Shown piece after piece: positions 1-64,000 of a stretch of 64,000 bases of DNA. Within the stretch, counting starts at the first letter, position 1. Each line of letters begins with the position of its first letter. A program made the position numbers and the translations under genes. The notes under the pieces are model-generated. The model was given only the letters and a program-made list of their open reading frames with translations. It was not told the DNA's origin and did not search any database. The DNA comes from Octopus vulgaris (taxonomy: Eukaryota). The stretch is from contig OX597816.1 of assembly GCA_951406725.2 (NCBI GenBank), positions 123,380,001 through 123,444,000 on the forward strand, read 5' to 3'.

Positions 1-744
1 ATATCTCATTGTAATTTATGTATTTTCTGATTCAGTAATTTTAGAATGCTTGGCTTTCTTGTGTGTACAATTTATAAATGTAATGGAGGCTCTTGTTGGG
101 TTTATAGTATGGATAAGTGTAATTTCAAAACTTTAATCTAATTGAAACCTAATCTAAAAAGTTAGCCCAATTGCTGCTCTCATTGAAAGAGATTTAGTGA
201 TTGAAGTTCCTGAAGAAAATGTAATGAGTAAGAATGTTCAACTATGGCAGTTGAACATCAAAATTACCAGGTCAGAAACCTCCTTAGAGTACAAATAATA
301 GAGAATGATAAAATAATTACAAGATTGAAATAAATCCTAGGATTGACTGGACAAGATTTAGTAAACTCTTGAAGTCAGAACTACATTATGGCTGTAGTCC
401 AATGACTGAAACCTACAAAAGAATAAAAGAATAGTAAAAGTTTATCAGAATTCATTATTACAGTTTCAGAGGTAATAATTTCAGCAGAGTTGTTAAAGCT
501 TTGAAAAGAATACTTCATGGTATTCATTCTTAATTTCTACTTTCATCCTTTGTTGGGGAACATCAATAAAATACACTAACAGTCCAGAATGATGGATTGA
601 TGGCATTGATAGAGTGTCAGACAAGATGTCTTGTTTGTAGTATTGTTTTGACACTACTTTCAGAGTTCAAGTTTTGCTGGTGACTAGGTCTAAGAACTTG
701 ACCACAACAGCACACAATCATGATCATGATGATCATGATGATAA

Positions 745-1050
745 TGATGATCATCATCATCATTTAACATCCGTTTTTCCTGCCGGCATGAGTTGGATAG
801 TTTATTCAGTGTTGGCAAGCCAGAGAGCTGCACTAGGAATCTAACTGATTTGGTCTGGTTTCCATGGCTGGATGCCCTTCCTAATGCCAACCACTTTACA
901 GAGTGTGCTGAGTGTTTTTAACATGACACCATGCAAGCAATGCATGTGACACCAGCACAAATGCATTTTATGTGGAACCAGCACAAGCGCATTTTATGTG
1001 GCACCAGCATGAGTGCATTTTATGTGGCACCAGCACTGAACTCTTGCAGG
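745..1050 (-). mobile_element. RTE-3'-end-related SINE/LINE tail repeat
   Basis: (CAT)n tail, then tttaacatccgtttttcc...ggctggatgcccttcctaatgccaaccac. Same family as the 3' end of the RTE fragment at 45450-46645, with further copies at about 19870-20115, 21690-21965 and 27695-28190. Confidence 0.7.
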
Positions 1051-1483
1051 CCAATCCTCTTCACCAAGTAGATGTGGCCTTCCAACCTGTAATTGGTCTG
1101 CAAGGATAGGTAGGTCTACATCCAGCATGAAAATAGTCAGCAATGACTTTCTGCACAAAAAATACCTACAAGTAGATTGTTAATGGATGTGTGGAGTAGA
1201 AACTACAATAACTTCATATAGGAAAATACTTGCTGCTCAAGTAAACATCTGACTTATTGAAATTATTCTTTAATTTTTACTTTCTTTTTCTAAGTCATTA
1301 TTTTCTCAAATGTTACCATCTCTAAATGGCAAACTCTATTAGAATCTCTAAATGGTGAACTCTTTGAGTGCTTTAATGGCATTTTAACTGAATTCTTTCT
1401 GATGGTTATGTTTACTGCCTTTTGCTGCAACAATTATTTTTTTCTGGTTGCTACTCCTGCTGTTATTGCTGTTGCTGCTGCTG

Positions 1484-1516
<33 letters not shown>

Positions 1517-2336
1517 AGACAACGAAGTATATAGTGTATTCCATAAATATTGGGAACAGGTGAATAATTTGTGATCATGCTGTGTTTAAGCTATTAGTAG
1601 ATTTGACCAATTCTCCTTTTCTTGAGAGAAGAACTTAATGGTCCCTAGTCTAGACTTAATACAGTATCTGTAATAAGAACTGTCTACTAATAAAACATTC
1701 GTTATTATATGTACCATTAGATCCTGGGGTTAAACCATCATTTATTCACAGTGAAAATTAATATGTATTTACTAAATATACGTGGTTGTTACTCTCTTTA
1801 AAAGTTTAATCTCAAATACTCTGTGTTGGTGTGAAAATTAATCTAATGTATGTATGTATTTATATATGTATGTTTATACAGGTGTTACTCTCTCTCTGTT
1901 TGTGTTTGTGTATGTATTACTCTTTTACTTGTTTCAGTCATTTGACTGTGGCCATGCAGGAGCACTGCCTTTAGTCAAGCAAATCGACCCCAAAATGAAG
2001 TGCATAGTCTATTAAAAGTAAATTGTTTAGTGACATAATTATACAATACAAAAGATTTATCATATGCAGGAAAGAAATTAAACATAAAGATGTATATGGA
2101 AACTGAGATAAAATATGCATTAAAAAATAATGCAAAAATAAATAAATTTTATTTTAAATTCAGATGATAAAAGAAAATAACTGATTCTAAGTGATGCAGT
2201 ATAAATACAAACTCTGAATAGAAATAAACATAAGGATAAGAAAACAATCACAAACTAAAAATTATGTTAATAAAATTTTTTAAACAATTTCCACATAGAA
2301 TTAATTAGTAGAAATAAATGGAAGGGACAAAGAGAG

Positions 2337-2395
<59 letters not shown>

Positions 2396-2635
2396 CAAGA
2401 GACTAGATCACAAATTAAGACAAATAATTATATTCATAATTTGTGTGGTATGTGTGTATGTGTGTTTTGAAGCAATTAGCTTAATTATTAATAATTTGTG
2501 TAGAGCAATTGTTAAGTTTATATTCACATGGAAAGTAAATTTTTATCAGAGAAAAATATATTTTCCAAGCAATTATTATAGAAAAAAAGGTGAGATCACA
2601 ATGTTGCATTCAATATATATTGAATGCAATGTATT

Positions 2636-2840
2636 AAGGTCGCGAGCTGGCAGAAAGATTAGCAAGCTTAGCAGTATTTCGTCTGTCTTTACGTTCCAAG
2701 TTCAAATTCCACCGAGGTTGACTATGCTTTTCATCCTTTCAGGGTCGATAAATTAAGTACCAGTTGCATACTGGGGTCGATCTAATCGACAGCCCCCTTC
2801 CCTCAAAATTTCGGGCCTTGTGCCTAGAGTACAAAAGAAT
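2636..2840 (+). mobile_element. SINE (family with gcctttcatcctttcggggtcgataaa core)
   Basis: gagctggcagaa...gttcaaattcc (B-box-like)...ctttcatcctttcagggtcgataaattaagtaccagt. Recurs at about 6162, 27155, 47224 and repeatedly in 57873-59690. Confidence 0.75.
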
Positions 2841-3338
2841 ATATATTTCTCCTAATTTTGAATGCAGTATATATTACATCTGATATGAGGACATTTATCA
2901 TTATTTTTACATTTATTTTCTCCAAGTTGGTAAGAGGCTGCACAAATATTTTGAGGCAGTATTCTATGACTGGATGTCCTTTCTGCAGCTAATCTTTACT
3001 TGTTTTTTTTTTTAATTAAGGACATTATACAAGGGTGGGTGGAAAGTCATGCACAAAATAAGTTCAATACACTATAGAATTGCTAAAGACCTACTCTAAT
3101 TTCCACATGTGTTCTTTCTGTCCTACCCTTGATTAATATATATATATATATTTAAATAGGTGAATGAATTATCCTATGTTTATCGTCAGCATGGAAAATT
3201 CATTTAACCGAAACCTGGGTAGCAAATTCACATCAGAAATATGGTTGAAGTGACCTGTCCAAGGGTAGAAACTCCGGGTTCATGTGTTGTATATGAATAA
3301 ATGAAAGAATGGAGTCGAATGAAGATGTTAACAAAATT

Positions 3339-3431
3339 CCTTTACTCTCGACATATGTTTCAAAGACAACATGGTTTCATTCCAAAGGAATAAAGGGTGC
3401 ATTATGCAATCTTCTCATCAGGAAAGAAAGG
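3339..3431 (-). ncRNA. Type I hammerhead ribozyme (left arm of palindrome)
   Basis: Reverse-complement copy of the 3580-3672 motif with the core intact. Confidence 0.75.
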
Positions 3432-3579
3432 GAGCCTCTCTCTTTAACCCTTCTCTTCCTACTATCTATCTTTGACGTCAATTCTTCTAATGGTTTTTTT
3501 AAAAAACACTCATTATCGTTTTGTTTACCATGTAGGCAGTCATCGAAATTTTTGTTTGTCTTGTTGTTGAGAGAGGCTC

Positions 3580-3672
3580 CCTTTCTTTCCTGATGAGAAG
3601 ATTGCATAATGCACCCTTTATTCCTTTTGAATGAAACCATGTTGTCTTTGAAACATATGTCGAGAGTAAAGG
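3580..3672 (+). ncRNA. Type I hammerhead ribozyme
   Basis: Stem I cctttctttc/gagag(t)aaagg; core CTGATGA 3590-3596; long stem II gaagattgcat/atgttgtcttt; GAAAC-ATAT-GTC with palindromic ACATATGT stem III; predicted cut after C3661. Confidence 0.78.
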
Positions 3673-3714
3673 AATTTTGTTAACATCTTCGTTCGATTCC
3701 ATTCTTTCATTTAT

Positions 3715-3745
<31 letters not shown>

Positions 3746-4172
3746 AATTAAATAAGGGTAGAAATTGATATTAATCAATTAAAACCAGTGGCCTAGCATA
3801 TTTTAAAAATATCTGAAGATTAAAAATTTTTATACATACAAAATTTAGAGGAAAGACCTTATTTTTACACTTTGGTTTTTTGCGGAATTTTTTCTTGAGA
3901 ACACATTCTTTGTGGTAAATGTGAGTTTGACGTCTATTTCTAGCATACAGGCTGTCCACTATTAGTGGTCATTCCTCTAAATTTTGTATATATATATATA
4001 TATGTATGTATGTATGTATGTATCTGTGTATGTATGTATATGTGTGTGTTTGTGTGTATGTGTGTGTGTATGTATAAGATGGAAAGATGGATGTGGAAAT
4101 TGAACAGAAGTTCAAGACATTTCAATTTAAGAAGGAATTTAATAAAAATGATTTTAAAATTTATATAAAGAA

Positions 4173-4212
4173 AATATTACTGGTTTCGATGAATCTCATT
4201 TTATGAAATATC
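4173..4212 (-). ncRNA. Decayed minimal hammerhead motif (same family as 54415 and 54634)
   Basis: Minus strand reads gatat-TTCATAA-aatg..catc-GAAAC-CA-GTA-atatt. The 5' core is mutated. Confidence 0.35.
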
Positions 4213-4738
4213 AGTGAAAATTTATATATTTATATATTTGTATGCATGTATGTATGTAAGTATGTATGTTTATGTGTGAGAGTGTGAATGTGTGTATATT
4301 TGTTTCCATGTCTTGACATCACATTATTCTTGTAAATGAGCATCACTATCATCTATAAAGTGTCATTCATTTCAAATATTCTACAAGAAAATGTCTGGCC
4401 AAGGGAAAATAGTATGTTGTTCAAAAACATATAACATTTGATGATAAGAAGAGAATCTAGTCAAATCTGCTTCAATGAACTCTGTCTGATCCATGCGAAC
4501 ATGGAAAAGTGTATGTTAAAATTAAGATGGTAGAATAAAGATTCACACACATTTATAACAGTTCTGTGTGTGTGTGTATGCGTGCATGCACATGCATGTG
4601 ATGTATATGTGTGTGTGTGTGTGCATGTGTGCGTGTGTGTGTGTGTATAAGAGTTAAGTTAGTGTAAATAAAAAGAACACCAAACAGAGAAATCTGTGGG
4701 AAGAGGATAAACCTGGTTAACATAACAAAAGTAACATA

Positions 4739-5140
4739 GGTGCAGGAGTGGGTGTATGGTAAGTAGCTTGCTTACGAACCACATGGTTCCGGGTTCAGTC
4801 CCACTGTGTGGCATCTTGGGCTAGTGTATTACACTATAACATCGGGCTGACCAAAGCCTTGTGAGTAGATTCGGTAGACAGAAATTGAAAGAAGCCTGTT
4901 GTATAAATGTATATATAAATGTGTGTGTGTTTGTATGTTTGTGTGTCTGTGTTTGTTCTCCCCACTCCCGACATTATTTGACAACCGATGCTGGTGTGTT
5001 TATGTCCCCATAACTTAATGGTTCGGCAAAAGAGATCGATAGAATAAGTACTAGGCTTACAAGTCCTGGGGTCGATTTGCTTGACTAAAAGGCGGTGCTC
5101 TAGCATGGCCACAATCAAATGATTGACACAAGTAAAAGAG
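4739..5140 (+). mobile_element. tRNA-derived SINE (full length)
   Basis: Head ggtgcaggagtgggtgtatggtaagtagc...ggttcagtccc (A/B-box-like), internal (TA/TG)n, tail aatgattgacacaagtaaaagagta. Many copies in the window. Confidence 0.85.
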
Positions 5141-5713
5141 TACACAAAGACTAAAAATGAAAAATTGAAAACAAAATAGAAACAATGGTACAAAAGTTTC
5201 GGTTAAAAAGCAACACAGGAATCAAAAGAAACCATTTTATCTTTGAGTAGTGTACTTAATATATAATAGTGGAAGTAACAGCTGAAGGTCACTACAGCAA
5301 TATGCTACATCCCATAACAAATAAAAATTTGACTGAGCAAGCCATTGGTTTGCAACTCAGAGCTTGGTCATTAACCCTGTAATGCTTCTGACTACTTAAC
5401 ACAAATTGCTTGCATAATCCAGGTTCCTGGAACTCTTGATGTCAATCTTTGGCTTTGTTGTAGGTATGGTTCTTCATGCAATATATATGTGAATAATTAC
5501 TTCTCCAAAAGAAATTATATACACATTTCTATAAAATATATATGTGCATATATATATCTCTATCTATTTATCTATCTGTCTATTTTCTCTCTCTCCCTTC
5601 ATAAATATATATAAATATATGTGCCTTTATATATATACATACATATATATGTGTGTGTGTGTGTGTGTATGTTTTATTATGTGTGTCTGTGAATATGTAT
5701 ATGTGTATGTGTG

Positions 5714-5744
<31 letters not shown>

Positions 5745-5892
5745 GTAGCAAGTGTATGCATGTGTGTGTGTGATACAAATGTCTTGGTGTTAAAGATATC
5801 ACATATGCTTCAAACACAAACATGAATGAATGAATGTTTGTTGCATGAAAATAAATGACACGAGAACAAAAAATTATGTAATGAACTTCATC

Positions 5893-5980
5893 AGCTAACG
5901 GCTGTTACCTGTTTCTGCTATAAAATACAATGCACTCATAAGTGACAGGTTGACTTTCATCTTATAGCTTCATTGGAGTT
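5893..5980 (-). ncRNA. Decayed hammerhead motif
   Basis: Minus strand reads aact-CCAATGA-a-gctataa...ttatagc-a-GAAAC...GTT-agct. Stem II is clear, the core shows CpG-type decay and stem III has a small duplication. Confidence 0.4.
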
Positions 5981-6016
5981 TCAAAAATGAAGTGCAATTT
6001 TATTTGGGAAGGCATT

Positions 6017-6047
<31 letters not shown>

Positions 6048-6394
6048 GTGTGTGTGTGTGCGTATGCATATATATATGTGTGTATATATGTTTGTATGTT
6101 AAGAGAGAGAGAGAGAGAAAAAATCACTGTCGCAAAAGTCTTACTTTGTATATATATATATTTCATCCTTTCAGGTTCGATTAGATAAGTACCAGTTACG
6201 CACAGGGGTTGATGTAATCGACTTAATCTTTTTGTCTGCCCTTGTTTGTTCCTTCTATGTTTAGCCCCTTGTGAGCAATAAAGAATTTATATATATATAT
6301 ATATACAGTGTACATTAAAACAGTGTACATTAAGAGGCTTCCATCATAAGAATCCTTCACACTAGAAAGAACAGTTAAAGTTATACTCTTTACT

Positions 6395-6795
6395 CTTACT
6401 CTTTTACTCTTTTACTTGTTTCAGTCATTTGACTGCGGCCATGCTGGAGCACCACCTTTAATCAAGCAACTCGACCCCAGGACTTATTCTTTTTGTAAGC
6501 CCAGTACTTATTCTATCGGTCTCTTTTGCCGAACTGCTAAGTAACAGGGACATAAACACACCAGCATCGGTTGTCAAACAATGCTAGGAGGACAAACACA
6601 AACACACACACACATATATATATATACATACATACGACGGGCTTCTTTCAGTTTCCGTCTACCAAATCCACTCACAAGGCATTGGTCGGCCCGAGGCTAT
6701 AGTAGAAGACACTTACCCAAGGTGCCACGCAGTGGGATTGAACCCGGAACCATGTGGTTGGTAGACAAGCTACTTACCACACAGCCACTCCTGCA
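6395..6795 (-). mobile_element. tRNA-derived SINE
   Basis: Reverse complement of the 4739-5140 family, with a (tactctt)n tail at 6385-6415. Confidence 0.85.
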
Positions 6796-6819
6796 CCATA
6801 TATATACTCTTTCTTTTTC

Positions 6820-7230
6820 TTTTTACTCTTTTTACTTGTTTCAGTCATTTGACTGCGGCCATGCTGGAGCACCGCCTTTAGTCGAGCAAATCGACCCCGG
6901 GACTTATTCTTTGTAAGCCCAGTACTTATTCTATCGGTCTCTTTTGCCGAATCGCTAAGTTACGGGGACGTAAACACACCAGCATCGGTTGTCAAGCAAT
7001 GCTAGGGGAACAAACACAGACACACAAACATATTCACACACACTTATATATATATATACATATATACGACAGGCTTCTTTCAGTTTCCGTCTACCAAATC
7101 CACTCACAAGAAATTGGTCGGCCCGGGGCTATAGCAGAAGACACTTGCCCAAGATGTCACGCAGTGGGACTGAACCCGGAACCATGTGGTTGGGTAGCAA
7201 GCTACTTACCAAACAGCCACTCCTGCGCCT
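6820..7230 (-). mobile_element. tRNA-derived SINE (tandem second copy)
   Basis: Same family and orientation as 6395-6795; head reads cagccactcctgcgcc on +. Confidence 0.85.
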
Positions 7231-7464
7231 ATATATATATATATTAAAATAACAGTATCTTAGAAATACCACCATGCTAGAGATAACAGTAAAAACTTGA
7301 GTCTAAAATCACTTCAGTGTATTTAAAGTCAAGTTTTGACTGCTATCTCTAGCATGGTAGTATCTCTTAGATACCCCTAATTATAATTTTAATAATAATA
7401 CCTATAAGGTTTTTATTCCCATGCTGGTCACTTGATATGATTGGCATTTTAAATAACGGTTTAT

Positions 7465-7539
<75 letters not shown>

Positions 7540-7593
7540 TTAGTGAAGGGAAGAAATGGAGCTGAACGAAGATTCTACAAAATTCCTTTTATT

Positions 7594-7679
7594 ATTTTCT
7601 ACACATGTTTCAAAGGCTGCAAATTTCCAAATTCGGATTGAATAAGGAGACCATTTTGCAGCTTTCTCTTCAGGAAAAT
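7594..7679 (-). ncRNA. Type I hammerhead ribozyme
   Basis: Minus strand reads attttc-CTGAAGA-gaaagctgcaaa...tttgcagccttt-GAAAC-ATGT-GTA-gaaaat, with a perfect 6-bp stem I. The 3' tail (aaaggaattttgt..atcttcgttc..ccatt, then (TA)n) is homologous to that of the 3580 motif. Confidence 0.78.
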
Positions 7680-7810
7680 CCAGGAATTTAAATCTCCAAA
7701 ACAAATGCGCAGCAAGCTATTCGAACAAAACGCTCCCTAGGAGCCCATGGTATGGCACAAATTTTGAATAATCCGTAACAAGATAATTCATTTATCCATT
7801 TCAATAAACA

Positions 7811-7863
<53 letters not shown>

Positions 7864-7931
7864 GAATATATGTATATACACTTACATATATATATATACA
7901 TATATGTATATACACTTACATATACATATGC

Positions 7932-7967
<36 letters not shown>

Positions 7968-7975
<8 letters not shown>

Positions 7976-8265
7976 ATCACATGACCGACCAGGCTATCAG
8001 ATGTTGCTACACATCGCTGGTCACCATGCGCTTTGCATTGTTTTAGCCTTCAAATGATGCCACCCCGTTGGTTAACAGAAGAAAGAGTGAGAGAAAGTTG
8101 CAGCAAAAGAGTACAGCAGGAATCGCCACCAACCCCTGCTGGAGCCTCGTGGAGCTTTAGGTGTTTTTGCTCAATAAACTCTCACAACACCCGGTCTGGG
8201 AATCGAAACCACGATCCTACGCCCGCTAGTCTACTGCCCTAACCACTGGGCCATTGCACCTCCAC
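7968..8265 (-). mobile_element. tRNA-derived SINE (second head type)
   Basis: Minus-strand head tggaggtgcaatggcccagtggttagggcag...ggtttcgattccc; related to 25234 and 36091. Confidence 0.75.
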
Positions 8266-9773
8266 ACACATATATATATATATATATATATTAACCAACT
8301 AAGGAAAAACTTCCTTCAGAGAGGTGTGTGAAGCATCCAGTTCACTTGTACGTCAGTTGAATACCAAATAAATATGGGTATAATGCAAATTACAACGATA
8401 AAATTAAATAGAGAGATACAATTGATAATCCAATAATTTATTTATAACAAAATATACTATGGATATAATATAGCATAACATAAGATATGCATTTTTTGAT
8501 ATATAAACGATTTCCTTGTATATAAGTCTCTACATGGGCAGAGTTTAAAGAAAGACAACATTCCATGTGAAAGGATGGCTAGATTGTAAAACATTAATTC
8601 AAATGCCTATGTATTATGAGCATGAGTGTTAACTATTCAATTACATATCAATTACAATTAAAAAATGACAAAAAAATTATAATGGACAAAATAATTAAGT
8701 GGAATCTACAACTATCGAAATATATTTCTATATATCTAAAAAGACATCTTGCAAAGAACTTGCGCATGCAAGTGCTACCAGTCAAAAACTCCACATACCA
8801 GAAGCCAGTAAGTGTATGGGGTCATTAGGTGAGAATGGGCACCGTTTTGGGGCCTACCTCTTGACAGCATCAATGCACACCAGCTCCCCTCACTGATATT
8901 AGGCCCACTTTCTAGATCAACTGATTATCAAATAAAGCTCAATATTCTTCTAGCCATCACTCATCGTCTCTTTTTAACCAAATCCAGTGGCTAGCCTTCT
9001 CCACTGTAGTTTGGATATCGGTCATGGTGGTACTGACTTTATGATGAGTAAGGCCTAACGATAACAACAGTGTCTCACACTGTGTCCAACAAACCCTCTA
9101 CATCCAACTTCGATTGGAAAATACTCCGCTTTCCAGCTTGCATCTTCACATTCTTTGAGGCTAAACATTCCCTATGAACGGGTTTGGTACATGGAAACTG
9201 CATGGAAACATACATAGTTTCAAACACACACACAAAACCACGTGCACACACACACACACACACAGAGACACACACACACAGAGACACACACACGTTTATC
9301 AAGTAAACACATATATTAATCCAAACTTGTTTATGTCTAAGAGAATCTTTCGCTATTGTGATATACAACAATAATATATATGTGTATATAATTAAGTATT
9401 AGGATCTTGCTTTATCTAGAACTGAAATGTGTAAAGAAAATATAGAACTGAAATGTGTAAAGAAAATATAAATGATAATTATATCTTAAATATACAATAA
9501 GTCTATTTATTTAAAGCCATTGATATAAAAGTATTTTGGTTAAAGTGACTAATAAGAATGTTCTATAATTATTGTTTATAATAATTTATATTGTTTACAG
9601 AAGGAATAATTCCATAATAAGTATGAATAGAAATCTAATAAAAAAAATTTCTTTGTTTACTTAATTTATTGCAGGGAGAATTCCATAATAAATATGAAAG
9701 TAGACATATGGCTGTAAACACTATAACCTAAATACCCTATAGATACAGATTCATCTTCGACAACAGTATCCAT

Positions 9774-9814
<41 letters not shown>

Positions 9815-10289
9815 CGGGAAGCTTTATGAAAATAAACAAAAGACGAAGGCAGGTGGAAAACAAACGAACAATTGTATTAGTATGGCGCTCAGGAAATATA
9901 TAAAACAAGTCTTTATAGCCTATATACACAGAGAGAGAAAAACACAGAAAGAGGAGAGAAAAAAATATATATAACGAATCAACATGGCGATCTGATTTCG
10001 GCCAGAGGTCAAAGATCAAACACGAGATATTCTTTCAGCAGAAACAATTAAGATTCAAGTGAATTCCAATGAATTCAAATGAATATGGTACTTAACTTAG
10101 ATGCACCAGAATTGTTTATGGTATTAACCATAAAATAATGTGGGGTGATTATAACCAAGAAAAAACTGTGCATCATTAGAAAGCAATTTGAGTCTGCTTA
10201 TAATTTGACTTTAAATTTCATAGAACTCATTCCTAATACTTCATGAGGATAGACACACTCTCTAGGATGTCTGGAAAACATATATGTGA

Positions 10290-10378
10290 TTTAGCTGATG
10301 AATACTGGACATTTGTATTTGCTGCAATACTTGCAGCTTTAAATAAAATTGTCCTTGGTATGAAACAATTGTACTAAA
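10290..10378 (+). ncRNA. Type I hammerhead ribozyme with extended stem II
   Basis: tttag-CTGATGA-atactggaca...gctgcaa/ttgcagc...tgtccttggtat-GAAAC-AATT-GTA-ctaaa. Perfect stem I, palindromic ACAATTGT stem III, intact core; about 35 nt before a (TA)n/(AAT)n tract. Confidence 0.82.
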
Positions 10379-10410
10379 CTACTAATCCATTCTTGTTGCT
10401 TTTTTCTTGG

Positions 10411-10472
<62 letters not shown>

Positions 10473-10522
10473 TGTAACAACAAAAGAATGAGACCTCAAT
10501 ATTAGAGAAATAGAGGATTATT

Positions 10523-10681
10523 TATATATGTTATAAATTAGAATAAAAGGTAAAAGGTTTTCATTATATGTTGCCATTAATATCCACTGAGAATGTATCA
10601 TAGCTCTTTGCTCTGGCATTCGAAACTCTGAGTACTATAATGACAACCTTTTATTGTTTGTTCTAATTTATAACATATATA
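10523..10681. repeat. Short fold-back element with decayed + strand hammerhead (10575-10642)
   Basis: Arms 10523-10568 and 10636-10681 are inverted copies. Between them lies gaatg...cattc-GAAAC-TCTGA-GTA-ctataatg. Homologous to 44721-44822. Confidence 0.65.
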
Positions 10682-11266
10682 TATATTTGTGATATATATT
10701 TGGTGAGAGATTATCCATTGGCTGATAGCTTGATCTCTGACAGAATACTACTCAAAAAATCATTGTTGCTGTGAACTGGGAGAGATCTGGATTCTACACT
10801 TGTAATTCCTTTTGGTAGGGAGCCAAAAGGATTGGGTGTTGTTTGAAAGGCAAGACAACTTGAAGGTTGTATGACGCATGACATTATCTTTTGTGGTTTG
10901 GATACTGGTCTTGTAAATGCTATATTGTTAGGTAAATGCTACACAGTTTTAGGAGTGGGTGAGTTTTCCCTGACATTGTAGACCAAACATGGGCCACAAG
11001 AAACAACACATCATTGGAAAAAATGCACTACTAAGAAAATTCAAGGTAATTTTTCTTTGGCATGTCCTTCAGAAAGTCCCATGAGATGCAGTTTACTCAT
11101 GACTGTCGTAGACCTTGCTTTTTACTTGAACAGCTTAAACGCAAATATGAGTGAACCACTTGTGGGACATGAGGCAATGAATTTTTATTGTGTGGAATGT
11201 GAAAGGACTTGCTAAAAAGCATGGTTTTACTCACTCACCTAGCTGTTTCCAAATGGCCAGAAGCCA

Positions 11267-11329
<63 letters not shown>

Positions 11330-13166
11330 ACAGAAGCAGGGATATACATACAGATATTTAAAAATGCATAGAAACACACATAGGGCCAGTAATTCTCTCT
11401 TTCCCCAAAATACCCTTTCCACATTACCTTATCTCTGTAATTATTTGTCTTTCTATAAACTCTAGTGTTTCTGTATTTCTTGTAATAGAAAATCTCTAAG
11501 ATGATATTAGATTTTATAAGGATAGATTTGAGAGAAAAAAAAAGAAGTGCCAATCAAAGTAAGGGTTTATTATTAAGAGTTATGGACTCTCATTCTTTAC
11601 CATATCAAAAAAAAAAAAAAATTCATTTCGAAATCTATTTTACATCAGTGTATTTTCATAGGGATGAAGTGATTGCTTGCAAAAGATGGGAAAAGAGATT
11701 CCATACCAGGATAATAACCCTTAAAACCTATTTATTTTCCTTTTCCCAAATATGTGCTTATATAATCTAGTATCGCATAAGTGATATTTAGTTTATGAAA
11801 AACAGAGTTTATTGAAAGATAAAGCAATAGAGTGAAGGTAATGAAAAACGAGTGAGAGAAGTAGGGAGAAAGGGGGGAGAGAGAAAGAGAGAGAGAGACT
11901 ATGATTTTACAACTATCTCTATAACATTTTTCTTCAATAAGCTGTTGTGTTTTGCTTGCAAGACCCTCTGTCACTCCCACTATAAACTTTTTAACAGATT
12001 ATATTATGGAATCAATTTTTCTCTCATCACCCACTTCATTCTCTGTATTGCTTGGCATTTTTATGACATATGGTTCTCCTGGTTAGGTGTAGGCATGGCT
12101 GTATAAATAGAGCATTTGTTTCATAATCATGTGGTTCTGAAAGTCCTTCTCACTACATGGTATCATGATATGTTTGGAAAGTGTTGTCTACAGTGGCCAC
12201 AAACTAAACATTCCCTATGAACGGATTTGGTTGATGGAAACTGCATGGAAACACACATAGTTTCAAACACACACACATTTATCAAGCAAACACATATTTA
12301 TAAAATCTTCATCATATAATTTCTCATGAGCAGGAGGGCTGCATCAAACTCTCACCTCCTTTGGTATGGTTTTAGGGTAGAATGTCCTTCTTAGTACCAA
12401 CCATTTTTATGGAGTGTTACTGATATTTTTTATGACGCTGGTACTACTGAGGTTTCTAAGTAATTTGCAAGACAAAAGAAAATGGAATAAGGTCCCTTGA
12501 TTGAATGGAGATGTAATGGAGAAGGAAGCAGCTTTACATACACCATGTGTTGAAAGATAGAAGGGCATGGACTTTGTTATAGAGGAGATATATAGTTATC
12601 CTGCATTATATGAGGAAGGGTGGCTGGGAAAAAAGAGTTATAAAGATAATTGTGAAGAGTTGTCAGGAAATACTTTCAAAGTTCAAGAAATTGAGTTCAA
12701 GAGAGAATAGGTACAGAGAGTCAGAAAAAATGGTTGAGTAAGTTCGTACAAAAATGAGACAAGGAAAACTTGTGATTAGGGATGGAGGTAGAGGTGAATA
12801 TAATGAATGGTGAAGAAAGAGGGAGGTGTAATTGGTGGTAATATATTTTATGGCACTCCATCGGTTATGACCACAAGTGTTCTGGTTGATCCAACCAACG
12901 TAACAGCCAGCTTGTGAAATTAACATGCACTCTACAAACACATGTACACTTAATGTAGTTCTCAGAGAGATTCAGCATGGCACAGAGTGTGACAAAGCTG
13001 ACCCTTTGAAATACAGGTACAACCAATTTTTGCTAGCTGAGTGGACTAGAGCAACATAAAATAAAGTGACTTGCTCAAGGAAACAACACATTGCTGAAAA
13101 TTGAACTCATGATCATAAGCTGAATACCCTAACCACTAGACCACACACCTTCACGATGGTGATGTA

Positions 13167-13220
<54 letters not shown>

Positions 13221-13226
<6 letters not shown>

Positions 13227-13470
13227 ATCCAAACAAGAAAGCACAAAAAAAACCACAACAACGCAAGGACGTGGAACAAATATAGTATTATTGGACGCTC
13301 AGGAAAGAAGGAAAGAAGGAGGGTTTAACGTTTCGAGCGGAGCTCTTCATCGGAAACATAGGAGAAGGAAAGATCCATAGAAGGGAAGACAGAGGAAAAA
13401 AATCGCCAACAGTACACAGAGAGAGTTCACGAAAAAAACAAAAGACGAAGACAGGTGGTGAAAAGCTGGA
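13221..13470 (-). mobile_element. (TA)n-anchored short repeat with minimal hammerhead variant (13323-13357)
   Basis: Minus strand reads gttt-CCGATGA-a-gagc-tcc-gctc-GAAACGTT-aaac and ends ggattaacta(TA)n. A second copy in the opposite orientation is at 54780-55024. Confidence 0.7.
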
Positions 13471-14777
13471 ACAAACACTGCATGTCATTTTATCTGGCAT
13501 TCTAATAGTCCTGTTAAAACAAGGAAAGAAATTTAGGGTTGATTATATCAAACCTCAGTATTTGACTGCTACTATATTTTATCAACACCAAAAGGATGAT
13601 ATGCAAAGACCTCAGAGTACATAGAAACCAAAACTAAGTGTGATAAGACATTTTCTCTGACACTCTAACAATACTGTCAAACTAGAGACAATTATACTAA
13701 CCTGGTATAAATGTTATCAATCTTCAAAAAATTCAAAGCAAATTAACCATGTCAAGATTTGAACCCAATATATAACTAAATACTAGAAAGTAATAACTTC
13801 TGTAACATGTTCAGTACATGATTTTACAATTTTATCAATTCTGGAAGGTACCCAGAATGTAGAAAGGGTAAAAATATCATGTAGTTCAGCTCGTTATCAT
13901 TTTTACCATTCCATACAATCAAGAAAAACTCCTGTAAATTGTTATACTTACACAAGCATATGTATACATGAGTGGCTGTGTGGTAAGAAGCTTACTTCCC
14001 AACTACATGATTCTGGGTTCAGTCCCACTGCATGGCACCTTAGGCAAGTGTCTTCTATTATAGCTGAACAGCCCTTCAGCTGGTCAGCTCCTGTCAAACT
14101 GTGCAACCCTTTCCAGCATGGAAAACAGACATTAAACGATGATGATGACGACGACGATAATGATGATGATGGCACTTTTTATTACTCTTTGTATCAATGA
14201 CTGTTGCATCAACTAAAATGCTATATAAGAGAAAATGGTACACGTTCTAGGTACAATGGAATGGCAGATCTCTGGGAAGAAGTTTTGAGACATTTGACTT
14301 CTCTTTCTATTGTTACATGAGTTTTAGCAGATGCTATTGTCTCACCAGTTTCACCAATGTAGAAATAGATGGTAGAATTTAAACTAGCAGATCACTGATA
14401 AAGCAATTTCTCCTTTATTTTCTTCATAATTCTTAACAGAAACTGAACATCTTTTAAAATCACTTCAAATATAAAGTGATGTTTCTATTTCTTATCTGCA
14501 TATTTATTTTTCAGCCTAAATGCTTATAAATATTCATATATTGATATAAATTATTAATGAGTGGGTGGTTACAGAATGTTCATCAATTTCAAATTATTCA
14601 AAATGATCAAAGCCATTTATCAAAGAGATCCCAATAATAGTAGTGTTTAAACTTTTAGCCTATACACGCAATTACATAACTTAATATTTCAGCCATATTT
14701 GATGAATACATCTATGAATTTATTTGAACATATTGCTGAAATGTACTTAAATGATATCATTTTATGTTTATTTCCAG

Positions 14778-14849
14778 GATGTTATATGTAACTTCGATAT
14801 CAAGCTTGACTGGGAATTTAAACTTTCTTTGTTAACAGATCTTGTCAGG
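14778..14849 (+). CDS. Receptor guanylate cyclase (NPR/GUCY2 family), kinase-homology domain, internal exon A
   Basis: tttccAG acceptor and AGG|GTGAGT donor. 72 nt, phase 0/0, translating DVICNFDIKLDWEFKLSLLTDLVR, which matches the 'D.L.N..IKLDW.F..SL..D.V.G' segment of membrane guanylate cyclases. Joins exon B in frame. Confidence 0.93.
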
Positions 14850-15744
14850 GTGAGTGATTGTTTTAAATTATTTCTTCAAAATTTTCTGCTATAAAATTCT
14901 TAATGTTTTTGGATTCACACTGAATTTCTTTCACTGCCATTTTTATGACTTCCCAACATGGTTTTTGGGATATACAGGATATATCACTACATTATGTACA
15001 TGTACCATAATATAACACTTAAATATAGAACTCTTAATTGTGATCATTAGGTCAATGCTATAGAATAGACAAGGCAATTTATTTCTCTCACTCAAACCCT
15101 GTTCTAAAAATCTCTTTGTGTGTATAGTTATTGATTTAGCTAAAACTTCTTTCCATGCTCTTTCTTCATGCTTTCTTGATGTTATTGATTCAAAGAAATT
15201 TTATATTAAGACATTTTAATAAAAGCTACAAAATGTTTTGGAGTGGGATATCATAACCCATCATACCATACAGTTTCACATAATTGAAATGGTATCTATA
15301 TTTTAGTTAAAATCTATCTTTGTAGTTACTATAGATGGAAGAGATATTTGTACAAGTGGAGTTGGTAAACCTTTGAGCATGTTCTATTATCATTGCATAA
15401 AATACTGCAGGTCTTTTATAGATAAATATCTGATTAAACCAAGACGGCTAATTTCGAGCATTAAAATATCACATAGTTATTATATTCTCAATACTTTTCA
15501 ATAGAAATTTTAATTTAGTCAGTTGAAGATTTTCATAACATGATTCACAAGATATATTTTCCACCCATTTTCTGCTTATTATTTTTTCATAATATACACT
15601 GGCCTGCTTGCTTAGCCAGCGGGATGGCATCATTCAAAGGCTAAAACAATGCAAACACATTGTGACCAGCGATGTGTAACAACATCTTATGGTCTTGTCG
15701 GTCACATGATCACGTGATATATACACACACACACACACACACAC

Positions 15745-17130
15745 ACTAGCCTACCTGTGACATGTTGGGTCATCAATAGTTCAAGGTACTCGAAAAAAAC
15801 CATGTCTCAGGAATCCGTGGTTCAATTTACATGAAACTTGTTATTCCGTGTGTATTCACTTTTCAATAATACCTTACTTTCAAAGCATTTTCCCTATAAT
15901 ATGCCAGTTTGGCTATTTATAAAGATACCCAAAAACCCACATATCTCAGTAACCCATGGTCTGATTTACACAAAACTTGTTTTATTCCATTTGTAGTCAC
16001 CATACACTCAGCCCTCCAAGTATCCGATTCCTTACCTCTCCTGCTTCTGTCTCTTTCCCTCTGTTCTGCCAGATGCTCAGCCCTTGCTTTATCAGTCTCA
16101 TCGATCCTTTTATTTGCATGCCTGTCCTGTTCTTGGATAAATATTTCATAAAGGACCTGTTTGTACTTTGGTGTGAAATGATTTTTTCCCTCAGGTTTTT
16201 TTCAAGGGCATTCAATGTATCTTACTTCCAGACCCACCACAAGCCACTTTCTTCCAGAAAAGAAAGGGGGGAAGGGTTGTAGGGACCTCAGAGTTTTCAG
16301 GGGAAACTCTGAGTTTCCTACCAACAGTGTTTTGTTTCATGAGATTTTTCTTTTCCAGTTTATTTCATATGCTTTCAACATATGTGACATTGAAATCACC
16401 TGTAAATAGCCTCCTTTCCCCAGCAAAAGAAAGATTTGGCTGCTATTTCTTGTATGCCCTGCTACCTCATAACAGCTATTTCAGGTCCTTTATCACAAAT
16501 AGCTGTTACAGGGTAGCAGGGCATGCTAGAAATAGCAGCCAAATCTTTGGAGGTGAGATACGTTGAATGCACTCAAAAAGAAAAAAACTTATGGAAGAAA
16601 ATTATCTCACACTGAGATTGTGAACAGGTCTTTTATGAAATATTTACCGTATTCTTAAAGTCATTTTCAATTAAAAATATTTTAAAAATATGCCAACAAA
16701 GATTTTTGTAATGTATTCACTTTAAAATAATTTTAAAAGACAGTAAAATATTGTCTGTTTAAAGAAAGCTAAAATATAAATACTTACTGTACAAACAATT
16801 TACATTTTTGAAATCACATTCACTTAAGAATATTTCTAAATGATTAAAATATTGTGTTCAACAAAAGTAAAAATAGAAACATTTACTGTAAAAAACAACT
16901 GCATTTTTTCGTTGTCAAGTTAAAGTCAATAATGTGTCTAATTGAAAGGTTAGAGTTTCTTCCCTTTCAGGGTTATTTTCGGAGTATTTTCCCATTATGA
17001 ACAGTTTTGGGTATTTATACTCCAAAACACCTAATATCTCAAAAAACAGTTGTCCGATTTACACGAAACTTGTTCTAGTCTGTTTGTATTCACATTTCAA
17101 GGGAACTTTAATTCATGGTATTTTCTCATT
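15745..17130. mobile_element. Possible non-autonomous Helitron/Helentron-like relic with internal subrepeats
   Basis: Three copies of atatctca...(c)gatttacacgaaacttgtt...tgtattcac at about 15800, 15940 and 17035; begins near actag. The classification is inference. Confidence 0.35.
16138..16646. mobile_element. MITE-like element with ~24-bp terminal inverted repeats
   Basis: taaatatttcataaaggacctgtt ... aacaggtcttttatgaaatattta. Confidence 0.55.
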
Positions 17131-17911
17131 ATGTGCCAGTATAGCTGTGAAACATTGCAAGCAAGCAAGATTGAAGTTCATTTTTAATATATTGTGTGTG
17201 CGTGCGCATGTGTGCCTGTGTGTATGTGAAGAAAGTGCATAGCTGCATGGCTTAGTGATTAGGGTTTTGGGATCAGGATCATAAGATTGTGAGTTCGATT
17301 CCCAGTGGCACATTGCTTTAGTCCACTCAGAAGGCAAAAATAAGTTGTACCACTAATTCAAAGAGCCACCTTTGTCTTCTTAAAGATGAGTGTTTCTCCT
17401 GGTCTGAGACATTCAGTTTTCTTTAACAATTGGCACATGTAGAGATCTTTCTCAGGACACTATCCTGCAGCAAATTGCTGTACAGACAAAATACATACAC
17501 TATCTATGTACAACTAATGATGTTTACATTATCAGAGTTGTTTTTAATTTGAAATTTAATTTTGTTTCATTGGTGCTATTTCACAGCACATCAGCAAATA
17601 AGCTTCACACTATTTACATATATGTCCCAGGCCAGCTACACATTTTGGTTTAAGGTGTGTTGAGTACATAGTACCAAAGGCCTACAATAATAAGGAAATA
17701 CGGATATTTATCACTCTTGTGAGTTGCCTCATACTCTGAGACATTCAGTGTTCTTTAACACCCAGTGTCATGTAGGGACCTTTCCCAGGATGCCATCCTG
17801 CAGCAAATTATTATATAAATAAAATGCATAGACTAAGTATGTACGACCAATAATGTTTATATATATATATCTATATCTATATATATATATATACACACAC
17901 ATATGTATAAT

Positions 17912-18125
17912 AAAAATTAATGAAAGGACATACTAAGTATGTCCTATTGGTGACTTAAGTATTGTGACTTAAATAAAAGTATGTCCAATTGATTTTGATT
18001 GTTATTTCCAGAAACAACAGTCAAAACTTTTATTTAAGTCACCAATATTCTGCAAGATTTAAATAAGAGTTTTGACTGTTATTTCCTGCAGGTAGACATA
18101 CTTGGTATGTCCTTTCATTAATTTT
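17912..18125. repeat. Multi-branched fold-back (nested inverted repeats)
   Basis: Terminal arms aaaattaatgaaaggacatactaagtatgtc / gacatacttggtatgtcctttcattaatttt; inner pairs tattggtgacttaa/ttaagtcaccaata and aacagtcaaaact/agttttgactgtt. Confidence 0.8.
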
Positions 18126-18292
18126 AGTACTTCATCTATTTAATGTTTTTTGGGGCCTGCAATTACCTATATTATTGGTTCTGTTATTACCAGTTTTAAA
18201 TTGTTACACGAGATAGTAATAGAGTCAATGATATCTTTGCAAATATTTGCTCCGAATATATATATATATACATACATATAATTGTCTGTTAG

Positions 18293-18426
18293 TAAAATGT
18301 GATGAAGGATGCAGGGAGCACCAATATTGGTAGAAATAAGAGTCAAAGAACTCTTTAACCACAAAAAGCACAATGACTCTTATTTCTAGCAATGTTGGTG
18401 CTCCCTGCACCCTTCGTCACATTTTA
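18293..18426. repeat. Hairpin with ~53-bp arms
   Basis: taaaatgtgatgaaggatgcagggagcaccaatattggtagaaataagagtca pairs with tgactcttatttctagcaatgttggtgctccctgcacccttcgtcacatttta (4 mismatches). Confidence 0.85.
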
Positions 18427-19801
18427 GAGATCGTGAATTATTTCTTTTGGGGTTTTGAATTGTGTCTAGCAGCCTTCATTATTTTATATATAGTGGTTAG
18501 GGTGTTGCACTCGTGACTGCAAGATTGTGGGTTCAATTCCTAGACTGGGTGTTGTGTTATGTTCTTGAGCAAAACACTTCATTTCACGTTGCTCTGTGAT
18601 CATTTTGTCATCTGACATGTGGCACAAGGTGCACCTGTACAGGTAATATCAATTTGATGGATGGAGTGAGCTTATGTGAACACAAACATTTTATCCCTAT
18701 AGATAAATCATCTGTGTGGTTGTCTGGCAAGAAATTCCTGAACCCTCATATGAGGCGTGTATGAAAAGTCTTGAACCTCAAAATAACAAAACATGGTACA
18801 AGACTTCTGATGAAGGTACAAGACATCAAGGCTAAAAACGTTTCATACACCCCTTGTATGTCATCTAATGAGGGGAGAGTTCATGATATACATGTGTCTT
18901 TTGAGGCTTCAGTTAGATTTGCAGACTGCATATGTGTGTGCGAACGTGCATGTGTGTATAGGCAGACAGAAGGACAGACAGATACACACACACACATACT
19001 CATAGAAGTACATATACATATGCATAGGTGCTTATATATACATATACATATGTGTGTACTTTGTATTGTATGATAAATAAGCTAGCATCTTGTACATTTT
19101 AAGTAATGTTTATCATTGTGCAAATATTTAAAAAAAAATTCTCTTCAAATGGATTTTATATTTTTTCATTCTTGTATGCTTGAATACACAAACAAATTGA
19201 TTATTCTGAAGTTAGCTTTTTGAGTTTTATTAAAATTTGACTTAGTTTACTAAAACTACTATTTATATCATTATTTTGTTTTCCAAATGAATTTTTTTTC
19301 TTAATGTAAAAAGAAATTAAACTTTGGAACTGGAATTCATTTGTGATCTGAAATGATCCGTATTTGAGTTAAAATGGGAAATCGTAAACAACTCTTTCCT
19401 GGAAGCATATCACAACATTCTAAGTAATTTTATCTCTTTCAAATAAGTCAAAGTAAGATATCAGCTGACAATAACTACTATTCTGATATAATTAAAGTAG
19501 CAGTTGCATTGATATATCTCCCCAAACTGCTCCATATTTAATTAAGTAAATTGAAGCCAAATCAATTGATCTGGCCACATGCATCATCAGTCATCTAATT
19601 CATTAAACTCACTCGAGCATTTCCTCACTTCTAAGCAGAACCTTTGTTCTAATATTTCTGTTTTCTCTCTTATATGCTGTACTGCAATTATTATCTACTG
19701 ACAAGTGGCAAATGGTAGCAAGAGAATTTCTAATTTAACCATGTTAGAATGTTAAACTTATATATATATACACACACATGTACATACACAAGAGTGCATG
19801 C

Positions 19802-19842
<41 letters not shown>

Positions 19843-20744
19843 CATACATGCATTTATGTATATATCATTATCATAGTCATCTTTTTAATGTTTGTTTTCC
19901 ATGCTGTCATGGTCTAGACAGTTTGACAGTTGTTGGTAACCTGAAGGGCTGCATCAGGTTCCAGTAATTTCTTTTGGTAAAGTTTCTACATCTGGATGCC
20001 CTTCTTAATGCCAACCACTTTACAGAGTGTACTGGGTGCTTTTTACATGCTGCTAGCATGAGTACTTTTATGTGATGCCAGCACAAGTGCTTTTTACATG
20101 GCACCAGCACCTATGAGGTTGTCAAAGGAGATACTTGGCTATCTCAGTAGGACAAGGAAGTGGATGGAGGTGGGAGAAAGAGAGAAAGACAGAGACAGTT
20201 GTAGTGAGAGAAAGAGAGAGAGAGAGAGAGACGGAGAGGGAAAGAGGGAGAGAGAGGGTCTGCTCTCAAGGAAGAGTGGCTGGGTATAAGTAATGCAGAG
20301 GTGATAGATATGTTATAAGGAGAGATATATAGAGATAGCAAATAATGGTGAGAGGAACTAGGGGCATGCAGTGGGTGCTTGGGATTTTGGAGAGCTGGGT
20401 TGTGGTGAGTTTTGCCAGAGGACAGAATTATGTTTGTGTGTCCGTGTGTCAGGAGAAATGGGAGTTGTGGCTGTAAAGGATATTCCTGTATGTGTGGATG
20501 ACCATGATTTTATTTAGCTTGGTATTTCTTCTGAAGCACAGCAAATCACTTGAAGTCTTGGTCCCTTGTCATCTCCTTTGTGAGGTTCAACCTCTGAAGA
20601 TCATTTCTCTCCACTTCATTCCATTTTTTCCTGGGTCTACCCCTTCCACAAGTTTCCTCCAAAGTTAGAGGTCAGTATTTCTTTATGGAGCTGTTCTCAT
20701 AGCTAGAGAGTTGCACTTATTTATGAAGCTGTCCTTCTTTGACA

Positions 20745-21460
20745 AGAAGAGTCGGACAAATGCTTCTCAGACATTTGAGGATACAGTAAAGCATGAACTG
20801 AAATGCTTGAGAAACTATCACCCAATCAATACCTGTCACCATTTGAAGAGGAACTGTGTAAAATTATATAAATATAAAATTTAAGAAATATCCAAAATGG
20901 CATAACCAGTGCCAACAAAAGCTTAGAAAAAGAACACCAAGCAACTTAGTACTGGTTGATAAAACTGTGATTTGTGTTGTTGATACCACACTCTTTAAAA
21001 AACTAATCACAAAGAACTTCATAGTAAATATAAACATGCACCTAGATATACATGAACTAATACGAAATAGTAAAGGCTTTTAAGTAGTTTCTGGACTAGG
21101 AAAAGAAGATAAAACTGAACTATAAGTTCCCAGAAAATCTAGAATTAATTTTGACATTGACTCTACTGTTAGACTAATATGCCCCTCCAAATCAGATGTA
21201 GTTAGGATCACAAAAGATATTATTGATAGAATACTACTGAATCTTAGATCTAAGATTAAACATGCAGTATGATCAGACACACTAGGGATTATTGGATGGT
21301 TCAAAAGATTAGAGAGGAACGATAGTTGCAAATTCCTACAAGCTGATAAATCAAATTATTATTCTACTATTAATCCAGTACTACTTTATAAGGCTCTAAT
21401 TTTTGCTATGTGCAATTCCAATTTATCTAGGTCAGATATAGCTATGATATCAGCTGATAA
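20745..21460 (+). pseudogene. Penelope-like element (PLE) reverse transcriptase fragment
   Basis: From about 21162 it reads STVRLICPSKSDVVRITKDIIDRILLNLRSKIKHAV*SDTLGIIGWFKRLERNDSCKFLQADKSNYYSTINPVLLYKALIFA. This resembles the PLE RT pattern 'RLINPxKSxxGxIxKxIxD...WxNTxxVIxWF...FxQxDIxxFYPSI...L..A..FA'. Contains stops. Confidence 0.7.
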
Positions 21461-24426
21461 AGTTCAATAATAAACTGTGGATGAGATCTGACAGGGTTGA
21501 CTATCTCAACACAGCAATGGGATCAAGACACTCAGTGCAATCACTCATCAAAATGTAAAACCCTGTTTCTGTCTCTCTGTCTCACTATAACTTTTCATCA
21601 TCCAACACAAGATCACCTCCTCCAATGCCACTTCCCCTCTCAAAAGAGTTTTTTTTTGTTTTGCAAGTACTTGATGACCCTGTCAGTGCAGGTGGCTCTT
21701 AAAAGCACACTGTAAAGTGGTTGGCATTTGAAAGGGCATCCAGCTGTAAAATCTTTGCCAAAACTGAACTTGCTCATGTTTGTGCCATGTAAAAAGCACT
21801 AAATCCACTCTACTGAGTGGTTGGTGTTAGGAAGGGCATCCAACTGTAATATTCCTGTCAAAACAGTTACAGAAGTCTGGTACAGGCTTCTACCTGGCCA
21901 GCTCTTGTCAAACCGTTCCACCCATGCCAGCATGGAAGACAGACTTTAAATGATGATGATGATGATATATATATTACCACTTGGTTGACAACTGATGGAG
22001 AATTAAGGGACCTTCTGTATCTGTCTCCTGTCTGGTTGTACACTCAGTATACGTATATGTTTTTTTATCTGTCGTTGTTTATTTACAATGCAGATTTTTA
22101 TTTATTAACTATGCAATGCACTCCCTACTTTTATGTATATATGTATATATATATTTTGTGTGTGTGTGTGTGTGTATACAAACACACATATATATACACA
22201 TATATATTTATACACATACATACACAGACATAAATACACACACAGGCACAAACACACACACACTCATATATGTATAGTCAACAGGTAAGATCTAGAGATA
22301 CTCAATATATAGGAAACACATAGTAGTGCTCAGATGATTTAAATGTAAACTCAGAGTCTTTATTGAGGAGTAGGTGTATTACTAGTACAGAAATGTCAAG
22401 ATGATAGAGATGCTAGATTATCTCAGTTGTTTATATATACTAATGAGCTTTATATTAGTACCTATGAAATTCATTGATTGCTAGATTTACAACTATATCT
22501 GAAACCAGGTGATTACAACAATAATACCATCGTTAGTTTACTTTAATCCATTTTCAATTTGATTCTAATTTTCCTTTCTCATGCATGGCATGGGATGAAC
22601 TTAATCTTCTTACATTACTTCCATCTCATATACTTTCCTTTTTTTTATGCCTAAATTTGCCAAGTATAGGAAGTATTCTGCTTTCTCAACTGAAAGAAAT
22701 TGTTCCACTAAGCTTTCTGAACAATATAATTTAATACATTATACTCAACAATCTCGAAGACCATTTCTCAAACATTATGGACATTACTTCTTGCCTTTCA
22801 AACAAAGGCAATTAACTTCTCTAATTATTCTACTGATCAAATATCTTTACATGAAATACATCCCATGCAATAAATATTGAGGATAATCACCAACAGAAAT
22901 TGAACTTGAATCTCATTTTATTCAGAAAATTACAGAATAAAAGAATAGAATCAATCACCCTTGACTACCACTCAAATGTTATATCACAATGAACCCCAGC
23001 TCAAAAGATAATCTAGTGAAAGTAATATTTTCTTCACATGACTCTGAAAAGCTTTGATGAAATTTAACATGATAATTTCCTAACTACAAGGAAAGGCCTC
23101 AATGTAACCTACTGGAATGAGATATTTAAAAATAATATCATTAACTGATTGACACCTTTCATCCCAAGTTTTCCTAAATCACTATTCTATCTGCAAAATG
23201 TTTTCAATATATTCCTTCCAATATGACAGAAATTAGTTCTGCTTCATTAAATTTGCTAAATATTTTGAAGGTTTTGCTTGGAAATTATTGTCATATTGCT
23301 AATGAAGAATGAATGAACTGGTTGAGAATATGATGGGCTGTGATGTGGCTTTTGCCAGTATGAGGATGTTATACATAAATAAATGGAAGAAAAGAATGTT
23401 GAAAGTCAGTTTTGATAAGTGAAAAACCCAGCTGGTATAATAATTACAAATAGAAGTTTAAGTGATTCAAAATTATGAAGTATTTCATTATAGGGTATTA
23501 AAAGTGTAAGAGCTATAAAAGCATGATTAAGCTTTTGGCCTATTATAATGTATATCATAATGTATATCACTTATACATATATATATATTATAATGTATAT
23601 CACTTAAGAGAGTAAATCAAGAAATGGGTCTAGAGCTTTTACTGATATCAGTACGAATGACAATCATTGTTGATTGGATACTTGCTTACATTTAAAATGT
23701 CATGCCACCTTATATGGAATTATTTCTTTTCCTTCTTTCTCTCATTGTTTACTACTTGTACAACTGTTACTTCACCTCCTATACAACTATAACTAATAAT
23801 TTGTCAACTCTGTCATTGCTTTCCACTATTACTACTTCTCTGACTTATTCTCTGCCTTTTCCTTTCCCTCCTATTATTTCTACTACTTTCACCACAACCT
23901 ATTCTTTGGATGCAATGTTTCCATTTGAAAGTAATGCTTGGAATATGATGAATATCCACACTGAGTGGTGAGCCTTGTAGCAATCTGCAAGACATAGCAG
24001 TGGGTCTTTTGTTCTCCTTATTCCAAATTATAGCTCCTAGTGAAAACCACATCCATATAAGGAAGCAACAGACATAGTAGCTTTGTATATACACATATTG
24101 ATACTCTGTCCATACACACACACAACTCACATACACAACTCACATAGAGAAAGAGAGAGAAAGAGAAGATACATGGCAGAAAATGTATAGTAAAATTTAA
24201 AAAAAACAATATCACTCAGGGAGTGTATTCAATGAAAATTAACATGCAAACTGGAGAGAAATGGAAAAAGATCAAATATTTGGGATTATGGCTTTTATGA
24301 AAGAAAAATAAAAGAAGTGGGGAAAGAAATGGAAATAATATCAGATTACTAACGTCTGTTTACATCGAAGGCATGGTAGTAAAAGCTTGTTTGTTTCCTA
24401 TGGTTCTATTTCTGTTGTTACATTAA

Positions 24427-25760
24427 CAGGGTGCTCTTGCTAAATTTGATAGCTTGCATAAAAGGAAAAAAACAACAACACGATATCCTATTCAAAAATA
24501 AAATTTAAAAAAAAAGCAAAATTTATCAAATATATTATAACTCAGAGATAAAAGTTTACTCAAAGTAGCCACCTTTGGCTTCTACCATGGGTTCAAAATA
24601 GCTCCAGAAACTGGTGAATGCATTTTCCTTTGTCACTGAGTAGATCTTCAAACACCTCCTTGATCTTAGCCACCAGTTTGACCTTAGTGTTGCTCACAGA
24701 ACTGTTAGAGTCTTTCTCAACCACACTCCAGTCATATTCCTCAATGGGATTACAATTGGGAAAATAAGTTATAAAAATTCTCCAGCAATCACGTTTCACT
24801 TTTTCTGGAGGTATGGCAAGGAGCTGAATCCTGCTACTACACATCTGGCCTTCCAGCAAATAACCCTCTCCAACTAAGCTTTGATCACAGTCTCCAGCAG
24901 CTCCACATATCTGTCTGAATTAAGCCTAAGGCCCTTCTCAAAGATATGGGGTGGCATGATATCTCTCTCACTGGAGATATACCCAAAGACCATTACAATT
25001 TGTAGGGAATTTAGTTTTTATGATACACAAAACATCACAGATTGTTGGCAAGCTTTTACAGTGGTCACAGATCATTGAGTAGCAGTCATGATGTTGGCAT
25101 TTTGATACCTGGTGTAGCCCATCATGATACAGTTACCTTGTTTGCAATATTCAGATTGCTTCAAGTCCTCCATGTCAGCTCAGTTTTTCTCAACTGCAAC
25201 TTTAATCTTTATGCTCTCCAATGCCATTGACTAGTGGAGGCACATGGCCTGAGCAGTGGTCGAGGGATCGTGAGTTTGAATCTCAGACCGGGCGATGCGT
25301 ATGTTTATGAGCGAAACGCCTAAGCTCCATGCGGCTCCAGCAGAAGGTAATGGCGAACTTCTGCTGACTCTTTCACCACAACTTTCTCTCACTCTTTCCT
25401 CCTGCATCTTGCAGCTCACCTGCGATGGACTGGTGTCCCATCCAGGTGGGAAACCTATACGCCAAAGAAACTGGGAAACCGGCCCCTATGAGTAAGGCAT
25501 GGCTCAAGAAGGTACAAACAAAAAAAAACAAAATGCCATTGCCTGTTCACTCAACAAATCAAGCTGTTCCTGAGAAAAAAGGAGACACAAGAAAATTACT
25601 GCAAAGCTCCATGATAGTGTTGTCAGACATGGCATGCAGACCATCATATAACTTGTTTTATTCTTCTCTTCCATTTTATTTTGACATGTACATTGTATTT
25701 TTATTTTTCTTCCATTTTACGAATTCAGTATGCACATGTGCATTGCATGCAAGTACTTCT
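24427..25760 (-). mobile_element. Decayed Tc1/mariner-superfamily transposon
   Basis: cagggtg-type TIR at 24427. The minus ORF 24593-24859 contains PNCNPIEEYDWSVVEKDSN...KLVAKIKEVFEDL, a decayed 'SPDxNPxD..W' C-terminal motif. Interrupted by a SINE. Confidence 0.7.
25234..25531 (+). mobile_element. tRNA-derived SINE inserted in the transposon
   Basis: Head gtggaggcacatggcc and A-rich tail; TSD aatgccattg at 25220-25229 and 25532-25541. Confidence 0.85.
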
Positions 25761-26129
25761 TTATATCAAAACTGTTTACAGATCACACGAACCTGCATTC
25801 ATGAGGAGTGCTTTGTGCTCCAATGGTTGCGAAAGAAAATCAACAGATATAACCCAAATACCCTGTAGATTGCATTAGGCTGATTGTATAGACTAAGGGT
25901 GGTATAGGGTGCCCTGAATTTGCACCACAGGCCAGTGACTCAATGTAGGTTACAAGCACTCAAGGTAATATTGCTTCAATTGTAGGGGTAGACATCTCCA
26001 TCGGGTTGAGTCTATAAACCAGAAAGCAATAGACACACATACATATAAGCATGATAGTCTATATCTTTTTGTGTCTTGGCAGGGACATTATGCAAATTCA
26101 TGTGTTTCAACATTCACACACACACACAG

Positions 26130-26652
26130 ATGCAGGTGTGGCTGTTGGGTAAGACGCTTGCTTCTCAACTACGTGGTTCTGGGTTCAGTCCCACTGCATG
26201 GCACTTTGGACAAGTGGCTTCTACTATAGCCTCAGGCTGGATTTGGTAGACAGAAACTGAAAGGAGCTCCTCATATATATACATACACACACACACCACA
26301 CACATACACACACACACCACACACACACACACACACCACACACATACACACACACCACACACACACACACACACACATGTATGTATGTATGTATTTATTT
26401 ATGTATGTATGTATGTATGTATTACTACATCTATGTGTGTATGTCTTTGTGTTTGTTTCCCTATCACGACTTGACAACAGGTGTTGATATGTTTACGTCC
26501 CTGTAACTTAGCAGTTTGCCAGAAGAGACCAATAGAATTAAATACTAGGTTTAAAAAATAACAAAGTCCTGGAGTCAATTTGTTCAACTAAAAACCATTC
26601 AAAGCATTGCTCCAGCATGGCTGCAGTCACATGACTGAAACAAGTAAAAGAA
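26130..26652 (+). mobile_element. tRNA-derived SINE with expanded internal (CA)n
   Basis: Same head and tail as the 4739-5140 family. Confidence 0.8.
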
Positions 26653-28726
26653 TATATATGGAGCGACAAAGAAAGAGAGAGAGATTACAATATATATAGT
26701 ATAGTGACTAAGATAAAGTTATATAAATATGTATATGTGTGTGAAAAGAGAGTATATTAAATATCATCATCATTGTAAGTATTAATAATATTCATTTTTG
26801 GTTGCTTGGTCACATAAATATGCTATTTCATTTGAAATTAATCAATATGTTTCAGCTGTAATTAATTGATAGGTAAACACTCTTATTGTTATTGATAACA
26901 TAAATTTGCTTTAATTTTCTTTTAATTCAATAAACATTTATATTTTGAAAATTACATTCTTTTTATTACTTTATATTTGCATCATGAAATTTGAAAAAAG
27001 GTTAATTTAAAGTTATTACACCAATAATTAATTTCTCACAATGACAAAAGTATATTTTTGTCATGCTGATGGGTAACAATGTAATATAATAGAAATTCCT
27101 GAAAGGAAAATATTTTAAATTTTGTGTCTGCAGATCATTATTAGTTATCTACAAAGGTGATGAGCTGGCAGAATCTTCATTGTACTGGACAGAATACTCA
27201 GCAGCATTTCATTGGTCTTCATGTTCTGAGTTCAAATGTCACCAATGTTAACTTCACCTGTCATCCTTTCGAGGTTGATAAAATGATTACGGGGTCGATG
27301 TAGTCGATTTGACCCCCCCCCCACCCTTCCACAAAATTTCTGGCCTTGTGTCTAATGTAAAAAAGATTATTTGTTATCTGCATCAAATTAAAAATTGTAG
27401 AACTGGTGGTTAGCAAACATCTAAATAAGAATCAGTGAAGTGATAGTGTCAGTAATATTTCAAGCAGATAGCAATTAAAAAGTTTCATGAATATTTAATA
27501 GACTTGAAAACTGCTTAACAGCTCTTTAGATAAATTATGAATGATTTAACATTCATATATTTTTGAAACATATCTTCAACCCTGATGTGTAAATGGATCT
27601 TTTTGTTTAACCATGGTGGCTCTCTAGGAAGAATCTGAGAACAGCTCTGTTAGTTTAGACTTGCTGTTGACATTGTATCCAGGGTGCCTACTGAATGTCA
27701 TCATCGTCATCATTATCCTTCTCATCATCTTCTAACATCTGTTTTCCATGCTGGCATGGGTTAGACACTTTGACTGGAACAGGTAAGCTGAAGAGCTGCA
27801 CCAAGTTCCAGTTTGATCAGGCGTGGTTCCTATGGCTGGATACCCTTCTAAATGCCAACCACTTCAGGAGTGTAATGGGTACTTTTTACATGCCACCAGC
27901 AAGGGTGCTTTTACATACCACCAGCTACAGTTACATGTGCCAGTTACATGACACCAACATCGACCATGACTATGATTTCACTGGCTTGACGAGTCTTCTC
28001 GAGTACGGCATATCTCCAAAGGTTTCAGTCACTTGTCATTGCCTCTGTAAAGCCCAATGTTTGAAGATCATGCTTCACTACCTTGTCCCATGTCTTCTTG
28101 GGTCTACTTCCTACCCAGGTTCCCTTCACAGTTAGAGATCAGTGCTTCTGTACACAGTTGTCCTCATCCATATGCAACACATGACTATACCAGTTGACAC
28201 ATATGAAATTTTTCTCAATTACCTACTCATGTGGTAATATACTAGTAAGTTTATTTCCTTGGAAAACTTTTAAGCCTACTATTTTAACTTACATATGATA
28301 CAGGATCTAAAATGATCATCAGCATTTTAACATCCATTTTCTATACTCACATGGGTCAAACAAGGTTTCCTTGAGGCAGATTTTCTACAGCTTGATGCTC
28401 TTCCTGTCACTAACTAACCTTTATTTGTTTCCAAGCAAGTTGATTTCTTCCCATTACTGGACATGTGTTCATATAAAAGATTTGAAGTAAATGACATTGC
28501 TTGTGTGGCAGTGATACTCATTTACATCTAACAATTGACGACAAGTTTGGGAGGCACAAACACACAAGCATGCACATACACACACATATATATACATATA
28601 CATACGCACATACATACATGCATACATACATACATACATACATACATACATACATACATACATACATACATACATACATGCATGCATGCATGCATGCATG
28701 CATGCATACATACATACATACATGAT

Positions 28727-28945
28727 AGCTGCCCCCTCGTTATCGAGTATGGCCATTGCATGAAGCTTAACTGTTACTGGTGCTGTGATCGAAAGTGACT
28801 TTTTAGCCCAGCTAAAGATCTACAATGTCTTGTACAGAATAAGCAGCTAAAACATTTACCGGTAATAGCCGGCTGTAGTTGTAACTGGGCTTCATGTACC
28901 TTTGCATGTCGTTTAAGTCCCCCTGCTGAATTACACTCTCTTCCA
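28727..28945 (-). mobile_element. LINE 3'-end fragment (RTE-like)
   Basis: Minus strand encodes [17 protein letters not shown], a zinc-finger-like C-terminus seen in RTE-type LINEs, followed by a 3' tail running into (TACA)n. Confidence 0.45.
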
Positions 28946-28987
28946 CATGCCTATACATACATGCATGCATGCATGCAAGCATCCATC

Positions 28988-29427
<440 letters not shown>

Positions 29428-29432
29428 TCATA

Positions 29433-29647
29433 TAAGGAGTTGCTGAAAAGTTTCTGGCTTTGGATAACAGAAAAAACAAGAAGATTAATTAATTATGATT
29501 TTATTCAACATTTGTCTCCTTAGATTCACTCACTTAAAGCAGCAGTTCTTCAGTTTTTCTAAGCCCTGTAAAAGAACTCACAAGTTTGGGGCTCCAACCA
29601 GGAATTTTGTAATACCCTTAAAGCCAGGAACTTTTCAGAACCCCCTC

Positions 29648-29650
<3 letters not shown>
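29433..29650. mobile_element. Mariner-type MITE
   Basis: TIRs aggagttgctgaaaagtttctggcttt / aaagccaggaacttttcagaaccccct, flanked by TA. Confidence 0.75.
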
Positions 29651-29685
<35 letters not shown>

Positions 29686-30809
29686 TTATTTATTTATATA
29701 TATACATACATACATACATACACATAGAGACTTCTTTCTGTTTCCATCCACCAAGTCTATTGAGAAAGCTTTTGGATAACTTAACAGAAAATTCAAAGCC
29801 ACTTTTGGTCCCAAAACTATGTGGTTGGGAAGCAAACTACATGACCACAACCTCTTTGTATGAAATTTTAATATCAATTTTTCCTAAATCTCCATTTCAT
29901 TACATAAATTTCATTTTGCTATACAATTTATATGCTTTTTGGTAATAAAAAAAAGCGTTATAGTTAATCAGAGATAATTTGAAAAAAATTGTCTGTTGCA
30001 GAATGTTTCATATTAAACACCAAAATGTTAATCCTTGAGGGTTTTTCAATTTTACTTCCTAATTTTAATTTCCTTGTTTCAATTTTTTTACATAAAAATT
30101 GAAGTGATTTGCATTTGTAAACTTGAGTATAATAATATTGTTAAACTTCGACATAAAAATTATCTTATCAGATGAAATCATACTGCCATTCTGCATATTT
30201 TAGTACTAGTATTACCTTGTATAGCACAGTAGTAAAATTTTATTTTTACCTTTTAAACAAAACCAAATTTCCTTAAATAATTTTTTCTGGGTTGTTATTT
30301 GAGAAGTGAACAATTTTATAACTCGCTTCTTTTAGATGGAAATTTCTTTTCTTTCTCTTTAATTTCATTAATTCTATTTTACATTGAAGTTATTCTATTT
30401 TGAATTCTCTCTTTGATTTTAATCAAATTTTAAGGAAATTCCCTTATTTAAATTATTTTTAATATATTTTGCCTTGATGTGTTTCAAAACTAGCTATTTA
30501 TTAGATTTTATTTCTCTTCAACTTTCTCTCTTCTTCTCTCCATCTAAGATCTTGTTATATTTTCTTCTGACAATGCCCTTAGTTATTTCTTCAGGTGAAA
30601 AAGAAATACAAAGAAATAAAAAAATATATATTGCATGATTGCTGTCAGTATTGTTAATGCCAAGTTGGATATTTCTATGCTTAGATACAATAAGATGATA
30701 TGAAAGGATACATCAGGCTAGTTTATCCTATTTGGGTCATTTACGTAAATCATAGAATTCTAAATAAAGTCCAGTCTACTTTATTTTCAAATTATATTTT
30801 GCTTCAAGC

Positions 30810-31210
30810 AGGTGCAAGTGTGGCTGTGTGGTAAGAAGCTTTCCTCAGAAACCACATGGTTCAGGATTTGGGTACCACAGTGTAGCATCTTGGGCAAGTG
30901 TCTTCTACTATAGCATTGGGCTGACTAAAGCCTTGTAAGTGGATTTGATAGATGCAAATTGAAAGAAGCCCATCATACGTGTGTGTGTGTGTGTGCATCT
31001 TTGTGTCTGTGCATGTCCTGCACCACCACTTGACAACAGGTTTTGGAGTGTTTACATCCCCATAACTTAGTAGTTCAGCAAAAAAGAAACCGATAGAATA
31101 ACGACCAGGCTTAACACAAAGTAAGTACTGGGGTTGATTAGTTCAACTAAACCTTTCAAGATAGTGCCCCAGCATGGCCGCAATATAATGAATGAAACAA
31201 ATTAAAGATA
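30810..31210 (+). mobile_element. tRNA-derived SINE
   Basis: Same family as 4739-5140. Confidence 0.8.
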
Positions 31211-34200
31211 GACAATAAAAGCATTTTATCAGCCATTTTCCAACTCAGATTTTTACATTCATATTGTTAACACATCTAAAGGACATGGGTGAATGAGACG
31301 CAAATGCATAATGGACTTGAAACCCATATATAGAATATGAAAATATGTTAATTTATTACAATAACACTTTGCTAAATTGTGATACAAAGAAAAAAAGGCA
31401 AGGTATATATTCATCTTTTGAACGAGATGCCTTTGAACATAGGCTTTTCTTGTCTCAATGACATTAATCTAGCTGTGTATCATTGAAGCAGACTTCAAAT
31501 AATTATGAATTATTATTTTAATTTTTCAAATTTCTTTTCAAGAATCAACAAAGATTCATTAGCTTTATTTCTTGAATTCCACCAAAATTAAAGAAAATCT
31601 GAATTTTGTATTATATACAGAAACAAATATTGGATATGAAATAAATTACATCATTCTCTCTTTAATATTTCTAGTTATTAATTCTAATATTTTAATATGA
31701 AGGGAACTGAAAATAAACTATACAATAGAAAACCAACTTCAATGAATTACTGTATTTAGTTTTGACTTTGTAGTTTCTGAATTCAAATCCTGTTGAGATT
31801 GGTTTTGCCTTTTGTTGAAGGCCTTCAATGACTAATTCTCCTTTCCTGAGCTAGAAACTTTATCTCTGAAAAGCTACTTATGCTGCATATGAAACAGCTG
31901 CACTTCATACTAGAGTACTATGTATATATTTCAAGTTAACGAAATAGTCTCTATGTGGTTTCTCAGCCCACAACAAATAAGAGGGCTGATTGGGGTTTTA
32001 AACAATGTTGATTTTGATATTTGTGAGGAAGCGTCTGTTGCATATTAGCATTCTGTTCCAGTAATGACTTGAGAGGGTGTTGTCCGAGGTATTTACTACA
32101 GGACTCAGCACTATTTAAAAATATGAAAGTACCAAATTAGAGGGAGCTAAGCCTTATATTACAAGTACAAGGTATAGTTGTGTGTGGGTAACATTAAATT
32201 ACACTGTGCAACAAAACTGTGTTTGTCTTTAGTCAGTAAGTGTCATTTCTTATATACTTTTATCTAGAAATCAAAGGAAATGACTATTATTCCCTTCAAA
32301 CTTTGCTTTTGTGACCTTGACATCAATGTTTTGAAATTGACCTGTATTCCATTACATTTCAGACAGATTCAGTACTGAGTTGTTGAAACAGAAATATCAT
32401 TGTAGCAAATACTCTGCTCAATAACACAAATTTGCTTGTCAATTGCTTGACCATAACCACTTGAGCATGTCCCTTCGTAGCTGACAATATGCACACCTCT
32501 GATCATGAGTAGGAATAGTTGAGAGGGATTCTTTGAGGTTTGAATAAATATGATAACAAAAGCAAAGTTTAGCTATTTTCATATTTTCTAGGGGTAAGAA
32601 AACAAGAAATAACAGTTACTAGCCAAGGACAAAACTCGTGTTATAGTGTTATCTAATACACATATCAATGAAAACAGCCTTCCACATTCAGTCAGTTTTA
32701 TGATCCACATTTCTAAGCTTGCTTGAGTCAGAAGAAATTTTTAGAGGCAGATTTATATGGCTGGATACCCTTCCTGTCACCAAACCCCACTTGTTTCCAT
32801 GTAAGGTAACATTTCCCCATGACTGGACATATTTAAACAGACAACAGGAAATAAAGATCACCATTTTTATGATAATGCCACTTGTTTAACAACTGTCATG
32901 CAATGTCAAAACAAAGTGGGATGGACACACATGCACATGCACACACACACACACACACGCGCACACACACAGAAGGCTTCTCCCAGCTTCAGTCTACCAA
33001 ATCCAGGACAGTTGTAGAAGACATTTGCCTAAGGTACCATGCTGTGAGCATGAACCTGAAATGATTGAGAAGTGAATTTCTTAACCAAATAGCTATTAGC
33101 AAGTGCAGTGGTGGGGGGTAACATGGTTAATTTGGCTATCCCTCACCAATGTTCTAGATAACATAGAGAAGAAAATGTCATCCTGTTCACTATCAAAATA
33201 AAATCATTAGCAAACAGTTGCTAACCTAAACCTCTCTCTCCTTCCTCTGGTTCTTCTATTAATACTACAAGCTTTACTGCACTTATGAATTTGCAAGTTA
33301 TTATGTACTATTTTCAGTAAACATATATGCTTCACTAACTTCATTCGTGATTGCTAGAAAGTCATTCACCTCCATTACTAAATTTGTTACTTTTCATCAC
33401 TTTGTTCAAACAATTATTATCTGAACTATGGTTCTCTAGGAACAACCAATAATGTTTCTTGGCTCCAAGCAGAGGTTTTGCTAAATATTTACTACTTTAC
33501 TCTCACACGTTTGAGAGGATCTGCAAAAGTATGAGTAACGTACTTCCAACTTAGATCTAAATAATAAAAAATAATACTCAAGTTAATGAGTTTTTATGCA
33601 GCCACTCAGCTTAATAAAAATTAGTTTGTCAGTTGCTTAACCATAACCGCTTGAGCATGTCCCTTAGTAGCTGACAATATGTGCATCATTGATCATGAAC
33701 AGGAGTAGTTGGGGACCATGATAGCCACATGTTGAGAGGGGTTTCATTAGGGTTTGAATAAAGGTCCCTCAATTCAAACTTGGACCCCTTTAAACTAAGA
33801 AGGTTACGCTAGAGAAAATAGTAGGTGATTGTTATGGATAGAGTGTCTTGTTCACTGGTTTGCTCAGTCAGAACTGGTCAACGGCTAAACAACAACACCA
33901 TAGAATTTACTAAGGATTGTATAAAACTGGCTGCCTTTTCAAATAAACTTACTGGAAACTATATATGAACAAAGACACTGAATACAAGATATTCTCAACT
34001 ATACACATTCGTAAGCAGATGATATGTGTATGGTGTAGTGTGGTGGTGGTGGTGGTGTGTGTGTGTATCTATCTACCTCTCTCTCTTTTTCTCTTTCTGT
34101 CACTATACATTATTTATATATGTATGTATACACACACACACACACACACATACACATAAATATAAGTATGTAGATAGATATATAAATACCTTAATATACA

Positions 34201-34225
34201 TATCTTAACATATGTGTATATTTTA

Positions 34226-34278
<53 letters not shown>

Positions 34279-34926
34279 ATCAGTCCAATCATATGATGAC
34301 TATAAATGACTATAAATGTCACAACAAATTAGTTATCAGAAACACAGCATCTCCAGACAGTCTTGTTTATAAATAGATATCTGTAAGCCTTAGTGTTAAT
34401 AATTTTATGATCATTTTTCACTTCATTTTCATTCTATCTTTGATATGAAGCTGATAGTTCTTTCTCTTACATTTAGAATTTGAAAACAGAAAGTACAATA
34501 TTTACCAACATGAATGATGCTTTCTCATTTGTTGTGCATGGTTCACACAATATGTTATCCATGCTGAGAAGCACAACTTTCTTCAGGATAATGATATATT
34601 ATACGTTTTATGACCATACAACTTGTCAGTTTAAGCACTATCGTTTATGTTTTACTTGTTTCAGTCATTAGACTGTGACCATGCTGGGGCAGTGTTAAGG
34701 CACTGCCCCAGCATGGCCACAGAAATTTTAGTCGAATGAATTGACTACAGTACTTTATTTTGTTATGCCTGCCAGTTTCTTTTGCGAAATCACACCAACA
34801 TTGCTTGTTAAGTGGTGGTGTGAGACAAACACACACACACACACAGATATATATAATATATATTGATAAAAATGGCAAAACAACAAAAGGATGAAAGAGA
34901 CCTCAATATTATGTAAATAGAGAAAT

Positions 34927-35018
34927 TTATCTGTAAATATAATATGTGACAATTATTCCGAAACATGGAGTTTTATCATGGCTACCGAATAATTGTCACA
35001 TATTATATTTACAGATAA
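34927..35018. repeat. 32-bp-arm hairpin enclosing the 3' half of a hammerhead (GAAAC-ATGGA-GTT)
   Basis: ttatctgtaaatataatatgtgacaattattc / gaataattgtcacatattatatttacagataa form a perfect inverted repeat. The upstream 34862-34926 is homologous to 10470-10520. Confidence 0.75.
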
Positions 35019-35162
35019 TATATATATGTGTGTGTGTACAGGCTATATTAAATCTCTGAGCAAGAGATAACCAGATTATTCAAGATCATTGACAGTTTGT
35101 TGCTGGAAAAAGCATATAGTATTTTGTGAGTGGAATGAGTTTCCATTACTAGCTGGTAATTA

Positions 35163-35209
35163 ACACATGCTGAGGACGGGTAACCACCCAGAAACTTGAG
35201 TCCATGTGT
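35163..35209 (+). ncRNA. Type I hammerhead ribozyme (retrozyme unit 1)
   Basis: acacatg-CTGAGGA-cggg-taacca-ccca-GAAAC-TTGA-GTC-catgtgt. Perfect 7-bp stem I, GUC cleavage triplet, near-palindromic stem III. Confidence 0.85.
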
Positions 35210-35518
35210 ATCATATAAGGCTAGAGATGGGAGCAATGACCTCCCCATGCAAATACTAATCGAACACAGAATTTGTGTCATTAGCCAGCTGGAAGAGATG
35301 TCTTACTGGAACTATAAACACCAGTAGCACCGTCCTGTATAGGACGCTACACTTGGTTGGCAATTACATGTTGCGATTCCGTGTTGCTACTGTTTATATC
35401 TTGCTCAAAGATTTAATATTGCTTATTTCCCCTTTTTCGAGATCAGTGACAGTTTGTCATTGGAAAAGGCATATAGTATTTTGCAAGTGAAATGAGTTTT
35501 CATCACTAGCTGGTGATT

Positions 35519-37451
35519 GTCTCTTGATGTGAGTTACGGCTTTTTATTTGCATTACTGAATTGTTGAATTACAGAATTGGTGATTTGATGTACAGTTGAA
35601 TTATTGAATTGTTGAATATTGTGTTGCATTTGTGAAATTGTTGAAGATTTTGTTTGGCTTCCCCATTTATGGATGAAGCAGTGAATGACAGAAATATGAA
35701 TTCATAGGTCCAGACAGGCAGTTATGTTGTGGGGACAGGCAAAAGCCTGACAACGGAGCTACTGCAGATACAGCAACTGGAAGTGAAAGACATAGACAAG
35801 AAATTTAATAACCTGTTGAAGAAGCAAAGAGGCTGCCTAAGACTGACACTCCCAAAGAAGTAGCAGAAGAATCGGAAAGAAAAATAATTACACTGAATAT
35901 AGGGACAAGAAAAGTAGAAATAGCAGGCGTTAAAGAGATAGAGGAATGTTTAAAGGAAGTAAAGGAAGTAACGACATTCTATAACAGAGTATGAAAGTTT
36001 CGAATGGTGGAGGTGTGCTTCGTTACTGAAAATGAAGCAAAGAAGTACTTACTCCACTGTAGTCTTGAAATCAGCATAGTGGGCACTCTTTTTTTGTTCC
36101 TTCTTGAGCCATGCCTGGCTCATAAGGGCCGGTTTCCTTGGCGTATAGGTTCCCCACCTGGACAGGACGCCGGTCCGTCGCAGGTGAGCTGCAAGATGCA
36201 GGAGGAAAGAGTGAGAGAAAGTTGTGGCAAAAGAGTCAGCAGAAGTTCACCATTACCTTCTGCCAGAGCCGCATGGAGCTTAGGTGTTTCGCTCATAAAC
36301 ACACACATCGCCTGGTCTGAGATTCGAACCCATGATCCCTTGACAGCGAGTGCGCTGCTCTAACCACTAGGCCATGTGCCTCCAGTGGGCACTCTTACCT
36401 ACTTACTGTGGCAGATGCACAGCCAAAGTAAGGATAGGGAGAATGCCACCCAAATTTAACGAGGACTATCTTGTGGCAGCCATCCTCTACAATACAGAGG
36501 AGAAAGCAGAGATACTGAAAATGTCAAAGACAGCGGAGGTCAACTGGTGGGGTTATGGCCTTGAAGTGGTGGTACATATCAGCCTACCTGACCTTCACAA
36601 AATTGTGGAAGAGATAATCCTACCCAACGAAACCAGATTGAGAATCATGTTGGAGGGTAGACCGCCAATAAGCTTCGAATGTGGAGTAAGGGGGCACATA
36701 AAGGCAAAGTGTTCCCAGAAACACGAACAGGAGGTGGTGGAGGAGGAGTGCCAGGAAGAAGTAAATGCAATAACAGAGAAAGAAGCAGAGTTCACTGAGG
36801 TAGAGAGGAGAGAAAATAGTGAATCCCCTCCAAAAAAGAAAAGAAAAGCAGAGAAAAAGGAAAAAAGAAAAAATGAAGAAATAGGAGATCGAACACAGGA
36901 ACCGGAGCCTTCAACAAGTAAGGAAGAGGAGGGACGGAAGGAACTGGAAGACGAGCAACAGAGCGAAATAGAAATGCCAGCACTAATGACAGAAAATGAA
37001 GAGAGAAGACCACCTAAAGGAAAACACGAAAGAGTGACGGCAGTGCATGAGAAAAGTGTAGAAATAGAAAAATGAATTGCAAGAATGAAAGGCGTAATAA
37101 GAGTGAGAATGGCAGAAGGAGGCGTAAAAGCAGTGTTGTTACAGGATGAAAGGGCAGCTAGACTGAGGGAGGTGTTTGGAAGTAGAGGGGAGAGCACACC
37201 GTTCCAATTTTGATCTGATAATTACCACCTCTGGTAGAATTTGAAGAGGTAATGACTTTTTGTTATAAATACAATATAAGATGAATTGTAAAAATGGTAA
37301 AATGGAACTTTCTTCTTTGGGGAGTAGGAAGCCATTTCATTACCATAATTTTTCATACCTCATAATTCATTTGTAAATCATTCTATGTACCCAACGTTTG
37401 TCCTTGTAATGTCCTTTCTATATAAGGTTTTATGCCTATAATAATGAGAAA
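35519..37451 (+). mobile_element. ORF1-only (half-LINE) Tx1/L1-like element
   Basis: Decayed ORF1 (MVEVCF...ALLPTYCGRCTAKVRI...RIMLEGRPPISFECGVRGHIKAKC zinc knuckle, then a K/E-rich tail), homologous to ORF1 of the neighbouring LINE. No ORF2. The 3' tail tgtccttgtaatgtcc resembles the LINE's 3' tail. Starts gtctc. Confidence 0.72.
36091..36384 (-). mobile_element. tRNA-derived SINE nested in ORF1
   Basis: TSD agtgggcactctt at 36078-36090 and 36384-36396; same family as 25234. Confidence 0.88.
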
Positions 37452-37462
37452 AGCTGATGATT

Positions 37463-40400
37463 GTCTCCACCTTTTTGATTGCCCTCATATGTGAATTCGT
37501 TTTGGGATTGTTTTATGTTATTTTACAAATTGCTGAATTGAGTTATTTTATAATTCGAACTGTTGTTACCTTGTTAACTGTAATTTTCGCCCTGCGGGGA
37601 GAAAATACTGTTTAAAAAGTATTTTGTTTGAGAAACTTCTGTGAAAAATTAATTTTTGCCCTGTCCTGGGCGTTGTTTTGTTTTTTTTTGCCATTATGGC
37701 AAATACTGAAAATATGAATATCAATTTGGATTCTCAAAAGGACTTCCCTGCTATGGGAAAAGAAAGTGATTCGTCTAAGGATAACAAAGTAAAAACCAGT
37801 TTTTTATTTGCTGCAGTCGGTGGGAAGGAAATAGGAATGATTTTTAAAATGGAACAACTGTTCAGTTACTGCAATATGGTGAAGCAAGTCGACGGTGAGA
37901 CCAAATTAATTCCGCTGCCAGAAACAGTGGTGGAAATAAATGCCAGAACTGTGATATATAAAATTTATAGTACAAAGGAAGAAAAAAATATGGAAGCGAA
38001 GAATGAGATAGTGGAGAGGTACTTGGCACCTATCTGGAACAAAATATGCTATGTTAGCTGAGGAATACGTAGTGCAACTGTGGAAGTACAGTTCCAGTCG
38101 GCCAACATAGCAAAAGAAGTAGCTACCAGAACACTGAAAAATGAGGAGATACTGCTGCTACCCACCTATCTGGGTCACTTGACGGCCAAAATTGTAGTGG
38201 AGGAAATACCTGTAGGCTACGAACTGTTGTGGGTAGCAACGGCAATTATATTCAATGCTGAGAATGAGGTAGACATCTTGCAGATGTTGAGAAAGGACAC
38301 CCAAAATTGGAAAGGTCAGACACTGCAGATGGTGGTACAACTAAACTTTGGAGAAGTTGCCCGATAGGATTTTGTAGGGGAGGGGCACATGATACGTGTG
38401 TCGGTGGAAGGACATAGGCCCAGATGCTTCAAATGTGGGCAGATCGTACTTAGATAGGGTATTCGTTAGACAAGATAGGAATACTTTTAGTCGTCCACAT
38501 TTTTTTGTTGTGCCTTACACGGATCACAAATTTGTGACGTGTGAGGTGCATCTAGATAAATGTCATAGACAGGGTCCTGGGTACGGAAGATGAACAAGTC
38601 TATCGTGACTTGTGAAGCCTTTTGTACCTGGATTAAGGAATTAGTACAGAGGGCATTATGTGGCACCATCATTAATAAAAGATGGTGGCATGCCCTCAAA
38701 AGAGCCATCCATTTAAAGTTCATTAGATTTAGCAAACAGCTAAGTTTAGATAGGACTAGAATAGAGGGTGAATTAGTTAAGAACCTAGACAAGGCTGTGG
38801 AATCTGGTTCTGCATCTGGAGTGCTAGCGGCGAGAGCGGTCTTGCATTGTCACCTCAATGCCAAACATGAAGGTTGCAGTCAGAGCTAAGCTACGTGCAG
38901 GAAACGAGAAGGTATCAACATTGCTGGATGGGCATGCCGAGTGGAGTGTCAGAGAGGTAAAAATGCCTCCATTAAGTCTTTAACTGATGAACAGGGGTGC
39001 AAGATCTATGGACAGGAGGAGATGCAGAAGGTCTTCTACCAGTATTTCACACGGTTGTTTGGGGAAAGTGGTCTGCTTGAGCACGGGGAAGTCTTAAAAA
39101 ACTTCCTAGCTGGTGGACCGCGACTTTCAGCAAGTGAGGTGGGGTGCTGTGAAGGACCAATCTCTCCCATAGAGGTTAAAGAGGTGTTAGCCGAGTCTGC
39201 CAGGGAAAGTCGCCAGAGCTGGATAGTCGGCCCTATGAGTTTTACCATAGTATGCCGGCTTTGTTCGAGGATATACTGGCCAGCGTCTATACAAACTGGC
39301 AACAGAATGGGAGAATTCCCACTGCGGTGAGCCAGGGAGTGGTGACGCTGATCCAGAAAGACCTAAGCAAGGGGGATAGTATTAGTAACTTCCGGCCCAT
39401 AACTCTACTTAATGTAGAGTTAAAAATTTTGGCCAATGTGCTGTCGTGGAGAAACTTGTCGGGAAAGCACAGACATGGGCAATACTCGGCAGGTCGATCC
39501 AGGACAATCTTCACCTTATCCGCTACACATTAGACAGGGTGGGTAAATTAGCCAGCAAAGGTGGAACAATGGTCCATTTAGACCATTTGATAGGGTTGAC
39601 CCTCAGTACCTGGTGGTGGTTCTTGAAGAGGCTGGTTTGGGCCCGGTCTTCCGTGGGTGGATCTCCACTATGTACAGAGGCATCAAGTCCACAGTCCAGA
39701 TAAACGGTTACCTGATGGAGCAAGGTGGCAAACAAGGTGGAGGCACTAGCCCTGACTTGGTCCGGAAGACCGCTGTCATTGAAAGGAAGGGTGGAGGTGG
39801 TGCAGGTGTTTATTGCATCAGTAATCACCTACCACCTGACCATTTTCCCTTGCCCCGATTCATGGATAAGCAAGTTGGAATGACTCCTTTTCTGCTTTTT
39901 GGGGAAGTGGGGGAAAGCCACTTGTGAGGCACCCCGTTTGCTGCCAGGAACCATTAAAGGGTGGGTTGGGGATGCCTTGGTTAATGATACACAGACATGT
40001 GTTGAGGCTGAGACATCTCTGGTGCCACCTGGAAGGTGATAAGGTGTGGAGCCTGCTGGCAGAGGGATTCTTCCCGCGACTGACCACTATGGTAAGATTT
40101 AAGCCCGGTTTTATAAAAAGACGAAATCTGATTGAATGGCAAAAGGAGTGCCGACAGGCACTCATGCTTATCCACAAGGCAGGCAAAGCCAGCAGTGGAA
40201 ATACTACCTCGAGGTTCTATAGAGGGCTGGTGGAGTTTAGAAATGATGTCGTCTTAGGAGGGGCTCTGGAGTTCGATGAGAACCAACCCGCCAACCTGTT
40301 TAGTAGGACTGTTAGACCGAGGTATTTGAATAATAAGCAAAAATCCCTGGCCTGACAGTGCTATAGAAATGCTCTACCTGTTCACATAAAGTTATCCAGG

Positions 40401-41074
40401 CATGAAGTTTCAGTGTCACCAACTTGCCCAAGATGCGTGCTGGACGACGAAACCGTCCAGCACGCTTTTGTACAATGTCGGGAGCTTTCGAGCTTGATGG
40501 TTTTCGTGGAACATGAGTTGTTGCATCTGGGAAGAGTATGGCTATCAGCTGGATCTATAATAAAGATGGTACCACCAGCCAGACTCTCAAAGGAAGGTGA
40601 GGCATGTTCTCTCTGTATGGTTGCAGTACTGAAAGAATGCATATGGAAACCAAGAATGGAAGGTGTCGCGACAGGATCCTTCATCTCTGACCCCGGTTTG
40701 CTAAATTACTTCAGGTACCATCTGAAGAGCAGGATGGGGCTGGAGAGGAAAACCCTGTCATGTAGGGTATATGAGCAAAGATGGAAGGATGTGATGAGAA
40801 AGGTGGATGTGAGTAACTCAGCTTAATCATTGATGAAAGGAAAATAGATAGTCGCTGGGCCTTACAGGCTGCCAGGTGAATCTGCCCAATTTCATTTTAA
40901 ATTTAAGTAAAAAAAAGGTGGTATCAAAAAGGAAAAAGAACAAAATCAGTTAATTGTAAATAAATGAATGTCATCTGTAAATATACTCATCTGAACTCAG
41001 ATATCATTTTTGTGTGTTTGTAATGTCCTGTAATGTCCCTCTCTGTGTTTGATTGTATAATCATAGTAAAAATA
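37463..41074 (+). mobile_element. Decayed, internally deleted Tx1/L1-clade LINE
   Basis: ORF1 (LLLPTYLG...VSVEGHRPRCFKCG) is fused to the APE endonuclease C-terminus (SYLDRVF...YTDHKFV...GPGY). RT segments include NFRPITLLNVELKILANVL, followed by GGLGMP and a C-terminal CPRC..DETVQHAFVQC zinc motif. A-rich end; 20-bp TSD at 35499-35518 / 41075-41094. Confidence 0.88.
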
Positions 41075-41095
41075 TTCATTACTAGGTGGTGATTA

Positions 41096-41142
41096 ACACA
41101 CGCTGAGGATGGGTAAACATCCAGAAACTCGAGACCATATGT
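41096..41142 (+). ncRNA. Type I hammerhead ribozyme (retrozyme unit 2), cleavage triplet mutated
   Basis: acacacg-CTGAGGA-tgggt-aaac-atcca-GAAAC-TCGA-GAC-catatgt; GUC has become GAC, so probably inactive. Confidence 0.7.
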
Positions 41143-41270
41143 ATCATGTAAGGCTAGAGATGGGAGTGATGACCTCCCCTCGCAAATATTAGTTGGACAC
41201 AGAATGTGTGTCATTAGTCAGCTGGAAGAGATGTCTTCCTGGAGCAATAAACGTCAGTAGCACCATCCTG

Positions 41271-41301
<31 letters not shown>

Positions 41302-41320
41302 ATGATGATGATATATATAT

Positions 41321-41505
41321 AGGGAGAGTTTACAAAAAAAAACAAACCAAAAGACGAAGACAGGTGGTGTATAAAACAAACAGATGTATTAGTATAACGT
41401 TCAGGAATAGAAAAAGTATTTTACGTTTTGAGCCTATGCTCTTCTACAGAAAGGGACACAGAAAAAACAAGGAGAGAAAAAGTGTGTAATGGCTAACGAT
41501 CTATC
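41321..41505 (-). mobile_element. (TA)n-anchored short repeat with hammerhead-like variant (41418-41453)
   Basis: Minus strand reads cttt-CTGTAGA-a-gagc-atag-gctc-AAAAC-GTA-aaat. The tail ...cacctgtcttcgtctttt is shared with 9811-9920 and 13420-13470. Confidence 0.55.
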
Positions 41506-42578
41506 ATATGATGGGTTTCTTTCAGTTTCTGTCTTCCAAATCCACTCACAAGGCTTTGATCAGCCCAAGGCTATAGTAGAATATACTTGCACAAGCTGCC
41601 ATGCATGAGACTGAACCTGGAATCATGTGATTGAGATGCAAGCTTTTTACCACACAACCTCACCTGATTATTATTTCAAAGTCCTTACTCTAATAAGAAT
41701 TTTCTTGAAGATTTCATGATTCGATTAGACAACAATCAGAAACACATTTAGCACAGCTTCTTTACAGGACTATTATCAATTGAAAGTAACGCAACCTTTT
41801 AGCTTATTTCATTGTCATAACACAGTCCATTATTGCTATCTCTAGTTATATAGCAGGTCAATGTTGAAGCTTTGTGAGAGAGAATTGGAATTGATGTAAT
41901 GCAATTTGTTCCCTCCGACAACTGATCATATAATAATATTAATAATAACTTTTGACTGGTATGAGACAGATTGTTGATAAGAGATAAGAGAGAAGTGAGA
42001 TGCCAACTTGGTCAGTATTATCATTAAATCTTGAACATGTGCTGAATTTTTTATTAGAGCAAATGTACTTCTGTATTCTGTGTTGATACCAATATAGTAA
42101 ATAGTAATTAGTTTATTTGATTTTTTAAATTAATTCCTTCGATCTCACAGAAATACTTATGAAAGAATCATTCACAATCAAGGAAAATAATTAACTTGGT
42201 AGACATTTTTAATTTATCTAAGAGGTTTATTGTAGTAAATAAAGAATGAAGCCATTCTAAATGACAGTCGAAATGATGCCTGTCTTATTCACTGATGACT
42301 TACAATCACAGCAAAAGTCAACAACAATGTCACTTGTGATCAATAACATTAACTCAAAACTCATAATGATGGTAATGTCTTATTTTCTCATTGTTTTAAA
42401 ACTGATTGTGATGCCAAAAATGATACTGGTGATGAGAATGGTGAAGATCACAACAATGATGATGATACTAATGATGATTTTTCCTTGTCTGGAGACTAAT
42501 ATATAAATAAGTATGCTATAAGTGAAACTGTATTATTAATGATGTAGAAATAAAATGAAATATCGTTTGTTTTTCCAG

Positions 42579-42735
42579 GGCCTACGTTACATTCAAAGTT
42601 GTCCACTGAGGTATCATGGTAATTTGAAGTCTCGGAATTGTGTTATTGATAGCCGCTGGGTGTTAAAGATCACAGATTATGGTATCCCCGGCATGCTAGA
42701 AGGTGGGAAGGCTGACAGGAATCTCACAGCAGAAG
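42579..42735 (+). CDS. Receptor guanylate cyclase kinase-homology domain, internal exon B
   Basis: ttttccAG acceptor. Translates GLRYIQSCPLRYHGNLKSRNCVIDSRWVLKITDYGIPGMLEGGKADRNLTAE+G; HGNLKSRNC..D.RWVLKITDYG is the rGC pseudokinase signature. Best donor is AAG|GCAAGT (GC donor), phase 1. Confidence 0.95.
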
Positions 42736-42945
42736 GCAAGTGCTATTTTAAAAATCATTTTCTTATCATAATACAAAGAACACTTATTGTATTAATATAT
42801 AAAATATTGAAATATATAGATTCATGAGCAAACATATACACACATTTCCATATGTGTGTGTATGTACATATGCATGTGAGTGTGTGTATGTCTGTATGTT
42901 TGTGTGTGTGTGATGTAAATGTGTGTATACATACATACACATATA

Positions 42946-43034
42946 TTAGAGGTGAAATTCTTGGATAGTAGCAAGATATACTGCTTCAACAGAATGTGGT
43001 ACGTTTTCCTCAATCAAGAGCAAATGTTGGAGGC

Positions 43035-43035
<1 letters not shown>
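42946..43035 (+). pseudogene. Degenerate 18S rRNA fragment (~90 bp)
   Basis: tagaggtgaaattcttgga...gcaaga...gttttcctcaatcaagagcaaatgttggagg matches the conserved eukaryotic SSU stretch TAGAGGTGAAATTCTTGGA...GTTTTCATTAATCAAGAACGAAAGT.GGAGG. TA-rich microsatellite on both sides. Confidence 0.8.
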
Positions 43036-43081
<46 letters not shown>

Positions 43082-43099
43082 CTGTATAATAATATATCC

Positions 43100-43572
43100 T
43101 TTTATTTGTTTCAGTCATTTGACTGCAGCCATGCTGGAACACTGCCTTTAGTCGAACAAATTGACTCCAGGACATATTCTTTGCAAGCCTAGTACTTATT
43201 CTATTGGCCTCTTTTACTGAACCACTAAGTTACGGAAATGTAGATACACCAGCATTGATTGCCAAGTGATGGTGGTGGGACAAGCACAGGCACACAAACA
43301 CACACACACACACACACATGCACACACACACACACACATGCACACACACACACATGCACACACACAAACATACACACACACACATACACATATATACAAC
43401 AGGCTTCTTTCAGTTTCCATCTACTAAATCCTCTCACAAGGCTTTGGTTGGCCCAAGGCTATTATAGTAGGACACACTTGCCCAAGGTGTCACACAGTGG
43501 GACTGAAACTAGAACCATGTGGTTGGTAAGAAGCAAGCTACTTACCAGTGGCTACTTACTACGCAGCCACTC
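43100..43572 (-). mobile_element. tRNA-derived SINE
   Basis: Reverse complement of the 4739-5140 family. Confidence 0.8.
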
Positions 43573-43913
43573 TGATTTGAAGCTACAATTTATAAATACA
43601 AACGATTGAAAAATCATGAGCTAACCTTGACTCTGCTACACTCTATATAAATTCCTTACTGGGAATGACCAACTTTAAGAGGATCTTACATTGCTTATAA
43701 ACTCTATATTTGGATGGACTCATATTAAACTCTGTTGGACTTTTGGATTTTACTCAAAGGATATTGGAATATTGCATATATACCATTATGCCTATAAAAC
43801 GGATTTACAAATTCCATACCCATACATATCTTACATCTATTTTCTTTCCTCCACATCACTCTCTATTTGTATCATATCGAAACTAACTATGACTTAATTT
43901 TTCCTCTCACACT

Positions 43914-43968
43914 GTTTCCAATGAAGGGATATTATTATTAATTAATATCCTAGAAACAACTGTAAGAC
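43914..43968 (+). ncRNA. Decayed hammerhead motif (family of 48070)
   Basis: gttt-CCAATGA-ag-ggatatta...taatatcc-ta-GAAAC-AACT-GTA-agac; flanks homologous to 48060-48175. Confidence 0.5.
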
Positions 43969-44170
43969 CTTCTATCTATAAATGCTCTAATATCTATACA
44001 GCCTTGGTTTTTTATCTCATTATGCAAAAAGTTCTTATATACTCACGCTGACATAGAACCAACGTTGAACCCTTTATTCACAATATTACTGAATCTGGAA
44101 CTTAACTTTGGTCTGTCTATAGCGCTTATTCAGCATTACCTGACACCTTTGGGTCTCAATGACACCATTA

Positions 44171-44238
<68 letters not shown>

Positions 44239-44622
44239 GAATATACAAATATGTATACATATATATGTTTGTATGTATATGTCTGTGTCGTTGTTTGTGT
44301 GTATATGCCTTGACAAAAATTGGCTAGTGAAATATTTTTGTAGATTTATGGTTAGTGAAATTTTCAGCTTGCAGTAACAAAGAATAAAATTCTACAATTC
44401 ATTTTAAATGGTTTTTTCCTCCTTTTCATTTTACTCTATTCTTTTACATGAGAACCACATGGGAACACATACACATACATATATATATATTCATATACAT
44501 GTATATGTAAGTATATATATATAAATATATACACATACATGATACACATACATATTTACATACATATTCATACATACAGATATATATATATATATATATA
44601 TAATAAAACATTGTGTACAGTG

Positions 44623-44673
<51 letters not shown>

Positions 44674-44720
44674 GTATGTATGTCTATATATATATATATA
44701 TACATATATATATACACATA

Positions 44721-44788
44721 CATTAATAGTTGATGAGAATGCATTGTAGCTCTTTGCTCCTACATTCAAAACTCCTAGTACTATAATG
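44721..44788 (+). ncRNA. Decayed hammerhead motif isolated between (TA)n tracts
   Basis: cattaatag-TTGATGA-gaatg...cattc-AAAAC-TCCTA-GTA-ctataatg. Stems I and II are intact; C3 and G12 are mutated. Homologous to 10575-10681. Confidence 0.55.
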
Positions 44789-45449
44789 ACAACTTACTGT
44801 TTGTTGTAAATTATAACAACTATAAATATATATATATATACACACACACACACATATATATACATATATATATACACACACATACACACACACATATATA
44901 TACATATGTATATATACATATATGTATATATACATATATGTATGTATACATATATATATGTAAATATATATGTATGTAAATATGTATGTGTATGTATGTA
45001 TATATATATATATATATATATATACATACATGCATACACATACACACATACATATGTATGTATATATTAATGCATGTATTTTGCTTTAGGTTTTAAACAA
45101 GACAGCATGCAGATGTATTTCATATTTACAAGTCAGCTCATTCTGATATAAATAATATGAAAGTTATGTGTTTATTGTAATAAACTTTTTGCATTTATGA
45201 ACAAGATAAAGAAATTTTTCTGCACTTATTTGAAAAGCCAAATGTATAACAACAAAACATACGTGCATGTGTGTGTGTGTGTGTGTGTGTGTGTGCTTGT
45301 ACTGGCATGGTTGTGTGGTGAAGAGGTTCACTTTACAGTATTGTTTCAAGCTGTGCTGTTTCTTGGATTATATATTTACAATGACAAATGACTTGTGACT
45401 GAACCTGGTAGAGAAAATCAACACATATTTATATGATAGCTTCTGTTAT

Positions 45450-46645
45450 TTAAGTGACTGAGTCAGCATTGGAGGTGAATGCTCTGAGAGGATAGTGACT
45501 AGAATAAGAATAGGCAGGGCAAAGTTCAGAGAGCTTTGTACTTGTGTTGGTAACAAAGGGCCTCTCCCTCAGAATGAAAGGCAAACTGTATGGTATCTGT
45601 GTGTGAACAACCATGCTCCACAGCAGTGAAATGTGGGCTGTAGCCGCAGAGGCCATGTGTAGGCTCGAAAGAAATGAAGCTAGTATGCTTCACTGGATGT
45701 ACAATATCAGTATACATGTATAGCAGAGCGTGTCTTGAGAGAAAAACTGGGTATAAAAGGCATCAGATGTGGTGTGCAAGAACGAAGAATGTGCTAGTAT
45801 GATCATGTGATGTGTATGGATGAGGACAGCTGTGTAAAGAAGTGCCAATCTTTAACTGTGGAGGGGACCCCTGGAAGGGGTAGATCCAGGAAGACATGGG
45901 ACAAGGTAGAGAAGCATGATGTTCGAGTGTGGGGTCTCATGGAGGTGAAGACTAGTGATCGAGACCTTTGGCAATATACTGCACTTGAGAAGACTTGTCA
46001 AGCCAAGTGAAATCGTAGTCATGGTTGTTACTGGTGTTACGTAAATGGCATTCATGAAATCATAATTGTGGATGTTGCCAGTAGCATGATCTTCAAATGC
46101 TGGGCCTCATGGAGGTGATGACAAGTGACTGAGACCTATGGTGATAAACCAAGTAAAATCACAGTCTGTTGCCAGAGTCATGTAAATGCTACTCATGGAA
46201 TCATAGCCATGGTAATTACCAGTAGTATGATCTTCAAATATTGGGCCACACAGAGGCAAGGGACAAGGTGTTGAAGCATGATCTTCAAATATTGGGCCTC
46301 ACGGAGATGATAACAAACGACCAAGGCCTTTGCTTGTGTACTGTGCTTGAGAAGACTCGTCAAGCCAAGTGAAATCATAGTTGTGGCTATTGACAGTGTC
46401 ATGTAAATGCCACCCATGAAATCATAGCTGTGACCATTGCTGGTGTCATTTAAATGGCACCCATTCTAGTGGCACATAAAAAGTACCTATTTCACTCTTG
46501 GAGTGGTTGGCATTAGAAAGGGTGTCCAGCCATAGAAACCATACCAAATCAGGCTGCAACCTGTGCGGCTCGCTGGCTAACCAGGTTCAGTCAAACCATT
46601 TAACACCTGGAAAGCCGGCATTAAATAATGATGAGGATGATGAAT
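45450..46645 (+). mobile_element. RTE-clade LINE 3' fragment with tandemly reiterated 3' UTR
   Basis: Encodes LSLRMKGKLY...MLHSSEMW...LREKLGIKGI...HVMCMDEDSCVKKC..LTVEGTPGRGRSRKTW, a typical RTE C-terminus, followed by a (GAT)n tail. Confidence 0.8.
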
Positions 46646-47379
46646 ATACAGTATGAGAGCAACTGTATGGTTTTGAGTTTAGTCCCACTGTGTGCCACTG
46701 GGCCAACCAAAGTCTTGAGAGTAGATTTGGTTGATGAAAACCAATAGAAGCCTGTTGCACGCATATATATTTGCATGTGTGTGTGTGTCTGTGTCTGTGT
46801 AAATGTATGTATATATGTGTGTGTGTATTACTGTTTCCTTCTCTTGACAATACATTTTAGTTGGAAACAAGTGTCACTATCATACAAGAGGTGTCCTTCA
46901 TTTCCAGTCTTTTGCAAAACTATATCTGATCTTGGGGAAATACTACATTCCTTGGAAACATGTGAGGGTTGATGACCAGAAGAGCATTTGGTGATAGAAA
47001 ATCTGCTTCAACAAATTGTGGCCAACTCATGTGAACATGGAAAAGTGAACATTAAAATAATGATGAAGATATTACTCAATTATGACATTTATATTGAACA
47101 ATAGTAATTAAATTGCTGTTTGTGTAATATTCAATATAGGGAACACCAAAAACCCTAATTAGAAATTGTAATGTGGTGAGATAAAGACAATATCATTTTC
47201 TATAATAATATTTTTACATTATTAAGGCAGCAAGCTGGCAAAATCATTATCATGCTGAACAATATGCTAGCGGCATTTCATCCATTCTGCCTGCATTGCC
47301 TTTCATCATTTTGGGGTCGATAAAATAAGTACCAGTTGAGACTGAGGTTGATGTTATCGATTTAAACCTTCTGAAATTC

Positions 47380-47598
47380 CTGTCCTTGTGCCAAAATCTG
47401 AAAGCAATATTTTTACATTAACATTTTACATCTAATGATGCAGGAATGGCTGTGTGGTAAGAAGCTTGCTTCCCAGCTACATGGTTCTGGGTTCAGTCCC
47501 ACTGCATAGCACCTTAGGCAAGTGTCTTCTACTATAGCCCCAGGTCGAACAAAGACTTGTGAGTGGATTTGGTAGAGAGAAACTGAAAGAAGGCCATC

Positions 47599-47654
<56 letters not shown>

Positions 47655-47874
47655 GACGGGCTACTTTCAGTTTCCATCTACCAAATCCACTCACAAGGCT
47701 TTGGTCAGCCTGCGGCTATAAGTAGAAGACACTTGCCTAAGGTGCCATGCAGTGGGACTGAACTTGGAACCATGTGGTTGGGAAGCAAACTTCTTACCAC
47801 ACAGCCACTCCTGTATCATTAGGAGTATAATGTTAATGTAAAAATATTGCTTTCAAATTTTTGCACAAGGACAG
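47380..47874. repeat. ~220-bp inverted duplication centred on an (AT)n tract
   Basis: The 5' half of a SINE plus about 60 bp of its upstream flank (ctgtccttgtg...gcaatatttttacattaacatt) is mirrored across (AT)n 47600-47652. Confidence 0.9.
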
Positions 47875-48069
47875 TAATATATTTAATTTTAAATACTATT
47901 GGAACTTACACAAAAGGTAATGGAAGCTTATATGTATGCCATTCTGTTTAAATAATGGAACTGCACATACAACATCCCTGCATATCTCATGCCTGTTTTC
48001 AATCCTCCACTTCACTTTCTATTTCATATCTTCTCTAGAATAACTATTTCTTAACCATTTTCTCACGCT

Positions 48070-48117
48070 GTCTCCGATGAAGGGATATGTAAAATATCCT
48101 GGAAACAGCTGTAAGAC
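48070..48117 (+). ncRNA. Hammerhead ribozyme variant (CCGAUGA core)
   Basis: gtct-CCGATGA-a-gggatat-gtaaa-atatcct-g-GAAAC-AGCT-GTA-agac. Perfect stem I and palindromic ACAGCTGT; about 60 nt upstream of (AT)n. Confidence 0.7.
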
Positions 48118-48174
48118 CTTCTCTTTATAAATGTTCTGGAATCTTTCACAGCCTTGGATTTTCATCTCATTCTG

Positions 48175-48234
<60 letters not shown>

Positions 48235-49066
48235 TTGTGTGTCTGTGTTTGACCCTCCACCATCACTTGACAACCAATGCTGGTGTGTTTACATCCCCGT
48301 AACTTGGCACTTCAGCAAAAGAGACTGATAGAATACTATGCTTACAAAGAATAAGTCCTAGGGTCAATTTGCTTGACTAAAGGTGGTACTCCAGCATGGC
48401 TGCAGTCAAATGACTGAAACAAGTAAAAGAATAAAAGAATGATTTACAATTTTCTACATCTATTTAGTGAAGCTCTCTAAATTACTTTGCCAATTCGAGT
48501 CAAGTCTGTGCTCTACTAAAGAAGTTTAACAAAACCAAAAACTGTCTATATTACCTAGCATGCTTAATGCGATGATAAGCCTTATAAGTTTAATTGCAAT
48601 ATTATTCTATATTTCTCACCACATAATTATTTTTAATTTGATTATTAATGCTCTTTATATCAAATATGTTAATAACTAACTTAGCTGTTGTTTCATGTTG
48701 TTTCACCCCTGAAGAATTCACATTAGTTATTACAACATTGTCATCGTTGTTAGCATTGTAATAAAGTGACATTGACCTGTCTCATGGGATTACTCAATTC
48801 ATTATATTTAATCAGCCTTTTTTTTTAAATTTAAAATGATTCCAGTTTGATGTGTTATACAGTGTTTTATTCACATAAGCCTTAACCTGAACCTATAACA
48901 GTTTTGATGATTATTTCCCCATTTGTATTTGGGACATTTCAAATCCCCCTTCTAAATATTAGCTAAGTTGCTGTTAACTTCACTTTGGAAAAATTGCATG
49001 TGTTTTGTTTAACTATGATATAAATAAAACAAACTTTGTAAATAACCATTTTCATATGTTTCACAG

Positions 49067-49216
49067 ATATGCTTTGGTTTGCTCCAGAAGTCCTTCGAAA
49101 TATGAATTCTAAAGGACGATGGTTAGATAAAAGTGATGTGTACAGTTTATCAATAATAATGCAGGAAATAATTTTAAGAAATACCCCCTACTCCAGCCAT
49201 GGCCTTTCAGCTGAAG
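49067..49216 (+). CDS. Receptor guanylate cyclase kinase-homology domain, internal exon C
   Basis: ttcacAG acceptor and AAG|GTAAGT donor, phase 1/1. Translates (D)MLWFAPEVLRNMNSKGRWLDKSDVYSLSIIMQEIILRNTPYSSHGLSAE, with the LW.APE and DVYS..II.QEI..R..PY motifs of rGCs. Confidence 0.95.
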
Positions 49217-50615
49217 GTAAGTAATGACTTATAAACACGATTATTTTTATGGAGATAGCTAATTTAGCAGTGTGCCAAACTAAATGGAAAAGTATTTTGA
49301 TTCTTCTCTAGTCCATTAGTTGAAGTTCAACTGAAGTTAATGAAATATTTGTCAGTTACATGCTGGATTGATTCAGTCAATTATATATGCTTTGTTACAA
49401 AATTGCTCTTAATTTGTTAAAAGAAATCATTCATTTGTAATGTTTATAAAAAAACAGGTGGTAGAGTAGTCAGCAGTGTTTGGACTAAATATAATTTACT
49501 TTCTGAAATCAGAAACAAGTGTAATATACAGCAAAGGTTAGTTTAAGTGACTGTACACAACCCCTCATAAAAATTGGTTACAGCCATAGTTAAAAGAAAC
49601 TAATGGCTTTATATCAATAGTTGAAGCTGAGTCAAGTCAGCATTAATCTAAGTGTATTTTAAAATTTCATTAATCTCATTTCTGAATTCAAACACTACCA
49701 CTGCTAATTTTGCTTTTAATTCCTCTTTTGGGGTAGGTGACAGAGAAATACCTGTAATAAATCGAGATGGGTTTATTTGTTTATTCTCGTTGCCTAAAAG
49801 GATTGTTTTTGTATCTAACAAAGAAAAAAAAAAAAAGAAAAGAAAATGCCTTACATTGATAATACTACATTACTAATAATGGAAGATTGCTTTTGTAATA
49901 TCAGTGCATGTATTATTTTATGAAAGGTTTCAGACTGGAGAGCTTTTTTCCAATCAATAGCTTGGCTTTGAAAAGATCACAAAATACTTCAGCTCCAAAC
50001 AATTGTTGACTCTCTACCCTTTGTTGGAGTACTACTCAAGAAGTTTTGGCAGAGTACAGATGCTATGCAAACAACATTGTTCACAATATAAGAATAAAAT
50101 CATCAGATCAATAGACAAATATTCACTCATCTACACAATGCAACCACTTGTGCACAAGTATCCTCTATCCAAATTTTACTTTCCTATTACAATTTCAATC
50201 ATTTCTGATCCTTTGAACTACCAAGCTGTATACTAGCCCTATACAAACCAGGATAATATGATGCTTACATATCATCTTTTTCTATGCCTATTGTCCCATT
50301 ACTTCAAACCACATATAGAACTACATTCTACTTCCTCCACTCAGAAAATGTACTCTTCTGGGACATACTTCCCATGCCAGAATTTTGTTTGTAGGAACTT
50401 GACCAATTGTTCATGACCCTAGAAAAGTTAACGCTGCACATCAACAAATCCCACTGTCTGCTCGTGGTCTAGAATAGCCTGAATAGACAACAAACTCCAA
50501 ATAAAGGATGAATTATCAAAATAAATCTGATTTACATTTCACTGCTCAGTTTAAGTGCATCCAACTATAAAAAGTACATACCAATATGAAAGACAGGTGT
50601 TAAATGATGATGATG

Positions 50616-50670
<55 letters not shown>

Positions 50671-50671
50671 A

Positions 50672-50711
<40 letters not shown>

Positions 50712-50774
50712 ATGTGTGTGTGTGTGTGTGTGTATATGTATGTATATGTATGTTTGTATGCATGCATGTATGTA

Positions 50775-51150
50775 TGTGTATGGTAAGAAGTTTGTTTCCC
50801 AACCAAAGGATTCTGGGTTCAGTTCCACTACATAGCACCTTAGACAAGAGCCTTCAACTATCGCGATGGGCTGACTAAAGCCTTGTGAATGGATTTGGGA
50901 AACAGAAGCTGAAAGAAGCCCATCATGTGTATGTGTGTGTATGTTTGTCCATCACCATCACTTGACGACAGGTGTTGGTGTGTTTACACCCCCATATACA
51001 TACATAACGTAACAGTCTGGCAAAAGAGACAGGTATAATAAGAATCCACCTTATAAAAGTAAATAAGTACTAAGGTCGATTCATTCATCTAAAATTCTTC
51101 AAGGTGATGCCCCACCATGGTCATAGTCTACTGACTGAAAAAAAAGATAA
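50775..51150 (+). mobile_element. tRNA-derived SINE
   Basis: Same family as 4739-5140. Confidence 0.75.
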
Positions 51151-52555
51151 AAGGTAAAGTGTACACAATCTGAAGTTTGCAGCAATCCATTAGAAATGGT
51201 TTCATGGAAGCTTAGAGAACTTTTTTCTTTTGGAAGTGGCTTCAAATTAGTTAATTACATATCAGAGGAATTGGTGATAAATAACTAAATAAATAAATAA
51301 TCATTCTCTATGCAATCAAATGTTCACTAAAATTTTATGCAGTTCTATTTTCATGCTTAATTCTAAACTTTTGAAATAGAAACCAATTCTAAAGTGATGT
51401 TAACTTAGAAGATAACTTCATATCTACTGCTTGTTGATATACCTACATATATCTAATGAAGTGTTGCATAAAGATGTATGATGTGGAAAATCACAGAAAC
51501 AATATATGATGACACTCATAGAAATGATGATGATTAAGTAGTGGTGATAATGGTAGTGATGTTGTCAATATTTTCATTGCAAATGGTTTATAATGATTGA
51601 CATTAATGATGGTTTCTGATACTTACACTAAGTCTCAAAACTTCCAGGACGTGAAGAACATAATCAATTTGATCGATCTCTTTGCCTGTATTTGACTGGT
51701 AATAATTACTGATAATCTTGTAAGGATAAAAAAGAAATTCAGCCTCAGTGGGATTTGAACATTTTGCATAGATATAACTGAATACCACAGGGCATATTAC
51801 CTGTCATCCTGACTATAGCACCTGCCAGTTAACTGCTTTTTTGGTGTGTTTAGTCCTGACGACCATTATGCATGTCAGTAATTTTTCCTTTAAATGCCAA
51901 AATATATTTTTATTTTGAATAGTTAATAGATTTTTCAAATCCAATATAATTTCCCCTTGCTCTGCTCACCCAAAAGGAAGTATGTTCTATCATACCTGCA
52001 CACTCCACCATGATTGCATCCACAGGTCCCTTGCCTTGACCTTCTGCAAATGACCTTCCACCAATGCCCTTGAGCCTGGCAAAAAGAGTTTGACCAATGC
52101 ACACACCAAGGCACCTATGTACACACATACCCCTATAAATCTCCTACCACCCCCTATACATACCCCTTCACACAAATTATACCCCCACATATACACAGAC
52201 CTCCTCATACACATTACACACTGCATACTAACATAACCCCTGCCCCACTGGCTTTATCCCTTACAGAAAGAAAACAGACCAATGAACACAGCTATATATA
52301 TACCTACACCTCTGGAAAAAATTATTCATACGACACTGCTATGCATAGCACACACCCCATCCCCACAGGAGCACCATATTAATGATATGCACTTTCCATA
52401 CTTCAAGATAACTCTTGCCAACTTCACAACATACCCAACCAAGGGACATAACACCTAAAATAATCCCCTGGTCCCTTTCAGTTCCAACACCTTTTTCAAA
52501 GTTGTGCTAATCCACCTCCAGCAATAGAGAGCAGTCACTATATTCCCTTCCATAT

Positions 52556-52645
52556 TGGCTAACACTGATGAGTGTAAAGTTATATAATTGGTTTGTTACC
52601 TAACACTCCATTGTATTCTTTATGCGAAACTGATTGGTAAGACCA
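52556..52645 (+). ncRNA. Hammerhead ribozyme core at the 3' end of a probable PLE relic (~51920-52700)
   Basis: CTGATGA 52565-52571; stem II gtgtaaag/ctttatgc; GAAAC-TGATTG-GTA, where ACTGATTGGT is two transitions from the palindrome ACCGATCGGT; stem I is weak. An upstream 'ISPCSAHPK' resembles the PLE 'Y...S.HP' motif. Confidence 0.55.
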
Positions 52646-52704
52646 GCTGTGATTTTATATTTTTAATTTTGTGTATGCACATTGTTTTTTATTTTGTCAA
52701 CAGT

Positions 52705-53151
52705 ATAGTAGGGTCAACTGGGCACTGTATGTGAGAAAAACAGAATCATGGCACAATTCACTCTGCCAGAAATTTGGAAATGACATGTACTACTTGGCAT
52801 TCCTTCTGGAAGTTCAAATATGAAAATTACAGTGGTTAGGTGTCAATCTGAAGATAATGCAGAGAATTTGGAAAGAGTTGGATGAGTCAAATAGTGATTA
52901 TGAAGGGGCATGGGAGTGTCTGGGTTTCTTATCAGGCAGGTAGTGCATGAAAACATTTGGTATTCCCACACAAGATGAGAAGGGGCCAATTTTTATGCCA
53001 GACCATCAACGACATGAGAGACAAACTATGCTACGAAGCTTTTTCAAGATATTTTTATGCAATTTTGGTAAATATATCTGTTAAAACGAGATGCTTGTGT
53101 TATTTTCATTTCTGCATAATTTAGATGACGACTGTTTCACTGCACCCTGTA
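52705..53151 (+). mobile_element. Internally deleted Tc1/mariner-superfamily relic
   Basis: Decayed transposase-like N-terminus (MAQFTLPEIWK*...QRIWKELDESNSDYEG); right TIR cactgcaccctg followed by TA. Confidence 0.6.
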
Positions 53152-53299
53152 TATATATATATATATATATGCATGTATGTGTATATATGCATATAAATAC
53201 ATATGTATTTATATGTTAATGCAAATTAACAAAACTTTATGGCAACTCTTCGCACTGAGCTTTTGAGGGATAACTAATCACTTTAAAACATGAACTCAG

Positions 53300-53975
53300 G
53301 ACAATGAGCAAGAAACTCTGCTATACCATGCAAATTTTTGAATGAGCCAGTATCAACTGCAAGTTTGCTTCCAACCCACATACATTATACAGAGTGATGA
53401 GGAAGGAAAACATTATCATTAAGAAAGCTCCCTCCCAAGAAGATCTACAATCATTCTGGTCAAAAATTTGGAACAAATAGAGAGATTTTAACCTGAATGC
53501 ATCATGGTTAAATACAACCGAGAGAGAATACTGTACCAACACAAACAGTAAAACATACAAAATTGATAAAGAAACCCTCACTATAGCAGTAGGTAAACTG
53601 CAGAATGGGAAGGCACCTGGAAAGGACCTAATAGTTGGATATTGGTACAAGAAGCTGACATTTTATAGAAACCAATTGATATGTATGTTCAAAAGGATTG
53701 TGGAATGTCAGACTGATAGACTAAATTAGCTTGCTACAGTAAGGACAAATCTTGTTGCCAAAAATGAAATCATGAAGATGGCAAGAGACTGCAGCCTCAT
53801 TGCTTGCCTCAACATCACGTACAAATTGTATACATGTTGCCTCAACCAATTCCTTTAGGACCATTGTGAGTTGAACAACATTGTGACTGATGAAATAAGG
53901 GAGTGTGAGGATGTGCCGAACAACTTTTAATAAACAAAGCTGTACTGTCTAAAGTAAGAAAACAATGTAGAAACA
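53300..53975 (+). pseudogene. R4/Dong-clade non-LTR retrotransposon RT fragment
   Basis: Encodes QSFWSKIW...NASWL...NGKAPGKDLIVGYWYKKL...IACLNITYKLYTCCL...GCAEQLLINKAVL, the R4/Dong-type RT N-terminal motifs, with stops. Confidence 0.75.
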
Positions 53976-54348
53976 TGCACACACATGTATGTGCATGCCT
54001 GTGTGTGCAAGTGTGTGCGTTTATGTGGTTGTGTGTATATGCCAATGTATGTGTAATTGTGTGTGTGTATGAGCGTGTGTCATGTGTGTGGGAGGTATAT
54101 GTGAGTTCATATGCATGTATGTGTGTGTGTATACATGTGTGCGTGTGTGTGCTTGCATGCACGTGTATGTATATGCCCATGTACATGTAATTGTGCATGT
54201 GTATGTATGAGTGTGTTGTGTGTGTGGGAGGTATGTGTGCGTACATGTGCATGTGTGTGTATGTGCGTGCGTGTATGTGTGTGTATGTGTGTGTGTGTGT
54301 GGGTGTGTATAAATGAAAAGTGGTTAGGAATCTATACAAACCAAAAAT

Positions 54349-54728
54349 TATAGTTGCAAAATGTAAATAAAATTGGAAAAGGCACAGAACTATATTTTAG
54401 AGAATGTTTGATAAAATATTACTGGTTTTGATGTATCCATCTTACCAAATATTAGAAATATTAGAAGGATTTTTTTTTTTTTGGTGGGTGAGGAGGAATC
54501 AGAGAAAGAAAAACAGTTTTTTACCCCAATTTGAGTTCTTAAATTAAGAACACAAATTTGGGTACAAACTGTTAAACCCCACAAAAGAGGTTTCTTCTCT
54601 CGGACTCCTTCAAAAATTCTTTCGAATATTGCTAATATTTGATAAGATAGATACATCAAAACTGGTAATATTTTATTAAACACTCTCTTTAATGTACTTT
54701 TCCAACTTTATTTACTTTTTTAACTATA
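54349..54728. repeat. Imperfect inverted repeat (~100-bp arms) with a decayed minimal hammerhead in each arm and an inner hairpin
   Basis: Arms 54349-54455 / 54632-54728. Motifs at 54415-54453 (-) and 54634-54672 (+) reconstruct to aatat-CTGATGA-gatg-gata-catc-GAAAC-CG-GTA-atatt. Inner hairpin at about 54512-54573. Confidence 0.75.
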
Positions 54729-54887
54729 TATCTATAAATAAATATACATACATACATACATATGTATGTATGCATGTATTCAATATGTGTATTATGTGTA
54801 ATAATATGTCATTCAATATGTGACCGTATGTGTATCGTTGAGGATTTTTTCTCCATCTTCCCTACCTTGGACCTTTCCTTTTTCTAT

Positions 54888-54922
54888 GTTTCTGACGAAG
54901 AGCTCCACTTGAAACGTTAAGT
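54888..54922 (+). ncRNA. Minimal hammerhead motif within element 54780-55024
   Basis: gttt-CTGACGA-a-gagc-tcc-actt-GAAACGTT-aagt. Canonical core with partly decayed stems; same family as 13323-13357. Confidence 0.6.
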
Positions 54923-57269
54923 CCTCCTCCTTCTTTCTTTCCTTTCCTGGGCGTCCAATAACACTATACTTGTTCCACATCTTTGTGTTGTGTTTTTTCT
55001 TTGTTCGTGTTTGGATTAACTATACGTACGTACGTACATACATACATACATACATACATACATACATACATACATACGTTCATTCATTCATTCATTCATT
55101 CATTCATTCATTCATTCATTTCAAACTGGAGCTATGAAAACTATTTTAAATTTGAACAGTTTGAAAAATTTGTAAATTTTCTTTTAAAGTTTTTTGTCAT
55201 AAGTTTTTCAGGGTCAGCTATTTCATTCTTATTATATAAGGTTTCAGCAAAAGGAAAAAATAAACTGATTTTGATATAAATTTCTTGACTGTGTGTAATG
55301 CATGACTTCTGTAATTCCTAATATTTACTTCAATTAAACTATATGTGTATTGATGTTTTGTGTCCACGTAATTTCTTCCTTATGTGCACATGCATGCACA
55401 ACAAATTTCTTTGCACTCCTTTGTGCTCATGTATGTGAATGCATACGAGTGCGTAAATCTCAATCAAATGTCTGATCTTTCCATTAAAATTTTTTTACAG
55501 ACTCGATCAAACGTATTAATTATATTTCCACTCAAAATAGGTAGACATTAAAAACCAGAGCCACAAATATTCAAACATTAAGCAACTCCATATTCTTGAA
55601 AATATATATATATATATGTATGTATATATATATATATATATAGATAGATAGATTCATACATACATGCATTCATACATGCATATTGATGTATAGACAGATA
55701 TGCATATATGCGTCTATAGACAGAGAATGTGAAAAAGAGAGAGAGAGAGAGGAATTCTAAGAGTTTCTCCCTTGGCATAATTTAAGATTAAATTACAAGA
55801 AATAAGATGAAAGAAAAATAAATATATTAAAATGTAATTTAAATTAAATAACCATGTATCAAAAGAAATGGAAAACATTTCATTTTTTCAAAGTTACTTG
55901 TACACCAATATTTATGAATACATATATGTATATAGCACCTGTGGTACAAAGACCTTAGCATATGTCCGCATTATGGACCATATTACAATACAAAGCCTTC
56001 TTCTTGAAGTACAGCTCCTGTTTTAATCAAACTTCTACAAATATTAACTTACAGTTGAGATGCTGACTCTGCAATTAAAATATTCTCTGCTATTCTATAA
56101 TTAATGATTATATGCCACCAACCTCAAAGCTCATTCATTACACCAACCTCTTCATTCTCTGTGCTTCTCCACATTCTGAATTAAGCATTTTCTTTTGCCT
56201 TTCCCTCTATTAATCAATTCTTCAGGGTCATCACTGTAGAGTGATGATATACTCCTGGAAAGTTGTTTGTGATGCAGTATTGGTTCCCAGTTGAACTAAT
56301 TTGCAATTAACTTGCTAATTATTATTTTCTGAAGCATCAGTCTTTGGCAGTATGACAAGGCTCAAATTTTTTTCAGCCCATTCTTAGTTTTCCAATCAAT
56401 TTCTAACATACAAGGGAGCCTAAACGAACCATAAACCCCAATAATTCAGTTATTCCAGTGCCATCTAGATGTGAAAGGCCTTGGAAAGAAAATGAAACCC
56501 TTTTCATATTCAGACTAATGAATAAAACAAGTGTAAACATGAAAAAAGAAAGAAAAACTACATAGAAATATTGCTATTTTCTGCTACTGACAGGAAAAGT
56601 AATTCCTACTACTGAGTAAGAAAATCCATAAATGAAGTTGTCCAATCTAATGTAGGAATTTCCTATAAAATTAACTCATGCTATAAAAATTGGCAGTCTC
56701 TGCTATCCAAAATTCTAGCTGCTGACCAATAGCTTGTAGTGTGCTGAGAAATAAATTACATTTGTCACTTTTTTTTTTGTCATAATTATTTTGTGTCATA
56801 TAGTCTTGATGACAGGAATCAGTTAGCTGTGATGGTTCAGCAGCATATTAGCAATATATTTCTACATTAACTTGAATCCTGGAAAAGGAAGTCAAGAACC
56901 AGATTAACCATATTCAATAAGTTTAGCTTCTAGTATACCAGAGTTTTAAAAAAGCTTCGTAAACTTCTTTACCAGCTGAGACGAAATAATTAGAAGTTTG
57001 CACTCTCATTACCAAGCTGGCTTACAAATACAAAGTTGAAAGGATGAACTCTAACAGGCTACATCAATTATCAACACCAGTGCAGATTTAAACTTTGTGA
57101 GATCCTAAACCATATAAAGCTTAGATCTCTTGTTAAACCAGAGAGTCACACAAAAATTGAAAATATGCAGGCTTTTGATTATTTTGAGGCCCCTGTAGAT
57201 TTTGAAACATTACAATGCAGCTTGTCCTGCAGTGGCCAAAATCACTTTTTGCCCATAAGGACATATCAT

Positions 57270-57832
57270 TATTATTGAGTGAGAGAGAAGTGCATACCAT
57301 CAAAGTGACACTGGCATAAAATATATAAAGCCCAGTATACCTATCATGACTACCCATCTGATAAGGGTACACTAGGCACAGGCATCACAACCATATGTGC
57401 GTGACATGGTGATCTCATATCAAGATAAACAGCACATGACCTTGCAGGTGGGGGCCCAGTTAGAATTTTCTTCTGGTCAAGTAACCCATCCTGCTCAAAA
57501 GGTCCCTGAATAAGGGTTGTTTAAGGATGTTGAACGAAACACCCACGTTTCCAGAGGTGATTTATTCAAACCACAAAGAATCTCTCTCAACACATGGCTA
57601 TGATGTTCCCCCACTACTTCTGCACGTGATCAGAGATGCACATATCATCAGCCACTAAGGGACATGCTCAATTTGGTTAAGGTCAAACAACTGACAAGCA
57701 AATCTGTGGTATTGAGCAGAATATTTGCTGTAGCCCATCTTTTATACCAAGACAAAACAATGTACATGATAACAGTTCCAATTAGTTCAGATCAGAAGCC
57801 ATGAGAGCCACTGTCTGGTACTGCATCAGGGC

Positions 57833-57838
<6 letters not shown>
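57270..57838 (-). mobile_element. Interspersed repeat (unclassified, SINE/LINE-derived)
   Basis: Fragments of the same sequence occur in the opposite orientation at about 32395-32550 and 33625-33900 (ttgagcatgtcccttagt.gctgac); abuts (ATT)n. Confidence 0.6.
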
Positions 57839-57869
<31 letters not shown>

Positions 57870-57872
57870 GAG

Positions 57873-59690
57873 AAGGCAGTGATCTGGCAGAATCATCAAC
57901 ATGCCAGGCAAATTGCTTAGTATCATTTCATCTGTCTTTACATTCTGAGTTCAAATCCTGCCAAGGTCAACTGTGCCTTTCATCCTTTTGGGGTCATTGA
58001 TATAAGTACCATTTGAGCACTGGAGTAAATGTAATTGACTAGCTGCCTCCCCTAAAATTTCAGGCTTTGTGCCTATAGTAGAAAGGATTGTTATTATTAA
58101 GGAAGAAGCTGGCAAAATGTTAGTAAGTTGGACAACATGTTTGATAGTGTTTCTCCTGGCTCTTTTATCTTTTGCCTAAAACTTTGCCTTTTATCTTCTT
58201 GGGGTTGATAAAATAAGAATCAGGGCCTTGTGCCTTTACTAGGAAGAATTAGGCAATAGATTAGCAGAATCAATAGAGTAACAAAAAAATGCTTTGCAGG
58301 TTTAGTAATACATTTTTCAGTTCCATGTCCAAATCTCACCAGTAGCAGATTCATCATTCATCTCCCCAGACAGTTTAGATTAGCACTATTCAAGTACTGA
58401 GCCTAATTTAATCAAATGTACTGAACACATCTGTGACCAGAATTAGAAATCATTTTCATTATTATTGTTTTTTTTTAGGCAGCAAGCTAGCATGATCATT
58501 AGTATGCTTAATGACATTTCGTCCACCTTAATGTTCTGAGTTCAAATTCCAACTTCACCACTCATCCTTTTGGGATCGATAAAATAAAGGGCCATTTTTG
58601 TACTGGGGTTGAATGTATTGACTAGCCCCCTCCCAAAGTTTTATGCTTCGTGCCTATGGTAGAAATGATTATTATCCTTATTATTGTTTCTCCTCTCCAA
58701 GCCTGTATTTGTAAAAAAAAAAATTTCTGTTAGAACAGGAAAACAAGGCAAATGAAAAAGTGTCAGCCATCTCAAACAACTTAAAATAAAATATATAATA
58801 CAAACAATCATTACCTTAAATCAAAGTCATTGTAATTACATTATTGTATTGTTAATTACCAACATAAAACATTAAAGTATCACAAAAATTCTTTAAATTA
58901 TTTTTTGTGGCTCTTTACATTCTGAGTTCTGTTCCTGCCAAGGTTAACTTTGCATTTCATTCTTTTGGGGTTGATAAAGTAAATTGCCAGTTTAGTACTG
59001 AGGTCAATGTTGCTGACCTCGTGCCTAAATCAAAAGTTCTTATTAATTACCAACTCAATAGCTATTTTGTCAATATGATGCTTATATTTTATTAAACAAA
59101 TTGGTTGTCAAATAACTCCATATTAGAAAAAAATCAATCTCATAATTTGGAAACATTAAGTTATTAGTGTTCTTTAAAAATCATTCTTCTGCATGAGTCA
59201 TCTCCAGAAGATACATTTTTAAGTACAAACTGTGGCAGCTGTTTGATGAGAATTATTCCCAAAGTAATCACCAGTTTCTTCCCAATATTGGTTCTGACAT
59301 TAAGCTGGCAAGCTGGCAGAAACATTAGCATGCTGGGTGAAATGCTTAGTGGTATTTCGTCTGTCTCTATGTTCTGAGTTCAAATTCTGCTGAGGTCGAC
59401 TTTGCCTTTCATCCTTTTGGGGTTGATAAATAAAGTACCAGTTTCACACTGGGGTTGATGTAATAGACTTAATCCCTTTGTCTGTCCTTATTTGTCCCCT
59501 CTATGTTTAGCCCCTTGTGGGCAATAAAGAAATATATGTTCTGAGTTCAAATTCCGCCAAGGTCGACTTGGCTTTTCATCCTTTTGGGATCGATAAATTA
59601 AGTACCAGTTGCATACTGAGGTCAATCTAATCGACTGGCCCCGTCCCCCCAAATTTTGGGCCTTATGCCTAGAGTAGAAAAGAAAAGAAT
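57873..59690 (+). repeat. Cluster of ~6 co-oriented SINE copies (catccttt.ggggtcgataaa family)
   Basis: Copies start at about 57873, 58100, 58477, 58910, 59305 and 59538. Confidence 0.8.
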
Positions 59691-59999
59691 ACTGGTTCTG
59701 ACATAAATTTGTAACAAGAATGCATCGAAAAATTTATAATCTAAATTCTACATTAGCTCTTTTGATACCAACCCACCTGATTCTAACCCTGGTTTTACGA
59801 TGGAAACCTTTTGTTTTAAATTGATCTAAATGAAAACACTCCATACAAAATTTCATGTTAAAAACACCAACTTAATAATATCAAAGTTGTTTTGGTAAAT
59901 TCTTCATTATTTTAAAAATTAGTTGAAACAAAGTCAGTGTTTTTCAAAAGAAATCTTAATACAATGGGGTTAATAGAGCAGTGAAGGAACTTTTATTTT

Positions 60000-60331
60000 T
60001 GTTGTATAGTGAAACTGTACACTCCACCTGGTAAAGAGTGGTAGTAGCCAGCCATTATAAATAGACCAGTAGCAGGTCAACAGGGAGAAGGCCATGTATA
60101 CATGTAAACTGTTTTGATATTCATGTCTGTGCTGACATAATAATTATACTGTGAGACTGAGTGGACATTATATTGATCCAGCCTTTGGAGGATAATAACA
60201 CTGTATGACTGGGGGTTGTACAGTACCAGATAGAACCATTCTATTGATGACTTTGGAATATAACAATATCTGTCAGAGTGATAACTGTCATCAAATGATA
60301 TACAAAAGTGGTAAAAGACCATTTTACAACA
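60000..60331 (+). repeat. 5' LTR
   Basis: TG...CA termini; direct repeat of 63395-63735; followed by the PBS. Confidence 0.9.
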
Positions 60332-61162
60332 GTGGCAATGAGGAAAAACAAATTAATGAGGAGTGAGAAAAAAACATTCACACGGAGAGGTTAAACTAAT
60401 TCATGAGGAAAATTATAACCTTGACAAAGTGAACATAAATCTTGTGCAAACTTATGTAGATTGGAAAATATGGAAGACTTGTTAGCTGGGATAGCTGAGT
60501 TGCAAAAACAGCAACAACTCAAAGAACAACGAGAACAACAACAAGGATTGCAGCAGAAAATATTAGACTTAACGAAGTTGATAACCTGACCATGTAGCAA
60601 ATTCCATAAGCGAATTCAAATATGACACCGAAGAAGGAGTAACCTCGACACTTACTTTTGAAGAATTCTTGAAAAGGAATGTCAGTATTGGATGGACGAT
60701 ATGAAAAAGCATCTAGTTTTAAGAAAACTAGTGATAGCAGTGCATGTGAAGTATAGTAACTTCATATTGCCAAAAAAAAGCATCCAACATAAATTTCACA
60801 AACACAGTTGACATTGTGTGCAAAACATTTAGTGAAAAGAGCTCACTGTTTAATACTAAATGGAAATGTTTAAAAACAGAAAAGAGTGAAGATGAAGACT
60901 TCAGTACTTACACAGGCAGAGTCAACAAAGAATGTGAGAGATTTAGGCTAGATATACTTACTCCAGATTCTTTCAAGTGTTTCATTTTTGCAAAAGGATT
61001 GACAGATAGAAGGGATGCAGAAATCTGAATGGATATTCTATCAAAACTGGAAATGAACCAGAATTTGACATTGCAGAAACTGTCAGAAGAATGTAACAGG
61101 ATATTAAAATTAAGGTGTGACATGGAAGAAATTCAACAAAAAGAGTGTTTCCACATAAATAA

Positions 61163-61318
61163 ATGTTCCTTTTCGAGCCATGCCAGATTCATAAGGGCCG
61201 GTTTCCCAGTCTCAGTGGTGTGGAAATTCCCCACCTGGATGGGACACCGGTCCGTCACAGGATTACTCATTTTTGCCAGCTGAGTGGACTGGAGCAACAT
61301 GAAACGAAGTTTCTACAT
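61163..61318 (-). mobile_element. SINE fragment nested in gag
   Basis: gagccatgccagattcataagggccggtttcc...ccccacctggatgggacaccggtccgtc matches the tail of the 25234/36091 family. Confidence 0.75.
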
Positions 61319-62230
61319 AAGGCCAGCACAAAAAAGTCAGAAGAGAAATCAAGTGTTGCAGGTAAAACAGAAAAATATCAGGATGTAGACCCATGTATGG
61401 CATGTAGTGGGACGCACCTGGAAAAAAATTGTCCATATAAAAAAAAAAGGGGTTTTGCTGTAAGTTTACAGGACATAAAATCGCACTGCAAAACTAGAAT
61501 GATGGGAAAATGGAACAAACAAGGAAAAATAAATAATTTGTCAGCAGGAAAAGTTGTGACTACAACAAAAAGAAAATTTGTGAATGTGAGAATTGAAAAC
61601 ACTAGTGTCAGAAGGCAAGCAGACATGGAAAGTGATATCACAATCATAAATAAGAAAACATGGGAACAAATGGGTAAACCAAAATTATGTAGTTCTAGAA
61701 TGAAAGCGTTGATGTGAAGTTTTGTATACTAGCCAAGCTTGGACAAGGAAGTTAGTTGAAAACCTGGTAAAAGGCTGCAGAAGGTGTATGCTGGAAGTGA
61801 AACTACCTACTATAAAATGTGAACCTTGGCCGGAAGTGAAAATACTATGGTCCTGATTGCATATCAATTTTGCAGGTCTGGTAAATAGATATTATCACCT
61901 AATAGTAGTGGACAGCTACACAAAATGGTTTGAGGTTACGAGGTGTAAACACCCAACCTCATATACGGTAATAAACTTTTTACACAAGCTGTTCACAAGA
62001 TTTGGTGTACCAGATATAATTGTCTCTGATAACAGAAGACAGTTTGTATCCTGTGAGTTTAAAAGATTCTGCGAGATGTTATATAAAACTATAGCAATGT
62101 ATCACCCTAGATTGAATGGAAGTGCTGAACGGTTCATGGACACTTTTAAAAAAGCTTTAAAGAAAGCTAATAAGAAAGCCACGGATGAGGTCATGATACA
62201 ACAATTCTTAAGGATATACAGGGTAACTCT

Positions 62231-62878
62231 TGTGGCAGGCTGGATAAAATATGTGATATCAGGTCGATATGATGTAGCCCACTACCAAATGTAGGAGTAA
62301 TATTTAAAGGTTCTCACGTCGGAGTAACTAGTGAACATCGAAGAATCAACAACAAGAAGGAAGAAATATTATTTACATACATTTATTCATATGCCTGACA
62401 GGTAATTAAAGAGATACAGCAGCAATTCTAGTGATAGTGCCAACAAGGTTGGCTTGCTGGATAGTAGTTGATAGTGTAAAACAAGGTTGTCTGTCAGTAG
62501 AGAGTGAAAGAGTAAGGAATGCACGGTGCTGACTAGAAAGGATAAAAATGACATTATCTTTCTTGTGGCCAAGCTAAAGGTGAAGGGAAGTGTTGCTCTT
62601 GGTCATGGATGACACAGAAGAGCAAGTTTCTCCTTGGTCTGCTGATACAAAAAAGAGGAAGAGATAGGAAGTGTTCTCTGTTATAAAGACTATGGTCAGT
62701 AATGTAGGCCAAACTCTGAACATAGGACTGACCTTTCCTTGACCAGCACAGGTCCTAGGGCATCAAGTGTTTCCTCATTAATCATCTAGTGTGGAGAGGA
62801 TTTCCCACTCACTTTAACAAGCAACAAGTGGGTGGATTTGGTTCCAAATATCAGGCAAGGTCAAGCTAGATCCTTACA
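62231..62878 (-). mobile_element. Unrelated LTR (plus PBS-like sequence) nested in the integrase
   Basis: The integrase frame RIYRVT|PN.NASEGSSPAESM is split by 648 bp flanked by ctct/ctcc. The insert ends tccttaca; on the minus strand it has AATAAA and ...cctaca-tt-TGGTAGTGGG at 62290-62278. Confidence 0.6.
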
Positions 62879-63394
62879 CTCCAAACCCCAAATGCATCAG
62901 AAGGAAGTTCACCAGCAGAATCAATGGTTGCCAGAAAGGTGAAGTCAGTATTCGATAAACCACTACCAGGGAAGAAAAAATATGTGGTAACAAAGACATG
63001 CCAAAATTCTTTAGAATAGGTGATAAGGTATATGTAAGAATGAACAAAAATGACAAGCAATACTGGGAAGAAGGAGAAATTGTAACATACATAGGAAGAA
63101 TGATACATGGCCTAAGAAGCAGAAATGGAATGGAAAGAAGATATAGAAATCAGCTTAAGGAAAGAGTCATAGAAAAGAACCAACAAGAGTAGAAATACCA
63201 ATGGATTGGCTATGTGACACTTCAGATTCCAACACCATTACAAGAAGTTGAAACCATATATACAAGGGAAAGGAAGAACACTGGATTCCTAAAAGACCCT
63301 AAGAAGAAAAGATATTGAAAATATATATATATAAAAAAAAGGAGGTGGGGAGAATAAAAGAAATTGATTGTTAATAAAAAATGAAAAGGGGAGT

Positions 63395-63735
63395 TGTTGT
63401 TTAGTGAAACTGTGCATCCTTTCCAGTAAGAAGTGGTAGTAGCCAGCCATTATAAATTGACCAGTAGCTGGTCAACAGGGAGACAGTTGTGAAAGTTGAG
63501 TATACATGTAGACTGTGTTGATAGTCATATCTGTGCTGATATAATAATTATACTGTGATACTGAGTGGACATTATACTGATCCAACCTTTGGAGGATAAT
63601 AACACTGTACGACTGGAGGTCATACAGTGCCAGATAGAGCCATTCTATTGATGACTTTGGAATATAACAATATCTGTCAGAGCAACAACTGTTGTCAAAA
63701 GACAGATATAGAAGTGGTAAAAGACCACTTTACAA
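63395..63735 (+). repeat. 3' LTR
   Basis: Follows the polypurine tract; direct repeat of 60000-60331. Confidence 0.9.
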
Positions 63736-64000
63736 GTTTTACAAAGGTTTCAAATGCATTTGATAATAAAAACATGATTCCTGTCAACAAACAAAAAAGC
63801 AGGTTTGATATTTTTGGAATGCTTCAACATTAAAAATAACCACAATAGGATTAAATAAAGTGATTAGTGGACTTATTTGGGGGGTTGGCTATTGTTATTC
63901 TCAGGATGAGCAAGCAAAACTGACAACTTTTCACATACAGAGAAGAAACATGTAATGGATAATAGGATCACTTTAAAAGTGGTTCATTTGAAGATCAATT

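Follow-up and report, generated by a model that had tools for sequence, protein, structure and literature searches.

Target-specific LINEs of the Tx1 clade (Tx1, Keno, Kibi, Koshi and Tx1-Mar) possess an APE-RT-zinc finger ORF2 and a zinc-knuckle ORF1 and are stacked in tandem, features that they have in common with the octopus lineage described here. The site of Keno is internal in U2. Fixed insertion of Tx1-clade LINEs into multicopy repeats, other transposons and U2 is described in the available part of PMC4494074 (see also PMC4640811). Unlike them, the octopus lineage targets hammerhead repeats, the 5' end of U2 and TATA promoters, and its position seems tied to promoter geometry. For TRE5-A and Ty3, both found at Pol III genes, the position is set by promoter-bound factors: the ORF1 protein of TRE5-A binds TBP, Brf1 and Bdp1 (PMC5911963, available sections), whereas in octopus such a tether is only proposed. 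TRE5 inserts in the opposite orientation, 44-54 bp in front of tRNA genes; the octopus lineage, on the contrary, lies at the predicted start of snRNA-type or TATA promoters, in the same orientation. R1Bm and R2, in the rDNA, are also co-transcribed with their target, as is proposed below for the octopus elements, but have one conserved target each. R2 has its own 5' ribozyme; in the octopus system, the ribozyme is instead that of the host repeat, 3' of the element. For R1Bm, downstream target sequence is required for accurate reverse transcription (PMC7265360, in the part available).

The host in octopus is a repeat resembling the non-LTR retrozymes, whose units of ~350 bp contain a type I hammerhead in which stem III is short and palindromic (PMC7229834, accessible text). 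The likeness to these and to newt satellite 2 extends to unit size, hammerhead type, stem III and an snRNA-type promoter, predicted here for octopus; for satellite 2, the snRNA promoter is cited second-hand in the accessible part of PMC2220036. No LINE targeting of retrozymes was found in the available text of PMC7229834 or of bioRxiv 10.64898/2026.07.22.740005, and the available text of the latter gives 0 hits for "Tx1" and "octopus". Active L1-Tx1 families are known from the octopus repeat annotation, whose main text, as far as available, mentions neither ribozymes nor targets (PMC13282606). Searches of the open-access literature turned up no prior report of hammerhead-repeat LINE targeting.

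The window is a stretch of 64,000 nucleotides of Octopus vulgaris (contig OX597816.1, positions 123,380,001 to 123,444,000); all features given below lie on its plus strand unless stated otherwise. The end of a previous repeat unit (35076-35161), which holds an empty target site (35141-35161) and is 85% identical to 35433-35518, is followed by one ~357-bp unit of the non-LTR retrozyme type (35162-35518), recognized by its tandem copies, with 2784 first-look candidates genome-wide. The type I hammerhead of this unit (35163-35209) is canonical: stem I is ACACATG/CATGTGT, the core starts with CTGAGGA at 35170, and GAAA and the GTC triplet are found at 35191 and 35200-35202. Two LINE-related elements, A (35524-37451) and B (37463-41074), separate it from a second, degenerate hammerhead (41096-41142, core starting at 41103), whose unit is ended early by (TA)n at 41271. 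Here, GAC stands as the cleavage triplet and stem I pairs at 4/6 positions; hence, this downstream hammerhead is probably dead. The preliminary description, with a hammerhead on both sides of the LINE pair, was right as to the positions, but only the upstream one has a canonical form.

The motifs on which that description was built, TTCATCACTAGCTGGTGATT at 35499-35518, AGCTGATGATT at 37452-37462 and TTCATTACTAGGTGGTGATT at 41075-41094, as well as the empty site, are located correctly. Their interpretation is revised: A and B had been assigned to the same nucleotide, each starting with gtctc. The segments 35499-35518 and 41075-41094 are the 5' and 3' copies of a 20-bp target-site duplication of B (predicted -3 to +17 relative to the repeat's start), identical at 18/20 positions. 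Around A, a 16-bp direct repeat is present, AGCTGGTGATTGTCTC (35508-35523) and AGCTGATGATTGTCTC (37452-37467), identical at 15/16 positions and predicted to cover +7 to +22; it reads AGCTG(G/A)TGATTGTCTC at both copies. This duplication includes gtctc, and its last five bases on the 3' side (37463-37467) are also the first five of B. The insertions are therefore staggered: the 3' junction of A is 9 nt downstream of that of B, and A is nested in the 5' junction of B. As B's duplication includes bases upstream of A, B inserted first and A later. All three junctions (repeat-A, A-B and B-repeat) are spanned by contigs from three public runs, which shows that the arrangement is no assembly artefact; among the contig joints listed from these runs, no allele without A was encountered. 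Both elements are now dead.

Element B is a decayed LINE of the L1/Tx1 type, delimited by tblastn and blastn comparison with full-length relatives and by its zf-RVT domain. Remnants of ORF1 (37651-38442) and ORF2 (38441-40823) are present; compared with the full-length relatives, one deletion of ~1.3 kb has taken away most of the endonuclease, and another of ~0.4 kb lies within the RT. In element A, also taken at first for a Tx1/L1-like element, an ORF1 match is found at 36392-36721 (35% identity, E 1e-19), but the same protein comparison gave no ORF2 match. A belongs to a non-autonomous family of ~1.6 kb that has ORF1 alone, in broken form; in its other members, the two ends are ~1.6 kb apart. 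A high-copy, SINE-like repeat of ~296 bp (36089-36384, strand not assigned) is inserted into A; further copies occur in the window, its summed contig depth is ~1e6, and loose ends are seen at 36093 and 36384.

Among the relatives of B, both ORFs are near-intact in 1/42 full-length copies, L414, whose ORF2 contains Exo_endo_phos, RVT_1 and zf-RVT, and whose ORF1 contains zf-CCHC. Among solved structures, human L1 ORF2p is the closest to the ORF2 of another copy, L163 (E 4e-53 vs. 2e-23 for R2), and the closest named ORF2 hit is a hypothetical protein of Argonauta hians (62% identity). The homolog and atlas searches returned no labelled Tx1 reference. By its ORFs, domains and duplications, the lineage belongs to the L1 group (L1/Tx1) of non-LTR retrotransposons.

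As to the host, the repeat has a 357-bp period and is organized in monomers and short arrays over many contigs. Out of 59 lineage flanks, 39 parse as a type I hammerhead with three stems, GTC being present in 30, and compensatory pairs are found in stems I and II across repeat families, stem III being mostly palindromic. Rfam did not detect the hammerhead at gathering scores, and folding of the single strand did not reproduce the ribozyme structure. The core and the tandem repetition with a period inside the ~170-400 bp usual for such repeats make the host a repeat of the non-LTR retrozyme type, with putative cleavage and circular RNA. A second hammerhead repeat was considered as a Penelope terminal repeat; this was set aside, the box layout and inner blocks being common with the first family.

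The genome (2.8 Gb, 227 contigs) was searched for further copies of B with a 23-nt tail pattern allowing up to two mismatches, which gave nine matches. The five copies that match with 0-1 mismatches all stop at an identical base of the ~357-bp hammerhead repeat, with a near-constant junction sequence; they probably represent about four independent events, as two resemble one duplicated event. The remaining four comprise one tail adjoining another hammerhead family, two with unrelated flanks and one chance match. The 5'-truncated B-tail copy L155 bears its own duplication, and at three of the four other B loci, no upstream duplication was seen within the upstream stretch examined. For the A family, the +7 junction is common to the copies in the repeat type of the window, but a hammerhead repeat adjoins only 5/29 other 3' hits.

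With a looser tail pattern, 259 genome matches were obtained (control 0), and the first 100 listed were all analysed with their flanks. A hammerhead unit adjoins 57 of these 100, 55 by profile and two by a loose motif; in random pieces, the profile scored 0/2000 and the loose motif 33/2000. About six further listed tails are tandem or decayed hammerhead cases, judged by eye, three of the 100 are at the 5' end of U2, and about 40 are outside hammerhead repeats. For Tx1 elements, a target preference is defined by more than 20% of flanks in one multicopy target (available part of PMC4494074); the 57 of 100 listed tails and the five of five B tails are above this value, and the A family as a whole (5/29) is below it. 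The insertions are placed ~25-28 nt before the hammerhead core, which is mostly 29-32 nt from the tail even though the target families diverged widely, and the lineage inserts at hammerhead repeats in one orientation. No target preference is apparent in three tail clusters (4, 5 and 9). No lineage tail occurs in 35 U1 and U6 loci, and no convincing hammerhead was seen beside any 3' end of 80 metagenome relatives (mostly 24-33% identity). Probing 13 more sites in short pieces yielded 0 new independent targets, most pieces missing the 5' junction and three tails belonging to another element.

Target-site duplications were accepted at 69 sites: 68 of the 119 copies examined, plus B of the window. 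Their length is mostly 13-20 bp among non-tandem sites, and 5'-truncated copies have them as well. Within micro-clades, the first 2-5 bases of the duplications are common, which fits tail pairing and equally a short endonuclease preference. Promoter-side repeat sequence is found upstream of the duplications, which identifies the sites as genuine insertions as opposed to transduced tails. This bears on the idea that a few old insertions multiplied with the repeat, or that the repeat sequence travelled as a transduced tail. Duplicated loci do exist (L145/L148, L229-232 and L218-220), and the 5' repeat flank is missing at three B loci, but several LINE clades show duplications with promoter-side sequence, different 5' truncations and many repeat families, and the flanks usually extend far beyond the cleavage site. 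Such hitchhiking is largely refuted and would be a very improbable account of the data. Genome-wide targeting of hammerhead repeats by this LINE lineage is firmly established for this genome. The specific targeting suspected from the window is supported by the five B tails, the 57 of 100 listed tails and the duplications on both sides, but it depends on the subfamily: most other A-family 3' hits lie elsewhere, and the members of a derived clade no longer insert in the repeats.

More telling than the upstream hammerhead is the predicted snRNA-type promoter upstream of the site. In the window, a ATCAGTGAC box (35442-35450), predicted as an snRNA-type proximal promoter element, is found 60 nt before the ATC at 35502, and an AT-rich, TATA-like box (35470-35479) ~30 nt before the predicted start; the latter is below the one-mismatch cut in the window copy. 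A box ATCAG(T/C)(G/C) is present at -63 to -54 in 30/30 hammerhead-repeat sites with upstream flank (background 0.03), and 26/30 have a TATA-like box between -36 and -24, although these sites are homologous and the counts are not independent. In U1 genes, which fall in two sequence classes, the ATCAG box is located at -57 to -59 (20/20), and it also precedes U2 by 59 nt at the LINE insertion there; in the U6 array, it is absent and a different upstream box is found. As the distance of the box matches that in U1 and U2 genes, the junction is probably the transcription start of the hammerhead repeat. A short motif resembling ATC is also present at the junction in most of the 30 sites, and U2 has it too.

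The phylogeny of the lineage, built from the 77/123 copies in which a sufficient 3' portion of ORF2 is preserved and rooted at the midpoint, shows hammerhead targeting on all major branches, subfamilies keeping their target classes. Nested in it, a young clade has moved to targets outside the hammerhead repeats. For the analysis of such targets, 21 families belonging neither to hammerhead repeats nor to snRNA genes were retained, after removal of tandem junctions and of duplicates inside a family. In 12/21, a TATAWAW motif, one mismatch being allowed, begins between -33 and -27 (background 0.13, p 2e-6); the exact motif does so in 7/21 (background 0.036). With related LINE-promoter families pooled and two microsatellite cases removed, 8/17 match (p 7e-4). 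The interval of -33 to -27 was set after a first look at the data; it is the textbook position of the TATA box. In a later batch, six families had both flanks visible for the first time, and four of them match it; L364 is an additional case at -29, read by eye. The minus strand also scores with the one-mismatch motif in 10/21 (exact 1/21), because TATA boxes are near-palindromic. No match is present in 9/21 families, and by eye, no TATA box was seen at -30 in four A-family sites outside hammerhead repeats. The targets include tandem 5' repeats of another LINE, presumably RTE-like, with an endonuclease ORF downstream, and the 5' ends of related LINEs, without a TATA box; some of the remaining target sequences have a splice-donor-like motif nearby. 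Twelve loci close to TATA targets were scanned for C2H2 motifs, and none has one.

Three copies, L404, L408 and L412, bear on the role of the endonuclease. They are ~99% identical overall and 99.6-99.7% identical in the endonuclease DNA, and their targets, only 33-38% alike, each have a TATA-like box at -30. Likewise, copies at U2 and those in hammerhead repeats have an identity of >99%. Specificity of the ordinary Tx1 type, in which the junction is recognized by the endonuclease through a short, degenerate motif or shape, subfamilies drift to new motifs and the promoter boxes are incidental, hardly accommodates such near-identical enzymes in so dissimilar targets. It also leaves the TATA enrichment unaccounted for, and in the 21 non-repeat families, the information stays at or below ~0.3 bit in every column between +1 and +20. 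Yet, the choice of targets by Tx1 elements is attributed to the endonuclease (PMC4494074, in the part available), ATCG, ATCA or ATCT opens most duplications in hammerhead repeats as well as in U2, and the subfamilies are faithful to their target classes on the tree. This explanation is considered rather unlikely, even if it is the most serious competitor.

The preferred reading is that the L1/Tx1-type lineage would find its site via a promoter, and likely its start, rather than through a long recognition sequence; a probability of about 0.55 is given to this promoter-positioned insertion. A division of the lineage has been weighed against it: the older subfamilies, including B, would be sequence-specific, and only the young derived clade would use open TATA promoters. 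The TATA evidence does come chiefly from the derived clade, the B junction is near-constant in the five tail copies, and A joins at +7. Nevertheless, the derived clade is nested in repeat-targeting clades, with an endonuclease identity of 95-96%, and the geometry to the -30 box is unchanged, which makes two separate mechanisms improbable.

In promoter-positioned insertion, the endonuclease nick would be set at -3 to +1 through promoter-bound factors or an open start region. A full-length copy would come to lie ~17 nt past the start of the host and be transcribed from the host promoter. Its RNA, without a poly(A) tail, would continue into the duplicated target, and would be cut by the downstream hammerhead ~60 nt beyond the junction; such trimming of read-through RNA by the ribozyme of the host repeat, already proposed in the preliminary description, is plausible. 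The read-through tail may then pair with the nicked strand, so that a subfamily would be biased to targets resembling those of its donor. There is little evidence that copies carry 5' host leaders. The complete picture is put forward tentatively, at somewhat below even odds: a LINE lineage tethered to the start of snRNA-type and TATA promoters would take both promoter and 3' RNA trimmer from ribozyme repeats, inherit its target preference by tail pairing, and let near-identical enzymes switch targets without protein change.

Site-specific APE LINEs are generally held to select their targets through sequence reading by the endonuclease. Near-identical copies in unrelated targets with a common TATA spacing challenge this view, which can be tested with the near-intact L414. 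If the reading is true, hammerhead repeats represent a new class of LINE targets, in which one selfish element lives on the promoter, and perhaps the ribozyme, of another. The insertion sites may serve as natural markers, predicting the start and the snRNA-type promoter of an invertebrate retrozyme, and with promoter homing, every new copy of the lineage would borrow a host promoter.

On contig C9 of the surveyed genome (G000), young copies of ~5.28 kb form a head-to-tail array at a single site preceded by a CATAAAG box (59209194-59251443; L396, L397, L412, L524): at least nine copies are present, and the array extends beyond the last match listed. Many insertions also share a TAGTTCCCCTTG site at C27:22.8-26.3 Mb and C2:14.65-14.73 Mb (L229-232, L365-367, L518-523). 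This site lies downstream of a TATA-like box, within clustered multicopy sequence that carries a splice-donor-like motif ~315 nt 3' of it.

Small nuclear RNA genes were encountered as well. Three copies lie at the 5' ends of U2 genes (C3:20.81-20.83 Mb; L248-L250), two of them tandemly stacked, and at L132 a different tail joins U2 ~20 nt inside the gene, a second U2-targeted site. Variant U6 genes form a tandem array at C1:139.42-139.43 Mb (L311-L315); besides a TATA box, they have an octamer and an upstream box of a distinct type. The majority of the other top U6 matches look like promoterless retrocopies.

Immediately downstream of one copy of the hammerhead-associated LINE lineage, an LTR-retrotransposon-like reverse transcriptase frame is visible (L165:6438-7289). 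Hammerhead units are often adjoined by short stretches that repeat the unit's own 5' part in inverted orientation (L002, L003, L022, L026 and L155), the pattern expected of Penelope-type insertion. In the window itself, a second minimal hammerhead-like motif (54892-54935; CTGACGA...GAAAC...GTC) is unrelated to the LINE targeting.

At L158 (C25:54000-63999), the +7 site of a single hammerhead unit holds a stack of three A-family elements, the non-autonomous, ORF1-only relatives of window element A. At L009, an unrelated tail ending AATAAAGAAATAT joins a hammerhead unit at the same predicted start as the LINE junction; perhaps a SINE or another LINE exploits this putative transcription start site.
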